Source: Fibrobacteria bacterium (GTDB lineage: Bacteria > Fibrobacterota > Chitinivibrionia > Chitinivibrionales > FEN-1185). From it: a DNA stretch of 64,000 nucleotides. A model generated the notes under the pieces. That model had not been told where the DNA came from, searched no databases, and saw only the letters and a program-made list of their open reading frames with translations. Of this stretch, positions 1 to 64,000 are shown piece after piece (position 1 is the stretch's first letter; each line of letters starts with the position of its first letter). The translations under genes were made by a program, and so were the position numbers. The stretch spans positions 1-64,000 of the forward strand of contig JBBIGR010000015.1 of NCBI GenBank assembly GCA_037447435.1. Reading direction: 5' to 3'.

Positions 1-77
1 CTGTACCATGCCGGATCAAACGATAATGGGGTGCCGAATGGGCAAGAATAGGCAGTAAGCACATAATGTAGGATTTG

Positions 78-329
78 TTAATTATTACAATAGTCAATTA
101 TTGCTTTATATAATGGCCGTGTTAGATCAATAATAATTTTCTTTGATTTATTTTTGGTTCCAGCAATATCCAAGTAAGCTGATTTCAGTGAGTCTAAAAT
201 CGGGTTTAAATGTTTTTGCAATTCTTTGTCTTTTGATGCTGTATTAATTTCATTAAGTTTGCCAAGTATAGTAGGTACAGTAGCCATTGAAGATAATGCA
301 GTAATTACTTTTTCTTTTTCAGTTTTCAT
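78..329 (-). CDS. hypothetical protein (~83 aa, MKTEKEKV...)
   Basis: ORF-track frame; ATG at 329 preceded by AAGGAG RBS; very AT-rich; no recognisable motif. Confidence 0.5.
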   Translation of the reverse strand: MKTEKEKVITALSSMATVPTILGKLNEINTASKDKELQKHLNPILDSLKSAYLDIAGTKNKSKKIIIDLTRPLYKAIIDYCNN

Positions 330-654
330 TTTTAACTCCTTTGATTCGTTACAAAGTATTAAAACAGAAAAACTTTCAGATTTTAACCCGCCCAACTGGA
401 GGTCATGTTTCTTAGCCAGCTATATATTTTTATTTTACAAATTTCATACAAGTTTATTGCGCCATAAGTATTGATTGATGCACAAATCTTGCATCATATA
501 TATCTATTTAGGTAATATTATCTATATTTTATCCAGCACAATTAACTCTCCCAATATAGAAAACTATAAAAATAAGAATACTTCCCTTTCATAAATATCG
601 TCCTCCAATACCTTCAAAGTCAAATAATTCGCCATATTACCCCATATCAATCTC

Positions 655-681
655 AGGTGTAATCAAACGTTGATTACACCT
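655..681. repeat. perfect inverted repeat AGGTGTAATCAA-ACG-TTGATTACACCT
   Basis: 12-bp arms are exact reverse complements; intergenic. Confidence 0.85.
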
Positions 682-806
682 TAACTTTCGCATTACCAAC
701 ATGTTATGAAAAACGGGAAAAATCGATTAATATGCCATCGTGGCGAAAGAGAAGAGCAAAGATGAGTGGAACATGGAGTATTTCTTTTGTACTCCTAAAT
801 AGAAAA

Positions 807-854
807 CCCGCCTGGTGCGCTTGTCTGTCGAAACAGACGAAGTAGCGTGGCGGG
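807..854. terminator. long bulged hairpin, likely intrinsic terminator of the hydrolase gene
   Basis: CCCGCC..GTCTGT-CGAA-ACAGAC..GGCGGG; T-run follows on the minus strand just after the 860 stop. Confidence 0.6.
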
Positions 855-859
855 CCTAA

Positions 860-1948
860 TCAATTCTTTCTGAATTTCCAATATGCACCGTTTTCCATTG
901 AAACCAGGCCAAAGCGATCTGCAGCTTTTTTGCCATCCTTGATCAGGTAAAACATATCCGAAATTATTGAGTTTTTATCCGAAAAATATGAATGTCCCAT
1001 TAGATCGGTCTCAACATCCGAAGCGTCTATTGATTCAATTCCTTTATATATGGTAATCTTTGGAGCCGAATCCCCTAGTCTTTGATGACCATTTACCTTT
1101 TTTGAAGCTTTCAATGCCAGGTCGTTTGAAGAGGCATAAAGAGTAATATGACTGTCTTGATTAACGAGACGAGGCGCAATGTCGTTTTTAAAAATACCGG
1201 CATCTACATCGGGAGCGGCAAGGATTATTTCCTTAATGACTTTTCTTTCTTTTGGATTACTTTGGTTCATTCTGCTCAATGCTTCCACAACTCCCCGATT
1301 TCCCATGCTATGGGCAATAACAACGACATTCTCGGCTTTAGTTTCTCTGATGAAATCAACGAAGAATTGAACTAAATGAGGCGTGGACCAGGCAATATTA
1401 TCGGCATCATGTGTGTATCCAACCAGTGTTCCCGTAGATGGCCAACTAAAAAACGCCGGAATACCTTTAAAACCTATGTCATAGGTAATTTGAGCGGTTC
1501 TTCGCGCGGCATCAACAAAGGTGACGTTATATCCATGGACGAAAATTATAGCCGTTTTAGAAGAGTCCGGATAGCTGGAATTGATATCCCGGAAAAAATC
1601 TTCTTTGGATTTCATTTTAATTTCCAAAACCGACACGTGTTTATCCGGCGTTTCGGTAAATTGCAATTTATACCATTTTGGTGATTCCAATACTCCCATT
1701 CGGTGATCTCTTGGAATACTGACCATACAATTTCCGTATTTGACATCCGATCGTTCCGATCCTACTTTTGTTTTAAGGTCTGTCGACGCTGTCGTATCCC
1801 TATCGGTTCCGAAGAAAACTTTTATTTGCGTATAATTGGCAAGTTTGTCTATTTCCACTTGAGATCTATTTGAGCAACTTTGTATCATTAATCCCGCAGC
1901 AATAATAAGGGAACATAAAATGCCTGTAAAAAACCGGATCCGAATCAC
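860..1948 (-). CDS. alpha/beta hydrolase (DUF900/esterase-lipase superfamily), probable lipoprotein
   Basis: FFGTDR, FVHGYN, FSWPS, AHSMG nucleophile elbow, LAAPD, GHSYF; N-terminal hydrophobic stretch ending in lipobox-like IQSC. Confidence 0.88.
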   Translation of the reverse strand: MIRIRFFTGILCSLIIAAGLMIQSCSNRSQVEIDKLANYTQIKVFFGTDRDTTASTDLKTKVGSERSDVKYGNCMVSIPRDHRMGVLESPKWYKLQFTETPDKHVSVLEIKMKSKEDFFRDINSSYPDSSKTAIIFVHGYNVTFVDAARRTAQITYDIGFKGIPAFFSWPSTGTLVGYTHDADNIAWSTPHLVQFFVDFIRETKAENVVVIAHSMGNRGVVEALSRMNQSNPKERKVIKEIILAAPDVDAGIFKNDIAPRLVNQDSHITLYASSNDLALKASKKVNGHQRLGDSAPKITIYKGIESIDASDVETDLMGHSYFSDKNSIISDMFYLIKDGKKAADRFGLVSMENGAYWKFRKN

Positions 1949-2076
1949 AAAGCCTCCTATGGTTAATATTGATAAAGGTGCTCGATAGGGGAAAACGCGT
2001 GTATGCAGAGTTTTTACAGCTTTTCATTTGAGGGTAAAAATCCTTTATCCCCAAGGGCTTTTATAAAACCCCGTAA

Positions 2077-2293
2077 TCAAAAGCTATTTTCAAAACAAAT
2101 GTCGGAGCAGAATATGGCTGACGGATTTATAATTCGACCTAAATTTACTTGGAAACCTGCTTTTACCAAAGCTGCGTAAGTAAAAAGTCGCACAGCCCGA
2201 CCATTGCCATTAGCAAATGGATGTATCCAGACAAACCTATGGTGAGAAATTGCAACCTTCAGATAGATTTAATTTTGGTTTTTCTGTTTTCAT
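2077..2293 (-). pseudogene. Fic-family gene remnant
   Basis: Manual minus-strand translation 2268->2077: [56 protein letters not shown]...; Fic motif HPFxxGNGRxxR; no in-frame start (stop just upstream); nearest ATG (2293) is out of frame. Confidence 0.8.
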
Positions 2294-2520
2294 ATTTGGT
2301 ATTTTATAAAATGTTTATTTGAAAGTTAATCTCGTAACATTATTTAATATAATGAATTATGACAATTAAAATCAAACAATGTTTTTGCTGCAATAAAATG
2401 ATTAATTGGTATGCCGGGGTGATTTTTGCGCCGCATTTATGCGGTTTTTTGCGCTATTGCGCTTGATTTTGTCGATATTGCATTCTCACATTGCCCATCC
2501 TTCGCCGTTAGGGCCGCATG

Positions 2521-2592
2521 TCAATGCGTTTCCCACAGGATAATCCCTGCTTCCCGCATCCTCTTGATTTGTTCCGAATTCTTCATACTCAT
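2521..2592 (-). pseudogene. possible methionine aminopeptidase N-terminal remnant
   Basis: MSMKNSEQIKRMREAGIILWETH* after an AGAGGA RBS; resembles Map N-terminus (KS..EI..MREAG). Confidence 0.45.
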
Positions 2593-2622
2593 ATTTTTAT
2601 TCTTCCTCTAGCGCGGGCGACA

Positions 2623-3267
2623 TTACGATTTAATAAGCCGGACTCCTAAATCAAATGCTTTTTTCAAATTCTCAGCTGTAATTTTTTCAATGCGACTTGA
2701 TTTTTCTTCTATATCCGGCATACCATACACATACTTTGAATAATCGTCGAACATAACGGTATCGGTCAAGGTCAGGAGTTCGCAACTGCCTAATGTATGA
2801 CCTAAAACTTCCGAAAACCATTCTAAAGAATCCTTAACTCCTCTTTTTATACAATCATCGCTATTCATATTCATTGTTGCTATCAACGCCGTTTTGAAGT
2901 TTTTAGGTTTGGGGCCTTTAGCCAAATGTCCGTAATCAAGATATTGGAAAAGCAATCGATCGGTAAATGAGCGCATTTGACCCGATAGATTTCCATAATA
3001 AACAGGTGAACCGAGAACGATTACATCCGATTGTTCAATACGTTCCAGCACGGGTTTAAGTTCGTCGTTTACCGTACAATGCCCAAAAGACTTGCTGTTT
3101 TTCAATTTGCAAGCATAACAACTAATGCAGTCTTTGAAGTTAAGATCAAAAAGATTTACAAATTCACTTTGCGCGCCAACGGATTTTGCACCTTCAAGAA
3201 CTTGGCGCAACATTGTTGCGGTATTTCCCTGTTTCCTTGCGCTGCCGCAAACGGCTATAATTTTCAT
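2623..3267 (-). CDS. flavodoxin-like / NADPH-dependent FMN reductase (iron-sulfur flavoprotein type)
   Basis: GSARKQGNT, CISCYAC...C motif, GSPVYYG; RBS AGAGGA before ATG 3267. Confidence 0.9.
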   Translation of the reverse strand: MKIIAVCGSARKQGNTATMLRQVLEGAKSVGAQSEFVNLFDLNFKDCISCYACKLKNSKSFGHCTVNDELKPVLERIEQSDVIVLGSPVYYGNLSGQMRSFTDRLLFQYLDYGHLAKGPKPKNFKTALIATMNMNSDDCIKRGVKDSLEWFSEVLGHTLGSCELLTLTDTVMFDDYSKYVYGMPDIEEKSSRIEKITAENLKKAFDLGVRLIKS

Positions 3268-3312
3268 CAAACATCCTCTTCTTTTCAATATTTGGATTTG
3301 GCTAAAAATAGT

Positions 3313-3753
3313 TTATCGGCCATTCTTCTTATGTCTTCCAATGCGCGCTTTTTTTTGTTTTAGTTTCCCCTGCAAGCCGGTTTTCAAATTCTTTATACTT
3401 TTCTTTTTCGAAATAGTTTCAAGGAACACTACCGGTTTTCCTTTTGCCCGTGGTCTTCGACGGTTTAAAAGCAGTTTCTCTCTCCAAATTGGAGGATATG
3501 CTTCAATAATTTTAAGCAAAAGGGCCGTTAATTCTTTTCTGAAGAAAAACCGGGGATTCATACTATAGCTTATTGTCCGACCATAGGATTTGGCAATTAA
3601 TATGCCATCAGATTCTAGGCTATTAAGTTCCCTTTTTATTGGACGATCCGGACATTTCCAGAAACCGGTTATTTCACGGGCATATCCTTGTTCTCTGGCA
3701 GCAATATAAGTGAGTACTCTTTCTCTGCTTAACGACCCTAATAGCGATTTCAT
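3313..3753 (-). CDS. winged-helix (ArsR-like) DNA-binding protein
   Basis: GYAREI...ELNSLESDGILIAKSYGRTISYSMNPR wHTH pattern; C-terminal NRRRPRAKGKP plus basic tail. Confidence 0.75.
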   Translation of the reverse strand: MKSLLGSLSRERVLTYIAAREQGYAREITGFWKCPDRPIKRELNSLESDGILIAKSYGRTISYSMNPRFFFRKELTALLLKIIEAYPPIWREKLLLNRRRPRAKGKPVVFLETISKKKSIKNLKTGLQGKLKQKKARIGRHKKNGR

Positions 3754-3783
3754 AAAGTAGTCCTTAAAAACTAATTCAGATTA

Positions 3784-3821
3784 GGGTCAATTATTGACCC
3801 GCATGGGTTATAATATAACCT
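3784..3821. promoter_or_regulatory. two adjacent palindromic operator-like sites upstream of the wHTH gene
   Basis: GGGTCAAT-T-ATTGACCC (3784-3800) and GGTTATA-A-TATAACC (3806-3820). Confidence 0.65.
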
Positions 3822-3891
3822 TTTAATAACTATAGATCAAGTAACCCATTTAAGGGGCAAGTGCCTGAGATCGTCTGTGGTATAGAGGCTG

Positions 3892-4425
3892 TCAGAAAGA
3901 ATAATACAGCGCTGTTTCTCCGGTTAATTGGATGCCCGTGCTGCTTTTATCGAGGTCCGAGGTGAATGCAAGCCCGAACATGACGTTGAACGATAATTTC
4001 CAAAAATGAATGTCCAGCCCTGGCCCGCCGCCAACGTATATCCTTTTGCTTTTTGTATAGGTAGTTTGTAAGAAAGAACCATTTTGATAGTTGTAGAAAA
4101 TGGTGGTTTCTTTGTCGTAGGAATACCAGCATTGAGCGCCGTAGTAGGCGAACAAATTGACAAACCGAGCTTCTTTGAGCATGCGTAGACCCACAACACC
4201 GAAGCTCATGGTGAAATTGGTTTTCGTGGAGTCGCTTGAATAAAAGGGCGCAAGGGTGATTTGAACGCCGTTTTTGCCTAGCCATTGCCGGTAGGACAAC
4301 CCATATCCCGTTACAAACCCGGCTGCGAGTCCGACATTGTATGTACCAACCTTGTTCTCATCGGCAAATGAGGTTGAAAGATTCAACGTACAAAGGAATA
4401 ATGCGATTGCAAGCAGGACTTTCAT
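3892..4425 (-). CDS. secreted protein, probable small outer-membrane beta-barrel
   Basis: Sec signal peptide; alternating aromatic/Gly strands; C-terminal YYSF. Confidence 0.65.
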   Translation of the reverse strand: MKVLLAIALFLCTLNLSTSFADENKVGTYNVGLAAGFVTGYGLSYRQWLGKNGVQITLAPFYSSDSTKTNFTMSFGVVGLRMLKEARFVNLFAYYGAQCWYSYDKETTIFYNYQNGSFLQTTYTKSKRIYVGGGPGLDIHFWKLSFNVMFGLAFTSDLDKSSTGIQLTGETALYYSF

Positions 4426-4726
4426 ATAGTATTCTCCTGAAAATTGATGCGCTAATAAGTAAATACAAAGGCAACTACCGCGACAATGCAGGATTTCAAC
4501 AGCAAACGAAGGTTCCCTGGCTTAGTATTTGCTTTATTCTCTAGTAGTTCCTGGAATTCGCAAATAAAGTAAATACAATATAAGATAAAGTAATTGGTAA
4601 AATCTTGTAAATTATTTTAGTCATATTTAATTTCCAAGTTCACCAATTATGGAGCTAAATTATCCATGGCGAGGGATTTTGAAGCCGCGTAAAAAGGGGA
4701 TAAGAATTCAGATATCTTGACCTATC

Positions 4727-5698
4727 TTATTTCGTATACAATTCCTTACAAATTGTTATACCGTCCTCGGAGCTGGATTTTGCCATTCCTTCAAGAAACG
4801 CCCTGGACTGCTCGGTTTCCAGATCGCCAATGGATTTAAGTACCATGAATTTGGAGATTTCACTTGTTTCACCGAGTTCCTTTTTGAGAAAAGGAATCTG
4901 ACCTTTGGGACCCAGATTGCCAATTGCAGACAATGCGCAGGCCCTGAAGAAGTTGTCTTTTGCGTTACAAAATTCCTTCAACGGCTCTATGGCCGCGGGG
5001 TTATTGGTTGCGCCCAATTCAAAGACTTTCCAGAACGGCCCATTGTCTTCCATCCCGATGTTTACTCTGATATGCTCCGATAGAAGCGCAACCCCGTTGT
5101 CTCCTACTTTTGCACCGATCGCGAGGCGGTTTATTTTAGTTGCTATTTCTTTAATCATAATTGACAAAGGCATATTTATGCAAGGCGTTTCGACTTCGTC
5201 CATGGACCACATCGGCACTTTGCCGTTGAAAAAAAATGCATGAAAGGGAAATGTCCCGTTTGCGTTGGTGACGGATCCTTTAAAGACATGAAATGATTCC
5301 CACGGTGCAAAGCCTCCCGATCTGCGGTTAATGATCTGGAACCGTTCCACATCCAGAGTCAGGTCGGCCTTCTGATCTGGGGAAGTCACGCAGGAAACCG
5401 GAATGTTCCGTGCGCACAATTCTTTTTCAAGATTCTGGGCCAAAAACGAAATGGGATCCCCGAGTTTTTCCAACTTAATTTTGACGGGAATGGCACTTGG
5501 AAACGGCTTGGCGAAAACGGTATCGTTGCCGACTCTTTTATCAACTATCCGGATAACGATTTTTTGATCCTGTACATCGGCATATTTCCATCTCGACACT
5601 GTCGGCTTACTGATTTTATACGTCAGCCCGCCGCATCCGGCAAGCAATAACGCAGCCGGAACGCACAATAAAACCAACACTTTTTTAAACACCATCAT
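4727..5698 (-). CDS. lipoprotein with C-terminal HEAT-like repeats
   Basis: lipobox LLLAGC; AIEPL..RACALSAIGNL..VLKSIGDL repeats. Confidence 0.7.
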   Translation of the reverse strand: MMVFKKVLVLLCVPAALLLAGCGGLTYKISKPTVSRWKYADVQDQKIVIRIVDKRVGNDTVFAKPFPSAIPVKIKLEKLGDPISFLAQNLEKELCARNIPVSCVTSPDQKADLTLDVERFQIINRRSGGFAPWESFHVFKGSVTNANGTFPFHAFFFNGKVPMWSMDEVETPCINMPLSIMIKEIATKINRLAIGAKVGDNGVALLSEHIRVNIGMEDNGPFWKVFELGATNNPAAIEPLKEFCNAKDNFFRACALSAIGNLGPKGQIPFLKKELGETSEISKFMVLKSIGDLETEQSRAFLEGMAKSSSEDGITICKELYTK

Positions 5699-5757
5699 GA
5701 ACCCTCCTTTTACCTTCCTACCTTCCGTACGCGCAAAGAAATTAATGTAAAATCAAG

Positions 5758-6594
5758 TTACGCGGTTATTGCTTTTGAGAGGAATTGACCCATGGCGTAA
5801 TGCGTTTTGAATTGGTTAAAACAGGATTGCCCCATGGCTTCGAAATCATTACCGGCCGACACAATAGTCGCGCATGTCTGTACCAGGGAATCGTACGGAA
5901 CCAGCGCCAGGCCGACACCCGGATACGGATATACCGAGGATTCTTCGGAAACCACGCAACAGGCATTGTTTAACAAATACGATACGCGTACGGCTTCGAA
6001 TATTTTCGCATTATAATGATGGACGTTCAAAACGATTTTAGCGCGGGCTATTGCTTCGTCCCGTTCCTTGCTATATACGCCGAACAGCGTTTTCACCCGC
6101 AATCCTGCCGCGTTCATTAATTGATTTATAATAACCTCGCGGCGCGGGCCGAGACTGCCGAAAAACAGCACGTCGATGTCCTTGTCTTTTTGCTGAACAA
6201 TTTGCTGTAAAGAGCGGTGAAACCCGACCGGAACATGCTTGGCCTGTATTCCGTATTGTTTGAGGAACGCTATATTCTCCTGCGAATAATCCCATACGCT
6301 GGAGGCATCCGAAAGAATTTGTTGAACGGTCGGCGAAAAAACGCCTTCGATAGCGCTGAGTTGTTCCAACTGATACGGTATATACCGGAATTTTTTAAGG
6401 GATTCGTGATTTTGGAGTAAATGAAACCCGAGCACCACGTTGATACGGTCTGTTGCCATTTCATTGACGGTCAAATCGCAATCCATTTCCATATCCCGCA
6501 AGGTGTTACGGATAAGGAATGCGACTTCGGTAAAACACTGCGAATGCACGTATCCGAAGGGAACAATTATGACTACCCGGTATTTTTCTTTCAT
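5758..6594 (-). CDS. glycosyltransferase-like protein (GT-B fold)
   Basis: DIDVLFFGS..RR, AKIVLNVH, FEAVRVSYLL..CCVVSE motifs. Confidence 0.7.
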   Translation of the reverse strand: MKEKYRVVIIVPFGYVHSQCFTEVAFLIRNTLRDMEMDCDLTVNEMATDRINVVLGFHLLQNHESLKKFRYIPYQLEQLSAIEGVFSPTVQQILSDASSVWDYSQENIAFLKQYGIQAKHVPVGFHRSLQQIVQQKDKDIDVLFFGSLGPRREVIINQLMNAAGLRVKTLFGVYSKERDEAIARAKIVLNVHHYNAKIFEAVRVSYLLNNACCVVSEESSVYPYPGVGLALVPYDSLVQTCATIVSAGNDFEAMGQSCFNQFKTHYAMGQFLSKAITA

Positions 6595-6670
6595 TTTTCC
6601 CTTTTATGATAAAAAAATATTGCCAAAAAAACTACACTAAGGTATTTTAAGAGACTGTTTGGACAAAAAT

Positions 6671-6745
6671 GGTCCCTTCGTCTAGTGGTTAGGACACAGG
6701 ATTTTCATTCCTGCAACATGGGTTCGATTCCCATAGGGACTACCA
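6671..6745 (+). tRNA. tRNA-Glu (anticodon TTC)
   Basis: cloverleaf: GGTCCCT/AGGGACT acceptor, CAGGA-TTTTCAT-TCCTG anticodon arm, GGTTCGATTCC T-arm, encoded CCA. Confidence 0.97.
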
Positions 6746-6760
6746 TCAATATACTACAAT

Positions 6761-6794
6761 GGCTTACGGATTTTTTCCGTAGGTCTTTTTTTTT
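6761..6794 (+). terminator. intrinsic terminator after tRNA-Glu
   Basis: CTTACGGA-TTTTT-TCCGTAGG stem followed by a long T-run. Confidence 0.75.
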
Positions 6795-6802
6795 GCTTCG
6801 TG

Positions 6803-7720
6803 TTACTGCTGCGCGTCCATCTTGATTTTCCGCATTCTCAAAAACAAAACCAGCGTGTGAATATAGGGGAATGTCAGCACGGCCAAAACCACGGGCGCGA
6901 ATAGCCGTGCCAAAGAGGTTGTAATTTCGATTTCGCCCTGCGCTTCGAATATTTCACGGTTAAAATCGGGCTCGCAATCGACATCGAATCTGTTTTGCGG
7001 CGTATCGACAAGCACATTCTTGAATGCCAAAAAATAGCCGAACGCCTTGCCGGTTTTTGCCGGATCGTCCAAGCCGAACGTCGCAAACGCTTTGAATTTT
7101 GTAAACGATACGATTTTAAAAAACCGTAACGCGGACCGAAGCATCCACGAAAGGATCTTCTTTCGCCAGAGTTCGTTACCCAGAAAAACGTAAATACGTT
7201 TGAAGAGCGGCGTTTTAAAAAAACCGAACAAACCCTTTTTCGGCGTTTGGTCGGATTCTTTTTTTTCCGTCTGTTTCGGGGGCTTTTCTTTTTTATCGGG
7301 CTTTGGCTTTGTTGTTTTTCTATTGTCCGGTTTTGCATCATGACGGCTTTGCCGAACGTCTACGGGAGGCACGGACGCTTTTTCCGTTACAAAGGGCTCA
7401 CTTGCCGGTGTTTGCTCCCGGGTTTGCCCCTGCAAAGGAACCTCAGGTTCAGGCGGACGCGAATCGGCGGACGCTTTTTGCGGGTTATTTTCAAACGAGA
7501 ATACCGTGAAGCGATGCAATAGAATTATCGAGGTCGCATCGGCAACGGGATCGAAAACGCAGTCGAAAATCCACGGATGAACAAACGAGAAATGCAATGA
7601 CGACAGGACGAAATCGTCTTTATACCGCGCTTTGCAAAGGAATTTGATCGGGGAAAACGACACAAACAGCGCAAAGAGGGCGACAAAGCCAAGGATAATG
7701 AGCAAAATCGACCAAAGCAT
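6803..7720 (-). CDS. hypothetical membrane protein (DUF2953-like C-terminal region)
   Basis: N- and C-terminal TM segments, Pro/Lys-rich linker, FGLDDPAKTG..G motif. Confidence 0.65.
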   Translation of the reverse strand: MLWSILLIILGFVALFALFVSFSPIKFLCKARYKDDFVLSSLHFSFVHPWIFDCVFDPVADATSIILLHRFTVFSFENNPQKASADSRPPEPEVPLQGQTREQTPASEPFVTEKASVPPVDVRQSRHDAKPDNRKTTKPKPDKKEKPPKQTEKKESDQTPKKGLFGFFKTPLFKRIYVFLGNELWRKKILSWMLRSALRFFKIVSFTKFKAFATFGLDDPAKTGKAFGYFLAFKNVLVDTPQNRFDVDCEPDFNREIFEAQGEIEITTSLARLFAPVVLAVLTFPYIHTLVLFLRMRKIKMDAQQ

Positions 7721-7745
7721 AGCAATGCTTTCTTAGAGGAAACCG

Positions 7746-8576
7746 TTATCCTGCCGTATAGGGCGTACCGGCCGGCGTCAGGGGATCCGTTGCCTTTTTT
7801 AAACGCATTCCGCTTTCGGTTATTATCTGGTCGACGATGATATCGTGATAGGCAAAAGGCAAGCGTTCGGTTTCGGGCATGATCTGGCAATCGAATGCTA
7901 TTGCGTAAATGGGAATGCGGCCTTTCATGTCTTTGAGAAACCGGTCGTAGGCGCCCTTGCCCCTGCCCAACCGGGCCCCGTAAATGTCGAAGGCGACGCC
8001 GGGCGTAATAATAACCTGAATATCGCTTTTAAAGAAATTATTCCGCTTTTCCTTGACCGGTACCATGATGTTGTTGCTGCCCAATTCGATGTCCGTGTCG
8101 AGGTTGGTTATTTCGCCGATGCCCATAGACGCGTCTTCGTTCATATACGGAATAACGACTCGTTTCCCCGCTGCGATCAGTTTCCGTATTTCTTCGCGTG
8201 TCGCGACTTCGGAACCGAGTTCAACGTACATCATGACCGAGCGGGCATTGCGATACGCGTCGTCGTTTCCCAAATGTCCCCATATGGCCGCGGTTTTATC
8301 GTCCCTGTCCTTTTGGGGCATTTCTTTGCGAACGGCAAGATATTTTTCGCGTATGGCGTTTTTCTTGACAATCACTTCCTGATCGTAATTGGGCATGGGT
8401 TCGTCGATGCGGGCGATTTCGTCGATTTCGCGGCGCACCTTGTCGCTATAGACGCGGACTTTGGCCAGAAAACGGGCGGTCTGGCGCAAAATGTTGGGAA
8501 TTTCCTTAGACCCGAAAAAGAGGAGAATAAGGACCAGAATGACCGCTATTTCCGAAAAATCAAGCCCCATGTTCAT
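7746..8576 (-). CDS. fusion: TatB/TatA-like N-terminal domain + 5-formyltetrahydrofolate cyclo-ligase
   Basis: aa1-55 FSEIAVILVLILLFFGSKEIP + amphipathic helix; remainder K..IR...L..R, SEVAT, PGVAFD..GARLGRGKGAYDRFL, HD..VD.IITE. Confidence 0.85.
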   Translation of the reverse strand: MNMGLDFSEIAVILVLILLFFGSKEIPNILRQTARFLAKVRVYSDKVRREIDEIARIDEPMPNYDQEVIVKKNAIREKYLAVRKEMPQKDRDDKTAAIWGHLGNDDAYRNARSVMMYVELGSEVATREEIRKLIAAGKRVVIPYMNEDASMGIGEITNLDTDIELGSNNIMVPVKEKRNNFFKSDIQVIITPGVAFDIYGARLGRGKGAYDRFLKDMKGRIPIYAIAFDCQIMPETERLPFAYHDIIVDQIITESGMRLKKATDPLTPAGTPYTAG

Positions 8577-9336
8577 GACGACGCTCCTGCGCGGTAAACG
8601 AGACGAGAATGCTTATGCCGTAAATTGCCAATAAGGGAATTGCCAGGAAAAACTGCGACAAGACGTCGGGCGGCGTCAGAACCGCTGCAACGATGAATAT
8701 CACCACAATCGCATGACGGACTTTGCTTACAAGAAACTTGGGGGTGATAAGCCCCATTTTCGTGAGCACCCACGACACCACGGGCAATTCGAAAATAGCG
8801 CCGCAGGCAAGGCTCATTTTAATAAGAAACGAAATATATTCGGTCGCCTTGAAATACGGTTCGATGATGCCGCCGCCGAACGTGGCGAGCACCTTGATCA
8901 TGAAGGGAATCATGAAATAGGCAAATGTCAACCCTGCAAAAAACGAAAACGTCGAGGAAATCACGATGGGCAGTATCATTTTTTTTTCTTTACCCAAAAG
9001 ACCGGGCGAAATGAACGCCCAGATCTGGTAAAACACAAACGGCATGGATACGACGATACCGCCGACAACGGCGATTTTCATGCTGAGCATGACCGCTTCG
9101 GCCGGCGCGGTAAAAATGAGATGCGGTTTAGGATTGGTAAATCGAAGCGGAAAAACCATAAGCAAGGTAAAGATTTTTTGCCAATAAATGAAGCACGGTA
9201 TCGCGCAAATAGCAATGGCAAAAACGCTTTTTATCAGCCTGCTTCGGAGTTCCTCAAGATGGTCGAGAAAATTCATGCCCTCGCGGGCAGAACTTTTATC
9301 CTTCTTTCTTAATTTCCGAATTAGGCTTGCTATCAT
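8560..9336 (-). CDS. tatC: twin-arginine translocase subunit TatC
   Basis: [35 protein letters not shown]. Confidence 0.96.
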
Positions 9337-9514
9337 TGGCCTTTTCTTCCTCTTTCAGTTTTGCTGCTTCTTTAACGCCGTCGCTCGATGCTTTTTTAAA
9401 TTCCTTGATGCCCTCGCCGAGACCTTTTGCCAATTCCGGTATTTTTTTAGCGCCAAAGAGAAGTACAATGACTAAAAGAACAATTACCCAATGAAACGGA
9501 CTCATGGTACCCAT
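9296..9514 (-). CDS. tatA: twin-arginine translocase subunit TatA/E
   Basis: [34 protein letters not shown]. Confidence 0.95.
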
Positions 9515-9710
9515 GATTTAACCTTTCGTTAAATTCCCCAAACCCCTGAGAAAGAAAAATAAATCTGCCTGCCCGCTTAATAATACTCTTTATTTTGAGC
9601 TGTATTGCTGTTTTTTTGTAAATTTTTTAAAAATCGGCAATTGCGTTATAAAATATATTAAGGGCCTGTAATTTGATATTTGACCGAAAAAAAAAGGTGC
9701 CTTTTATTTT

Positions 9711-10517
9711 ATGAATTACGAACCCCAGCACAGTGCCGAAAGTTTGGTTTACGGAATACATCCGGTTTCGGAACTCATTTCCACTAAAATCAGAAATATC
9801 GACCGCATTTATTTCGACAAAGAGCGCTCCAACGCCCAATTGTTCGAAGTGGTGAAGCTTGCGCGCAAGGAACGGCTTCCCTATCAGATGGTCCCCACGT
9901 TAAAGCTTGACCAACTATGCGGCAGCTCGAAACATCAGGGTGCGGTTGCGATTTGCACTGCGGTCGAGTACACGACCGCCGAAGATTTGATGACAAAACT
10001 CGAAAAGGATAATCGGCCGGGACTGTTGGTATTGCCGGCATCGATCGAAGACCCCCGCAATCTCGGCGCATTGATACGGACCTGCGTGGCGTTTAATGTC
10101 GACGGGCTTTTGCTGGAACGTAAAAACACCGCGCCGATAGGACCCACGGTCGCAAAAACATCGGCCGGAATGCTGGAGCATTTGCCGCTTGTAAAGCCGA
10201 AAAACCTCGAAGGTCTGGTAACGGATTTGGCGAAAAAGGGTTTCAATATCGTCGGCGCCGAAAAAGGCTGCTCGGCAAAACCCCAGGACATCGATTTCAA
10301 AAAGCCCACGGTCATCGTCATGGGCGGAGAAAACCGCGGCATACCGCCCTATTTGGCAAAACAATGCACCCATATGGTAGGAATCCCCATCTCAAGCCGG
10401 ACGCCGTCGCTCAACGTATCGGTGGCCACCGCGGTTTTCCTTTACGAATGCGCACGGCAACGGGAATTTGATTTCGGCGAAACCGCGTCGTCGAACCGAA
10501 TTGCCGGGCACAAATAA
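9711..10517 (+). CDS. rlmB: 23S rRNA Gm2251 methyltransferase (TrmH/SpoU family)
   Basis: YGIHPV, HQG, DPRNLGALIRT, GGENRG, SLNVSVA. Confidence 0.92.
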   Translation: MNYEPQHSAESLVYGIHPVSELISTKIRNIDRIYFDKERSNAQLFEVVKLARKERLPYQMVPTLKLDQLCGSSKHQGAVAICTAVEYTTAEDLMTKLEKDNRPGLLVLPASIEDPRNLGALIRTCVAFNVDGLLLERKNTAPIGPTVAKTSAGMLEHLPLVKPKNLEGLVTDLAKKGFNIVGAEKGCSAKPQDIDFKKPTVIVMGGENRGIPPYLAKQCTHMVGIPISSRTPSLNVSVATAVFLYECARQREFDFGETASSNRIAGHK

Positions 10518-10548
10518 AAAAGGGAATGCAGACGCATTCCCTTTTTTT
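10516..10548. terminator. bidirectional intrinsic terminator
   Basis: A6-GGGAATGC-AGAC-GCATTCCC-T7 between convergent genes. Confidence 0.88.
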
Positions 10549-10569
10549 ATTCGATCGATTTGGTCCGTA

Positions 10570-11757
10570 CTATTTATCGCCGAGCCCGAAAAACGAATCG
10601 AGCGTATTTTCGATATCTTCGCCGCTGATCATATCGTCGGGGTGAGACGCGGCAGCGACCGGAGCGGCTCCCTGAGCCGCCTGCGCTTTCTTTTGTTCGA
10701 AAACTGGCTCCGCATCCTTGACAACAATGGAATCGCCTTTCTTCGCATGCGCCGCGAGTTCTTCCCGGTCCCATTTGATCGTTTTCTCGACATGCAGCTC
10801 GTTTTCCTCGGTTTCGTCCGCCTGCTTAGTACCGGCGGTTTTATTGACTTTTGTCGAAATTTCCTTTTCAAAATCAAAGACATCGTCGGCATGCGCCGCG
10901 GGTTTGGCAAGAACTCCCTTTGGTTTTTCAGGCGCTGGCTTTTCGGCAACGCTCTTTTGCGACGCCGGGGCCGCCGGTTTTGTTTCTATGGTCTTGGCCT
11001 GCGGCTTAAGGGGCGCGGCCTCTTTGGGCTTAACGGGCGCCTTCGTGTCTTCATTGACGACGCTGATAATGCCGGTACGCAAATCCATGGCCGCTACATC
11101 GTCTTTTTGCTCGGTTTTGGTCGACAAAGGCGTTTGCGGCGGCGTTTGCATGGATTCGAGCGTGGGCATGGATTCGATACGCTGACGCAATTCGAAAATG
11201 GCGGTATCGGCATGCGGAAGCAAATGTTTGGCCGCAGGTTTTTCGGCCGGCGGCATGGCAGGCCGCGGCATCGGGTCCGCCGCGACATCGGTATGGACCG
11301 CCGGCTTAACACTTGCGACCGCGGGCTGCTCGGCAACCTTGACAGGAGCAACTTTTGTTTTTGTATCGGCAAGGAATTTATCGATGGGAAATACCGGCGC
11401 GTCGTCGTGCGGCGTATAGGCCGATGAAAAAAGCGCGATTCTGCTTTCGACGTATTTGACAAAATACGCGTCCAGCTCATGCATATTCGACGAAAGTAAT
11501 TTCCGGATTTTTTCAACGCGCGGGAGAAGCGCGGAACGCAGCGCATGCGGATTCATGGCCTTTGCGCCTGCAGAGGCTAAAATAGTGTCGGCTTCGGCAC
11601 ATTCTTCTCCGATTGTTCGCATTATGCCCGCTTTTTGCGAAGAGAAGGCATTCTTGATTTTGGAAAGTGAAAAAACAATCGCCCAAATGCCGATTGTCGT
11701 TAAACCACTCATAATCACGGCGATAATCAAAAGAAGCAGCTTGAGATCCATACACAC
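10570..11757 (-). CDS. membrane-anchored, largely low-complexity (Pro/Ala/Lys) hypothetical protein
   Basis: N-terminal TM helix, helical domain, long disordered linker, acidic C-terminal helix. Confidence 0.75.
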   Translation of the reverse strand: MCMDLKLLLLIIAVIMSGLTTIGIWAIVFSLSKIKNAFSSQKAGIMRTIGEECAEADTILASAGAKAMNPHALRSALLPRVEKIRKLLSSNMHELDAYFVKYVESRIALFSSAYTPHDDAPVFPIDKFLADTKTKVAPVKVAEQPAVASVKPAVHTDVAADPMPRPAMPPAEKPAAKHLLPHADTAIFELRQRIESMPTLESMQTPPQTPLSTKTEQKDDVAAMDLRTGIISVVNEDTKAPVKPKEAAPLKPQAKTIETKPAAPASQKSVAEKPAPEKPKGVLAKPAAHADDVFDFEKEISTKVNKTAGTKQADETEENELHVEKTIKWDREELAAHAKKGDSIVVKDAEPVFEQKKAQAAQGAAPVAAASHPDDMISGEDIENTLDSFFGLGDK

Positions 11758-11966
11758 AATCCTTTCAAGAAATGCGCGTTCGTTTAAGAAAATAGGCTAA
11801 AGAAATATAATACTATATTACACCGGAATCCTTTAAAAATCAATACAATCCCAAACTTCGCACGTATTTTGTCCCTTGTTAAAAAACGCCCCTCACTTAA
11901 TCGCTAAAATTACCATGTGCCCATGAGAGGGTTATAGTAAAATTTAGCAGGAGAATTAATTATTAC

Positions 11967-13748
11967 TCACAGCATCGCACGGCATGCAACATCATATACT
12001 TTTCGGTATTTTGCAACCGCATATTTCCACTCGAACGAATCGAGCGAACTGAGACCGTTCAGAATAAGCCCGCAATATTGTTTTTGGTCCTGAAATATGG
12101 AAATTGCCGATTCCATTGCGTTATACAGCGCGTCCACAATGGACTCATAGAGCGGAGATTTGATCCGCGACTCTAGGGATAAGTGGAAAAGTTTTTCCCA
12201 ATTTTCTTCCGCCAAAGACGGCGGATACTGTTCGCGGTACAAGATGCCGCTCGCCGCATCACGGCCGTGGTTTCGGGTAATATGCGACAACAATGTCCCG
12301 TAATACGGCGGCACGAAAACATCGTTTACCGGTGATATTTGCACCCACAAACCGCCGGTGGCCCGCGCAATGACCGGCGTTCCGCATAAAATGCCTTCGG
12401 TCGCCGCGCCGAACGGTTCGTACAAAGACGGCATGATCAGGAAACTTGCGCCCCTCACTATCGAATTATACTGGAGTTGCGGAATGCGAAAAGGCCATAA
12501 GGCGGCGTCTTTCCCCAGGCGTTTTACCGCATTGGTAAAGAATTCCATATCGACGCTGTTTTCCATTGATGCGCTGACGTTGGGACTGAACAGCAATTTT
12601 GCGCTGCCGCGACGGAGCCGTGAAAATGCGCGGAATACCGTATCGAACCCTTTTTGCATGGAGTCGAGCCTGCCGCTGACGAAAAATATCGGCACTTTTT
12701 TGTCTTTTTTTGTCAATTTGAGCGAGCCGACTATCCGTTCGTCTTTATAGGTTGCAAACACGTCGCACAGGTCGCTGCGCCATTTTTCTTTTTGCGAACA
12801 TATGGAAGCCACCGGATTCGTTGTTTGGGCCGCCTGCTCAAGCTGCGGGTCTTTTTCCCCGAAAATCCCGTTTTCAATGCCGATGGGCGCGTTCCTGCTG
12901 AAAACGCCGAGAAGATGATTTGTAAAGTGCCCGCGCTGCAGCGGATCGTTGCGCAGTTCATGCGCGAACGGCGTGCTGACCGTGGTAAGGGGCCCCGAAA
13001 GAAACGGGACACAAGCCTGCAATACGGTTTGCGCCGATGAAAATCTTCCGAAAAAACGGTGCATGACGGTTTTGGGCAATGGCGAATCGTAGGAATTATG
13101 AAGCGTTAAAAGCGTTTTGGCGCTTTTAAGAACTCCCCTGGTAACGGCAAGTTTGGAATTCAGCGCAACGGCCGCCGTTTCCCAGTCGTGCCCGTGAAAC
13201 AGCACATTGTTTACCAGTCCCAACCCGGCGCAGGCATACGGGACCGCCGCGCAGAACACCAGACTGTCCAGAAGCAGGTTCATGGGATCGGAATAATGGT
13301 ACGGGTCGAGTTCCGCCACAAACTGGTTTTCGATTTGCAAATAATACGACGGCACCGAAGCCTTGACATCCTCAAAACAGACGACGATGCGGCTTTCGCC
13401 GCCGCATTCGAACGGCACCGAACACCTGAGCTCAAAATGTTTTTGCTTTGCGGCCTTTTTTATGGCCGCGTGATTGGGATGATACGGCGTCATGAAAACG
13501 GTTTGTTCGCCTGAGTCTTTAAGAAATTTGGGAAGATACTTTGTCACGACCGACAATCCGCCAAGCGATGCGTATTGGTTTTCGAACGCAAGCAGAACCA
13601 CGGTGCGCTCCGAAGCGTTGAAGGCGCGGTCGCTTGCCTGCAGACAGTCGAGTTCGCGCTGGCCGAAAAACTCGTGATAGGCGGCACGGAACAACATCCA
13701 ACTGGAAAGTTTTATCTGGAAAATATGGTCATACTGTTGCGGAATCAT
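11967..13748 (-). CDS. glycogen/starch synthase-like glycosyltransferase (GT5-like)
   Basis: xxGGL, HGHDWETA, LTLHN, TTVSTPFA, GIENG, GRLD..QKG, PSLYEPFG, TPVIARATGGL. Confidence 0.85.
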   Translation of the reverse strand: MIPQQYDHIFQIKLSSWMLFRAAYHEFFGQRELDCLQASDRAFNASERTVVLLAFENQYASLGGLSVVTKYLPKFLKDSGEQTVFMTPYHPNHAAIKKAAKQKHFELRCSVPFECGGESRIVVCFEDVKASVPSYYLQIENQFVAELDPYHYSDPMNLLLDSLVFCAAVPYACAGLGLVNNVLFHGHDWETAAVALNSKLAVTRGVLKSAKTLLTLHNSYDSPLPKTVMHRFFGRFSSAQTVLQACVPFLSGPLTTVSTPFAHELRNDPLQRGHFTNHLLGVFSRNAPIGIENGIFGEKDPQLEQAAQTTNPVASICSQKEKWRSDLCDVFATYKDERIVGSLKLTKKDKKVPIFFVSGRLDSMQKGFDTVFRAFSRLRRGSAKLLFSPNVSASMENSVDMEFFTNAVKRLGKDAALWPFRIPQLQYNSIVRGASFLIMPSLYEPFGAATEGILCGTPVIARATGGLWVQISPVNDVFVPPYYGTLLSHITRNHGRDAASGILYREQYPPSLAEENWEKLFHLSLESRIKSPLYESIVDALYNAMESAISIFQDQKQYCGLILNGLSSLDSFEWKYAVAKYRKVYDVACRAML

Positions 13749-13877
13749 GGCCCTCTGCTTTATATGCGGATTCGTGTTCGTAGAGTTTCGCCGTCACATT
13801 CGTGCGTTGCCCAAAAAAGGCTCGTTCGAAAATACATCAAGACCATGCCCGGCGCCGATCATGTGCAATTGTAAAGA

Positions 13878-16082
13878 TCATAACATGTTTATGGGGTCTA
13901 TGTCCACTATGACCCGCACGTCGCGCGGGACCGCGACCGCCCTCCGCATCGCCTGCATGGCCTCCCCGATCGCCTTCGGCGAACCCGATTTTATTAAAAA
14001 GCAATATCGATAATCGTTTTTGAGGCGTTCCCAGGCGGCCTTTGCCGGCCCGAGTGTTCGTATGCCCGTATGGGCGGTCAGCAGACGTGCTATGCCGCCG
14101 CAGACCGAACGGACTTTCGCCTCGACGCGTCCCGTGACGAGTATGCGGGCCAATTTCCCGAACGGCGGATACGACAGCGCCTCTCTGTCGGAAATTTCCT
14201 TATTGTAAAATTCGACGTAATCGTGACTTTGGGCCGCAACGATGGCGCTGTCGTGCGGGAAATACGTTTGAATCACCACTTCGCCGTCGCTATCGGCCCT
14301 GCCTGCCCTGCCCGCGACCTGCGAAAGCAGCTGAAACGTGCGTTCCTGCGCCCGAAAGTCGGGAAAGTGCAAGCCCACGTCGGCAGCCAGAACGCCGACC
14401 AGGGCAACGCCGGGAAAATTGAGGCCCTTGGAAACCATTTGCGTTCCCAGAAGGATGTCGGCGTCGCGCCGCTCGAATGCTTCTATGATATCGATGTGCC
14501 CGGTTTTCCCTTTTGTCGTGTCCTGGTCCATGCGGATTATCCGGGCCTGCGGAAAATCGGCGCGAAGCAGTTCTTCGGCCTTTTGTATCGCGCAGCCCTT
14601 GAACTTGAGCTGTTGCCCCTTGCATTTGACGCAGGACACCGGCTCATCCTGGAAGTAGCCGCATTGATGGCATTTGAGCAACGCCTCGGATTTATGATAC
14701 GTTAAGCGTACCGAACACGAAGGACAAACGTACACATGGCCGCAATCTTTACAAATAAGTACGGTCGAAAATCCTCTCCGGTTGAGCAACAGTATGGTTT
14801 GCCGCTTCGCCGCAAGCGTCTCCTCGATGCGGATGCGTAAATACCGGGACAGAAACGTCCAATTGTTCACTTCCTGTTCCTGGCGCATGTCGACAACCCG
14901 GACGCCGGGCAGCGCGGCTTTTCCGAAACGTCGCGCCAAAGTGACCAGGCGATATTTGCCGGTTTGGGCGTTGTAATAGGTTTCCAGACTCGGCGTCGCG
15001 CTTCCCAGGACCACTGTTGCTTTTTGCATATGCCCGCGCATGACCGCCACGTCTCGCGCATGGTAACGCGGGTCGGTGTCGGACTGTTTGTAGCTTTGGT
15101 CGTGTTCTTCGTCCACGATGATGAGGCCGAGCCCGACGATGGGCACCAGTATGGCGCTGCGAACGCCGATGACCAGCCGCTTTCTGCCCGATACCAGCTC
15201 TGCCAGACTGTCGTAGCGCTCGCCGTCGGACATTCTGCTGTGTATGACGGCGATGCAATCGCCGACCGCATCGCGAAACCGTTGAATCGTTTGCGGGGTC
15301 AGGGAAATTTCGGGCACGAGAATTATCGCGCTTTGCCCTTGTTCCAGGGTTTTCTTCACCAAATCGATGTAGACATGGGTTTTTCCGCTGCCGGTTATTC
15401 CGTAAAGAAGATGGGGCTTGGCCGCTCCGTTTTCAACGATTTTCGCGACCGCTTCGACTTGTTCATTTGTCAATGTTATTCCGCCGCCGTACGCCGCGCG
15501 TTCTTCGGCAACCTTTTGTTCTTCGGATTTGCGCAGCACGGTAATGCGTTTTTTGACCAGAACGCCTTTTTTACACAATTCGCCCAGGACATGAGGGGTA
15601 ATCGCCAGGGCTGCCTGGCAAATTGTTGCAGTCAATTCCTCACCGACATAGCCTTTGATTTTTTGCAAGGCGACGGTTTGCTTATCGGTAAGTTCGATAT
15701 CCGGGAGATTATCCGCGGTTTGATATACGGTTACGAATTTCGATTTCGCCTCGATGAGGCTTTTCCGTATAAACGGTTTGAACAATTTGCCGAGATCGCA
15801 TTGGTAATACGAAGCCATCCATTCGTACAGCCTGATAAGCGAATTATCGGAATCGGACCATCGATCCGTTTTTACATCCTGGAGTTCCTTAAGCTTTTCA
15901 TGCGGAGAAAACGCCTTTAAGGCAACGATAACCCCCCACAGTTTCCGGCTCCTTAATTCGACAAAAGCAGGCATTCCAACACAAACTATACCAAAAAACC
16001 TGGACGGAATTGTATAATCGTATACACCGGACAAAACCATGGGAAATGCGATTGAGGCAATTTTGGAATCGGTATTTGCCAT
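13878..16082 (-). CDS. priA: primosomal protein N'
   Basis: GITGSGKT, VPEISLTPQ, DEEH, SATPSLE, NRRGF, Zn-finger Cys pairs, QVAGRAGR. Confidence 0.97.
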   Translation of the reverse strand: MANTDSKIASIAFPMVLSGVYDYTIPSRFFGIVCVGMPAFVELRSRKLWGVIVALKAFSPHEKLKELQDVKTDRWSDSDNSLIRLYEWMASYYQCDLGKLFKPFIRKSLIEAKSKFVTVYQTADNLPDIELTDKQTVALQKIKGYVGEELTATICQAALAITPHVLGELCKKGVLVKKRITVLRKSEEQKVAEERAAYGGGITLTNEQVEAVAKIVENGAAKPHLLYGITGSGKTHVYIDLVKKTLEQGQSAIILVPEISLTPQTIQRFRDAVGDCIAVIHSRMSDGERYDSLAELVSGRKRLVIGVRSAILVPIVGLGLIIVDEEHDQSYKQSDTDPRYHARDVAVMRGHMQKATVVLGSATPSLETYYNAQTGKYRLVTLARRFGKAALPGVRVVDMRQEQEVNNWTFLSRYLRIRIEETLAAKRQTILLLNRRGFSTVLICKDCGHVYVCPSCSVRLTYHKSEALLKCHQCGYFQDEPVSCVKCKGQQLKFKGCAIQKAEELLRADFPQARIIRMDQDTTKGKTGHIDIIEAFERRDADILLGTQMVSKGLNFPGVALVGVLAADVGLHFPDFRAQERTFQLLSQVAGRAGRADSDGEVVIQTYFPHDSAIVAAQSHDYVEFYNKEISDREALSYPPFGKLARILVTGRVEAKVRSVCGGIARLLTAHTGIRTLGPAKAAWERLKNDYRYCFLIKSGSPKAIGEAMQAMRRAVAVPRDVRVIVDIDPINML

Positions 16083-16181
16083 AATAAAAAGCTTGACTCC
16101 CACGGTCAGTCTTGTTATAAATTAGAATAATCGTTTATCATATATAAATAACAATTTCCCGAATACCAAGGACGAACTCTC

Positions 16182-18413
16182 GTGGTCATCGACATTGCCA
16201 ATGCCCAACCCGGTATGAAGCTTTTGGAAGACGTACTTCTTCCGAACGGGTCCATTTTGATCAACGCGTCCCAAATCCTGTCGCAAACCACTATCGGGGT
16301 AATGGCTAAACGAGGCATCAGGAAAATACAAATTGTTGCCGAGGCCGAGGAAACAAAACCGGTTGAAAAAGAAAAACCCGAGGAAACGCCGTCTTCGCCT
16401 CAAGACGAACTTGCCGCCATAGTCGAACAATTTACTCCCCCGTCTCCGCCGAAACTGCGGGTTGTGGTAAAAGACGATAAAATGTCGGTAAAATTATGCG
16501 TCGAACCCACCGATGCGCAAAACCAGATTTTGGAACGGGACCACATCATTGCGGTTTTATCCGAAAACAATATCGTATTCGGCATCAATGAACAGGCGAT
16601 ATCGGGCATTATCGAAAAATGGCTGAAATACAAGAGATACTATGAAGTAGAGGACATAGCCAAGGGGACCATGCCGCAGCCGGGAAAAGAAGGCCCTTAC
16701 GAATTCAAGGTGAAACATCTGACCACGCAGGCAGCGGTCGACGCAGTGAGAAAAATCAAATATTATTCCGATATTCCAAGGGATTTATTCGCAGACCGGG
16801 TCGACGCCGATACGGTGATTGCGGTGAGAGGAATAGACGTGCCGCCTTTTCCCGGTACCGATGTGTATGGAAACATCGTTACCACCGAAGAAACGATCAA
16901 GACGGAAATGAAAGGCGACAATTCCGTTTCGTTTGCAGATGACAATCAAAAAATCATCGCGAAAAGCACGGGTTTTGCCTATGTAATAAATTCGAATACC
17001 GTGGGCGTTGTTTTGTTTCAATTCGACGGCTCTATCGAGATCGCGATTCCGCAGGATAGGATGAAAGCCGAAATAACCGTCCACGCTCCGGGTCCTTTGG
17101 GCAAAGTGCCGACTCGCGACGACGTCAGGTCTCTCTTATTCGACAACAAAATCGTTTTCGGCGTCAAAGACGCAGTCATCGACGCCCTGTGCAAAGACCT
17201 GGTGAAGAACCGGTATCCCGGCGGTCCGGTTCTCATTGCCGAAGGGGTACCCGCAGTTCACGGGGAAAACGGCAAAGTGAAATTTTTGTTCAATACGCTG
17301 TCGTCATTAAAACCGAAAGTCAATAAAGACGGTTCCGCAGATTTTAAAAACATCGACCTTGTCAACTCGGTGACCAAAGGGCAAAAACTGGCCGAGCTCG
17401 AACCGCCGACAAACGGAACGCCGGGAAAAACCATTTTAGGCTCCGAATTGCCGTGTCTCAACGGGGAAAAGGCAAAACTTCCCATTGGTCAAAACACGGT
17501 GCTAAGCCAGGAAGATGCATCGGTATTGTGCGCAGGAACCGACGGCAATGTCCGGTACAACGGCTCGACCGTAGACATAAGCGAAGGATTCGTGATCAAG
17601 GGCAACGTCGATTTTTCCACAGGCAACATCAAATACCCGAAATCGGTAGAAGTCGCAGGCGATATCAAATCCGGTTTCCGCATCGAATGCGGCGGCGATT
17701 TGCAGGTTGCCGGCACTATCGAAGACGCGGACATACAAGTCAACGGCAATGTACTTTGTAAACTCGGCTTTGTGGGCCAGGGAAAAGGCCTCATCAATGC
17801 AAAAGGCGACGTGAACATAGGTTTTTTAAAAAACCAGACCGTGAAAAGCAGGCAAAACATCGCCATTGCGAAAGAAGCGCTCAATTGCACGCTCTTCGCC
17901 CGAAAGGCGATCGAAATTCATGGAAACCCGTTATCGTTGGCAGGCGGTAAAGTATTGGCACGCGACTCGGTAACCGCGCATACCATCGGCAACATGAGCG
18001 GCATTAAAACAATCGTCGAAGTCGGCACTGATTTTACGCTCATAGAAGAACTTGAAAAAACCGATGTCCAAATTGCGGAACTTGAAGAAAACCGGAAAAA
18101 AATACTCGTAACCTATCAGCGTTACGAGAAAATCAAGGAATTGAAAAAATCGCTGAGCGCCAAAGACGAATTTTTATTTGAGAAACTCAAGACGACGCTT
18201 TCGAAATACGACATGCAAATTAAAACCCTCGACGACCGGAAAGCGATTATCGCCGGTAAAATGAATAATTTTAAAACATCATTCATCAAAATCGAACATT
18301 CGGCAATGCCGGGTACGATGTTTAAAATCGGTCCCAGGCACTTTCTTGTCAAAGAAGAAATTATAGGGCCGAAATCGGTGCGGCTCATCAATGAGGAAAT
18401 TCGCGTCGTGTAA
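16182..18413 (+). CDS. FapA (DUF342) family protein with extra N-terminal domain
   Basis: two IVFG..IA.G..P..G repeats, DG..DFK, GNVDFSTGNI, beta-helix and coiled coil. Confidence 0.88.
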   Translation: MVIDIANAQPGMKLLEDVLLPNGSILINASQILSQTTIGVMAKRGIRKIQIVAEAEETKPVEKEKPEETPSSPQDELAAIVEQFTPPSPPKLRVVVKDDKMSVKLCVEPTDAQNQILERDHIIAVLSENNIVFGINEQAISGIIEKWLKYKRYYEVEDIAKGTMPQPGKEGPYEFKVKHLTTQAAVDAVRKIKYYSDIPRDLFADRVDADTVIAVRGIDVPPFPGTDVYGNIVTTEETIKTEMKGDNSVSFADDNQKIIAKSTGFAYVINSNTVGVVLFQFDGSIEIAIPQDRMKAEITVHAPGPLGKVPTRDDVRSLLFDNKIVFGVKDAVIDALCKDLVKNRYPGGPVLIAEGVPAVHGENGKVKFLFNTLSSLKPKVNKDGSADFKNIDLVNSVTKGQKLAELEPPTNGTPGKTILGSELPCLNGEKAKLPIGQNTVLSQEDASVLCAGTDGNVRYNGSTVDISEGFVIKGNVDFSTGNIKYPKSVEVAGDIKSGFRIECGGDLQVAGTIEDADIQVNGNVLCKLGFVGQGKGLINAKGDVNIGFLKNQTVKSRQNIAIAKEALNCTLFARKAIEIHGNPLSLAGGKVLARDSVTAHTIGNMSGIKTIVEVGTDFTLIEELEKTDVQIAELEENRKKILVTYQRYEKIKELKKSLSAKDEFLFEKLKTTLSKYDMQIKTLDDRKAIIAGKMNNFKTSFIKIEHSAMPGTMFKIGPRHFLVKEEIIGPKSVRLINEEIRVV

Positions 18414-18435
18414 TGGGATACCGTATTACCAAATT

Positions 18436-18855
18436 CTATACGCTGATGTTTTTCACCGCGACCGGAATTACAGGCTGTTTTTTCGAAATCGCACGTTCTA
18501 AAGCGGATTCGACCATGGTCTTTAATTCTTCAAAAGAAAACGGTTTTGTCAGATAGCCGAATGCGCCGAGCTTCACGGCAATATAGGCGCTTTCGACTTC
18601 GTTTTTTCCCACAACCATGATTGCCTCATACAGGTTTTCCTTTATCTTCAGATCTTCCAATAAAGCAATGCCTTCGCAAGGCCTTTGAACCATATCGATG
18701 AGAAAAAGGTCTATGACGAAATTTCTCGCCATAGACAAAACATCGCGATGTTCGGAAAAAGAGTACACGGTATACCCTTCGTGCCGAAGCATAATTTCAA
18801 GAATTTCCCGAACTTCATCGGCATTTTCAACTAAAACGATCGTTCCCTTACTCAT
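18436..18855 (-). CDS. single-domain response regulator receiver
   Basis: IVLVE, DLFLID, LGAFGYLTKPF. Confidence 0.85.
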   Translation of the reverse strand: MSKGTIVLVENADEVREILEIMLRHEGYTVYSFSEHRDVLSMARNFVIDLFLIDMVQRPCEGIALLEDLKIKENLYEAIMVVGKNEVESAYIAVKLGAFGYLTKPFSFEELKTMVESALERAISKKQPVIPVAVKNISV

Positions 18856-19043
18856 AGTTGCCCTTACAAAAAAAATAATCGTTTAAAAAGCGCCCTAATA
18901 ATATATCGTTTTTTTTAATCGTTTGCAATATAAAAACATCCTTTTATTATGGTTTTCAGTAAATTTGTTGATTACAGCATATGTCTATTTAATTTATCAC
19001 TATTTCACTCTTAATACTATAAATCGCCCCAAACAATACATTG

Positions 19044-19072
19044 TTGACAGTACGGGTTATTTACGTTATATT
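19044..19072 (+). promoter_or_regulatory. sigma70-type promoter of the TIGR02147 gene
   Basis: TTGACA-17 nt-TATATT. Confidence 0.7.
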
Positions 19073-19088
19073 ATGATTACATAATATT

Positions 19089-19928
19089 ATGATGGAGAAC
19101 CAACCGATTCCCATGAAAACGATTTTCGAATATTCCGATTATCGCAATTATCTTCAGGATTTTTTCGAAAATTCCAAAAAGTGTTTTCCGGGATTTTCAC
19201 ATCGGTTCCTGGCGACCAAACTCGGAATTTCGATGCCGAATCTCATTTTGCTCATAATGCAGGGAAAACGGAAATTGTCTTTGCCCCTCTGCGCGAGACT
19301 TTCCAAATTCATGAAACTCTCTAAAAAAGAAGCCTCATACTTTGAAAACCTGGTCGGTTTCATGCACGCGAAAAACCATGACGAAAAAAACGTTTGCTTT
19401 TTGCGCATGATGAAATTGCGAAATTCGGTTCAATCGAGAAAAATCGAAGAACATCAATATGAATATTATTCGAACTGGTATAATCCCGTAGTCCGCGAAT
19501 TGGTCGTTCATCCGCAATTTTCGGGCGACGTAAAATGGCTTGCCAAAAAAGTTTCCCCGTCTATTACACCCGAACAGGCGAAGGCCTCGATTAAGCTCTT
19601 ATTAGAGCTGGGTTTCATAAAAAAGGAAAGGGGCGGCTATGTCCAAAAAGAAGCCCTTGTTTCGACCGGACCGGAGGTAACGTCTCTTGCTGTTGTCAAC
19701 TATCATCGTGCTATGGCGGCGCTTGCGTCCGGTTCGTACGACCGCAATGAAAAAAGCGAACATAATATCTCGAGCTGTACGGTGAATTTGTCCAAAGCCC
19801 ATTTTGAGGATTTGATAAAGGAGCTGGCGGAATTACGGCGAAAGACGCTTCTATTGGCACAGGATCCAAGCGCGACCAGTCGCGTTTATCAATTAAATTT
19901 ACAACTATTTCCCGTATCGAAAAAATGA
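19089..19928 (+). CDS. TIGR02147 family (DUF4423) HTH protein
   Basis: IFEYSDYRNYL, FSHR, GKRKLS, YFENLV, YYSNWYNPVVRELV, VYQLNLQLFP. Confidence 0.9.
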   Translation: MMENQPIPMKTIFEYSDYRNYLQDFFENSKKCFPGFSHRFLATKLGISMPNLILLIMQGKRKLSLPLCARLSKFMKLSKKEASYFENLVGFMHAKNHDEKNVCFLRMMKLRNSVQSRKIEEHQYEYYSNWYNPVVRELVVHPQFSGDVKWLAKKVSPSITPEQAKASIKLLLELGFIKKERGGYVQKEALVSTGPEVTSLAVVNYHRAMAALASGSYDRNEKSEHNISSCTVNLSKAHFEDLIKELAELRRKTLLLAQDPSATSRVYQLNLQLFPVSKK

Positions 19929-19950
19929 GGAAAACGGAAAACCAATACCT

Positions 19951-21642
19951 ATGAAAAAAATCCCTCATTCCCTTCCGATGTTTTGCATTGTCGCGATGAC
20001 GGCGTTGTCGTTGCATTGCTCCAGGCAAGTTGCAGGCGGCACCGAAACCGGTCACGGCGTCATGGTCGGTACCATATTCGCGGCAAAGGGAACGTCGCCT
20101 GCGTCCGGTGCGGAAGTTCAAATTCGGCGCAATCTTTGCCTCGCCGACACGGCGCAGGCAATACCGCAAAATATAGAAACCGTAAGAACCGACGTTGCGG
20201 GTCATTTCCGTTTCGATTATATAGACACCGGATCGTATGCGATAGAAGCATCCGACAATGCAGGAAATAAAACACTGATCCGCCCGGTACAAATGACAAA
20301 AACCGATTCGATCACCGTTGTCGGACCCGATACGTTAAAGCCTACCGGCGCCATAAAAGGCGCGATATTTTTATCCGAAGGCAGCGACCCGCGAAAAGTG
20401 CTAATCCTCTCCTTTGGCATGGACAAAATGGCGCGGGTCAACGCCGACGGATCGTTTTTGTTTTCCGACCTTGCTCCGGGAACGTACACACTCCGTTTTC
20501 TTCCTCTTTTGTCCAGCTACGACGTCAAAGACACCGAATCCATTTCGGTAGAGTCGTCCGACACGACGGATATCGGTACCGTCGCGCTTTCGTTCAACGG
20601 CATTCCGCTGGTAAAAGGCCTGGCCGTATCGCCCGATTTTTTGAAACAGATCGTCGTGATCCGCTGGAACAAATCGCCGTTGCAGCAAATAAACGGTTAT
20701 GCCGTATACCGCAGAACTGCCGATTCAAACACGGTTTTCACCAAAATAAACACCGCATTCGTAACCGATACGGTTTATGTTGATTCCACCTGCAGTCCCG
20801 ATGGCAAGTACGAATATACCGTTGCGGTTGCCGGAAGCAATTCCCAAATCGGAGCACAGTGCGCTCCTGTCGCGATAACGGTGAAAAGTAATTTGCAAAC
20901 CGTAAAAACCCTGGACGCGTCTCAGTATGCCGCAACAACGGCAAAGGCGGTTCCTTTGGCAAACGGTAATTTTTATATACTGGGCAGAGCTCCTACCCCT
21001 GCGGTTTTTTTGACAGATTCAAACGCAACGGTTCTGGATACGATTGGAAAATCGGCGTTAAATAAACCCAGCGACGCGGTGATTGACGATAGCGGCAATG
21101 TATACGTTGCCGATGGCGCTTCGAATACCGGTTTTAAATTTTCTCCCGCAGGCACTCTGATCGGCCAATGGCCGACCAAGGAGTTTGCGCAGTTCATCGC
21201 ATTGCAAGACACATTGATTTTTGTTGCGGGCAATAGCCAAATTGAAAGTTTTTCCGCCAATGGAAATTCGATATCGGTATTGGGAACGAATGGCGATCCG
21301 GTCAAAGGTCTTGCCGCAGACCAAAAATCCGGGCTTTTCGTGTACACAAGCCGTTCCATTTCATTATTTGTAAACGGCGTACAAATCAAATCGATTTTCA
21401 ATGCGGATATATCCAACCTCGCCCAATATTCCGACAACGGATCGATGGTTATCGACAATGCAGGTAATTTGCTGTTTATACTAAACGAAATACTGTATAA
21501 AATCGACACTGCCGGAACGCTTCTCTTCCGCCATACGCTATCGCCCCTGGTAAACAACATTGCGATCCGGAAATCCGACCAAGCCATTATCCTGACGCAA
21601 TCAAACGGTATTGTCGCGATATGCAGGCAGTTGACTCCGTAA
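19951..21642 (+). CDS. lipoprotein with carboxypeptidase-regulatory-like, FN3-like and NHL/beta-propeller domains
   Basis: signal with LHC then AGGTETG; DGSFLFSDLAPGTY; YVDST...YEYTV; DSGNVYVAD. Confidence 0.8.
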   Translation: MKKIPHSLPMFCIVAMTALSLHCSRQVAGGTETGHGVMVGTIFAAKGTSPASGAEVQIRRNLCLADTAQAIPQNIETVRTDVAGHFRFDYIDTGSYAIEASDNAGNKTLIRPVQMTKTDSITVVGPDTLKPTGAIKGAIFLSEGSDPRKVLILSFGMDKMARVNADGSFLFSDLAPGTYTLRFLPLLSSYDVKDTESISVESSDTTDIGTVALSFNGIPLVKGLAVSPDFLKQIVVIRWNKSPLQQINGYAVYRRTADSNTVFTKINTAFVTDTVYVDSTCSPDGKYEYTVAVAGSNSQIGAQCAPVAITVKSNLQTVKTLDASQYAATTAKAVPLANGNFYILGRAPTPAVFLTDSNATVLDTIGKSALNKPSDAVIDDSGNVYVADGASNTGFKFSPAGTLIGQWPTKEFAQFIALQDTLIFVAGNSQIESFSANGNSISVLGTNGDPVKGLAADQKSGLFVYTSRSISLFVNGVQIKSIFNADISNLAQYSDNGSMVIDNAGNLLFILNEILYKIDTAGTLLFRHTLSPLVNNIAIRKSDQAIILTQSNGIVAICRQLTP

Positions 21643-21659
21643 AACGGGGTTTTAATCCG

Positions 21660-21690
21660 CAGGACCATGCGGATGCGCATGATCCTGCGA
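21660..21690. terminator. hairpin between convergent genes
   Basis: GCAGGACCATGC..GCATGATCCTGC. Confidence 0.5.
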
Positions 21691-21708
21691 CAAGTCGACG
21701 TACACGGT

Positions 21709-22239
21709 TTACGCAGGAGCAATGGTCGTGACGGTCCCCGACGACCCTCGATATTTTAATGCGCCGTTTTGCACGTACAGAACGCCTCCGCCTGTAGGAT
21801 TGGCCGATGGAATCGATGCCGAATTCTGTATTCCGATAGCGCCGGACGCGCCCCCGAATTCCGATGAGCATCCGCAAAGCCCGACATTGCCGTTAATGTC
21901 GACCTCAATACCCCTGGTGACGCCTGCGGCAATGGTTACGGCCGCGCTTTGCGGATTACCCGTCGTGGCTTCAAAAGACTGTATCCAATTTCGCCTTGCC
22001 TCGGTTGCCAAACGGATAAATTCGTTGCTGTTAACCTTGGAGTCCAGGCCAAGCAGCATTGCCCCCGGTGCCTTGATTTGAATTTCATTTCCCCCGCCGT
22101 TTCCTTTACCGTTTCCGACGGATAATTGCGACGTATCGACCACGGTCAGGACTTCAGACGGAGAATTCGTGCCTATGCCAACCCTGCCGTTTGTCCCGTC
22201 TGTCGAATAGCCCTCGGCTCCCAAATGCAAAGCAGCCAT
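21709..22239 (-). CDS. tail-fibre-like hypothetical protein
   Basis: GGAGG RBS; GRVGIGTNSP and GNVGL repeats; C-terminal ANPTGGGVLYVQNGALKYRGSSGTVTTIA. Confidence 0.7.
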   Translation of the reverse strand: MAALHLGAEGYSTDGTNGRVGIGTNSPSEVLTVVDTSQLSVGNGKGNGGGNEIQIKAPGAMLLGLDSKVNSNEFIRLATEARRNWIQSFEATTGNPQSAAVTIAAGVTRGIEVDINGNVGLCGCSSEFGGASGAIGIQNSASIPSANPTGGGVLYVQNGALKYRGSSGTVTTIAPA

Positions 22240-22782
22240 AAAAAAACCTCCGGAAAAAAGTTTAAGTATGCAACAAGCCCGCATTAAGCGGTTAACTTTT
22301 AAGACAACACGATTCGCCGGCGATTGCGCGCGGTTTCCCTTTCAAAGGGACAATCGTTCTTGGTAAACCGGCATACAAACTTTACATTTTGCGACAGTAT
22401 CAATTATACACGCGACAAGGTATGTTTTCAAGGGAAAAATTAATAAAGTGTAATAACTTTGATTACATCCGCGGTAGATCCTGCTCGGCTATGTTCGATC
22501 CATTTATCGCGTATCAACGGGTAATTTTTCTGCGGCTCTCTCAGCGATTTGCATTTACGTCATATTTACACAAGGTATTATCTGAAACCCCGCTTTTGAT
22601 ACATGTCCCCGGAACAGTTTTTCGGAGGAAGCTCCTTACCTTCCTATTGATGCCCCCCACAGCAATCCCTATGGAAAATAAACGGCACATTATTTGCACT
22701 TTGTTTCCCCACTCGTACCTCACCATATTTTTTTGATTTGGGAACCTGTAGGAATTTATTCACTTTCACTAAGGAGGAAATC

Positions 22783-23253
22783 ATGGCCACAAAAGCGGCG
22801 AAACCCATTCCTGAGGGAATGCACACGGTGACACCTGTTTTGAATTTTAACGGCAATTGCGAAAAAGCCATTGAGTTTTACAAAAAGGCATTCCAAGCTA
22901 CCGTCGTCGGCGAAATTGCCAAAGGACCCGGCGGTATGGTTTTGCATGCCCTTATTAAAATCGGCGATGCCAATGTCATGCTTTCCGATTTGATGGGAAA
23001 ACAGGATAATCCCGTGGGCCTATACGGAAATATGTGGATATACATCGATGATTGCGATTCGATGTTCAATAAAGCTATTTCAGCGGGCGCTGTTGCGGTA
23101 TGGCCGCTTACCGATCAATTTTGGGGAGACCGTGTCGGCGTCATAAAAGACCCTTTTAATCATCAATGGTCTATTGCCACTTTGAAATTCACCATGTCGC
23201 AAGAAGAAATGCAGAAAAAGCAAGACGAGTGGATGAAAACAATGAAATGGTAA
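22783..23253 (+). CDS. VOC/glyoxalase family protein (PhnB-like)
   Basis: AAGGAGG RBS; PIPEGMHTVTP, AIEFYKKAF, DQFWGDR, DPFNHQW. Confidence 0.92.
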   Translation: MATKAAKPIPEGMHTVTPVLNFNGNCEKAIEFYKKAFQATVVGEIAKGPGGMVLHALIKIGDANVMLSDLMGKQDNPVGLYGNMWIYIDDCDSMFNKAISAGAVAVWPLTDQFWGDRVGVIKDPFNHQWSIATLKFTMSQEEMQKKQDEWMKTMKW

Positions 23254-23261
23254 ATCGGTAG

Positions 23262-23299
23262 GCGCGACGCTCCCTCAAACTCCTGCAGGAGCGTCGTGC
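23262..23299. terminator. hairpin between convergent VOC genes
   Basis: GCGCGACGCTCC..GGAGCGTCGTGC. Confidence 0.55.
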
Positions 23300-23323
23300 A
23301 TATCCCTTTCGATGTAAAGCCGG

Positions 23324-23797
23324 TTAGTTTCCGTCGTATGCTTTTTGCAAGCCCGCAATGTCAAGTTTGGTCATTGCAAGCATTGCGTTCATCACCCGGC
23401 TCGACTTTTGCGGATCCGGATCACCCAGGAGTTTACTGAGTACAGAAGGCACAATTTGCCATGAAAGACCGAATTTGTCCGTGAGCCACCCGCATTGTCC
23501 TTTTGCCCCGCCTTCGGACAATTTTTCCCATAAATTATCGACTTCTTCCTGGGTTTTGCAATCAACATATAAGGATATTGCGGGTGTGAATTTGAATTCG
23601 GGCCCGCCGTTTAATGCCATGAAATCCTGACCTTCGAGTGAAAATGTCGCAGACATTACGGAACCTTTAACTCCGGGCCCGCTATCGCCATAGCGGCTTA
23701 TATACCCTTTTTTTGATTTCTTAAAAATGGAAACGTAAAAATTCATAGCTTCTTCGGCTTTTCCATCGAACCATAGAAACGGCGTGATTTTTTTCAT
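23324..23797 (-). CDS. VOC family protein (3-demethylubiquinone-9 3-methyltransferase-like)
   Basis: [39 protein letters not shown]. Confidence 0.93.
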
Positions 23798-24044
23798 GAT
23801 TTTTCTCCTTTGCGCCCGCATTAATTAAAAGGAATAAATAACAGCAAAAAACAAGCCACCTATCGGTCCCTATTCACGCTTGACCGTATTCGGGACTCGA
23901 CGCAATTATCAAGATACTTGTCGGAAACCCGGTTATTCTATATAATTGGGCGCAAGCCAGTCTTTCGCCTGATCATGCGCCTATAGAGGGCGTATTGGAA
24001 GTCATGGATTTCGAATGGCATATATTCTTGCAAAACCGGCTTAT

Positions 24045-24344
24045 TTACCACCGATTGTTCTGAACGTTGGGCCTTCCGCTACGCTGGCTTCCCTCTGCCC
24101 GCGGCCGGGCTTCGTTGACCGTTATGGCGCGGCCTTCAACTTCTTTTCCATTGCAACCGGCAATCGCTGCAAGCGCTTCCTGCTCGGTTCCCATTTCAAC
24201 AAATGCGAAACCTTTTGAACGGCCTGTTTCGTGATCTTTTATTACCGATGCGGAGGTAACCGAACCGTACGATTCAAAAAGCGTCCTAATCCCGGCTTCG
24301 GCAATATTGTAGGATAAATTTCCCACATATAACTTATTTCCCAT
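24045..24344 (-). CDS. RRM (RNP-1) RNA-binding protein
   Basis: LYVGNL (RNP2), KGFAFVEM (RNP1), VNEARPR. Confidence 0.95.
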   Translation of the reverse strand: MGNKLYVGNLSYNIAEAGIRTLFESYGSVTSASVIKDHETGRSKGFAFVEMGTEQEALAAIAGCNGKEVEGRAITVNEARPRAEGSQRSGRPNVQNNRW

Positions 24345-24428
24345 TGAAACACTCCTTTGAAGAGAAGGTAAAAATATGGCTGCGATGCAGCTGTTTTTCT
24401 CGGGACATACAACCTCCCGAGAACATCG

Positions 24429-25937
24429 TTATCGGTCGTTGACCGCCAGTTCGGTTTTTTCCGCAGGTTCGATTTTATTTTTCACTTTTTGTATTATCTT
24501 TTGAAAAGCAATACGCTCCTGTTTTCTGCCTTCCAACTCGCACAACGATTGTTGGGCAATCCTTTGGGTTTCGAGCTCGGTCGGCACATGGCCGTTATTG
24601 AAAAGTTTTTTCGACGCGTCATTTGCATATTCGGAATATTCTTTCGAATATTCGGAAATGTGCTCGTATAAACTCGAGACAAGTCTTGTCGCTCCGCCGC
24701 CGCAAGTTTCGTGATAATCAACTTCCTTCAAAATGTCGCGCAGAACATCGGGATTGTCGATCATAAGGCAGGGCAACAAAAGGTTTTTATTATACGGCTG
24801 CCGTTTGCGTATCGCATTAAAAAGCGGGGACTTTGTCAACGTATCGAACAGGCCGCTTGTATGGATGTTTTCAACCGCAATCTGACAGAAGACGCACGGT
24901 TCGATGTCTCCGCGATGATTGACATGCAAATACCCTCGGCCTCCCGCAATACAACCGCCGGAATACCAACCGTCGTTCCAGAAATCGATAAGGAAAAGCG
25001 AGAATTTTCTCCGTAATTCTATCATGCGATAGAACCGGTATATTCGCTGCTCCGGGGTCGGCACCAGATCGAGGTCCGGTGCGCGGCCGATAGGCATGTA
25101 CTGAAAATACCATCCAAAACAGGCACCTTGTCTTTGGTAAAATTCGACGAATCGGTCGTCCATGATAAGTTCGTTGTTTTCACGCGTGGCTGTTGCGGAA
25201 AAGCCGAACGGCAAACCAGCTTCCCGCATGTTTTGAAAAGCGGCCAAAACCTTTTTAAAATGCCCTTTTCCTCTTCGACGATCGGTTTCCTCTTCATATC
25301 CCTCGACGCTGATGCATAAATTTACATTGCCTAATGCCGCGAGACGTTGTGTAGTCACCGTGTCCAAAAGAATGCCCGATGTATAAATTTGAAACCAGCA
25401 ATCGCCGTGCTTTTCAATAATATCAAACAACTGCGGATAGACAAAGGGCTCTCCTCCGGTGATGACGAAAAAATAAAGCCCCATCGAATTTGCTTCCGTA
25501 ATCAACCTGTCGACGACGTCGAACTCCAAATCGGAATCTTTTGCATATTGGGCCGAATAGCAGCCCGAGCAGCGAAGGTTGCATTTCATAGTCGGACTGA
25601 TCACCACGGTTTCGGGTATTTCGATTCCGAGCCGTTTTTTTAATTTCCCGCGCATTGCGGCGCCCTTGACGCATTCGTTAATGAAGAAATTTTGATTTAG
25701 TTTCTTTTGCACGATCGGATTGAACCCGCGTATCGATTTTTTCAAAGCGATCATGGTATTTTCCAGATAGGTTTGTACGTACGGTGTGTGACCTAAGTCA
25801 AGCAGGCCGCGGGTAGTGCGCCGAATGACCGCATCAGGCAGAAAAGGATACAGTTTAAATACCTTTGACAATAACTCGCTGTTGATCGAGGTTGCCGCTT
25901 TTTCGAAAAGATTAAGCTGATATTGCTTCGTAGGCAT
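24429..25937 (-). CDS. radical SAM protein with SPASM/twitch-like domain
   Basis: CNLRCSGC, TGGEPF, GCIAGGR..EPCVF, PCLMIDNP. Confidence 0.9.
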   Translation of the reverse strand: MPTKQYQLNLFEKAATSINSELLSKVFKLYPFLPDAVIRRTTRGLLDLGHTPYVQTYLENTMIALKKSIRGFNPIVQKKLNQNFFINECVKGAAMRGKLKKRLGIEIPETVVISPTMKCNLRCSGCYSAQYAKDSDLEFDVVDRLITEANSMGLYFFVITGGEPFVYPQLFDIIEKHGDCWFQIYTSGILLDTVTTQRLAALGNVNLCISVEGYEEETDRRRGKGHFKKVLAAFQNMREAGLPFGFSATATRENNELIMDDRFVEFYQRQGACFGWYFQYMPIGRAPDLDLVPTPEQRIYRFYRMIELRRKFSLFLIDFWNDGWYSGGCIAGGRGYLHVNHRGDIEPCVFCQIAVENIHTSGLFDTLTKSPLFNAIRKRQPYNKNLLLPCLMIDNPDVLRDILKEVDYHETCGGGATRLVSSLYEHISEYSKEYSEYANDASKKLFNNGHVPTELETQRIAQQSLCELEGRKQERIAFQKIIQKVKNKIEPAEKTELAVNDR

Positions 25938-26238
25938 AGTAAACCTTTCGTTAGAGTTAGGTCGCTATGAATGGCAAAGTTGCCCAAATACGATATTTTA
26001 TAAAAAGTGATTTGCCTTGTGTTGTCCGGGATTGCGCATTATTCACGCAAACGGTATGCCTAAAGCGATAATTGGCGGAAACCGAATGATCTATATATAA
26101 ACGGGGAATTTTTATCGTATCCTGATGGGTTTTATAATCCGCTTCGCATTAACTTTTCCATTTTTAATAAAAATAATTCCGATTGTGGGAAAAATTGACG
26201 CATTAGCGGTAAATCAACTACCCATACCCCGTTACTAA

Positions 26239-27459
26239 TTATTCGTACCTGAGCGCGTCGATCGGGTTCAGCGACGCGGCTTTTCGCGCAGGATACCAGC
26301 CGAAGAAAATGCCGGTGGCTGCGGAAAAACCGAATCCCAAAAGCAGGGAAAATGCGGAAATGGATATGGGCCAACCTTGACTTTTGGAAATAATCCATGA
26401 AACGCCCGCGCCGGCAATCATCCCAAGAATACCGCCGAGGAAACTGAGCACAAGCGCTTCGACCAGGAACTGTAAAAGCACGTCGCGCCCTTTTGCGCCG
26501 ACTGCCATGCGAATGCCGATTTCCCGCGTCCGTTCGGTCACCGATACAAGCATGATATTCATGATGCCGATTCCGCCGACTAGTAGCGACACCATCGCAA
26601 TGCTTGCCAAAAGAATACTTAAGGTCTGGGCGGTTTGGTTTGCGGCATTGCTGATGTCGGTTTGCGTGCGGATCGTATAATCGACGCCGTCGCCCTGGCT
26701 GCCTTTACGACGATCCTTTAGCACCTGATTGACTTCCTGACGAGCTTCCTCGACCTGGTCTATGGATACGGCGGACGCCAGCAGGTTTCCGGCATACGTT
26801 GCCCCGAGCAATTTTTTCTGAATCGTGGAAAACGGCGCAATGATGCAATCGTCCTGGTCCTGACCTCCGGCATTTTGACCTTTACCTATAAGTGTGCCGA
26901 CAACGGTAAACGGAAGGTTTTTGATACGGATGATTTGACCGACCGGATTGGCTCCCGCACCGAATATGTTTGTTATGACCGTTTGACCAAGAAGACATAC
27001 TTTGGTTGCGCCGCGTTCATCGGCGTCGGTGTAACACACGCCGGACTCAAGATCCCAATCGCGGACCTTGATATATGTCGGGTACGCACCGTAAATCGAA
27101 GTGCGCCAATTTTGTCCTCCGGCCTTGACCTGTGCGCTCGTGCGCGCCATGGGAGTCGAATACATCACTGCGGGACATTGCGCTTTAATTGCTACCGCAT
27201 CGTCTTCGGAGAGCCTCGATGCGGTGCCGGCCTCGCTGCGAACACCGCCGGCCGTGAAAGCGCCCGGAAAAATCATGAGAAGATTCGTGCCCAAACTTGC
27301 TATTTGCGAATTGATCATATTTTGCGCGCCCTGGCCGATCGCAAGCATCGCGATGACTGCGGCGACGCCGATGACAATGCCCAACATGGTAAGGAAAGAG
27401 CGGAGTTTATTCCGGTTGATGGATCGAGCCGCCATGCGAAGAATACTGAATATGCGCAT
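26239..27459 (-). CDS. MacB-type ABC transporter permease
   Basis: RSFLTMLGIVIG, GGIGIMNIMLVSVTERTREIGIR, PARKAASLNPIDALRYE. Confidence 0.95.
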   Translation of the reverse strand: MRIFSILRMAARSINRNKLRSFLTMLGIVIGVAAVIAMLAIGQGAQNMINSQIASLGTNLLMIFPGAFTAGGVRSEAGTASRLSEDDAVAIKAQCPAVMYSTPMARTSAQVKAGGQNWRTSIYGAYPTYIKVRDWDLESGVCYTDADERGATKVCLLGQTVITNIFGAGANPVGQIIRIKNLPFTVVGTLIGKGQNAGGQDQDDCIIAPFSTIQKKLLGATYAGNLLASAVSIDQVEEARQEVNQVLKDRRKGSQGDGVDYTIRTQTDISNAANQTAQTLSILLASIAMVSLLVGGIGIMNIMLVSVTERTREIGIRMAVGAKGRDVLLQFLVEALVLSFLGGILGMIAGAGVSWIISKSQGWPISISAFSLLLGFGFSAATGIFFGWYPARKAASLNPIDALRYE

Positions 27460-27464
27460 CGTGA

Positions 27465-28199
27465 TTAACTCCTTACCGCTGAGAGTTCCGTTGCCGCGTT
27501 CCGCGGTTCGGTAACGAGCGCGTCGGACAAGATGTTGCCGTCGCGGAATACGACGTTTCGCTTGGCGTACTGCGCTATATCCTGTTCATGCGTGACAAGG
27601 ACAACCGTTATTCCCTGACCGTTGAGCCGTTGAAAAACCGCCATGATTTCGATGCTGATATGGGTGTCCAGGTTTCCCGTCGGCTCGTCGGCAAGAATGA
27701 GAACCGGTTCGTTGACAATAGATCGTGCGATCGCCACGCGTTGCTGCTGGCCGCCGGAAAGCTGATTTGAAAAATGATGCGCGCGCTCTTTTAGGCCGAC
27801 GATGTCCAGCGCGGCAAGCGCGCGTTTATGGGACTCGCGCGGGGTAACCGTGTGATTGTATAACATGGGAAGTTCGACGTTTTCGATTGCCGAGGTTCTC
27901 GAAAGCAAATTGAAGGACTGAAATACGAAACCGAGTTTACGGTTGCGAAGATCGGCAAGTTCGTCGCGCGAGAGTTTGGATACCTCGATGCCGTCGAGCA
28001 GGTACGAGCCTGCCGTGGGAACGTCCAGGCAACCGAGGATGTTCATGAGTGTTGATTTCCCGGAACCGCTGGCCCCCATAATCGCGACGAAATCGCCTTT
28101 ATGAATATCCAGACTGACGTCCTTCAAGGCATTGACCGTTGTCTCACCCATGACGTAGGCTTTTGAAATGGAACGAAGCGATATTATTGGTTGCGACAT
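27465..28199 (-). CDS. ABC transporter ATP-binding protein (MacB/LolD-like)
   Basis: [26 protein letters not shown]. Confidence 0.95.
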
Positions 28200-28201
28200 G
28201 G

Positions 28202-29509
28202 TCAGAATCTTCTTCCCATTCCCGGAGGTCCGCCGCCGCCCATCGGTAGCGTCGCCGCCGCCTTTGTCTTGTCGTTGCTCATACTGCCGACAATGACCGG
28301 CTGACCGGGTTCCAAATCCCCTTCGACTTCCGTAAACCCTCCGTTGGAAAGACCTACCTTGACCGCGACGCGTTCGGGTTTGCCGTCTTTTAAAATAAAG
28401 ACCCTTCCCTTAGTCGGATCGTCCTGTCTTTTCCACTGGCCTTGCATATGCCCTGCCTGCGAGGAATCGCCATGCAGACCGCCGCGACCGTGAGGAAGGG
28501 CTGCAGTGTCGCGCATGGCGAATTGTCCATGCTTTCCTGCTGCGGAAGAATCGGCCCCGTGCATTTTGCGCCATTTCTCCGCTGCGCCGGGCGGAAGCGG
28601 AGGCATGAATTTAAGTGCGGCGGCCGGTACGGTCAAAACATTTTCCACTTTTTGCACCTCGACGGTGACATTGGCGGTCATACCGGGCAATAACGCCAAA
28701 TCGCTATTGTCAAGGTCGATCATTACGGTGTACGAAACGACGTTTTGTACGGTTGTCGGCTGCAGTCTGATTTGCGATACGACGCCTTTAAAGGTTCTCG
28801 ACGGATAAGCGTCGACCGTAAACGTTGCGGTCTGACCAATCTTGACTTGTCCGATATCCGCTTCGTCGATGCTTGCCTGAACCTGCATTTTCGACAAATC
28901 GTCGGCAATCGTGAAGATGGTCGGCGTGTTGAAACTCGCGGCAACGGTCTGCCCGACATCAACACTTCTGTTGACCACGACCCCGGTGATCGGCGAAACA
29001 ATGGTTGCATATTGGAGATTGATCTTCGCACGATCGAGTCCTGCCTTGGCGGAACTGAGCTGCGCGGCGGCTGCGGAGGAATCGGCCACCGCCTGATCGA
29101 GATCGGCCTGGGCAACAAGGCCTTTGGCAAAAAGGGCGCGCGTACGGTCGCTGGTCTGTTTTGTCAATATCATCTGGGACTGGGCCTTTAAAAGGGTCGC
29201 GCGGGCGTCCTGCACCGCGGCAAACAACAGCGTCGTATCCAACAGGGCGACAATCTGCCCTTTTTTTACATGTGAATTATAATCGACAAAAAGCTTGGCA
29301 ACGGTACCGCTCACCTGGGTTCCGACCTGCACGTTGAAATGCGGGTTGACCGTTCCCGTCGCGGTTACCTGCACCTTGACGTCCCCGCGTTCCACGGGTG
29401 CCGTGCGCCACGCGACGGGCGCCTTATGATGCGCCATGAAGAAATAAATACCCGTAGCCGCTGCTAAGACGAGGACGGCAATGACGCCAACCCAAATCTT
29501 CTTCGACAT
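28202..29509 (-). CDS. MacA-type periplasmic adaptor
   Basis: AAGGAG RBS before ATG 29509; TM anchor, VGTQVSG, SPITGVV, GQTVAASF, PGMTA. Confidence 0.93.
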   Translation of the reverse strand: MSKKIWVGVIAVLVLAAATGIYFFMAHHKAPVAWRTAPVERGDVKVQVTATGTVNPHFNVQVGTQVSGTVAKLFVDYNSHVKKGQIVALLDTTLLFAAVQDARATLLKAQSQMILTKQTSDRTRALFAKGLVAQADLDQAVADSSAAAAQLSSAKAGLDRAKINLQYATIVSPITGVVVNRSVDVGQTVAASFNTPTIFTIADDLSKMQVQASIDEADIGQVKIGQTATFTVDAYPSRTFKGVVSQIRLQPTTVQNVVSYTVMIDLDNSDLALLPGMTANVTVEVQKVENVLTVPAAALKFMPPLPPGAAEKWRKMHGADSSAAGKHGQFAMRDTAALPHGRGGLHGDSSQAGHMQGQWKRQDDPTKGRVFILKDGKPERVAVKVGLSNGGFTEVEGDLEPGQPVIVGSMSNDKTKAAATLPMGGGGPPGMGRRF

Positions 29510-29519
29510 AATTTCTCCT

Positions 29520-30806
29520 TTATCTACTTTCCGTTTCGCCCATTGCCGCAACGAGTTTGGCATGTGCCGTCCGATAATCGTACAAAGCCTGCGCATGACT
29601 GCTTTTCGCATTTGCAAGGGCCAATTCGGCGTCCGTGACTTCGAGCGACGCCGCAGATCCTGCGGCAAACCGTTCTTGTGCAAGCGTCAAGGAAAGTTGC
29701 GACGATTGGATGAGCTTTTGCGTTGCGAGTATCCGTTCCGCAGCTTCGATTTTAGTGTAATAATCCTGGTCTATTTCCGATTGAATGCTTTGCGTATTTG
29801 CATCGAGCACCGCTTTTGCATTGTCGACGGATGCCTGTGCCGATTGCACCGCAGCCACGAGAGCGCCCCCCTGAAAAATCGGAACCGAAAGGTTTAATCC
29901 GATGTTCCAATCCTGTTGCCATGTCGAGGCATCGATATCCCGTGAAGAATATCCGATACCCGCATTCGTATTGAGATCCGGCAGCAATGCGGATTTCGCG
30001 GATGCTACCTGGGCACGCGCCGCATCGAGCTTTGCCCGCAGCGACAGGAGTTGGGGGCGGGAAGCGACTGCGCGGTCGAGGGCCGTTTTCCTATCGATGT
30101 CGGGTTCCGTTGACTCGAGACTGTCGGAAAGCCGCAAGGAATCGTGTAAATTGACGCCTGCGGCGACTTCCATTTGGACCTTCGCGAGTTTTACATTGCT
30201 TTTGGCGGTAATGACGTTGACCGAAGCGTTTGCCGCGTCGACTTCGGCCGATGCGACGGTGTATTGGGCCTGTTTTCCCGTTTCGACAAGGATTTTTGCC
30301 TGGTCCAGATGCGCCTGGGCCTGGGAAAGCGCCTCGGCCGAGACCTCGAGAAGTTTCAGGGAAAGCAAATAATTGAAATATGCCGTTTTGGCATTGACCA
30401 CCACGGAAAGCAATGCGCTCAACGAATCGTTCACCGAGGCCGTTATCAGGTTCGAATTTGCTTTATTTGAATAATATGATTTGCCGAAATCGAAAATAAG
30501 CTGTTGCGCCGAAATACCCGCAGAATAATTATTGCCATAATAATCAACGCCGTTCGCTAGAGACGACGACGACATGGAACGGGCCGCCTGCGCCTGACCG
30601 CTTACCTGGGGTAATAATCGGGACCGAGACGATTTCCATGCTGCGGTTTGCGAGGCAATAGCAGCATTTGCAATTCTCATCTGCGGGTTCTGTTTTTTCG
30701 CAAGGTTGATATAAGAATCAAGACTTAACGGTTCTGCAGATTGAGAAAATGCCCGACAAAAAACGAAAAAAATCGATCCTATCAAATAAACTGCCGTATT
30801 CCGCAT
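29520..30806 (-). CDS. TolC family outer-membrane efflux protein
   Basis: signal peptide; duplicated OEP halves (LLP...QLIFDFG / LLP...VPIFQGG); position in the operon. Confidence 0.9.
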   Translation of the reverse strand: MRNTAVYLIGSIFFVFCRAFSQSAEPLSLDSYINLAKKQNPQMRIANAAIASQTAAWKSSRSRLLPQVSGQAQAARSMSSSSLANGVDYYGNNYSAGISAQQLIFDFGKSYYSNKANSNLITASVNDSLSALLSVVVNAKTAYFNYLLSLKLLEVSAEALSQAQAHLDQAKILVETGKQAQYTVASAEVDAANASVNVITAKSNVKLAKVQMEVAAGVNLHDSLRLSDSLESTEPDIDRKTALDRAVASRPQLLSLRAKLDAARAQVASAKSALLPDLNTNAGIGYSSRDIDASTWQQDWNIGLNLSVPIFQGGALVAAVQSAQASVDNAKAVLDANTQSIQSEIDQDYYTKIEAAERILATQKLIQSSQLSLTLAQERFAAGSAASLEVTDAELALANAKSSHAQALYDYRTAHAKLVAAMGETESR

Positions 30807-30977
30807 GGAAATTCTCCAACCCTTTATATTTATTTCCGGTTTCTAAACCTATTTGACTATTAGCGGGCGCGAATTGTTACAAATTATTATTTTCACACCG
30901 ACCTGCATTATCCACACCCATGCAACAACCGTGCCCTATTTTTATACGGCATGTTTGGCGGATGGGTGGCATGGTCT

Positions 30978-31811
30978 TTACTCGGGTCGTTTAAAAGGTA
31001 GAATTTTCCCGGCGCTTCCGCGTTTTCGTTTTGAAGCCTCTTCAAGCGTTTCTTTTTCTTCTTTTGTTAAGGATTCGATGCCGCGGTCGGAAATCTTTTT
31101 CAGAATTCGATCGACGCGATTGTCATAGTTTTCCTTTTGCAGGGTTTCTTGGCGTGCGGCGGTTTTCGAACGTAAAGTCTGCGTGGTAATTTTCGCATTT
31201 TTAAGAAACGATGCGAAAAACGGAAATCCTTTTGCATAGAACACTCCCACAAGTATTCCGCCCAAATGGGTCAGATGCGAAATGTTTCCCCACCCCTGCA
31301 TAGACCCGAACAGTGAAACGGCGCTGAAAATGGCAACTGCGACCAAGACATTGACCGGTACGAGAAAAAAAAGAAGGATTTGGCGCTGCGGAAACATGAA
31401 TGCATACACGGTAAGAAGCGCGATAACGGCGCCGGACGCGCCGATGACCGGTGTCATCCACGCAAACGGGCTGATGACGGTCAGCAAGCTTAACAAACCG
31501 GAACAAATCCCCGCCGTTAGGTAAAACCGTACGAACCGCCCGGTGCCCCAAAGTTCCTCGATTTCGGTCCCGAACATCCAGAGGGTAAGCATATTGAACA
31601 ACAGATGAAACGGCCCGGCCGGATCGTGGAGAAAGGGATATGTCGCAAGACGCCAGATTTGCAAATGCCCAAAGGTTTGTTCAGGGATAAGGGAAAACCA
31701 TTGGGTGAGCAGCGGCCCTAAGCCGGGGACCAGTTGCAAAATCCACACCGCAACCGAGGCAACAATAATACCGCGAACACCGCGGGGAACCGATTGGTAA
31801 TTAAAGGCCAT
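30978..31811 (-). CDS. rhomboid intramembrane serine protease
   Basis: WRLATYPFLH, HLLFNM, GASG, HLGG; C-terminal VDRILKKI..G.ESLT domain. Confidence 0.92.
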   Translation of the reverse strand: MAFNYQSVPRGVRGIIVASVAVWILQLVPGLGPLLTQWFSLIPEQTFGHLQIWRLATYPFLHDPAGPFHLLFNMLTLWMFGTEIEELWGTGRFVRFYLTAGICSGLLSLLTVISPFAWMTPVIGASGAVIALLTVYAFMFPQRQILLFFLVPVNVLVAVAIFSAVSLFGSMQGWGNISHLTHLGGILVGVFYAKGFPFFASFLKNAKITTQTLRSKTAARQETLQKENYDNRVDRILKKISDRGIESLTKEEKETLEEASKRKRGSAGKILPFKRPE

Positions 31812-32292
31812 TGTTCTGCCTGAATTTTTCCGCAAGCCGTGCGGCGACATGGTCGGGTACGAAACTGCTTACGTCGCCGCGGAAGCGGGCTATTTGCTTG
31901 ACCAGCGTTGAGTTCAAATAAGTATATTTCGCACTTGCCATGAGGAAAACGGTTTCCGCATCCTCGTTTATATTCCTATTTGTAAAAGCCATCTGAAATT
32001 CGTATTCGAAATCCGACAATGCCCGAAGACCGCGAATGATCGCTGTCGCCTTATTTTCCACCAGGCAAGATGCGATAAGTCCGCGATAGACAATGACTGA
32101 AATATTGGGAACATCGCAAAACGCCTTTTTAGCCATTTCAAGGCGCTCCTGAACCGTAAACAACGGGTTTTTGCCCGGATTATCGGCAATAACCGCTATT
32201 ACATTGGTGAAAATTCCTGCGGCACGTTTTGCAATATCGATATGACCAAAGGTAATCGGATCAAATGTCCCGGGGTAAATAGCAATTGGCAT
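31801..32292 (-). CDS. coaD: pantetheine-phosphate adenylyltransferase
   Basis: YPGTFDPITFGH, RGLRALSDFEYE. Confidence 0.97.
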   Translation of the reverse strand: MPIAIYPGTFDPITFGHIDIAKRAAGIFTNVIAVIADNPGKNPLFTVQERLEMAKKAFCDVPNISVIVYRGLIASCLVENKATAIIRGLRALSDFEYEFQMAFTNRNINEDAETVFLMASAKYTYLNSTLVKQIARFRGDVSSFVPDHVAARLAEKFRQNNGL

Positions 32293-32392
32293 GGTAGATA
32301 ACCTCCTGAATACGATTAAAATACGTTTTAGCGCTTACGGGCCGGTATAAAGAACAAATGGTTTTTTGGCAAAAAGTCGTCATACGGGGTGT

Positions 32393-32427
32393 AAAAAAAA
32401 GAGGGTCCCGGCAAAGCCGGAACCCTC
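32393..32427 (-). terminator. intrinsic terminator
   Basis: GAGGGTCCCGGC-AAA-GCCGGAACCCTC with T8 on the minus strand. Confidence 0.8.
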
Positions 32428-32451
32428 AAACGACAACGAAACATTTTACTT

Positions 32452-33345
32452 TTAATCGGCGATCTTCAGCGTAACCGTTCCGGCGCTGCCGGGCGTTTGC
32501 GCCGTGATATAAATGAGAGCGGTCGCACCCATTTCCGTTTTAGCAATGAAAACATCACCCAGCGAGCACTTGGCATATGGTGTCGGGCCGACGGGATCGG
32601 TCCAGAGCGCGGCGACTTGGGCCTTGGTGTAGATAGTGTCAAAAGCCGCTCCTGTAAAGTTCTGTAATTTGTAGAACACTGTTGTATTCGGGGTGCCTGT
32701 CCAGGTGCCGGTGAAATTCAAGCCGAGGGCCTTCGCCTTGTCCGGCGAGAAAAGATAGTCACCGTTTGGAATGCCATTAGCGCCGGAGGAATTGGCGTAA
32801 CAGAGATCGATGACGGAAAGATTGGCAGCGGAATTCGAATCGGCATAGATCGCTGGCTCGTCCAAATCAATCGAGTTTCCTTGAAGAGACTGGTTCGAAC
32901 CCGCGACAACGGATTCGGTATAAAGATCACCCGGCACGATAAAAGCGACGGAATCAGTGAAGGTTTTGCTGCCAATCATCGCAGTAAAAATGAGGTAGTG
33001 TTTTCCGGGAACTGCTCCGTGATGCGCATAAATTCTCGCTTGGGCATCAACCTTTAGGTCAACGACGGTCTTTTGCACGCAGGTGTCCAAAATCAGGAAC
33101 AATGTCGAAACGTCGGATCCGTTCTTGTGAACGGTGAGGGTGTAGTTTGTAATCGTCGACGTTCCTGTCATGATGCCATTGATTGTTCCGAAAGCACTGC
33201 TCACGTTATAAATGCTGTCGGGCGTCACCGCTAGGTTGCTGAAACTGACTGAATTGCCGGACGGGCTCGTAGGACTGGAGTCATTGCACCCCGCGAAAAA
33301 CGACACCGCCAAACCCAGACAAAGCAACGCCAATACCTTTTTCAT
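32452..33345 (-). CDS. hypothetical lipoprotein
   Basis: lipobox FFAGC followed by Ser/Pro linker. Confidence 0.8.
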   Translation of the reverse strand: MKKVLALLCLGLAVSFFAGCNDSSPTSPSGNSVSFSNLAVTPDSIYNVSSAFGTINGIMTGTSTITNYTLTVHKNGSDVSTLFLILDTCVQKTVVDLKVDAQARIYAHHGAVPGKHYLIFTAMIGSKTFTDSVAFIVPGDLYTESVVAGSNQSLQGNSIDLDEPAIYADSNSAANLSVIDLCYANSSGANGIPNGDYLFSPDKAKALGLNFTGTWTGTPNTTVFYKLQNFTGAAFDTIYTKAQVAALWTDPVGPTPYAKCSLGDVFIAKTEMGATALIYITAQTPGSAGTVTLKIAD

Positions 33346-33421
33346 AATGCATCCCCCTTCTTGGGAAAAATTTCATAACTGTTGTCGTGGAGCCCTGCCG
33401 ACAGGAGTCGGCCGCGGATTG

Positions 33422-35218
33422 CTATTTGTTAATAGCCCGGGCAACGAAATTGCCAGGTTGGTCCTCGAAAAGAATCACTCCTTTTGCGTAAACCGGCGAA
33501 TGTGTCAGCGCCTTTGCGGATACATTGCCGAGATACCGCCCTCTCAAATCAAATATTTTTCCGGCCACGCCCGCAGTCTGGTGCATGATTGCACTAGTCC
33601 TGCCTGCAAAGGCAACGCTTGTCCAGTTCTTGACAGGTACAAAATTGTCAAACACCGTCATTCTGGTCGTGCTCACGGTGCTTCTCTGCCAGGTTACGAG
33701 TCCGTCGGTGGTATACCATTTCAAGCCCATGCGGTCGAACCGGCTGCCCAGCGGGGCGAGCCTGGTCGCCAAGTCGGTCCAGCCTGCGGCTGTATTGCTG
33801 CCGGTTGGTATCCACCCGACTTCCGCCACTGATGCCAACCGCGGCCAGATCTGCTGGTCGGGGTAACTTGCATTGATGTAGAGGTATTCGCCCCAGACCA
33901 GGCCATCGAGACCGCGCGAGGTCGCTCCAGCCAGGTTCATCGGTGTATTATAAATTGTCTGCAGGGTGTTGACGGTGTTCCACGTTGCACAATTCGCCTG
34001 GCCGGCTTTATTGCAATAATCAAGGAACAGATCGAACTCCCATGAAACCACATCGCCGGGCAGGCGGGTATGAAGATATGGTTCGACAAGCGTGGTCGCA
34101 TCCTGATATATCACCTGTCCGTTGTAGGTCCCGGAAATTTCGCCCCACCCCATCATCATTTTTCCGGCTGCCCTGACTCTTTTCTCAGCCAGTCTGACAA
34201 AGGGAGTATAATCCGCGATTGGAGTCGCAGCTTCGTCCCCGCCCATATGAATGTAGTTGGATGTTGTAAAAACCGAAGCGCACACCCTGAAGCATTCGCT
34301 TATAAGCGAGTCGACTTCCGGAATGGCCGATGAACCGCATTTAAAATAGGCGCCGTTCGCGGTGACTATGCAATAGTTTGGGTAGGCTGTTGCCGCTGCC
34401 CTGCAATGTCCCGGCATTTCAATTTCCGGAAGAACCGTGATGTGGCGAAGTGCGCAATATTGGACAAGTGAGCGCAGTTCATCCTGAGTGTAATACCAGC
34501 GAGTCCCGGCCGGAGGCTTTACACCGCCTGCTTCACTCGCAGCGCCCACGGTCGTCAGGTTCGGGTACTTGGGGATCTCAATTCGCCACCCCTCATCGTC
34601 GGTCAGGTGCAGGTGTAGCACATTCATCTTAAACAGAGACATGCGGTCAGCCTGTTTGCGGAGTTCATCCAGGGTTATCCAGGTCCGGGCAGGATCAAGC
34701 AGGACCGAGCGCCAGGGATAGCGCGGTCTATCGGTAATGGCTACGGCATCCAGGGTAATGATTGCCGGAACCTGGGCCGGTGTTTTCAGCTCCGCCTCAG
34801 GCGGGAACATTTGCCGAAGCGTTTGAATCGCGTAAAACTGTCCGGTCGAGGTGGGGGCCGTGATTGCCACACCCGTCGACGTCACAATAAGCGAATAGCC
34901 TTCTGCGCCGAATCCCGCGGTATCCTGAATAAAGGTGACCGTAAATTGCGCACTGTTCTTATCGGTGACGACGGTTACTTTTTTGTTGGACTGGACGAGA
35001 AGTTCACTCAACCACGCCACTGCCGTATCTGAATTTGCATCACCCCAAATTGTAACATTTGCCGGGACGGTAAATGCCCCAGTTCCAAGGGTCAATGTTT
35101 TAGGCTTGGGAACGATGTTAACGGCAGAGAAAGAGCTCATCGGAAACAGCAGTATCGCCATTATCGCAGGAAAATACCACCTCATACCATTGTGCATAGC
35201 GTTGCCCCCCTGATTCAT
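33422..35218 (-). CDS. GH20 beta-N-acetylhexosaminidase, secreted
   Basis: D.PRYPWR, HLHLTDDEGWR, PEIEMPGH, HMGGDEA catalytic pair, WPRL..VAEVGW; C-terminal IFDLRGR sorting-type tail. Confidence 0.93.
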   Translation of the reverse strand: MNQGGNAMHNGMRWYFPAIMAILLFPMSSFSAVNIVPKPKTLTLGTGAFTVPANVTIWGDANSDTAVAWLSELLVQSNKKVTVVTDKNSAQFTVTFIQDTAGFGAEGYSLIVTSTGVAITAPTSTGQFYAIQTLRQMFPPEAELKTPAQVPAIITLDAVAITDRPRYPWRSVLLDPARTWITLDELRKQADRMSLFKMNVLHLHLTDDEGWRIEIPKYPNLTTVGAASEAGGVKPPAGTRWYYTQDELRSLVQYCALRHITVLPEIEMPGHCRAAATAYPNYCIVTANGAYFKCGSSAIPEVDSLISECFRVCASVFTTSNYIHMGGDEAATPIADYTPFVRLAEKRVRAAGKMMMGWGEISGTYNGQVIYQDATTLVEPYLHTRLPGDVVSWEFDLFLDYCNKAGQANCATWNTVNTLQTIYNTPMNLAGATSRGLDGLVWGEYLYINASYPDQQIWPRLASVAEVGWIPTGSNTAAGWTDLATRLAPLGSRFDRMGLKWYTTDGLVTWQRSTVSTTRMTVFDNFVPVKNWTSVAFAGRTSAIMHQTAGVAGKIFDLRGRYLGNVSAKALTHSPVYAKGVILFEDQPGNFVARAINK

Positions 35219-35300
35219 TTGTTTGCAAAAACTGAGTAGTTTACCACTCCATTGAACTTAATAAGCTTATAAATATAATAAGCGCTTCAAATCAAGCGTT

Positions 35301-35864
35301 TCAAAACCCGGAACTCTTCCTGAGGAGGTATTCCACCGCAGTGTCCCCGTACTCGCGTGTTTCACGCTCGACGGAAATGTGGCCGAAGAGGGTTTCGGGC
35401 ATTTTATAGTCGCGTTTTCTTTCGTAAATCAACACGCCGTCATTTGCAACAAGGCCCATGATGCCGGGGATCAAGGATTGTAATGCGGGATCGTCATACG
35501 GCGGATCGTAAAAAACGATATCGTATGTTTCTTTGCAGGAAGGCACGAATCTCTGCGCCTCGGAACGGATGACTTTGCACAGATCGTCTATGCCGAACAG
35601 TTTTACATGGGTTTGGATGCAGGCAACCCGTGCGGCATCGGTTTCCACAAAATCAACATGTCCGGCGCCGCGGCTTGCCATTTCGATGCCGAACGCGCCG
35701 CTGCCGGCGCACAAATCGAGCACGCGGGCATCGCAAATACGGTGTTGGATTTTATCCGCAATGGAAATGCGCACCCGTTCCTGCGTAGGCCTGAAATCCG
35801 TAGCCCGTTTATCTACCGAAATATACCGTCGTCCCAATGATCCCGAAACAATACGAAGTTTCAT
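35301..35864 (-). CDS. rsmD: 16S rRNA m2G966 methyltransferase
   Basis: LRIVSG, RPT, LDLCAGSGAFGIE..SRGA, DPPY, YGDT. Confidence 0.93.
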   Translation of the reverse strand: MKLRIVSGSLGRRYISVDKRATDFRPTQERVRISIADKIQHRICDARVLDLCAGSGAFGIEMASRGAGHVDFVETDAARVACIQTHVKLFGIDDLCKVIRSEAQRFVPSCKETYDIVFYDPPYDDPALQSLIPGIMGLVANDGVLIYERKRDYKMPETLFGHISVERETREYGDTAVEYLLRKSSGF

Positions 35865-35867
35865 GGA

Positions 35868-36794
35868 TCATTGCTGAGTGGTTATAATGATGTGGCAATC
35901 CATTTTCAAATTCGCACCCGTAAGGGCTATGAGGGAAATTTTCGTAAAAGCGCATTTGGCGTTTGCCTGGTACACTTTGCTCACCAGCGAAACAAAATTC
36001 TTATACGTTCCGTTTCCTGTCCAATGATACTGGTGTCGGTAAAATCCCCCTATTTTTTCGGAAGATATTTTTTTAAGCCCCTCGGGAATGCTGATGCCGC
36101 TTTGCTTGGCAAGGTCCTCGAAAGACGAAACCAGTTGCGGGAGTTTGTCGTTTACTGTAAACGGCGCATCGATGACCGGTTCGGTAAGATTCAGACCGAA
36201 TTCAAGCTTGCAGGAAAACGCGAATTTGAAGCTTTTGCCGTCGTTGGGCTTGATAAAGGAATACGGCGGCGGCAGTATTTCGACATTTTCATTTTTAAAC
36301 GACGTAACCATTCCCTGAATAAGCTCTTTGCTCGACCCGATGCCGACGGCATACAACGTTTGATAATTATCCATATCGAGCGAACGGAGACCGATGCCTG
36401 CGGGAACCGCTTTGCCGAGCAACTCCGTGACATGTTTCGCAAACAGGATTTCGTAATTTATTTTTTCCGTAAACGAAAGCTCTGCGTACGGTAAAGACAG
36501 GACGCCCGATTGCGTGAGTTTCTGATTGGCATCGCTTACTTCTTTGACAACTTCTTCGACGATATATTGCTGAGAGTACGTGGAAGGCGCGCTCTCTTTC
36601 TTGACGGCGTATTCGTGCGTTTCCTGCTTGACGGGCTTAGGGAAAATAACCGACCGTAATTTCCATACTGTAAATCCTGCACCGCCCACAACCAGCGCAA
36701 TGCCGCAGACGATGACAAGCGGCAGTATATTCAATTTCTTTTTCGCGCGTTTGCGTTTTTTCTGCGGTTCTTTCAGCAGGTTGATGCGTATCAT
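35868..36794 (-). CDS. PilN-like (possibly PilN/PilO fused) membrane protein
   Basis: MIRINLL N-terminus + TM; ATGA overlap with pilM stop; C-terminal GTYKNFVSLVSKV resembles PilO. Confidence 0.6.
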   Translation of the reverse strand: MIRINLLKEPQKKRKRAKKKLNILPLVIVCGIALVVGGAGFTVWKLRSVIFPKPVKQETHEYAVKKESAPSTYSQQYIVEEVVKEVSDANQKLTQSGVLSLPYAELSFTEKINYEILFAKHVTELLGKAVPAGIGLRSLDMDNYQTLYAVGIGSSKELIQGMVTSFKNENVEILPPPYSFIKPNDGKSFKFAFSCKLEFGLNLTEPVIDAPFTVNDKLPQLVSSFEDLAKQSGISIPEGLKKISSEKIGGFYRHQYHWTGNGTYKNFVSLVSKVYQANAKCAFTKISLIALTGANLKMDCHIIITTQQ

Positions 36795-37699
36795 TTCGCA
36801 CCCCGGATCGCGCAGCCGACCGCAACTGCCAAAAATGGAATGCATTGTTTCATATCGGCTTCGGGAATATTTACCGTCGCCTTTATGGATGCCAACGGAT
36901 TGAGCATCTGTGCATTGCCGAGCCGTGAAAAAACAACATCGCTGAATTGGGGCCTACCGAACACAGAACCGGTGCAGAAAATGGGAAACGTGGCCGGTTG
37001 CGAAAGCGAAACAAAACTTTGTTCAACAGCTTCATTTATCAAATCGGCATACGCTTCGGGCGCCGAAAGCCCGGCGTTATGGTCGATGATGTCGAAATCC
37101 AAAAACGATCCGTTTTGCGTCACGATGATGCTTGTCGCATGATCTTTTCCGTGAACGATGATTGCGGGGGCCGATACGAAATCGCCGTAATTTGCTTCGA
37201 AGACGTTTACCAATGCAAAAATGTCGAGATCGACGGCGAGCGGATTCAATTTACCGGCTTTGAGCAAGGCCGCCATTTTTTGCACGCCGGAATTTTTGTA
37301 GGCAGCCGCAATGTACCAGTCGACCTCGGTATCGCTTGTTGGGCGGCACGGTTCAAAATCAAACGCATAATCGTCGATCGAGCCGATGATTTGCTGCGAC
37401 AATTCCCATTCGATGGTATCGCGCAGATCCGCGTTTTTTTTATCGACCATAAGTTTCTTGACAATAGCAAAATCCAGAGGCAGTGCCGCGACGGCGTCCT
37501 GTCCTTCGGCCTGCATTTTCGAAATGAGCTTTTTAAGGCTTTGTTTTATATAGGATTGATCGGATGCCGAAGACTGGGATTCGTCTATAGGCGATATGGC
37601 GACATTTAAAATGCTTTGCGAGGAAGGTGAATACTGCGCAATGCTGATATGGTCTTTTTTTATGTCGATGCCGTTAACGCAATCGCCGCGTGGCGCCAT
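36791..37699 (-). CDS. pilM: type IV pilus assembly protein PilM-like
   Basis: GIDI, IEWE..Q.I..DYAFDF, VDLDIFALVN, AVAVGCAIRG. Confidence 0.78.
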   Translation of the reverse strand: MAPRGDCVNGIDIKKDHISIAQYSPSSQSILNVAISPIDESQSSASDQSYIKQSLKKLISKMQAEGQDAVAALPLDFAIVKKLMVDKKNADLRDTIEWELSQQIIGSIDDYAFDFEPCRPTSDTEVDWYIAAAYKNSGVQKMAALLKAGKLNPLAVDLDIFALVNVFEANYGDFVSAPAIIVHGKDHATSIIVTQNGSFLDFDIIDHNAGLSAPEAYADLINEAVEQSFVSLSQPATFPIFCTGSVFGRPQFSDVVFSRLGNAQMLNPLASIKATVNIPEADMKQCIPFLAVAVGCAIRGAK

Positions 37700-37974
37700 A
37701 GTTCACCAAATCTAATTGTGTAGCTGCAAATGCAAAAAAAAAAGAAAGGGTTAGTCCTTTGTTATAAAATGCGTCATTTTTCCCCATAATGCAACAATCT
37801 CGATAGATTGGTGAATTTTTCCGGAAGCCGCTTCCCGTGTGGATGTGACCCGGCAAGGGGAATTTTGATCCCGCGATTGCACGGAGTATATTGATCGCCG
37901 ATATATTCAGGATTATATTTTTCCGTTTCCTGCGGTTTTTGAAATCAAGTTTTACTACTAATAAGGATTTAAAG

Positions 37975-38790
37975 ATGGAAGGCATTTCAAGTTTCGGCCG
38001 ATTATTGGACAAAGTCAAAGAGAAAAACCCATTGGTGCATCAAATTACCAATTATGTAACGGTAAACGACTGCGCCAATATCGTTCTTGCTTTGGGAGGT
38101 TCGCCGGTGATGGCCGACGATGAAACGGAAGTTGAGGAAATGGTATCGATAGCTTCTGCCCTGGTGATCAATATTGGAACATTGAACGGGCGCACGATAA
38201 AATCAATGCTTTTAGCCGGCAAAAAAGCAAATGAGGTCGGGGTGCCGGTAATTCTGGATCCCGTAGGAGTGGGCGCCACTGCTTTAAGAACCGATACTGC
38301 AAAAAGACTTATCAAGGAAATTCGACTGTCGATTTTGCGGGGCAATTTGTCGGAAATCAAAACAATAGCGGGTTTGGAAACAAAAACCAGAGGCGTCGAC
38401 AGCGTCGACGCCCAAAACGCCGGCACGACGAACGTTGCCCAAATCGTGGCGAAAGAATTGCATTGTACCGTAGCAATAACCGGTAAGCAAGATGTTGTTT
38501 CCGACGGGAAAAGAACGGGCCTGATCGATAACGGTCATCCGATATTATCGAAAGTCACGGGCACGGGGTGTATGGCAACCGCATTGATCGGCTGTTACGC
38601 CGGCGTGACCGACAACGCGTTTCTCGCTTCATGCGCCGGAATAATAACCATGGGGTTGGCGGGAGAAAAAGCCCGGGCTGCCATAGGGGACCCGGCGGGA
38701 ATCGGCAGTTTTAAAGTTGCTCTTTTTGACTCGATTTATAAATTGACATCGCAAGACCTTATAAACGGCAGTAAGTTTCATGAAAGCTAG
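37975..38790 (+). CDS. thiM: hydroxyethylthiazole kinase
   Basis: [39 protein letters not shown]. Confidence 0.96.
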
Positions 38791-39433
38791 CAAACCGATA
38801 GATTATTCACTGTATCTGGTTACCGATAGAAAATTATTAAAAGGAAACAACCTTCTCGGCAGTATTGAAGAGGCGATTACGGGCGGTGTTACCATAATCC
38901 AACTGCGTGAGAAGGACTGCTGTACCCGTGATTTTTTTGATGTTGCCCTCAAAGTCAAAACAATAACGGATTCCCATAATATCCCGCTCATCATCAACGA
39001 CCGTTTAGACATTGCCTTGGCGGTAAACGCCGCCGGACTTCATATCGGTCAAGATGATATGCCGGCAAAAATCGCACGAAAGCTTTTAGGGCCGGCTAAA
39101 ATCCTGGGAGTTTCGGCCTCGACGCTCGAAGAGGCGATAACGGCCCAGATAGACGGCGCGGATTATTGCGGCGTCGGGGCTATTTTCCCCACCGGCTCAA
39201 AACACGATGCCCGGCAGGTACCGTTGGAAACATTACGGCAGATTAAAGCCCGTCTCACCATCCCTATTGTCGCTATCGGCGGCATCAATCAAAATAATGC
39301 ACGAACGGTTTTACAGGAAAAGGTCGACGGCATAGCAGTAATATCGGCGATTCTTTGCGAACAAGATTGTCGGAAAGCTGCGGAAAACCTGGGGAAAATA
39401 GTTCGGTCGGAAATCCGGGAAAAATGCGTTTAA
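38780..39433 (+). CDS. thiE: thiamine-phosphate synthase
   Basis: [34 protein letters not shown]. Confidence 0.96.
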
Positions 39434-39436
39434 GGC

Positions 39437-40909
39437 CTATTGGCCGAGCAGCAGGATTTCCTGAAATGTGTCTACAATGACCGGATCAAATTGTTTTCCT
39501 TTACCGCTTGTTAATATTTCCAATGCGGTTTGCTGGGAAAGCGATCGCCGGTACGGCCGGTCGGACGTCATGGCCTCGTACGCGTCGGCAACGGAAAGTA
39601 TCCTTGCGCCGAACGGGATCTGGTCGCCCCGAATGCCGTCGGGATACCCATTGCCGTCGAAAAACTCGTGATGGTGAAGTACCATAGGAACCAGGGGCCG
39701 CAAAAACGGGACATCCGCAATTATATTGGCTCCCAAAGACGGATGCCGTTTGATTTCGTCGAATTCAGATGGTGTCAAGCGCCCGGGCTTGTTGAGAATG
39801 AGTTCGCTCACCCCTATTTTCCCGATATCGTGCAACAGCCCCGCATACTTGACATTTTCAAGTTCTGCGTCGGGCAATCCGAGCCTTTTGGCCAGGACAA
39901 CGGTGTATTTCATGACATTTTCCGAATGGCCGTGCGTATAACGGTCTTTTGCTTCCACGGCGAGGGCGAATCCGCGGACGGTTTTGAGGTAATTGTCCCT
40001 GATGTTTTGATACAGCCGCACGTTTTCGATGGAGATGCTTGCCTGCGACGCCAGGACATTGATGATTTCCAAATCGACATTCGAGAATGAATTCTTTTCC
40101 CGCAACCGGATAAGATTGAGAACGCCGACGGTTCGTTGCGGCGTTTTGAGCGGGAACGCGATATACGACCGGATAGAGGGGGGCAAATCGGGAAAATCGT
40201 TAAACGGTTTTTCTTCATCCGCTTCGACCACCAGCGGCTCTTCGTTATGCGCAACCCAATGCGAGGCGGCGACAAAGGCATGTTGTTGCCAGAACTCGAG
40301 CGATTGCCGCTCCGACTTTTCTTCGATAATTAATTGTGAAGCTTCGTTGCAGGACATGAGGCATCCGCCGTCGGCCTTGGCGATTTTCACCGCATAATCC
40401 AACGCCTTATGATTAAGTTCCGGTAACTGCAGGGTGGAAGCAAGGATTTTGGTCACTTCATGCAACGAAACAAGCTTGGAAAAAAGAAGGTTTTCTTCTT
40501 CAAGTTGCTTATTAATAAGAGCGCGTTTGATTTTTTCCGCAAGTTCTTCGAGATGAAAGGGTTTCGTCAAATAATCGAATGCGCCAAGTTTTAACGCTTC
40601 TATTGCGGTATCGAGGGTCGGAAATCCGGTCGTGACCAAAACAGGCAACGACCGGTTGAATTCGCGCACCCATTTGAGCAATTCCACGCCGGACATTCCG
40701 GGCATCTTGATATCGGATAATACCAGGTCGATCCGGGCTTTCTGGATGATTTCGATCGCAGCCTCGGCGCTCGGCGCGCATGAAACCGCATAGCCTTTCA
40801 TGCGTAAATATTGCCCGACAATATCGCTTATGGATTTTTCATCGTCAACGACAAGCAGATGAACGTCGTCGGGACGGGCGCTATCCATAGTTTCAAACTC
40901 AGTTGCCAT
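39437..40909 (-). CDS. REC-GAF-HD-GYP cyclic-di-GMP phosphodiesterase
   Basis: VVDDE/SDIKMP/KPF receiver; GAF; YTHGHS, LHDIGKIG, HHEFFDGNGYP, DAYEAMTSDRPYR. Confidence 0.93.
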   Translation of the reverse strand: MATEFETMDSARPDDVHLLVVDDEKSISDIVGQYLRMKGYAVSCAPSAEAAIEIIQKARIDLVLSDIKMPGMSGVELLKWVREFNRSLPVLVTTGFPTLDTAIEALKLGAFDYLTKPFHLEELAEKIKRALINKQLEEENLLFSKLVSLHEVTKILASTLQLPELNHKALDYAVKIAKADGGCLMSCNEASQLIIEEKSERQSLEFWQQHAFVAASHWVAHNEEPLVVEADEEKPFNDFPDLPPSIRSYIAFPLKTPQRTVGVLNLIRLREKNSFSNVDLEIINVLASQASISIENVRLYQNIRDNYLKTVRGFALAVEAKDRYTHGHSENVMKYTVVLAKRLGLPDAELENVKYAGLLHDIGKIGVSELILNKPGRLTPSEFDEIKRHPSLGANIIADVPFLRPLVPMVLHHHEFFDGNGYPDGIRGDQIPFGARILSVADAYEAMTSDRPYRRSLSQQTALEILTSGKGKQFDPVIVDTFQEILLLGQ

Positions 40910-40911
40910 TG

Positions 40912-41646
40912 TTAGGCCGGTCCTTCCGCTCGCTTCCGAAATGCTGCCAGGTCTTGGGGCGTGTCGATGCCGCAACCTTTATATTTTGTAATGATACAAT
41001 GGATATGCATTCCATTTTCCAATGCCCTTAATTGTTCGAGCTTTTCACGCTGTTCAAGCACACCCGGTTCAAAACTGCAAAAACGGTCCAAGGATGTTTT
41101 CGTAAACCCGTAAATCCCCCAATGCGTCAAGAGATCGTTATGAATAGCGTCGCGGTCGTACGGGATGGGAGCGCGTGAAAAATAAAGGGCCTGCCCATTT
41201 TTTGCACATACCGCTTTTACGACATTCGGGTTTTCCTTGTCCTTTATTGTAGCATTGGACACGCAGGTAAGCAAGGAATTATCGTCAAGCTCACGGAGTT
41301 TTCCAACGAATTCTTTCAAAAGATCCGGCGGCATAAGCGGTTCATCACCCTGCAAATTGGCAATAAGGGGGGCACTGAAACGAGTAGCCACTTCATGCAC
41401 TCTATCTGTCCCGGAACAATGGTTCGGCGAAGTCATTTCGGACATGCCCCCGAAACGCAATACCGTTTCATGGATGCGTATATCGTCGGTGGCTACACAA
41501 ACTCGGGAAAAAACGTTCGCAGCCATTGCGGCATTGTATGCCCACATAATCAGCGGCAAATCCTTTATCAGGGACAATGGTTTCGCAGGTAGCCTGGTCG
41601 ACGCATACCGCGCAGGAATGACGCAAAGGATTTCTTTTTTTTCCAT
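40912..41646 (-). CDS. kdsB: 3-deoxy-manno-octulosonate cytidylyltransferase
   Basis: IPARYASTRLP.KPL, SGTDR, NLQGDEP, ALYFSR, EKLEQLRALE. Confidence 0.96.
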   Translation of the reverse strand: MEKKEILCVIPARYASTRLPAKPLSLIKDLPLIMWAYNAAMAANVFSRVCVATDDIRIHETVLRFGGMSEMTSPNHCSGTDRVHEVATRFSAPLIANLQGDEPLMPPDLLKEFVGKLRELDDNSLLTCVSNATIKDKENPNVVKAVCAKNGQALYFSRAPIPYDRDAIHNDLLTHWGIYGFTKTSLDRFCSFEPGVLEQREKLEQLRALENGMHIHCIITKYKGCGIDTPQDLAAFRKRAEGPA

Positions 41647-41656
41647 AACGCCGATT

Positions 41657-41944
41657 TTACTGTTGTATCACTTTGGGCACTGCAAAATGATTGTTGGTGA
41701 CTTTGGGGCCATTGGCAAGTAAATCCGCAGGTTGCATGGAAGGCATTTCGACATCGTCGCGCAACGGGTCGTGTACCGGTGCGACGAATGCCGTCGGTTC
41801 GATGTTCGACGTATCGATGGCATTAAGCTGTTCGACATACGTCAGTATGGACCCAAGCTGATGAGTAAGCGATTCCGTCTCATTTTCCGATACCGAAAGG
41901 CGTGCCAATGAGGCGATATGCGTAACGACATTTTTATCGATCAT
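41657..41944 (-). CDS. gatC: Asp/Glu-tRNA amidotransferase subunit C
   Basis: HIASLARL, IL.YVEQL..IDT.NIEPT, LRDD, FAVPKVI. Confidence 0.93.
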   Translation of the reverse strand: MIDKNVVTHIASLARLSVSENETESLTHQLGSILTYVEQLNAIDTSNIEPTAFVAPVHDPLRDDVEMPSMQPADLLANGPKVTNNHFAVPKVIQQ

Positions 41945-41973
41945 GATATTCCCTCTTTTAAAGCCGGTGTATG

Positions 41974-44223
41974 TTAGGATGTGAAATCCGCGAATTTCGC
42001 CATGAGTTTTTTCCTGCTTCCGTCTTGAAACAAAACGGTCATACGCATATCGTCGCCGAAGCCGCTGATATTGACGATTTTCCCGCGGCCGTATAATTTA
42101 TGTGAAACCTGTTGACCCATGCGGTATTGCACAGGGTCTTGGGAAAAATCATCGTGATGAAAGGGCTGCGCATGCTCGTTGACAACAGGCTGTTTTTGAG
42201 CATTGAACCGTACTTGCGTCGGCGGTGCGGCGCGGAATTCTTCCCGTGGAAAAAAGGCGCTTTTATCTATATACGTATACAGGTCTTGTGAAATCGACGC
42301 AAGAAACCGCGACGGCGTCATCGGCAGCACATTACCGAATCGGAACCGCTGATCGGTGTGCGAACATTCAAGACTCTCCATGGCGCGAGTGCACCCGACA
42401 TACAGCAAGCGGCGTTCTTCCTCTATTTTCGATTCGTCGTCGAAGTTTTGCCGCGAGGGTAAAATACCGTCTTCGCACCCCACGACAAAAACGTTTTTAA
42501 ACTCCAGCCCTTTTGCGCAATGGAGCGTCATCATGCTGACCGCGTCGTCCTTTTGTTCCCATCTGTCTATGTCGGACGCCAGGGAAACCTCTTCCAGAAA
42601 CGAATCGATGCCTTTGCTCGGGTTATCTTCGGTCCAGATTGCCAATGCGTTGAGCAATTCATTGACATTCTCGATCCTTGCGTTTGCTTCTTCGGAATTT
42701 TCCTCTTCGAAAACGGTCAGATATCCGCTAAGCGCAAGCATTTCGGAGCACAATTGATGCGGCGAGGCGTGCTCGGCAACCAGGTCGAGAAGCAATGTCA
42801 TGATTTCACGGAATTGCGCCAGCCCTTTTTGAGCCCGTCCGAGCGCTGCCGACGGTTCCGTGCTGCAGATGTATTCGCAGAGCGATTTTTGGGCCGCCTT
42901 GCTTTCATCGACAAGCGCGTCGCGCGATTTGTCTCCGATGCCGCGGGGCGGTACGTTTAAAATTCGTTCGCAACTGATGTCGTCCTTGGGATTGACGCAA
43001 AGCCGCAAATAGGCGATACAATCCTTGATTTCCTTGCGTTCGTAAAAACTCATGCCGCCGACAAGCACATACGGAATTTTACGTTTGCGCAACGAATCTT
43101 CGAACAAACGGGACTGTGCGTTGGTCCGGAATAAAATGGCGATATCGCGCGGGGAACAATTTCGCGCAATGGCGGATTTTACGGCATCGCAAACGGATTC
43201 CGCTTCCATCCGGTCGTCGCGATACCGGGTCACCAGAACCGCTCCGCCGCCTTTCTTTCCCGTCCACAGGGTTTTTTCGGCGCGAACCGTATTCGATATT
43301 ATCACTGCGTTTGCAAAATTCAATATCGCTTCGGTAGACCGGTAATTTTGTTCGAGCTTAAAGACTTTGGTCCCGGGAAACACTTTTTCAAAAGAAAGGA
43401 TATTGTCGATTTGGGCCCCGCGCCAGGCGTAAATACTCTGATCGTCGTCGCCCACGACAAATACTCTCCCGCTTCCCTCGGCGAGCAATTTTACAAGATA
43501 GAATTGCGCAAGATTCGTGTCTTGATATTCATCGACCAGGACATATTTAAAAAGCGACTGATAGCTTCGGCGAAGTTGTTCGTTATCCCGCAGCAAATAA
43601 ACGCTCTGCGACAAAAGATCATCGAAATCCATTGCCTGTTGACGGCGCAAACTTTCCTGGTAAACGGCATACACTCTGACCACTTCCTGCTCAAAATAGC
43701 TTCCCTGTTTATTGGCGAGGACGGCAGGAGGCATGCATGCATTTTTATATCGGGAAATCGCGGAAAGCAGCGTTTTGGGAGGCATAGTGCGCTCATCCAG
43801 CTGCAATTCCTTGACGATTTTTTTTACTAAAGACAATTGATCGTCGGCATCGAAAATCGAAAACGACGGCGAATACCCGAAATGAAGCGCCTCACGTCTC
43901 AACAATCTCGCGCAGAGAGAATGAAACGTGCCGATCCATAATCCTTTAAGCGGCAATCCGATAAGCGTTTCCACCCGCGCCTGCATTTCACGCGCTGCCT
44001 TATTTGTAAACGTCGCGGCAAAGATCTGCTGCGGCAAGATTGCCTTTTGACGGATAAGGAAAGCGATTTTGGCAGTCAAAACCCGGGTTTTGCCCGTTCC
44101 CGCGCCCGCAAAAACAAGCTGCGGTCCCGCATCGTACATCACCGCTTCTTTTTGTACCGGATTGAGAACGACATTATTTAAAAAAGTAGCGCCGCCAAAA
44201 CCATTGTTCACGTTGCTATTCAT
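41974..44223 (-). CDS. pcrA: UvrD/PcrA family DNA helicase (start 44223 or 44235)
   Basis: AGAGTGKT, TFTNKAA, DEYQDTN, GDDDQSIY, QNYRST, HCAKGLEF, EERRL; C-terminal Tudor-like domain. Confidence 0.93.
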   Translation of the reverse strand: MNSNVNNGFGGATFLNNVVLNPVQKEAVMYDAGPQLVFAGAGTGKTRVLTAKIAFLIRQKAILPQQIFAATFTNKAAREMQARVETLIGLPLKGLWIGTFHSLCARLLRREALHFGYSPSFSIFDADDQLSLVKKIVKELQLDERTMPPKTLLSAISRYKNACMPPAVLANKQGSYFEQEVVRVYAVYQESLRRQQAMDFDDLLSQSVYLLRDNEQLRRSYQSLFKYVLVDEYQDTNLAQFYLVKLLAEGSGRVFVVGDDDQSIYAWRGAQIDNILSFEKVFPGTKVFKLEQNYRSTEAILNFANAVIISNTVRAEKTLWTGKKGGGAVLVTRYRDDRMEAESVCDAVKSAIARNCSPRDIAILFRTNAQSRLFEDSLRKRKIPYVLVGGMSFYERKEIKDCIAYLRLCVNPKDDISCERILNVPPRGIGDKSRDALVDESKAAQKSLCEYICSTEPSAALGRAQKGLAQFREIMTLLLDLVAEHASPHQLCSEMLALSGYLTVFEEENSEEANARIENVNELLNALAIWTEDNPSKGIDSFLEEVSLASDIDRWEQKDDAVSMMTLHCAKGLEFKNVFVVGCEDGILPSRQNFDDESKIEEERRLLYVGCTRAMESLECSHTDQRFRFGNVLPMTPSRFLASISQDLYTYIDKSAFFPREEFRAAPPTQVRFNAQKQPVVNEHAQPFHHDDFSQDPVQYRMGQQVSHKLYGRGKIVNISGFGDDMRMTVLFQDGSRKKLMAKFADFTS

Positions 44224-44227
44224 GCTG

Positions 44228-46126
44228 CTAGTCATTCTGCGAAACTCCCAATACCTGTTCGATTGTGGTGATACCTTCGGCAGCTTTACGGAGCCCGTCG
44301 ATACGGAGCGTATCGAAACCGCCTTTACTCGCGCAATACGCCTTGATATCATCCGACGTTTTACGTTCAAGTACGAGTTTTTTTACTGTAGGGTCCGGTA
44401 TCAAAAGCTCAAAAATCCCCGATCTGCCTTTATAACCGGTTTCATTGCAAAAGCGGCATCCTTTGCCCTTATATAATGTTATGTCCGGACGAAGTCCCAG
44501 TTTCTTGAGAACATCGGGGTCTTCTCTGTACGGCTCTTTGCAGCGGGAACAAATGCGGCGAACGAGACGTTGTGCAAGCACCCCCCGAACCGTCGAACAT
44601 ATTAGAAACGGTTCCAACCCCATGTCCATGAGCCGGGTAAATGCGCTTGCCGAATCGTTCGTATGCAATGTCGAATAAACCATATGACCGGTCAAGGCGG
44701 CTTGTATTGCCATCTCGCAAGTCTGCTTGTCCCGCATTTCGCCGACCATCACGATGTCCGGATCTTGACGTAAAATAGAACGCATTCCGTCTTCAAAATT
44801 GAATCCGGCCTTGATATTGATTTGCCCTTGGTTGATGCCTTCCAAAACGAATTCGACCGGATCTTCCATGGTCACAATGTTTTTTTTACTTTCGTAATAC
44901 AAATTAACGCGAGATAACGCCGCATACAGCGTACTGCTTTTTCCGCTTCCGGTTGGGCCGGTGACAAGTACGATGCCGTCGGGCAGGCGGACAATATCGT
45001 CGAATTGCTTAAGCATGCCGGGCAGGAACCCGAGTTGATCGAGCGTCAGACTATGCGCGGCCTGGTCTATAATTCGCATGACCATTTTTTCATTGACGCC
45101 CCTGGTTCTGGTCATGACCGGAAAAGTCGAAACGCGCAAGTCTATGTTGCGTCCCTGATGCCGGATTTCGATATGCCCGTCTTGCGGTCGCCGTTTTTCG
45201 GCGATATCCATTCCGGCCATAATTTTCAAACGCGAGGTAATTTGAGCCCGTAATTGTAAAGGAATGGGATTTTGTTCCGCCAATTCGCCATCCACCCGAT
45301 ATCGCAAACGAACATACGAATCCATGGGCTCGATGTGAATATCCGACGCATTTTCACTCACCGCCTGCGTTATGATGAGGTTGACAAGCTTGACGATCTG
45401 CTTTCCTTCCTCATCGGTGAGCCTGTCGGCGTCTTCTTCCTCGTCATGACGAACCACATCCAAATCATCGACATGGACCGAACCCAAAAGTTCCGACATT
45501 TGCTCCATGCCCGACGAGTAATTTTTTTCTATCATCGCCAAAATCGAACGTTCCGCAGCAATGACCGGCTCTATTTCCTTACCCGTTTTAAACTTCAAAT
45601 GGTCCAACGTACGCAAATTAGTCGGATCGGCCATGGCGACGGTCAGCGTCCCCTCTTTTTCGAACAGCGGTATGACGCGATATCGCTTTGCCATTTCCTC
45701 GGGAATCATGTTGACAAGGCTGCGGTTAAAATTGAAATTCTCCAGCACGACATGCTGAATATCGAGTTGGGCAGACAAGACATCTACAAGTTTATTTTCG
45801 GTAATATAGCCAAGCGCGACAAGACATTTACCAAGTTGCTGCTTGGTTTTTTTCTGTTCTTCGAGCCCCATCCGCAATTGATCATCGGAAATCAACCCCT
45901 GATCGATGAGCACTTCCCCGATGCGTTTTCTCTGATCCAACTGGATTTGGGCGCCCAAAACGCTCGTTAAATCGTCTTCGGTTATATATTTCAAATTGAC
46001 AAGAACCGTACCCAGACTGACGCCGGTACGTTTATGCACCTGCAAAGCCTCCACCAATTGTTCATTGGTAATGAGTCCCTGTGCAATGAGGATTTCACCC
46101 AGTTTTTTTCTTCGTCGTTGCATCAT
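44228..46126 (-). CDS. pilB: PilB/GspE-type assembly ATPase with tandem N-terminal MshEN-like repeats
   Basis: ASDIHIEP, GPTGSGKS, EDPVE, LRQDPD, GH..STLH, CxxC/CxxC. Confidence 0.88.
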   Translation of the reverse strand: MMQRRRKKLGEILIAQGLITNEQLVEALQVHKRTGVSLGTVLVNLKYITEDDLTSVLGAQIQLDQRKRIGEVLIDQGLISDDQLRMGLEEQKKTKQQLGKCLVALGYITENKLVDVLSAQLDIQHVVLENFNFNRSLVNMIPEEMAKRYRVIPLFEKEGTLTVAMADPTNLRTLDHLKFKTGKEIEPVIAAERSILAMIEKNYSSGMEQMSELLGSVHVDDLDVVRHDEEEDADRLTDEEGKQIVKLVNLIITQAVSENASDIHIEPMDSYVRLRYRVDGELAEQNPIPLQLRAQITSRLKIMAGMDIAEKRRPQDGHIEIRHQGRNIDLRVSTFPVMTRTRGVNEKMVMRIIDQAAHSLTLDQLGFLPGMLKQFDDIVRLPDGIVLVTGPTGSGKSSTLYAALSRVNLYYESKKNIVTMEDPVEFVLEGINQGQINIKAGFNFEDGMRSILRQDPDIVMVGEMRDKQTCEMAIQAALTGHMVYSTLHTNDSASAFTRLMDMGLEPFLICSTVRGVLAQRLVRRICSRCKEPYREDPDVLKKLGLRPDITLYKGKGCRFCNETGYKGRSGIFELLIPDPTVKKLVLERKTSDDIKAYCASKGGFDTLRIDGLRKAAEGITTIEQVLGVSQND

Positions 46127-46261
46127 AATATGAAAAAATACATTAAATAAATTGAATCGTAAGAACTAATCCGTTGGATAGCTCCCTGCGATCGTATCTA
46201 CCCCAAATGTGTACGCCTGGTTTCTAAAATCGCTAACGCCCAAATACACCTAATAAGTATA

Positions 46262-47290
46262 TCATTTCGGCATATGATCCCATCCGCCTTTTTTAAGTTC
46301 CATAACAATCCCGAGAGAGTTCCTGATGAATAACCCCCTCCGTTTTTTCTCAAAGGTCCCAATTCTGGTCAAAGGTATACCGAATTTTTTAATCAACGGT
46401 TCGGGATTAAAACCTTTAGAAGCGGCAAACATCAATTCATAGTCTTCACCGCCATGCAGGAACAATTCCAGCCAATCCTTTTGAAGATAGGCTGCAGCGG
46501 ACGAAAGCGTATTCCTCCTGCTTGGAATATCTTCCGGTAAAATTATTCCTAATTTATTTTCGAATCCCATTGTTCTTCCGTCTTTGGAAATACCGTCGGA
46601 AATGTCCATAGCACAGTGGACAGCCGCATTTTCGCTCAATGCCCGGCCAAGCTCGATGCGAGGTATCGGGTGAATATGGGCTTTTACATATTTTAATAAT
46701 GGCAGGGGAATCGTATCTTTAGAAGCGTGTTTTTGCAAGATTTGAAGGCCGGCGGCACTCATCCCGGGATTTCCGGTAACCCATAATCCGTCGTTGTGAC
46801 GCGCGCCTTTCCGTAACAATATCCTTTGTCGGTTCGATTTCCGCCCAAGCAGTGTGATATCGATTATCCAGCATGGACCTGCGCTGAGATTTCCGCCGAT
46901 TATCGGAAATTTCCACTTTCTGCAGGTATTTGCAAAACCCTTATATATTTGCGTAATTGCCAAAGAAATATCGGGTGCGGGGCAATTTTGCGGAAAAATG
47001 ATTTGAACCAGGGCGCAGTCCGGCTGTGTAGCCATAGCAGCGCAATCGCTCACGTTTATGGCCATTGCTTTATACCCGATTTCCGAGAAAGTCATATAAC
47101 GCAATGAAAAATGCACATTCTCGACAAAGGAATCGGCTGTCAGAATAAGTTGTTCGCGATCATGACAGACACGAATCGCGGCATCATCGCCGATTGGAAT
47201 GGGAAATCGCGGGGATTTTTTATAGCACAAAGAAGGCCTAATAGACTCAAGAAGCGAATATTCCGAAGACGGAGAATAGTGTGCTGCCAC
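46262..47290 (-). CDS. thiL: thiamine-monophosphate kinase
   Basis: IGDDAA, VHF, NVSDCAAM, MDISDG, GGEDYEL, GWDH. Confidence 0.93.
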   Translation of the reverse strand: MAAHYSPSSEYSLLESIRPSLCYKKSPRFPIPIGDDAAIRVCHDREQLILTADSFVENVHFSLRYMTFSEIGYKAMAINVSDCAAMATQPDCALVQIIFPQNCPAPDISLAITQIYKGFANTCRKWKFPIIGGNLSAGPCWIIDITLLGRKSNRQRILLRKGARHNDGLWVTGNPGMSAAGLQILQKHASKDTIPLPLLKYVKAHIHPIPRIELGRALSENAAVHCAMDISDGISKDGRTMGFENKLGIILPEDIPSRRNTLSSAAAYLQKDWLELFLHGGEDYELMFAASKGFNPEPLIKKFGIPLTRIGTFEKKRRGLFIRNSLGIVMELKKGGWDHMPK

Positions 47291-47299
47291 ACAACCACC

Positions 47300-48034
47300 T
47301 TATGCGCATAGTTTTGCGGCCTTCTCGATTGCATCCAAAGCAGCACGTTCATCTTTACATAATGAAACAAACTCCGTGATGCCGAAAATATCCAAGAGGT
47401 CGCTGATAAATTGGTCGCCGCCGTACATTGCCACCGCAGCTTTGCTCTCATGAATCTGTACGAGCAGCTTACCCAAAATATGCATTCCGCCGCTATCTAC
47501 CATATCAAGCCCTGTCAAATCGAACACGTATTTATGCACCGTACCATCGACGGTGAAGGAGGTCAATGCCGATAGATCCCGACCCAGCCCGCAACTTCCC
47601 GATAGCCCGATCCGGTACACGCCGTTTTCGATCCTGCCGACGAAAACAAAACCAAATTTTTCCTTAAGCGTTTTTTTCTCCAAAAGTTCTTCTTGCGAAA
47701 TTTCAAACTCAACGTCGGTGGCGTACATGGTGAAAAGCTTATCGAGATGCACGGCGCCGAGAATTTCGCGTATTTTAAACGAAACATTGACAAGATATAA
47801 TTTCGCATTTTTCTCGTCGAGGCGTTTTTTGATTCGTATCAGCAGCCCCAAACCGGAACTAAAGAGATTATGCGTCGATTCCAAATCGAGCACAACCGCA
47901 ATTGCGGAGTCGGCAACGGCCATACCGATTTGTTCTTCTATCCTTGTATAATTGTCCATATTGATGGAATCGGGCAGCTTTATCCAAAGAAATCCGTTTT
48001 TCACGGATACATTCAGGGCTAGATCGTTGTTCAT
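47300..48034 (-). CDS. tandem STAS-domain (anti-sigma antagonist-like) protein
   Basis: VVLDL...FSSGLGLL and VFDLTGLDMVDSGG. Confidence 0.8.
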   Translation of the reverse strand: MNNDLALNVSVKNGFLWIKLPDSINMDNYTRIEEQIGMAVADSAIAVVLDLESTHNLFSSGLGLLIRIKKRLDEKNAKLYLVNVSFKIREILGAVHLDKLFTMYATDVEFEISQEELLEKKTLKEKFGFVFVGRIENGVYRIGLSGSCGLGRDLSALTSFTVDGTVHKYVFDLTGLDMVDSGGMHILGKLLVQIHESKAAVAMYGGDQFISDLLDIFGITEFVSLCKDERAALDAIEKAAKLCA

Positions 48035-48038
48035 GATA

Positions 48039-49655
48039 TCATCCCTCTACTACTATTGCAGCGTCTTTTATCCGGAATGTTTTGTTGATAAGAGCAGACT
48101 TAATGACCTTTGTCATTCCGTATAAATTTATTTCGGTCCCGGGGAAAATGTCCCCTGCCACCTTAATATACCCGGTGTAGGTCCGAGGTTTCTTGAGTTC
48201 GGCTTCAAGCGCTGCGACTTTTTCCAAAACATATTTCAATTTGGCCGCCAGTTTATTATATGCGTCGAGCCATTTCTTTAATTCGTCGGATTGCCGTTGC
48301 GACGGTTGTCCGCCTGCGGCTTTCAAAATTGCCGCCTTAGCTTTGAGCTGCTTTTGTATCGGCTCCATTTCGATTTCGAGTTTTTTTTGCAGCGTATGCA
48401 ACTCTTTCATTTTGTCGGCAATCGCCTTTTCTTCTTTGTCTACCACACATATCTTTGTTTCAATACCCTTTTCATTTCCTAAAATATCGATTTCGACTTT
48501 CGAAAATGCGATCAACGATCCGCCGATTATCGCCGCATGCGGCTGACTTCCTATTGCGGTTTCACACGTAATATCGCAATGCATGCAGTATTTATCGATA
48601 TTGAGCATCGACTCGGTGCATATGATGGCCGATTGGGCAAATACAAGGTTGATTTCCTTTTTTGCAGAAACAAACATATCGTTTTTTCCAACAATGCCCT
48701 TTTGCAACGTAACTGATCCGTTTCGCGAAATAATTTTTGCCGATTCGGCTTCTCCCCGGATGATAATGTTTCCGTCGGACTCAACCGTGAAACCCGGCAG
48801 TACGCCCCCGCAGATGTCGACGTCTCCAGAATATTTTATATTGCCAACCGAAAAATCGACATCGTTTTTTATAGTCAACTGTTCGCCGACGTTGACAAGA
48901 TCTCCCTGTTTATAAAGATATCCGCTTTTCTCGGCTTTCAAAAATTTTCCATCATCCGAAACCACGGTGTTTTTTCCGGGTCTGATTGCAATGTCAACCC
49001 CCGGTTTTGCCGGGACTTTTTTCCCTGTTACGTCGATACCCGCCACTCCCTCGCCGGGTGGCTCTTTCCTTGCAATAACCTGACCGGCACCAACCTGAAC
49101 GATCGATTGGATATTTCTATAATCCACTTTTCCGCTTTGTTCTTCTTTCGGCTTGATAGCCTTATCCACGTCGAGCTCGAAAATCAATTTAGCGGCTTCG
49201 CCATCCACGGGCGGCGTACCTTCGGCAATCACTATCTCGTGATCGTATTGCGCATTTTTTACGATTTCCCGTATCCTGTCGAAATTGAGGCCGTGAACGA
49301 TTCCTTTTCTCCGGAAACAGAAAACCAAGGCCGTGTCGGTCACTTTAATGTCGTTACTGATGGCAACCGAACTTATGGTGACTGCGGCCTGCATCGGCGT
49401 CACATTTAAATCGACATACCGGTCGAGTTCCGGATTGTAAATTTCGAAAAGGGGGCCTATTTTTTCAAAAACGCCTTTCGCGGCTTCCACGATTTCCTTG
49501 ATTTTATTGATATCGAAATTCGTCACAAACGCCTGGAAAAGGCAATTTCTAATTTCCGCTATCTGGACCTTTGCCTTGTGCTCAGGGGAAACCTTAATGA
49601 ATACCCCGTCGGCCCTGTTTTCAACAGGGAAAAATTTACTAAGTGGGTTTTCCAA
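48039..49655 (-). CDS. FapA (DUF342) family protein
   Basis: IAEGTPPVDG, GKVDYR, DVDFSVGNIKY.G, coiled coil, IFPGTEI. Confidence 0.9.
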   Translation of the reverse strand: MENPLSKFFPVENRADGVFIKVSPEHKAKVQIAEIRNCLFQAFVTNFDINKIKEIVEAAKGVFEKIGPLFEIYNPELDRYVDLNVTPMQAAVTISSVAISNDIKVTDTALVFCFRRKGIVHGLNFDRIREIVKNAQYDHEIVIAEGTPPVDGEAAKLIFELDVDKAIKPKEEQSGKVDYRNIQSIVQVGAGQVIARKEPPGEGVAGIDVTGKKVPAKPGVDIAIRPGKNTVVSDDGKFLKAEKSGYLYKQGDLVNVGEQLTIKNDVDFSVGNIKYSGDVDICGGVLPGFTVESDGNIIIRGEAESAKIISRNGSVTLQKGIVGKNDMFVSAKKEINLVFAQSAIICTESMLNIDKYCMHCDITCETAIGSQPHAAIIGGSLIAFSKVEIDILGNEKGIETKICVVDKEEKAIADKMKELHTLQKKLEIEMEPIQKQLKAKAAILKAAGGQPSQRQSDELKKWLDAYNKLAAKLKYVLEKVAALEAELKKPRTYTGYIKVAGDIFPGTEINLYGMTKVIKSALINKTFRIKDAAIVVEG

Positions 49656-49742
49656 GAATTATCCCCATCATTAAAGGAATAAAAATGCACAATGCCGAAT
49701 CAGGATCACTATTGTAAGTATAGGAACAAGGGAATTGCTTTT

Positions 49743-50825
49743 TCAAGCAAAATATTGTGAATTCTCGAACATATTGCAAATCGTATTGACGCAGGTTTCA
49801 ATTCCCATCGAAAGCGAGGGGCGGGGTTTAGGCCGTAAGGCAATCGTCTGCAGCGCATCGGCCCATTCAAGTGCGTTGAACATTTCCGCGGAAAGCTCAT
49901 AGCCGTATCCCCATCGGGTAACAGCGTGGGCAAGCGTCTCATATTCAGCAAATCCCCGGCGGGGCAAATAGACAATCGGTAACCCGTTGACAAAGCATTC
50001 CGCACAAGTGCCGTATCCCAATTTGCTTATCATGACATCGGCCGAGGCGACAAAGTCTTGATAGGGAAATTGTTTTTCGCCGATACAATGATAGTTTTTT
50101 ACAGTTCGGGGCAGCGGATAAAGTCCGAAAAACTCCCATGCTTCGAATTGTTCGAGTCGTTCCCAGTTCACGGCATTCATGCCAAAATTGCCGGTGTAAA
50201 TCAAACCGATCTTTTGGGACGACGAAATACCATAGGTATCGGAAAGCGTATTTCTGATTTCGTTTCCTATCCTGCCGACGGGTCCTGCCGGAATTACTTT
50301 TTTGAAATACGGCATATCGCAAGCCGGGTACAAAGCGAGCAACGAATCCGCTAAAGCGTATTGGTTTTCCAATTCTTGTAGCTGAGACGAAAAATCCGGC
50401 CGCCGGGAAATGTATTCTTTGTAAATCGTATGCCAGGTGAAATTCGTTATTGCCAACGAAGGAATTTTTGCGTTGAATGCGACTTCAAAGGCAAACGGAA
50501 CAATGTCCGAAGCAATGAGCCCGATTCCGTTTTCGCGGCACCATTTTGATTCATGCTCGAGCTTATTGGCATTCTCCATCGCAATAGCACGGTATTTGGA
50601 CAATGTCGCGTCGATATCGACGGTTACGCCGTCGGTTTGAACGCATCCGCAATCGAATTCCCCCAACTCATAGGAAAACGGTCTGGACATTTCCTGAAGG
50701 AAAAATGAGTGCGGCACCGTTGTTTTAAAAATAATGTCTATGGAAAGAGGTACTTTATTGCACAAAGCAACGGTGCGTGCGGCATGACCGTATCCGTGCG
50801 AAGTTATATAATAGAGCAATTTCAT
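49743..50825 (-). CDS. GT-B fold glycosyltransferase-like protein
   Basis: YYITSHGYGHAART, SDIVP, NFTW, SKLGYGT..EC, RRGFAE. Confidence 0.78.
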   Translation of the reverse strand: MKLLYYITSHGYGHAARTVALCNKVPLSIDIIFKTTVPHSFFLQEMSRPFSYELGEFDCGCVQTDGVTVDIDATLSKYRAIAMENANKLEHESKWCRENGIGLIASDIVPFAFEVAFNAKIPSLAITNFTWHTIYKEYISRRPDFSSQLQELENQYALADSLLALYPACDMPYFKKVIPAGPVGRIGNEIRNTLSDTYGISSSQKIGLIYTGNFGMNAVNWERLEQFEAWEFFGLYPLPRTVKNYHCIGEKQFPYQDFVASADVMISKLGYGTCAECFVNGLPIVYLPRRGFAEYETLAHAVTRWGYGYELSAEMFNALEWADALQTIALRPKPRPSLSMGIETCVNTICNMFENSQYFA

Positions 50826-50903
50826 GGATGGCTATCCCGAAAAAAAAGCGGCTGTTACGCCGCATTTTCAAAGACTGTTTATCAAAATCCGAAATCGCTG
50901 GAA

Positions 50904-53087
50904 TTACCTGTTTTGGAAATGGCTGGCAAGATCGGTAAGCTGACGTTTGGATGGGGAAATTTTCGGCCCTTGGTGGCCGAGCCCTTTCATTGAAAGGGAA
51001 ATCCTTCTTTTTTTCGCATCGACCTTGAGAATCCTGACATTGACAACATCGCCGACGGAAACCACCTGCTCCGCGGACTCGACATAGGTATCCGCCAATT
51101 GCGAAATATGGATCAATCCGTCGCACACCGCATTGATATTGACAAATACGCCAAACGGAGTGATATTGGTAACCCTGCCGGTTACCACGGCATTTTCCTC
51201 GAGTTCAATGAGTTTTAGTTTTTTCTTGGGCTTGAAAAATCCGGTTGTTCCGCCGAATCGCTGCCCGGCGGCCAATTGCCCAATCAGTTTTTTCTCAAGA
51301 AACAGTTTCCGAATGACATCGGACTCGGGAAACGACCGCACCGCCTCCGGATCCAAAACCAAAGAATCCTGCGCTATTTGAAGACCGTCGCAAATACTTT
51401 TGAGCCACGGAAAATGGTCTGGATGAACCATAGTCCGGTCCAGCGCATTTTCGGCTGTAGGAATCATGAAATATCCGGCCAAACTTTTATACGCGCCGTC
51501 GGAAATTCCGTTAACTTTTGAAAGATCCTCTTTTTGGGAAAGACCGTTCTTGGCACAATGCGCAATAATTTCCTTTTTCAAATCAGCGGAAATAAACGGC
51601 TCCATATTTACCGAGTTCAGCGAATCGGCACAATCTGCCGAAGAAATGCCGCTCGCAAGATGCTTATCGCAAATAATTCGATCGACAAGCTGTGAAACTT
51701 TTTCCTTCGAAATACAATGCTGCAAGGGGTGAAAGGAAAAATATTCCACGCCGATTTTCGAAATAAGATGCGCCGGTTGAATATGGGATATTGCGGCACC
51801 AAAAACATTTTGCATCGGCTCTTCCAGATCGGAATATTCCTTTTTCATCCATTCGGACGATGCAATTTCCGGAAAATCGACAGGCTTATCGACAAATGTT
51901 ATTTGAGACGTATTTTGAATCGAATCAAGAGTTTTCTTGACAATGGCTTCTGCCGCATTTGCATCTTCATTGTTCACGATAAGAATTGCCGACGGTTTAT
52001 AACGCATGACGAACTGTTTCAAACGTTCGCTCGCCACCGGTTTATCGAGCACGATCTTCTTTTCGGAAGCTGCACCGCTGAGACGGCCGCGATCGGTGCA
52101 AACGACCAACGCAAATTGTTTTTTATCTATGATGCCGCATGAACAATAGGATTTTTCCTCTGCCTCAACGGACATTTGCTTCCCAAAGGCCTGCATGACG
52201 GGACGAAGCATGGCCTCCTCGGCCTCGTTGCGCAGTCGGATTTTCACATCGCGTTCGGCAATGGGTTGCAATAAGCGCAACCAAGCATCGTCTATTGCTT
52301 CGGCAATGAGCTGAAAAGCGGAAGAATCCGGATTAACGACAAAATGATGTTTGAGAAGTTCGGTGATGCGAAACAATTGTACCGAAAGTTTTAATCGGAT
52401 TTCTTTTTTATCTTCCGCGGCAAGAAGCGTAAGCAATTCTTCCTGCGATAATTCGCGTATGACAATAAGCTTGCCGACATATTTCGAAAATTCACCCGAT
52501 TTGTTTTTGGGGGTCACTTCGAAAAAACCGTCGTCGTACATGAATTCGCGCACCATGGTACGCGCGGTTTCATCATAGGCAAACCGTTCGGCGATAATAT
52601 CTTTAACGCCGGCAATGACGTCGTCGGCGCTTTTAAGCGAGGGATCGGTGCAATATGCGGCGGCGCATTCTTCCAAGGGGGGCAGATTTTCTTCTTGTGC
52701 AAGGATTTTGTCGGCAAAAACACCCAAACCTTTTTTCAACGCCAGCTGCCCTTTACTTCTCGGATTTACGCGTTCGGGCAAAAGCATATCGTCGAGTTCG
52801 AATTCATTGGTCAGATGCGTGATGCGGGCTTCGAGCTCAGGGGTAAACTTTTCGCTTTTCTTTAGCGCGTTAATGAGTCGTTTTTTCTTTGAAGCAAGGT
52901 TGGAGGCAATGAACAGAAAATCGTAAATGCGCCATACGCCCCAAACGTCAAGTTCAGAACATATAATAGTATTATAGTCTGCACAATAATTCGGCATCAA
53001 CCCCTTTTCGAAGCAATCGCACAATTCACGCGCGCATGCTTCGGAAACGGAAAACGTATCGGCGATGTATTTGGAAAATTCTTTCAT
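50904..53087 (-). CDS. divergent Tex-like protein with C-terminal S1 domain
   Basis: Tex N-terminal pattern (ELDD..LP, A..KGL, GVKDIIAE), LDRTMVHPD, GRVTNITPFGVFV..DGLIHISQL..RISLSMK. Confidence 0.85.
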   Translation of the reverse strand: MKEFSKYIADTFSVSEACARELCDCFEKGLMPNYCADYNTIICSELDVWGVWRIYDFLFIASNLASKKKRLINALKKSEKFTPELEARITHLTNEFELDDMLLPERVNPRSKGQLALKKGLGVFADKILAQEENLPPLEECAAAYCTDPSLKSADDVIAGVKDIIAERFAYDETARTMVREFMYDDGFFEVTPKNKSGEFSKYVGKLIVIRELSQEELLTLLAAEDKKEIRLKLSVQLFRITELLKHHFVVNPDSSAFQLIAEAIDDAWLRLLQPIAERDVKIRLRNEAEEAMLRPVMQAFGKQMSVEAEEKSYCSCGIIDKKQFALVVCTDRGRLSGAASEKKIVLDKPVASERLKQFVMRYKPSAILIVNNEDANAAEAIVKKTLDSIQNTSQITFVDKPVDFPEIASSEWMKKEYSDLEEPMQNVFGAAISHIQPAHLISKIGVEYFSFHPLQHCISKEKVSQLVDRIICDKHLASGISSADCADSLNSVNMEPFISADLKKEIIAHCAKNGLSQKEDLSKVNGISDGAYKSLAGYFMIPTAENALDRTMVHPDHFPWLKSICDGLQIAQDSLVLDPEAVRSFPESDVIRKLFLEKKLIGQLAAGQRFGGTTGFFKPKKKLKLIELEENAVVTGRVTNITPFGVFVNINAVCDGLIHISQLADTYVESAEQVVSVGDVVNVRILKVDAKKRRISLSMKGLGHQGPKISPSKRQLTDLASHFQNR

Positions 53088-53225
53088 GACCCTTACAGTG
53101 CGGGGTACTAGACCCGGCAGCCAACGCCTTGCGCAAAGGCAATTTTATTACACAGGATGTTTATAGTGGTCTGTGTCACGCGGAATTAAAACTACACAAT
53201 GCCATCGATCTGCGCAATAATAAAC

Positions 53226-53257
53226 AAAAAGCGGACAGAAATTAACCTGTCCGCTTT
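53226..53257 (-). terminator. intrinsic terminator of the small basic peptide gene
   Basis: AAAGCGGACAG-N8-CTGTCCGCTTT with T-run on the minus strand. Confidence 0.85.
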
Positions 53258-53288
53258 GCCGACATACGAGACCGAAAAAAAAAGAAAT

Positions 53289-53369
53289 TTATTTTTTCTT
53301 TTTCTTTGCGACTTTTTTCACTGCTTTTTTTGCAACCGCTTTCTTAGCAACTTTTTTCTTGGCTGGCAC
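53289..53369 (-). CDS. 26-aa Lys/Ala/Val-rich peptide MPAKKKVAKKAVAKKAVKKVAKKKKK (histone H1-like)
   Basis: GTG start 7 nt after AAAGGAGG; TAA at 53289; flanked by promoter and terminator; below ORF-track size cutoff. Confidence 0.82.
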   Translation of the reverse strand: MPAKKKVAKKAVAKKAVKKVAKKKKK

Positions 53370-53516
53370 GTCAGCACCTCCTTTAAAATGATGGAATGTT
53401 AAACTTCAGCTGCTACGTTCGCAGCTGTCTATGATAAACATTTTGATTCGATTTGCGTTTTAGCTTTTGATTTACTTTTGAGATTATCGCCGATTCACAA
53501 TCATTATCTACATATA

Positions 53517-53545
53517 ATAATAACCTCAAAAAGAATCAATGTCAA
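53517..53545 (-). promoter_or_regulatory. near-consensus sigma70 promoter
   Basis: TTGACA (53545-53540)-17 nt-TATTAT (53522-53517). Confidence 0.78.
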
Positions 53546-53587
53546 CAACAAAGTTAAATATTTATCGTTTTTTTTAACAGCACGCGA

Positions 53588-54265
53588 TTACGCGAAATTA
53601 ACTTTTGTGTTACGTTTTTTCATGACTTCGTTTATCACGTCTATTGCTTCCTGAGGATCGTCGGTAGTATTGATGATATCGAAGTCTTCTTTCGAAATAT
53701 ATCGTTCACCGTACATACTGTCGTGCAGCCACGTATCGAGACCTTTCCAATATTCCTTACCCATCATGACAAGGGGCAAATACGTGCTTTTTTGCGTTTG
53801 TATAAGGGTAAGGGCTTCGAACAATTCGTCCATTGTTCCGAACCCGCCGGGCAACACGATCACCGCGGAAGTGTATTTGAGGAACATTACCTTTCTACAA
53901 AAGAAATGCTTAAAACTCAACAGCAATTTTATATATTTGTTCGGCGCTTGCTCAAACGGCAATTGAATATTCAGCCCGACCGACATGCCGTTGGCTTCTT
54001 GTGCGCCGCGGTTCGCAGCCTCCATGATGCCGCCGCCGCCGCCGGTAATTACGCCGTACCCGTTTTCGACGGCACGCTTGGCGACTTCGCGCGCCATTTT
54101 GTAATACTTGTCGTTTTCAGGTGTGCGGGCAGAACCGAAAATCGTAACGCAAGGCCCGATTTTCGAAAGCGTTTCAAAGCCATCAACGAATTCCGCCATG
54201 ATCCTGAAGATCCTCCAGGTATCATCATGTGTCAACTCTCCGTTTTTTCCGTTCGTACCGTTCAT
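53588..54265 (-). CDS. LOG family (TIGR00730) Rossmann-fold protein
   Basis: IFGSAR, TGGGGGIMEAAN, LPFEQ, RKVMF, PGGFGTMDE. Confidence 0.93.
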   Translation of the reverse strand: MNGTNGKNGELTHDDTWRIFRIMAEFVDGFETLSKIGPCVTIFGSARTPENDKYYKMAREVAKRAVENGYGVITGGGGGIMEAANRGAQEANGMSVGLNIQLPFEQAPNKYIKLLLSFKHFFCRKVMFLKYTSAVIVLPGGFGTMDELFEALTLIQTQKSTYLPLVMMGKEYWKGLDTWLHDSMYGERYISKEDFDIINTTDDPQEAIDVINEVMKKRNTKVNFA

Positions 54266-54441
54266 AGGTGTTTTCCTCGCTTCCTGTGCTGAGATTCCCT
54301 ATCAGAGCTTATATTTATCGATTATATTGTAATATATTAATTTTGTCCATCGAAACATCGCAACCGGACGGTTTAAACCGCGATTTTCGCTTTTCGTATA
54401 GATACTTTTTCCCAGGACACTACCAAAAAGGCTTTTACGGA

Positions 54442-54960
54442 ATGGAAACAGATCACATAGAAAAACGGATCAAACAGATACTGGGATCGTGCCCTCCCCA
54501 GTTTATTGCCGTAAACGTGGCGCGACAATCGCTCACCCACGTGCAAGGGCCCAACCGTTTCAAACAGTATCGCATCTCGACATCCCGGTTCGGCATCGGC
54601 AACCGTGAAAATTCCCTGATGACGCCGAGGGGGCTTCATCGCATAGCGGAAAAATACGGCCACGATGCCCCTAAAGGCAGGGTATTCCGCGACCGCCTTG
54701 ACACAGGCGAAGACTGGCCTATCGGCGAACCGGGGGAAAACCTCATTCTTACGCGCATTCTTCGGCTCGAAGGTCTCGAGGAAGGCACCAATCGCGGGCA
54801 GGGCATCGATTCGTTCGAGCGGTATATCTACATCCACGGCACCAATAACGAAAGATCAATCGGTTTGCCCGCTTCTCACGGATGCGTGTGCATGAAAAAC
54901 GACGATATTATTGAATTGTTCGACTCGGTTTTGGAGGGTACCATTGTATTTATCGATTAA
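54442..54960 (+). CDS. L,D-transpeptidase (YkuD) family protein
   Basis: ISTS..G.G, TPRG.H, IYIHGT, SHGCVCM.NDDI. Confidence 0.9.
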   Translation: METDHIEKRIKQILGSCPPQFIAVNVARQSLTHVQGPNRFKQYRISTSRFGIGNRENSLMTPRGLHRIAEKYGHDAPKGRVFRDRLDTGEDWPIGEPGENLILTRILRLEGLEEGTNRGQGIDSFERYIYIHGTNNERSIGLPASHGCVCMKNDDIIELFDSVLEGTIVFID

Positions 54961-56323
54961 AGAAAAACAATGCGGTTCGTTGTACTTCGTCGGCATCCTC
55001 GGCTCGGGCATGAGTGCGATTGCGCAGTACTGCGCATGGGCGAAAATCCGGGTTTGCGGATCGGACCGGTTGCAGGGTTCATCGGATGTCAATGAACTCG
55101 GCGATAAACTCGCCGCCCTCGGCTGCACGTTGTTTCCCCAAGACGGAAGCGGCATCACGACCGCCGTCGATGCGGTCGTGGTATCAACGGCCATCGAAGA
55201 CACAAATCCCGATATCGCTGCCGCGAAAAAGCTGGGCATTCCGGTGTATCATCGTTCCGACGTCCTTGCCGCAATCGTCGAAACCAAACGCTGCATCGCA
55301 GTCGCAGGCACCAGCGGGAAATCCACTGTCACGGCAATGATATGGGAATTTTTATTTGCATGCGGCAAAAACCCTTCCCTCATTTCAGGCGCGCCCCTTC
55401 TGTGCCTGGAAGAAAAAGGCCTGGTCGGCAATGCCTACTGGGGCGAATCGGACCTTCTTGTCATCGAGGCGGACGAAAGCGACGGCACGCTTGTCAAATA
55501 CCATCCCGCAACGAGCGTTATTCTCAATATTTCAAAAGACCATAAACCGGTTCCGGAAACATTGCAGTTGTTCAAAACCCTGGCATCGCAGTCGCAAACC
55601 GTTGTCGTCAATGCCGACGACAAACAACTGACCGTCATCCCAAGCGTACAATCGTTCGGCATTGCGAAAAACGCTGCGGTGTTTCCCAGCGCGGTACATT
55701 TTCTGAGCCCCTATGTTTCATTCAGCCGAAACGGGCGGGTATTCGATTTGCCGCTCCCGGGAAAACATAATCTGTCGAATTGCCTGGCCGCAATTGCTAT
55801 TTGCGAATTGGAAGATTGCCGGTCCGACGCTCTTGCCGACGCGGTGCGGGCGTTCAAAGGAGTGTATCGCAGGTTTTCGGTAACCGAACTTCCAAACGGC
55901 ATTACCGTCATAGACGATTACGCGCATAATCCGGAAAAAATCCGTGCCGCAATCGAAGCCGCCCAGGGATTTTCCAAACGACTCATTGCGGTTTTCCAAC
56001 CGCACGGATTTGGCCCCACTCGTTTTCTCAAAGACGATCTTGTCGCCGTGTTTTCCGAAACATTACGGAAGGACGACATCTTGTTCTTACTGCCGATTTA
56101 CTATGCGGGAGGAACCGCGCAAAAGGACATTTCGTCCGACGACATCGTTTCGCTTGTCAAAGCAAACGGCAAAGCCGCGTTTGTCGCGTCCGACCGACCC
56201 GATTTGATGCACCGGATCAAGTCACTGATACTTCCGCAAAATACCGTCTTGGTCATGGGCGCACGCGACCCGTCGCTTGGATCATTGGCAAAGGAATTGT
56301 GCCAAACGCTTTCCGCATCATGA
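54944..56323 (+). CDS. MurC/Mpl-like UDP-N-acetylmuramate ligase
   Basis: GILGSGMS, VAGTSGKST, EADESDG, PGKHN, DDYAHNP, FQPHG; TTG start after GGAGG. Confidence 0.88.
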   Translation: MYLSIKEKQCGSLYFVGILGSGMSAIAQYCAWAKIRVCGSDRLQGSSDVNELGDKLAALGCTLFPQDGSGITTAVDAVVVSTAIEDTNPDIAAAKKLGIPVYHRSDVLAAIVETKRCIAVAGTSGKSTVTAMIWEFLFACGKNPSLISGAPLLCLEEKGLVGNAYWGESDLLVIEADESDGTLVKYHPATSVILNISKDHKPVPETLQLFKTLASQSQTVVVNADDKQLTVIPSVQSFGIAKNAAVFPSAVHFLSPYVSFSRNGRVFDLPLPGKHNLSNCLAAIAICELEDCRSDALADAVRAFKGVYRRFSVTELPNGITVIDDYAHNPEKIRAAIEAAQGFSKRLIAVFQPHGFGPTRFLKDDLVAVFSETLRKDDILFLLPIYYAGGTAQKDISSDDIVSLVKANGKAAFVASDRPDLMHRIKSLILPQNTVLVMGARDPSLGSLAKELCQTLSAS

Positions 56324-56361
56324 CAAAGAGCCTCGACTCAAATTGAGTCGAGGCTCTTTGT
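56323..56361. terminator. perfect hairpin, bidirectional terminator
   Basis: ACAAAGAGCCTCGACTCA-AAT-TGAGTCGAGGCTCTTTGT. Confidence 0.85.
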
Positions 56362-56391
56362 TTCACTGCTAAAAATGCACCGGCTGCTTTT

Positions 56392-59300
56392 TTACCGGAC
56401 CATTACCTTTTGAACAATGGATTGCGCAGTTGCTGCGTTACGTACCTTTACAAAATACATTCCTGCAACCATGCTTTTAGCACCCACGGTTACCTTGCTT
56501 GCGCCTTGCACTTCTTTCGCCGCGACCATTTTCCCCAACATATCGAAGACACTGATGGAAAAATTAGTTTTGCCCGGCATTTTAACCACGATACCTTGCG
56601 AAGGAACATAAGAGAAAGACATATTCTTTATTTGGCCGAGGTTGCTCATGGTCATAGATTCTATACCGGTCAATCCGATTAGCGGTCCGTTATCATTGAC
56701 GGTCACACCGGTAACTTCAAGGTCTACACCCGCATTACCGGCGTCCTTTGAATCGAATTGGAGAGAGATGTTTTGCGTTTCGCCGGGAAAAAGCGTTATA
56801 TAATTGGTACTGAAATACGTCGGCAATACTCGGGGATCAACATAGCTCGCACCTGACCCTGTTTCGACGACACCGTGTTTGAGAAGGGTCAAATGAATCA
56901 TATGACCGACTTTATTCGTTGACGTATTCGAAACTACCGCGGTAATCGTATTCGTAGTTCCCGATTTCGTCGCATTGATTCCGGTAACCGTCAAATCCTG
57001 ACCAACGGTCAGTTTAGCCAAGTCTTTCAAGGTTTTCAATTGAGACCAATCGTTTCCTTTGCCCCGGGCATACACATTCTTGGAAATAACTTTTCCGGTG
57101 CCGTCCTTGAAAATGCAATTCATGAAATAGCCGCTTGTCGATGAAATGGAATTGTTAATCTGGACGTTGGAATATGTTTTTGCAAGCGGCGCAAACGAGC
57201 TGACCGTACTTGTTTGGGTCGCGGCTTTCACAATTCCGGTCGTGCTCATATTCCAGATTTCGCAACTTGCGGTTCCATTGACCGCCGTCAACGTATTATT
57301 GATCACATCGAGGTAGTGATTATTATCGGTAGTGTTGAAGGTTGCCTGAATATGAATGGGTTCGCAGGCATTTTGCAATCCGTAATACGCACCATTGCAA
57401 TCAAGATAGGAGTCGTATGACTGCCAGACATTGCTCGGCCAAGAACTGTTCGACATCCATATCAATATTCCGCCGGTCCTTACGTTCGGTGAAACAGCTC
57501 CGATTAAAGAGTTCCACGCTTCAAACATAGCGCGATAGCCGTCGTAATTCATGCATTGCGCATACTTGCAGAATTCTTTTGAATTGCCAAGATTATCTCC
57601 CGGATATACCGGTGCGTAATTGGCGGCCATAAAGGCGCAGAAAGCATCGCCCTGCATTGCGCTGGCACCGCAGAAATCATGCCAACCCCAGAAATTGCTC
57701 GAAACGTTGTTCGAACCGTCGAAAACCGGCCATAAATTTGCCTGGGACAATGTTTTCCGTGCTGTTCTGTCAAGCCATACGGACGTCTGCCCGACTTCCG
57801 TCGTAAATCCTTTTTGCTGCGGTTCGCCGAAAATACTGTTCGGATTGCGCCAGCCGTACGGGCCGTTGCCGTGAAGCCCCTGAGTCGCATTTGTCGAATA
57901 AGTCACAAACGGCATTCCGTGATGCAATGTGTCGATCATATTTTGAAGCCCGTTATCGATTGCGGATCCCCGGTCGCCTTCATTAGCTGCGCAATAGATC
58001 GCTTCGCACGGTTCGTTGCGATACCGCTTGATTCGCTCCATGGCATGATTAAGAAAGAGATTAACGTCGTTTGGCAACGGGCCGTCAACCGGGTTCGGAC
58101 ACCAGAATTCGTCGTACATCATAATACCGTATTCACTTGCCAAATCGTAAAAAAGTTCGCGATCGGTTTGGCCCACCCAATTACGAATCATGGTCACATT
58201 GGAGTTCTTGGACAATTTCATTTGTGCCGTCAGATGAGCGGGGTCCCAACGTTTCATCGCCTCGTCCATTCCCCAGTTTCCACCTTTACACATAACATAT
58301 TTATCGTTGCAATAAATATTCAAAAACGATCCGACGAGATTCGACGTGATTTTACGACAACCGAATTTCACCGATACGGAGTCCGAAAGTGTCGTGCCTT
58401 CGGTGAAGCTGAATTGACAGGTATACCGGTTCTGAGGACCGTATCCGTTCGGCCACCACAGGGCGGGATTTGCAATGGTCACGGGATTGAGCTTGACAAT
58501 CTGCTTCTGATTCGCGGCAAGCGTCACCGCCGCTGAAACAGTCTGGCCGTTGTTGAGCGTTGCGGTAAACGTTCCCGAAACAGAGGCTGCCGTGGCATTT
58601 TCAAGCTGAGCCGAAATTGCGACGCTTGCCGATGAATAATCGGACGACAATGTCGGATTGATATAAGGTTCGCGAATTGATATCGAACCTTTTGGTTCAA
58701 GTATGACCTGATCATAAATGCCGATATCGCGGTCGGGAACCGTCGGAATCCAGTCCCAGCCTTCGGAACATATAAACGTAGGTCCATCGCCCGAAAGCGA
58801 TCCGCCGTTGTTTTTATGGTCACGTGCCGTGGGTTGATGCCATGCGCGCAGATTTGCACTGGAGTTGGGATAAATGAACACTGCTAAGGCATTTTGACCG
58901 GTAAAAGAAGCAACCGACGTGATGTTAAACCTGAACGGCTTAAAGGCCCCGACCGACGTTGCATTGCCTTCCTGATCGTTGATATGGGTACCGTTGACCC
59001 ATATTTGCGCCTTATAATTGATACCTTTGAAACGCAGCCATATCTGTCGCCCATTGAAACTGGGATCAATTGTAAATGTGGTCCGATACCAGAATCCGTA
59101 ATTATTGCTTGCCGCATGCATGGCAATATCTTTGTTCTGTTCAAACAATTGGGTTGCAATATTCCGATCGACATACGGATTGGAAAATTTTCCCGCATCA
59201 ACGTAGGTTGAGAAAACCGTACCAGGCACCGTAGCGGCGCACCACGCAGTGGTCGGCGCGTATGCTGCCGTTGAAATCGTTGCTCCCGCATCTGCAATGC

Positions 59301-59439
59301 CTGGGACTATGGCAGCAGCGCTTGACGCCGCCATTTGCCACGCATTCGTCCCTGTAGTAAGATCGATACGGGCCTGCGCAAAAAGAATTCCCGCACAAAG
59401 CAGTATCATTAATCCGGAACTAAAACTTTTTACTTTCAT
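56392..59439 (-). CDS. secreted GH2 glycoside hydrolase (beta-mannosidase/exo-glucosaminidase-like) with T9SS-type C-terminal domain
   Basis: VPGTV, GINYKA, GWDWIP, LWWPNGYG, KGGNWG, IRNWVG, ANEG, TEVG; C-terminal VFDMLGK..AGMYFVKV. Confidence 0.9.
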   Translation of the reverse strand: MKVKSFSSGLMILLCAGILFAQARIDLTTGTNAWQMAASSAAAIVPGIADAGATISTAAYAPTTAWCAATVPGTVFSTYVDAGKFSNPYVDRNIATQLFEQNKDIAMHAASNNYGFWYRTTFTIDPSFNGRQIWLRFKGINYKAQIWVNGTHINDQEGNATSVGAFKPFRFNITSVASFTGQNALAVFIYPNSSANLRAWHQPTARDHKNNGGSLSGDGPTFICSEGWDWIPTVPDRDIGIYDQVILEPKGSISIREPYINPTLSSDYSSASVAISAQLENATAASVSGTFTATLNNGQTVSAAVTLAANQKQIVKLNPVTIANPALWWPNGYGPQNRYTCQFSFTEGTTLSDSVSVKFGCRKITSNLVGSFLNIYCNDKYVMCKGGNWGMDEAMKRWDPAHLTAQMKLSKNSNVTMIRNWVGQTDRELFYDLASEYGIMMYDEFWCPNPVDGPLPNDVNLFLNHAMERIKRYRNEPCEAIYCAANEGDRGSAIDNGLQNMIDTLHHGMPFVTYSTNATQGLHGNGPYGWRNPNSIFGEPQQKGFTTEVGQTSVWLDRTARKTLSQANLWPVFDGSNNVSSNFWGWHDFCGASAMQGDAFCAFMAANYAPVYPGDNLGNSKEFCKYAQCMNYDGYRAMFEAWNSLIGAVSPNVRTGGILIWMSNSSWPSNVWQSYDSYLDCNGAYYGLQNACEPIHIQATFNTTDNNHYLDVINNTLTAVNGTASCEIWNMSTTGIVKAATQTSTVSSFAPLAKTYSNVQINNSISSTSGYFMNCIFKDGTGKVISKNVYARGKGNDWSQLKTLKDLAKLTVGQDLTVTGINATKSGTTNTITAVVSNTSTNKVGHMIHLTLLKHGVVETGSGASYVDPRVLPTYFSTNYITLFPGETQNISLQFDSKDAGNAGVDLEVTGVTVNDNGPLIGLTGIESMTMSNLGQIKNMSFSYVPSQGIVVKMPGKTNFSISVFDMLGKMVAAKEVQGASKVTVGAKSMVAGMYFVKVRNAATAQSIVQKVMVR

Positions 59440-59562
59440 ACATCACCTCTTACGGTTAATTTTATTAATAAACAGTTTACAAGTTCTATTCGGCATTTTC
59501 CAATGTTCGTTTCGATAAACGTAACGAGCGCTCATAGGAACCGCACCCTGGAAGGGCACGGT

Positions 59563-61008
59563 TCAAAACGAACCCTCGACTTTAAATCTCCAATACCAGT
59601 CGGAATGATATCGGTATGTTTCCTCAAAATCAACGTTGGGACCGTAATCCGTTTCATCAAGATCGAAAACATTGTCGCGGGCAAATGCAAGCGTTGCGGC
59701 AAAATGTCCCATGAAACTTTTTTTAATGTAAATGGACCATTTCGTGTTTTCATTTAAATCCGGTCCCCAGCCGTTCGAATTGTAGTGTTGGGGAACATAG
59801 ACCTTTCTTGCGTCGTAAAATTCATTTGCGAACGGATTGTCCCAAAATTGAACTTCGGCACTGATTACATCGATAAAATTGAAGCCGGGGAAATTAAATC
59901 CGAGCATAAACGGAATTCGTTGATTTCTGTTTTCATAGGGGTGCTTAAGGAGACTTGTGTCCGGATCTTCATTAACGATATTGTCCCATCCGAGCACGCA
60001 GAATTCCCCGTACAACCGTAAATCGTTTGGCCCGAACAATTTCGAATCTCTAAAAAACGCCTTTGGATCAATACAAAAACGGCCCATTACCTTTGTTCCT
60101 GTAAAGGAATAATAGGTGCTGTCGAATGCGACGGCGGTATCGTTGCCGCCCGCGGCATTAGGCGTTACCACGAGACGGCGGTTTTTCTGGTACATATTCG
60201 TCGAAGCATCCTGCGGTGTCGTAAGATTGGGATCTACCGGAAACAGATGCGATCCGCTTATGCCGCCGCCGATTGTTAAAAAACCCTTGAACAAATTCAA
60301 GGATGTCAAATAGGTCAGGGCGAAATCTTCACGAGGATAGAAAAATGTTTCGCTGTTGATTATGAGGTCCTGATGCCACAGGCTGTCGAAAAGATCGCTT
60401 GAAACCTGGACACCTAATAGTCGTGCGTACGCCTGGTCGAAAATATTGTATATGTAGTCGGGATAACATTGACTTCTGAACATATATTCCCCGAGGTCGC
60501 GGACATCCGGGTTATATTTGTATTTAAAATAGCCGACCTTTACACTCATGACCGGATTTGCAAGGTCGCCGATATTCACGCCGAAATATGTTTCATTGAG
60601 ATAAGCATCATATTTTGCCTTCAGGTCTCTTTCCATCGGGTCGGTCAGATTTATCGGGTAGGGGTAATACAAACGCAATTCCGGGCTAATAACCATATGA
60701 TATCTATCGTTAATTGTCAAGTCGGCTTCAAGATTTGAATACACCCGCTGACGCCACACATGCTGAAATTGGCGATCGACGGGCCCGTGTCCGTTATACA
60801 ATTGCCCCAGTTCAAAACTTCCCCATCCGTGAATCTTAAACGATAATCCCTGATCATCATTTTTCACACCTGTCGAAGTCCCAGACTTTTCCGTAGTCGC
60901 CGACTTTACCGGGTCGGGTACCAGCGAATCGTCCTGGCCAAAAACAGCCCCATAGACCACACAGCAAACCATGGCACTAACGGTCATTAGTGACTTTAAG
61001 AGTTTCAT
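59563..61008 (-). CDS. secreted protein, probable outer-membrane beta-barrel
   Basis: signal peptide; GYFKYKYNPDVRDLGEYMFRS; aromatic-rich C-terminus ending in F. Confidence 0.7.
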   Translation of the reverse strand: MKLLKSLMTVSAMVCCVVYGAVFGQDDSLVPDPVKSATTEKSGTSTGVKNDDQGLSFKIHGWGSFELGQLYNGHGPVDRQFQHVWRQRVYSNLEADLTINDRYHMVISPELRLYYPYPINLTDPMERDLKAKYDAYLNETYFGVNIGDLANPVMSVKVGYFKYKYNPDVRDLGEYMFRSQCYPDYIYNIFDQAYARLLGVQVSSDLFDSLWHQDLIINSETFFYPREDFALTYLTSLNLFKGFLTIGGGISGSHLFPVDPNLTTPQDASTNMYQKNRRLVVTPNAAGGNDTAVAFDSTYYSFTGTKVMGRFCIDPKAFFRDSKLFGPNDLRLYGEFCVLGWDNIVNEDPDTSLLKHPYENRNQRIPFMLGFNFPGFNFIDVISAEVQFWDNPFANEFYDARKVYVPQHYNSNGWGPDLNENTKWSIYIKKSFMGHFAATLAFARDNVFDLDETDYGPNVDFEETYRYHSDWYWRFKVEGSF

Positions 61009-61236
61009 TTCATCTCCCCTTTCGTTATATGTTCTCAGGTCGGTTTCCTTGCGTAAATAATATACCGGATTTTTTAAAAAATATTCAAAATAATTTTAAT
61101 TTAATGCCATTTAAAAGTGTCATATTAATTAAATTTCCTTACTTTTCAATACTTTACACATGATTTTTAAATTGCCAATTTTTAAAATATTTTTAAATTT
61201 TTTTATTATAATTGCGATTTTCCGTTCATTTACATG

Positions 61237-61255
61237 TGTATACATTTTGTATACG
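61237..61255. promoter_or_regulatory. tandem TGTATAC boxes (GntR-family operator-like)
   Basis: TGTATACA-TTT-TGTATACG in the AT-rich region upstream of the 61008 gene. Confidence 0.45.
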
Positions 61256-61460
61256 AATAAATTAAAAAAAACGAGTTTAAAGAATCGAATAAAAGTACAT
61301 ACTTTTTCAATACAGCTGCAAGAAATGTTTTAAAATTATATTAAATTATTTTCCATAAAGTTATAAACAATTAAAAAAGGCAAGTGTATAACTATATATC
61401 ACTTGCCTTTATACGTTATTTTAAAATAATAACGTTTTATAAATTATTTAATTTTACAAC

Positions 61461-63260
61461 TTATTTTTTAGCACCACTGAAGTATTCCTCAACTTCTTCG
61501 AGGGTTTTACCTTTGGTTTCGGGTAAAAAGAATGCTGCAGTCACGAAATACACGATAGTGCATGCGGCAAATCCAAAAAACATTGTCGAATAGCCGTATT
61601 TTCCCACAGTGGGTAAAAATACTGCCGCAATTCCCGTAGACACTGCCTGGTTAATAAGTAATGCAATGCTCATGCCGTTGGAACGGATTCGAGTGGGCAT
61701 AAGTTCCGACAAAGCAAGCCACACGCAAACTCCCGGCCCGATTGCGAAAAAAGCCATAAACAAGTAAAGGAATACCGCAACGAGCCAGCCGTTTTTTGCC
61801 GTGGGTACGGGTGTTATCAAGGCATTTTCGATTTTAAGAGGCGCAACTCTTGCCTTGTTCAAATCGCCGAACGGATTTGAGAAAAACGCAATCACCTTAT
61901 TGGCAGGCAATGTCGCATCGCGGCTAATGGATATCGGCTTTTCGGCCAATACGCCTGTCCTCACAACCCTACTTGCGGCTTTAAAATCACCGTAGGAATA
62001 TATCAGAATCATGGATGTCGGTTTGGATACTATGGCTTGTCCTGCGCTTCCTATCGAAGCCAGCATAGCGTTTGCGGTGGAATCGTTATAGGTAAGCGAC
62101 AAGGCATCGCCGGAAACCATTGCCTGCGCAGCATCGCGGCAATCGACGCGCTGTTTTTCGGTTTTGCTGAATAAAAATCCTGCGGCCACCAGCGAAACGA
62201 TCACACCCGAAGTACCTAAGGTGAGCAAAAACTTTCTGCCTTTTTTGTCAACCAGCACCACGGCGATGATGGTTACCAAAAAGTTCACAATCGTAAACAG
62301 AAACGAACCCCAATGCGCGGCAACGTCCGAAAGTCCGCCCTGAATAAGAATATTCGTGTTGAACCCTATAATGGAGTTGATACCGGTCAATTGGTTGCAT
62401 GCCAAAATGATGCAGGCAAGCACGAACGGTATGACATATTTACGTTTAAGAAGCGATTCTTTGATTTTTGAACCGGTCGTGCTTTGCGTTTTTTCGGCGA
62501 CAAAGGTCTCTTCCATTTCTTGTAATTCCACATCGGCCTGTTCTTCGGAGCGCGAACGCAAAAGCGCAGCTTTTGCAGCGTCTTTGTTCCCGCGGCGATA
62601 CAGCCAGCGGGGAGATTCGGCCACCAGGAAACTACCGACAACGAACAATAATCCCGGCGGCAGCGATACCCAGAAAATGCTGCGCCAGGCAATGTCTTTG
62701 AATGCGAACAATTTTTCGACATTGCCGAGCTTTGCAACCATGTCGACGCGATAGCTGAAATACATACCGATCACCGATGCAGCCACCAAACCCGTGACCA
62801 ATAGCCATTGGAAAATGCCCGTGCCTTTTCCGCGGTTCGAAGCGCTCAGGCATTCTGCCAAGTAAAGCGGAATCACAACGCCGATGAGGCCGGCGCTTAC
62901 GCCCTGCAACAAACGTCCTAAAACAAGCGGCGCATATCCGTGGGCAAGCGAAATAATGGGAATACTCAAAACAAACATGATACCGCTCAACGTCATGAGC
63001 ATTTTTCGGCCGAGCCAATCGGCAAGCATGCCTGCAAAAAGCGTGGAAATGACGCTCCCGAGCAAAACAGCGGCAACGATAATGGAAAGCTGTCCGGAAT
63101 TGAGGCCCGACGTCGCTTCCAAATACGGAAGGGCGCCCGAAATGATGCCGACGTCCACTCCATAAAGCAATCCGCCCAAACCGGCGACTAGCAACAATAA
63201 CCGATTGTACCCGACCTTGACCGGCGCGGTAAGCGCACTTGCACTGCTTTGATTTCCCAT
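61461..63260 (-). CDS. sugar porter family MFS transporter
   Basis: GGLLYGVD.G, DWLGRK, YLAE, ESPRW, QLTGIN, DKKGRK, SELMP, LPETKGKTLEE. Confidence 0.93.
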   Translation of the reverse strand: MGNQSSASALTAPVKVGYNRLLLLVAGLGGLLYGVDVGIISGALPYLEATSGLNSGQLSIIVAAVLLGSVISTLFAGMLADWLGRKMLMTLSGIMFVLSIPIISLAHGYAPLVLGRLLQGVSAGLIGVVIPLYLAECLSASNRGKGTGIFQWLLVTGLVAASVIGMYFSYRVDMVAKLGNVEKLFAFKDIAWRSIFWVSLPPGLLFVVGSFLVAESPRWLYRRGNKDAAKAALLRSRSEEQADVELQEMEETFVAEKTQSTTGSKIKESLLKRKYVIPFVLACIILACNQLTGINSIIGFNTNILIQGGLSDVAAHWGSFLFTIVNFLVTIIAVVLVDKKGRKFLLTLGTSGVIVSLVAAGFLFSKTEKQRVDCRDAAQAMVSGDALSLTYNDSTANAMLASIGSAGQAIVSKPTSMILIYSYGDFKAASRVVRTGVLAEKPISISRDATLPANKVIAFFSNPFGDLNKARVAPLKIENALITPVPTAKNGWLVAVFLYLFMAFFAIGPGVCVWLALSELMPTRIRSNGMSIALLINQAVSTGIAAVFLPTVGKYGYSTMFFGFAACTIVYFVTAAFFLPETKGKTLEEVEEYFSGAKK

Positions 63261-63410
63261 AGCACTTCCTTCTAAAAGTAAATGTAAAGGGCGTTGTGGA
63301 TTTCCATATCGGAATTACGGAAATCCGGTTTCGTCATTAATATCATTTTTCTTCCCCCCGCTTTTATCGAAGAGTGGGCTAAGGGGCGAGGACGCAATTC
63401 CAATATTTGT

Positions 63411-64000
63411 TCATCGGGTTTTGACCCAGCGGATGATCTGCTGTTTCTTTCCTTCGATGGAAAATCCTACAAAGTAAATTCCAGCTTTAAACGGCTTTAA
63501 CGCGTCGGTTGCGGTCCACGACGACGCTACCGGCATCGAAGTTGACATTAGTTTTTGCCCAAGCACCGAGTACACGGTCATGGTGGCCATCGTTCCCTTA
63601 TTCGCATTCAGCAGGGAATTTTTATTGCCACGCGAAACGTTCGGGTTCAGCACGCCGTTCGACGCGCGTTCCCAAATGGTTTTGGAAAGCCAGGTGCTGT
63701 CTTCAACGAAATTCGCGGGGACCGCAACATTTACAAAAGGATACATAAACGACGTTGTGGACGTATACGACGTATCGGTCGATTCGACGAGTTTCGTATA
63801 GCTCGAATCTTTCAGGTTCACCAGATATATTGCGGTCCTGTTTTGTACATGTTTCCAATCGCCGGAAACCTGGAACAAACGGTCGACCAAAAGGCTAGCG
63901 GCGGCATAATAGGGATGGTCTGACCATTCGGGAAAATCCCATTCCTTTGCAACCGGCTCGCCGTTGCCGTTCGCATCGTTGATCGAAACAAGTTTCTGAT
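63411..64000 (-). CDS. 3' part of a secreted protein with T9SS-type tail (possibly TIGR02171-like); 5' end outside the window
   Basis: frame open to the window edge (..EWDFPEWSDHPYYAAASLLVDRL..); C-terminal VYSVLGQ..AGIYFV. Confidence 0.7.
   Translation of the reverse strand, partial: QKLVSINDANGNGEPVAKEWDFPEWSDHPYYAAASLLVDRLFQVSGDWKHVQNRTAIYLVNLKDSSYTKLVESTDTSYTSTTSFMYPFVNVAVPANFVEDSTWLSKTIWERASNGVLNPNVSRGNKNSLLNANKGTMATMTVYSVLGQKLMSTSMPVASSWTATDALKPFKAGIYFVGFSIEGKKQQIIRWVKTR

Follow-up and report, generated by a model that had tools for sequence, protein, structure and literature searches.

The closest described systems are the TatB subunit of the Tat translocase and the soluble folate enzyme 5-formyltetrahydrofolate cyclo-ligase (MTHFS/YgfA). 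In the available part of PMC9436932, E. coli TatB1-51 is described as enough for native export, the region of TatB beyond residue 51 is given a quality-control role, and a chaperone-like role is reported for the membrane-extrinsic part of the subunit. The available text of PMC13323110 describes the residues past the amphipathic helix as mobile in TatBC structures and, within that text, reports that cargo makes no ordered contact with the membrane part. Regarding the enzyme, 5-formyl-THF formed as a by-product of SHMT is cleared by the cyclo-ligase, according to the accessible portion of bioRxiv 2021.12.01.470718.

In the window (the whole stretch of DNA analysed, 64,000 nucleotides) tatA, tatC and a third gene, X, were found in this order on the minus strand, as the first-pass annotation had described, and X is a single, stop-free ORF of 276 aa (Table 1). 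The same annotation had each gene overlapping the next. This holds for tatC and X, which share 17 nt, whereas the overlap of tatA and tatC requires a tatC start at 9336 and is replaced by a 19-nt gap if ATG 9276 is used, the point where solved TatC chains start to align. The tatC product matched TIGR00945 with 197.3 bits (cut-off 132.7). Regarding the neighbours, the DUF2953 gene is retained beside the locus in the order to which X belongs, unfused loci included, and the rlmB-like gene marks the locus phylum-wide. A scan of the locus for promoters and terminators gave consensus matches only. A conserved internal start yielding free enzyme was considered and rejected, since the signal in the linker resembled that of a control window: a start codon with a Shine-Dalgarno sequence was present in the linker window of 18 of 111 fused genes and in the control window of 14 of 111.

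Table 1. Features of the tatA-tatC-X locus, with positions in the window and residue numbers of X.
Feature	Position	Strand	Basis
rlmB-like SpoU methyltransferase, divergent	9711..10517	+	PF00588 + PF08032
tatA, 72 aa	9296..9514	-	TIGR01411 76 bits (cut-off 53.9), PF02416 70.5 bits
tatC, 258 aa if the first ATG is used; ATG 9276 a possible start	8560..9336	-	
AGGAG, Shine-Dalgarno-like, 7 nt ahead of ATG 8576, within the 3' coding end of tatC	8584..8588	-	
tatB::ygfA(fau) fusion gene (X), 276 aa	7746..8576	-	Profile matches
Predicted TM helix, aa 7-20, with Glu9 at 8550-8552	8517..8558	-	AF2
Hinge and predicted amphipathic helix, aa 22-58, with Tyr43	8403..8513	-	AF2
Variable linker, aa 59-71	8364..8402	-	No conserved internal start
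5-formyltetrahydrofolate cyclo-ligase (MTHFS/YgfA) domain, aa 72-254	7815..8363	-	PF01812, Foldseek
RLGRGKGAYDR loop, aa 202-212, intact	7941..7973	-	
F241-x-Y243, fusion-dependent aromatic pair	7848..7856	-	Conservation in fused rows
DUF2953 gene, directly downstream of X	6803..7720	-	PF11167 25 bits (cut-off 22)

The complete YgfA/MTHFS domain that had been recognised from the letters was borne out by profile searches, as PF01812 matched X over its whole length (profile positions 1-186, E 2.8e-36, 125.6 bits, cut-off 27) and TIGR02727 scored 128.2 bits (cut-off 84.9). The AF2 model of the domain had a mean pLDDT above 90, and the top 12 Foldseek matches were all chains of the MTHFS family, with 2jcb reaching a TM score of 0.91 by target at an rmsd of 1.9 A. 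K72, R76, E123, P192, R202, G204, G206, D211 and D245 are invariant in 177 fused rows, and R202, G204, G206 and D211 are also present in 20 of 20 unfused rows from the same order. The residues which we take to form the cyclo-ligase active site (a helix-1 K/R, a Glu, PG, the RxGxGxGxYD loop and HD) are complete in X and common to the alignments with 1ydm, 1sou and 2jcb; the RLGRGKGAYDR loop presumably has an ATP- or phosphate-binding role. The first-pass annotation had remarked that GKGAYDR departs from the canonical loop. This is ordinary variation, as the loop of the Aquifex cyclo-ligase reads GFGKGYYDR and residue 209 may be A, C, S, Y, V or F among relatives, whether fused or not, and an altered function of the variant was rejected on the same grounds. 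X is the sole PF01812 match in its genome (G000, 99.57% complete), in which SHMT is present and the formiminotransferase N-domain is absent.

Residues 3-59 of X match the Tat families, the best NCBIfam model being TIGR01410 tatB (E 1e-8) with 35.6 bits, a score that rises to 39.1 bits for aa 1-66 alone and is in both cases below the cut-off of 56.5; PF02416 gave 18.2-20.2 bits (cut-off 21). The N-terminal Tat module claimed in the first-pass annotation is thus present, though below the HMM cut-offs, and of the scan with both Pfam models that it had proposed, PF01812 and a Tat-family match were recovered while PF02416 stayed under its cut-off (18.2 vs 21). Judged by these profiles, the match is real but sub-threshold, and X is filed as TatB-like and not as a member of TIGR01410. 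The module spans aa 1-58 and comprises the only hydrophobic segment of X (aa 5-21) and two AF2 helices, H7-20 (TM) and H22-58 (amphipathic). When aa 1-66 were compared with solved structures, the top matches were TatB chains, aligned without gaps (9e02_F, 9e03_B, 2mi2_A), and Glu9 aligned with E8 of E. coli TatB, gapless to 2mi2_A and 9e02_F. E9 is kept in 91% of 91 rows and at 90% or more in the phylum-wide alignment A2, and conservation extends to the hinge and to the long amphipathic helix. Y43 was found in 91 of 91 fused rows of alignment A1 and in 0 of 7 split TatBs, the seven representing one event. The region after the amphipathic helix of X is a folded domain (pLDDT mostly 90-98) and not a mobile or disordered tail. 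Since E. coli TatB1-51 exports native cargo, the module of X is long enough, as are the bare TatBs of 53-54 aa described below.

In the TatC encoded at the locus, H26, E29, F108, L113, E117, T221 and Q228 stand at constant offsets (14, then 13) relative to H12, E15, F94, L99, E103, T208 and Q215 of E. coli, which are named in the available text of PMC13323110; the exceptions are Ala at the equivalent of M205 and Leu at that of Y100. TatA is encoded alongside this TatC, which with those two exceptions has the residues of the polar cluster and of signal binding, and a crude scan of the 5962 open frames of the genome gave four Tat substrates of the RRxFLK/V type. A stand-alone tatB or ygfA, for which a search had been advised, was not found in this genome besides X, which is its sole PF02416-like match apart from tatA and hence the sole copy of both. 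In eight of the eight pairs of fused genes computed, dN/dS lay at 0.03-0.27 in the TatB part and at 0.09-0.17 in the enzyme, and both halves are under purifying selection. It is very likely, as far as sequences can tell, that both halves are functional and that each does its own job. The proposal that a TatB-type subunit carries a cyclo-ligase domain on the cytoplasmic side is supported, the fusion being conserved and X the sole copy of both parts.

The probability that an assembly or sequencing artefact joined two genes is close to nil. The window is a metagenome assembly, and read support, which the first-pass annotation had wanted checked, consists of one contig of run X1 (depth 8) that spans X without a difference and may itself be the source of this DNA, so that it is possibly not independent. 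The relatives, on the other side, have the same stop-free architecture: X has 186 homologues, and both Pfam domains were present in 120 of 120 of those listed. Among 69 named loci, 50 were fused (49 of them titled Fibrobacterota) and free of stops like X, and 48 of these had tatC directly upstream; L248, from a record titled Raymondbacteria, also matches residues 1-254 of X. These fused loci of relatives refute the artefact.

The distribution was tallied by hand from match tables of the 296 genomes of the phylum (295 after G253 was left out), and about 170 loci were read directly. The shared architecture that was to be sought in related genomes was found as a fusion in 135 of the 295 Fibrobacterota genomes, belonging to 18 of 21 families, with TatC present in 135 of 135. 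Unfused enzyme occurs in 49 genomes outside genus g42, a shortened form in 100 genomes of g42, and the other 11 genomes were unresolved or without the enzyme. Regarding the 49 unfused genomes, 27 have TatC and 22 do not; these 22 have lost the TatB part and keep the enzyme. Several of the 22 are less than 90% complete, and G015, G042, G044, G293 and G226 are 97-100% complete. In most of the TatC-less loci read, rlmB and/or DUF2953 flank the unfused enzyme. The locus of G211 has lost its cognate tatC and shows a frameshift in the TatB part. Presence outside Fibrobacterota was tested lightly, and the cyclo-ligase loci of other or unnamed taxa were unfused in 14 of 14 cases; a locus search returned five fused loci, all from Fibrobacterota, and two TatB-only matches.

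In seven genomes from three families the operon is split, with tatA-tatC followed by a bare TatB of 53-54 aa. The TatCs of the split operons (eight rows, one of which is a second copy in G052 that lacks an adjacent TatB) cluster as a single branch with support 100 within the TatC group of the order of X, and this branch takes in a genome of another order. As the single branch includes a genome from elsewhere, it points to one fission that spread by horizontal transfer. Nine of 67 TatC columns are lost in the split operons, mostly at the start of TM1, all within this one event. The enzyme outlives Tat in 22 genomes and TatB stands bare in seven, so that the halves are separable. The bare TatB is kept in three families, which counts against a role of the enzyme domain as appendage, since the appendage is then dispensable for Tat.

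On a tree of the enzyme domain (152 rows; quick, midpoint-rooted, no outgroup; rows shorter than 140 aa and duplicates dropped) the fused label changes nine times, at least seven of these changes being forced by starred branches, and the unfused G015, G226, G278, G293 and G211 fall within fused groups or next to them. Read most simply, this tree would reflect one old fusion with many losses, and the fusion is probably ancestral in the phylum, having arisen once. The enzyme is also joined to other proteins: it is fused to RNase D-HRDC in genus g40 (G086 has a related HRDC-like part) and, in family f11, to a polytopic membrane protein for which 7-9 TM helices are predicted. Its fusing with unrelated partners within the phylum is a further observation against an appendage of TatB. 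Among the enzymes sampled from genus g42, 18 of 18 have a shortened TM helix with no Glu at the E9 position, and seven of the 18 are from genomes without TatC; dN/dS was 0.07-0.14 in three pairs of these enzymes (a fourth being saturated), which indicates purifying selection. The short helix of g42 would allow for membrane tethering as such being under selection. A second tatA-tatB locus in G084 has a decayed enzyme part with an in-frame stop, a state that suggests decay rather than retention.

In two genomes, G237 and G238, two cyclo-ligases were found, a free and intact one near rlmB and a fused one in the tat operon. The fused copy has lost the helix-1 K/R and reads RMSHRKDFYAN instead of RLGRGKGYYDR, and it keeps the equivalents of E123 and R202; judged from the roles ascribed to the residues of the loop, the altered form would be dead. 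The dN/dS of the fused domain was 0.11 (30 synonymous and 13 non-synonymous differences, Fisher p 2e-11), compared with 0.22 for the free copy and 0.009 for TatC. P0147, 64% identical to the fused copy, has the same altered loop. These three sequences represent one lineage (two genomes of one genus, and P0147 without context); further dead-loop relatives were not found in metagenome contigs, and a search of genome contigs returned only G237 and G238. The pattern suggests what would be expected if an ancestor with two functions had divided its jobs after duplication.

The aromatic pair of Table 1 follows the fusion within the order of X. F241 is kept in 97% and Y243 in 98% of 177 fused rows of the own-order type, and the pair occurs in 0 of 20 unfused rows of the same order, from 7 genera. 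Of 51 columns conserved at 90% or more in the fused rows, 21 persist in each of the 7 unfused genera, every active-site position being among these 21; R139 and F181 are each kept in one unfused genus. The patch is limited to this order, and other fused copies have L at 241 (67%) and no aromatic at 243. Y43 of the TatB module also disappears where the two halves are separate. Taken together, the patch and the dead-loop copy suggest, from patterns of conservation, that the enzyme domain is more than a passenger, and the suggestion in the first-pass annotation that the fold is reused as an accessory domain gains some support from the fusion-dependent patch and from purifying selection on the dead-loop domain. 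With AF2, aa 22-260 were modelled from 145 sequences with pLDDT 52-64 for the amphipathic helix and a pTM of 0.77, and no fixed packing of helix to domain was confidently predicted. An unpacked helix would yield the same values, which is to be noted on the side against an appendage. Mean-field covariation in 259 fused sequences (Neff 172) was noisy and placed Y43-P240 32nd, among implausible pairs.

The reading preferred here, to which a probability of about 0.5 is given, is that X combines a TatB-like subunit and a folate-repair enzyme in one protein, the enzyme fold being at the same time the folded soluble appendage of TatB. Residues 1-58 would act as TatB in the TatABC translocase. By analogy with the (TatBC)3 structures in the available part of PMC13323110, the TM helix with E9 would lie on the T221/Q228 site of TatC and the amphipathic helix would clamp signal peptides; every (TatBC)3 core would then display three enzyme domains along its cytoplasmic rim, where an ordinary TatB is mobile. 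The remainder of X would be a membrane-tethered folate-repair enzyme that removes the 5-formyl-THF made by SHMT, and the two activities would not be chemically coupled. The fusion probably came about by read-through between neighbouring genes, once, in the ancestor of the phylum. In the weakest step of the proposal, the domain may have replaced the post-helix region of TatB and taken on a task other than catalysis (docking, stability or contact with folded cargo), and such a task would explain why a dead-loop copy was retained on TatB after duplication. That the enzyme fold is a working part of the translocase, docking through the aromatic patch, with a cargo-contact or proofreading job inherited from the membrane-extrinsic helices of TatB, and in one lineage a dedicated Tat pseudo-enzyme after catalysis had passed to a free copy, is put forward tentatively and is on balance doubtful.

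A possible explanation, held at clearly less than even odds, is that the domain is inert. A read-through fusion would have become fixed with TatB tolerating anything past its amphipathic helix, both halves would work independently, and the aromatic patch and the dead-loop copy would reflect only the need of a tethered domain to stay folded. Each half does survive alone (the enzyme in the 22 TatC-less genomes, the bare TatB in the seven genomes read), and the repeated, largely forced changes of the fused label, the fusions of the enzyme with RNase D-HRDC and with a polytopic membrane protein, and the absence of confident helix-to-domain packing in AF2 all agree with such a history. An inert domain could, however, be shed after duplication by a stop codon past the amphipathic helix, which happened once, yet G237, G238 and P0147 retain all of the approximately 165 residues and conserve the altered loop, and the exposed-type aromatics at 241 and 243 reach 97-98% only in fused copies.

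The physical linkage found in 18 of 21 families, the intact active site, and a dead-loop copy that might still bind folate through the equivalents of E123 and R202 are also what would be seen if the enzyme domain, by binding ATP or folate, tuned Tat export and tied the export of cofactor-bearing proteins to one-carbon status. Such sensing by the fusion is unlikely: the ATP loop was lost in the Tat-bound copy after duplication, fission and repeated loss have been tolerated, nothing in the AF2 model indicates that domain and helix are rigidly joined, and in the available text of PMC13323110 Tat recruitment is powered by the proton-motive force. The first-pass annotation had offered tethering of folate metabolism or ATP sensing at the translocon as the purpose of the fusion, and this is disfavoured by the persistence of the enzyme without Tat in the 22 genomes, by that of TatB without the enzyme in the split operons, and by the Tat-bound duplicate having lost its ATP loop. 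It is similarly improbable that selection acted on localisation of the cyclo-ligase, the N-terminus of X being a membrane anchor and TatA and TatC exporting by themselves. The short, Glu-less TM helices of g42 (18 of 18 sampled, seven in TatC-less genomes), the fusion with 7-9 predicted TM helices in f11 and the scores below the TatB cut-offs fit an anchor; the full module, however, occurs only alongside TatC (135 of 135), is deleted in the 22 TatC-less genomes and frameshifted at the G211 locus, from which the cognate tatC is gone, conserves E9 together with its hinge and long amphipathic helix, and is retained beside tatC without any enzyme in the split operons.

Under the preferred reading of X as TatB-like subunit and enzyme in one, the annotation of a whole phylum is corrected, as its genomes seem to lack TatB because the gene is named plain cyclo-ligase. 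TatB can bear a folded domain of 21 kDa directly past the signal-clamping helix. The function that the membrane-extrinsic part of TatB has for folded cargo is a disputed question, for which the phylum provides a natural test series (fused and active, fused with a dead loop, bare TatB of 53-54 aa, and anchor-only enzyme), and a folded marker on TatB may aid cryo-EM of the small core complex. In the literature, at the level of titles and abstract openings, no description of a TatB-cyclo-ligase fusion was found, in line with the first-pass annotation, to which none was known. X is apparently an undescribed, phylum-wide variant of TatB made of two known parts.

Compared with TatB (TIGR01410, PF02416; E. 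coli 2mi2/9dzz, Nitratifractor 9e02 and 9e03), X has the same TM helix with the Glu equivalent to E8, the same Gly hinge and long amphipathic helix, and the same company of tatA and tatC; it differs in the order tatA-tatC-tatB, in the folded enzyme domain of 183 aa where TatB has a mobile tail, and in scoring below the curated cut-offs. With MTHFS/YgfA-Fau (PF01812, TIGR02727; 2jcb, 1ydm, 1sou, 3hy6) it shares the whole domain, the predicted fold and the invariant residues, whereas it is tethered to the membrane via a Tat subunit, has an order-specific FFKSD and PFxYHD signature that is absent from unfused relatives, and includes a dead-loop paralogue in one fused lineage. An ESM Atlas cluster of 72 members, '5-formyltetrahydrofolate cyclo-ligase family/mttA/Hcf106', has the same two domains, with Fibrobacterota as its commonest phylum; its label is automatic, and the source databases say plain cyclo-ligase, which hides the TatB. 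The TatC inserts of M. xanthus and N. salsuginis, as described in the available part of PMC13323110, are likewise an extra domain on a core subunit, three per (TatBC)3; those inserts are periplasmic and lie in TatC, whereas the domain of X is cytoplasmic, is carried on TatB and is a housekeeping enzyme.

Coordinates of the tat, cyclo-ligase and associated loci (L, loci; C, contigs of the genome G000; g, genera; f, families of Fibrobacterota)
Feature	Location	Strand	Remarks
DUF2953 gene	window 6803-7720	-	middle part long, Pro/Lys/Glu-rich
tatA-tatC-short tatB operons	L129-L133, L144, L145, L147		three families
Divergent second tatAC type	L151, L152, L153, L162		f13
RNase D/HRDC-type cyclo-ligase fusions and related G086 form	L146:2780-4573, L148:2644-4395, L160:2525-3523	-	g40; G086
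Cyclo-ligase with polytopic membrane protein	L136:3711-6080; L137:1555-3999	+; -	f11
Cyclo-ligase with short N-terminal TM helix	L149:2966-3547 (G189); L226-L241; L150		g42
Fused proteins, first enzyme helix deleted	L106, L121, L122, L163		g41, g43, g48; 229-242 aa
Broken-loop fused cyclo-ligase	L126:2359-3144, L127:2359-3144	-	also protein P0147
Free cyclo-ligase paired with broken-loop copies	L120:3877-4455, L128:3047-3616		
Predicted twin-arginine substrates	C9:34383; C26:45873; C27:58182; C34:6072	-; +; +; -	G000; four

Within the order to which G000 belongs, the DUF2953 gene remains downstream of the cyclo-ligase gene, whether Tat is present or absent. In the split tat operons TatB is just 53-54 aa long; their TatC proteins form a single branch across three families, which points to spread of the split operon by horizontal transfer. 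The divergent f13 tatAC type coexists with the fused operon in genome G208.

The cyclo-ligase is also joined to other partners. In genus g40 it is fused to an RNase D-type 3'-5' exonuclease plus HRDC (open frames of ~585-700 aa in 13 genomes, with a domain scan on two), and the HRDC-like part in genome G086 is related to that of this fusion. In family f11 it forms the N-terminus of a polytopic protein of ~800 aa with a weak DUF2142 match; the genomes bearing this protein lack TatC.

At L033 and L039 tatB::ygfA immediately follows tatA, with no tatC at the locus, and in genome G046 the fusion and tatC lie on different contigs. Genome G084 has a second tatA-tatB locus without tatC (L185:1722-2806), its cyclo-ligase part decayed and carrying an in-frame stop. 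A frameshift separates the TatB part from the enzyme in G211 (L155:2135-2799). The fused gene of G248 (L181:339-1238) has a stop within the ATP loop, either real or an assembly error.

Three of the four predicted substrates share an N-x-x-I-x-N-x-R-V stretch behind the signal and, judged by this motif, may constitute one family.

The short TM helix of the g42 cyclo-ligase lacks the TatB Glu and is retained even where the genome has no TatC; the active-site K/R of the first enzyme helix are likewise absent. In the g41, g43 and g48 fusions, where the first enzyme helix is deleted, the TatB helix leads nearly directly into enzyme helix 2 and may replace the missing one. The fused cyclo-ligase with the broken ATP loop is under purifying selection, the second copy being free and intact, and is a candidate Tat pseudo-enzyme.

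Follow-up and report, generated by a model that had tools for sequence, protein, structure and literature searches.

Does a 26-codon, lysine-rich reading frame standing alone between two larger genes represent a genuine gene, and if so, what would its product do? The question arises from a 64,000-nucleotide stretch of DNA from a Fibrobacteria bacterium, analysed as a whole and called the window. On its minus strand, a promoter, a leader, a ribosome-binding site (RBS), a GTG-start open reading frame (ORF) and a terminator together make up one unit, flanked by a LOG-family gene and a Tex-like gene. A first-pass annotation had described this unit as an unannotated gene for a histone-H1-like peptide; the promoter, leader, RBS and ORF that it named were all recovered in place, and both neighbours were confirmed by Pfam. 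The features of the locus are as follows.

53588..54265, minus strand: upstream LOG-family (lysine-decarboxylase-like) gene, PF03641, the synteny anchor
53517..53545, minus strand: sigma-70-type promoter, TTGACA-17-TATTAT, 11/12 consensus match, TTGACA starting at 53545
53370..53510, minus strand: 5' leader of about 141 nt, its start inferred from the -10 box
53407..53427, minus strand: 7-bp CAGCTGC/GCAGCTG hairpin in the leader
53377..53384, minus strand: Shine-Dalgarno sequence AAAGGAGG, 7 nt ahead of GTG
53289..53369, minus strand: 26-codon ORF, GTG start at 53369, TAA end at 53289, MPAKKKVAKKAVAKKAVKKVAKKKKK
53275..53307, minus strand: predicted hairpin, stop codon in the loop, stem formed by Lys codons and the U-rich 3' UTR
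53257..53267, minus strand: 3' UTR arm, predicted to pair in the full-length RNA with 53376-53366 (RBS spacer and start codon)
53228..53257, minus strand: intrinsic terminator, 12 pairs by the scanner's count, with U tract
53189..53217, minus strand: promoter-like site of the Tex-like gene, TTGCGC-17-TAGTTT, outside the peptide unit and given for context
50904..53087, minus strand: downstream divergent Tex-like S1-domain gene, PF22706 and PF00575

The encoded peptide is composed of Lys, Ala, Val and Pro; 14 of its 26 residues are Lys, none is acidic, and its mass is 2.86 kDa. The promoter is flanked by an AT-rich tract on its 5' side and an AT-rich discriminator on its 3' side. Sites combining TTGACA with a -10 box matching at 5/6 positions or better are scarce, numbering only 78 in the genome (10.09 Mb, both strands). 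The terminator is present as described earlier, except that the scanner counts 12 pairs instead of 11 bp.

The LOG anchor was matched in 74 of the 81 genomes of the order, and the DNA 3' of it was examined in 73 (own genome included), one LOG gene that ran off its contig end being left out. A Lys/Ala-rich (K/A-rich) ORF follows LOG at 50 of these 73 loci, that is, in 49 of 72 relatives, which are kin rather than independent cases, in a series spanning families whose LOG is about 60-75% identical to that of the window; the recurrence takes the shared architecture beyond chance. The carriers fall in five of the eight families examined. GGAGG lies 6-8 nt 5' of the start at all 50 peptide loci, RBS spacing having helped to choose the starts, and the start is GTG in 46 and ATG in four. 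TTGACA within a promoter matching at 10/12 positions or better was found at 37 of the 50 loci; the leader measures 116-163 nt in 34 of these 37 and varies in sequence. A terminator of -12 kcal/mol or below follows 41 of the 45 complete loci. At this single locus the orthologs range from 18 to 213 aa (22 aa in genome G003), with 11 of the 45 complete ORFs at 30 aa or fewer, and the length changes are in-frame gains and losses of xxAKK-type repeats. Their composition (K 42.5%, A 25.8%, V 12%, T 5%, P 5%, R 2%) fits the description of the Hc2 pentamer in the available part of PMC2848022.

Substitutions within the ORF are distributed as expected for a translated frame. The third codon position accounts for 5/6 variable columns in a five-genome group, and three other close pairs differ by synonymous to non-synonymous codon counts of 2:0, 8:2 and 15:8. 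Only the promoter, the RBS-start block, the Lys/Ala codons and the terminator U tract are invariant in the five-way alignment. The CAGCTGC leader hairpin noticed in the first pass does exist in the window, but neither it nor the leader body is conserved in the four closest relatives aligned. Frame and RBS are kept in related genomes together with the LOG-peptide-Tex synteny, so the earlier proposal of a conserved H1-like Lys/Ala-repeat gene withstands the comparison on which it might have fallen, and two longer orthologs pass the HC2 profile cut-off. The window ORF is almost certainly a protein-coding gene, judging from its pattern of conservation. An antisense 67-aa ORF (53199-53402, plus strand) was rejected, as its frame is open by construction and it carries an RBS at none of the 45 loci. 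In the window (53384-53361) and at L002, L010, L012 and L013, the spacer behind the RBS folds together with the first codons into a small local hairpin that has GTG in the loop; it was not seen by eye in other families.

Among the 23 loci without a peptide ORF, ten have LOG beside Tex with the intact ORF absent, one of them carrying a frameshifted or degenerate ORF; eight come from one family with a different gene order, two others also differ in order, and three are cut by contig ends. At one contig-cut locus the 3' end of the gene, the terminator and Tex open another contig. At L062 (end of G002:C6), a stretch that we take to be insertion-sequence-like directly follows the LOG stop, and the 3' end of a peptide gene opens L004 (start of G002:C7), a possible disruption. 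At L098 (G048) the RBS and GTG are intact and the K/A ORF changes frame midway, representing either a decaying copy or a sequencing error.

Moreover, with the pattern used, no start-anchored AKK-repeat ORF was found in any of the five near-complete genomes (94-98%) without the peptide at the locus, one of which belongs to the genus of the window genome. Because the intact ORF is missing at 10 of 49 LOG-Tex loci and from all five checked genomes, the peptide cannot be an essential chromatin protein; on this distribution it is accessory. Its dose also appears to be adjusted. All 37 loci with the strong promoter start with GTG and the four ATG forms lack it, and in the own genome GTG starts just 15 of the 115 long ORFs with the same RBS. 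We infer that the strong promoter and the weaker GTG start tune the dose together. Since the two are paired in 37/37 loci, the protein level implied by the earlier term 'highly expressed' is uncertain. The discriminator is AT-rich at all 37 loci, with 0-2 G/C in 6 nt; rRNA-type promoters, following E. coli logic, have a discriminator unlike this one.

The 26-mer has no match in Pfam, NCBIfam, PHROG or PDB, and Rfam gave nothing near gathering score across the region. On PF07382 HC2 (cut-off 40), the ortholog of 87 aa scores 46.1 bits and that of 213 aa scores 62.7, so that two of the seven longer syntenic orthologs tested pass and two more match below threshold, scores that in low-complexity sequence may reflect composition only. 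None of 12 repeat proteins tested reached an NCBIfam cut-off, and a PDB search with the 87-aa ortholog returned only weak matches (E ~0.12) to sigma-factor K/A stretches. In the Atlas, a 75-aa ortholog is modelled at low confidence (pTM 0.20) and sits amid clusters of 72-85-aa 'hypothetical proteins'; HC2 is found in 21% of the members of one look-alike cluster. Additionally, the own genome contains two paralogs with ATG starts, one of 43 aa at G000:C33:54179-54048 (minus strand, locus L241; promoter 10/12, terminator after it) and one of 28 aa at G000:C49:7558-7644 (plus strand, locus L242; promoter 12/12). Both are unannotated and stand alone, with a common short leader motif. The peptide, the two paralogs and nine look-alikes were not found in a collection of 15 billion proteins that does hold the flanking LOG and Tex; the look-up may fail on a GTG first residue, but the two ATG paralogs are absent too.

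Such repeats are widespread in the phylum, as 208 of its 296 genomes encode at least one protein with a triple AKK repeat. K/A-rich stretches are also found in these genomes as tails on SWIB, HTH and presumably HU-like proteins. For instance, a tandem-HTH protein (PF13384, PF13518; L009:1054-1572, also L003, L006 and L019) carries a long K/A/V C-terminal tail and is possibly an H1-tailed DNA-binding protein. A stand-alone SWIB protein (L244:325-618 in G000:C8, also L056) has a short K/A-rich N-terminal extension that opens like the micro-peptide.

The closest known counterparts are chlamydial Hc2 (hctB; PF07382, NF038052) and the BpH1 of Bordetella and Burkholderia (NF038053), which, like the window peptide, are stand-alone repeats of two basic residues with Ala, Val, Thr or Pro and vary in length by in-frame repeat gain and loss (excerpts of PMC2848022). 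In the window peptide the repeats are evenly spaced and free of acidic residues, as in that class. However, lengths are 165-237 aa for Hc2 and 149-231 aa for the Burkholderia forms (same excerpts), against 26 aa here; Hc2 has a non-repeat C-terminal domain whereas the window peptide is all repeat, and the latter gives no hit to any Hc2/BpH1 profile (PF07382, NCBIfam). By analogy, it may work as a minimal variant of this class without being a member by profile or length. The K/A/P-repeat tails of AlgP and PhaF of Pseudomonas, of mycobacterial HupB and of eukaryotic linker H1 have the same composition and predicted disorder, and binding of such tails to DNA, RNA or polyphosphate is documented (PMC9239181, PMC12818456) and is reported for HupB. 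In AlgP, PhaF, H1 and HupB, though, the tail is attached to a folded or oligomerising domain, whereas the window peptide is a tail alone.

The best reading of these comparisons is that the window peptide is among the shortest members of a family of proteins that consist of a histone-H1-type tail and nothing else. If transcribed and translated, it would be disordered in solution, and net charge rather than a fold or pocket would do the work. Action by distributed charge on a polyanion is suggested because the peptide carries 14 positive side chains but not one negative, lacks a fold or second domain, and belongs to a series in which a ten-fold change in length is tolerated while acidic residues in the short forms are not. 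The peptide would neutralise the charge of DNA and so aid compaction. Reasoning from known proteins of similar make-up, we moderately favour binding to DNA (and RNA) without sequence specificity that helps to compact the nucleoid. Hc1 and Hc2 condense DNA and Hc2 binds RNA; loss of BpH1 in Bordetella has little phenotype and is not lethal (PMC2848022, in part); KPAA peptides bind DNA in vitro (PMC9239181, in part). The ligand could nevertheless be another one, because like repeats bind specific mRNAs in PhaF (PMC12818456, in part) and bind and organise polyphosphate granules in AlgP (PMC9239181, in part).

Comparable ORFs also occur far outside the order. A pattern scan of GTDB for an RBS followed by M-x-x-K-K ... 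K/R-K/R-K-stop found at least 120 loci. Among the matches listed, 100 of 122 (at 99 loci) are K/A ORFs of 17-29 aa, whose unconstrained middle is 93% K/A/V/P/T and of which 63 have a terminator behind them. By the labels of the database records, these short ORFs belong to at least about 16 bacterial groups; those among the matches listed include Planctomycetota, Bdellovibrionota, Acidobacteriota, Verrucomicrobiota, Chloroflexota and Nitrospirota, as well as Alpha- and Gammaproteobacteria, Patescibacteria and Leptospira interrogans. A few archaeal bins are also among the matches listed, at least one with a doubtful label. One bin labelled as an archaeon (L166) and a Dormiibacterota contig (L135) have an identical 24-aa peptide behind a hydrolase gene of one and the same family, so either label may be wrong. 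The look-alikes may share ancestry with the window gene or have arisen separately, the sequence being too simple to tell. Of 130 candidate neighbouring frames 75 were scanned, and the 37 that received Pfam names have no common function and include no ribosomal, nucleoid or polyphosphate gene. Functionally unrelated neighbours are as expected of a diffusible, self-contained product. In the literature searched, from which subscription papers and preprint supplements were outside the scope, no description of 17-30-aa K/A microprotein genes was found. The main text of a Leptospira sORF preprint (10.64898/2025.12.08.692996) has no mention of histone, AKK, lysine or nucleoid; its supplements could list the Leptospira peptide.

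Among the alternatives to nucleoid binding, a role mainly in RNA binding, whether as an RNA chaperone, as a modulator of translation or as a peptide loosely attached to the ribosome surface, comparable to the KPAA repeats of PhaF or to Hc2, ranks second and is rather unlikely. The C-terminal KPAA repeats of PhaF bind mRNA leaders and activate translation, PhaF co-sediments with 30S (PMC12818456, in part), and Hc2 prefers RNA (excerpts of PMC2848022). At 39 of 50 loci the peptide gene also has the Tex-like S1 gene beside it, an adjacency that the first-pass annotation had noted; yet Tex stays beside LOG at the 10 loci without an intact peptide ORF and has a promoter-like site of its own, and the Tex-peptide link is, on the gene order, incidental. 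The ribosome-associated option raised earlier loses ground as well, since a fixed ribosomal site is unlikely for a product of 18-213 aa with 2% Arg that is lost in close relatives. Small basic ribosomal proteins of the bS22/COX24 type (PF08213) resemble the peptide in being 20-35 aa long, very basic and often unannotated, but they are fixed in length and sequence and contain Arg, and the window peptide shows no such fixity, no clade-wide presence and no profile match. Other small basic ribosomal proteins are bTHX and eL41. The genome has a separate bS22/COX24-like ORF, which also counts against the ribosomal reading, and none of the 37 Pfam-named neighbours elsewhere (75 of 130 frames scanned) is ribosomal. 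That ORF, of 33 aa, basic, unannotated and with an RBS (G000:C21:33031-32930, minus strand; L243:231-332), scores 22.4 bits on PF08213 (COX24_C; cut-off 23) and probably encodes a small ribosomal protein. A featureless polycation would bind any polyanion, and the KPAA domain of AlgP is needed for the spacing of polyphosphate granules (PMC9239181, in part). A general buffer on polyphosphate or storage granules, or a bridge from nucleoid to granule, is improbable all the same, given that AlgP and PhaF carry an N-terminal domain beside the tail that the window peptide lacks, and that no polyphosphate gene is among the named neighbours of the look-alikes.

Three further readings place the function in the transcript or in toxicity. 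That the RNA is the product and the Lys-rich frame a by-product of A-rich sequence is very improbable: the unit RNA does fold more stably than shuffles (z -4.4) and its stop-codon hairpin recurs, but conservation extends to the frame, its start, the RBS spacing and the third-position variation and not to the leader or the folds, and the region has no Rfam family at gathering score. The stop-codon hairpin has 9 Watson-Crick pairs in the window; at least 6 are found in 29 of 99 short GTDB ORFs among the matches listed, compared with 2.5% of shuffled sequences and, in the own genome, 4 of 88 genes that end in Lys-Lys; within the order it is rare (2/45 loci). Loci from several unrelated groups with the hairpin and a C/U-rich 3' UTR include L124, L129, L154, L165, L169, L181, L185 and L199, among others. 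Hairpins at the 5' terminus and before the RBS are not general either, with z < -1.65 at 10/37 and 12/37 loci, respectively. A lysine-sensing attenuator controlling the Tex-like gene is scarcely credible and was rejected. A Lys-rich short ORF, a terminator about 30 nt on and a same-strand gene downstream would suit it, but there is no competing antiterminator (with the terminator's 3' arm blocked, the 5' arm still pairs with nothing upstream) and no downstream gene in need of the leader promoter, a site like that of Tex being present also at loci without the peptide. Orthologs of up to 213 aa speak against a leader peptide too, and in other groups, among the matches listed, 9 of the 16 downstream neighbours with a Pfam name are convergent, as is the neighbour of the C33 paralog. 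Type I toxin systems are modelled as silenced by mRNA fold-back, and in the own genome the predicted fold has the 3' UTR covering the RBS spacer and start codon, at a pairing probability near 1 (z -4.7 relative to UTR shuffles). That the unit encodes a toxic or antimicrobial cationic peptide silenced in this way is nonetheless highly doubtful, for the pairing is not conserved (z < -2 at 2/40 loci, median z 0.15), the antisense strand offers no ORF with an RBS at any of 45 loci, and the peptide, with Lys at 14 of 26 positions, has no hydrophobic run or membrane helix and no export signal. As a separate observation, the genome holds two Tex-like paralogs that are 23% identical (window 50904-53087 and G000:C19:48017-50125), the window copy being a divergent form conserved beside LOG across the order.

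With nucleoid binding as the preferred reading, the locus is of interest in several respects. Gene callers miss such ORFs and trypsin would destroy their products in proteomics, and thus the nucleoid inventories of many phyla may lack a nucleic-acid binder that is possibly abundant. Orthologs of 18-213 aa at the LOG-Tex locus constitute a natural length series in which promoter, RBS and terminator are conserved, which makes the role of bare H1-type tails, and the influence of their length, directly testable. Chemically, though, the peptide is like H1-like repeats already described, and its function is a proposal. What is new, at the level of sequence, is the single-locus series joining micro-forms to HC2-scoring proteins, together with the cross-phylum sample and the ultra-Lys-rich look-alikes in phage contigs. 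More speculatively, H1-tail-only microproteins of about 20 residues, encoded by stand-alone genes with strong promoters that annotation overlooks, could form a large and abundant chromatin class across many bacterial phyla, some archaea and phages. Hc2/BpH1-like proteins, and perhaps even the H1 tail, could then have grown out of such minimal seeds as repeats were added, and only length and dose would be adjustable; we regard this only as a tentative conjecture. In the viral contigs (L259-L329), 43 of 71 matches are basic ORFs of 17-25 aa, many of them 70-83% Lys/Arg with little Ala. Their neighbours include members of terminase, portal, head-tail adaptor, exonuclease and GroES families, and these Lys/Arg-rich ORFs possibly encode DNA-neutralising peptides.
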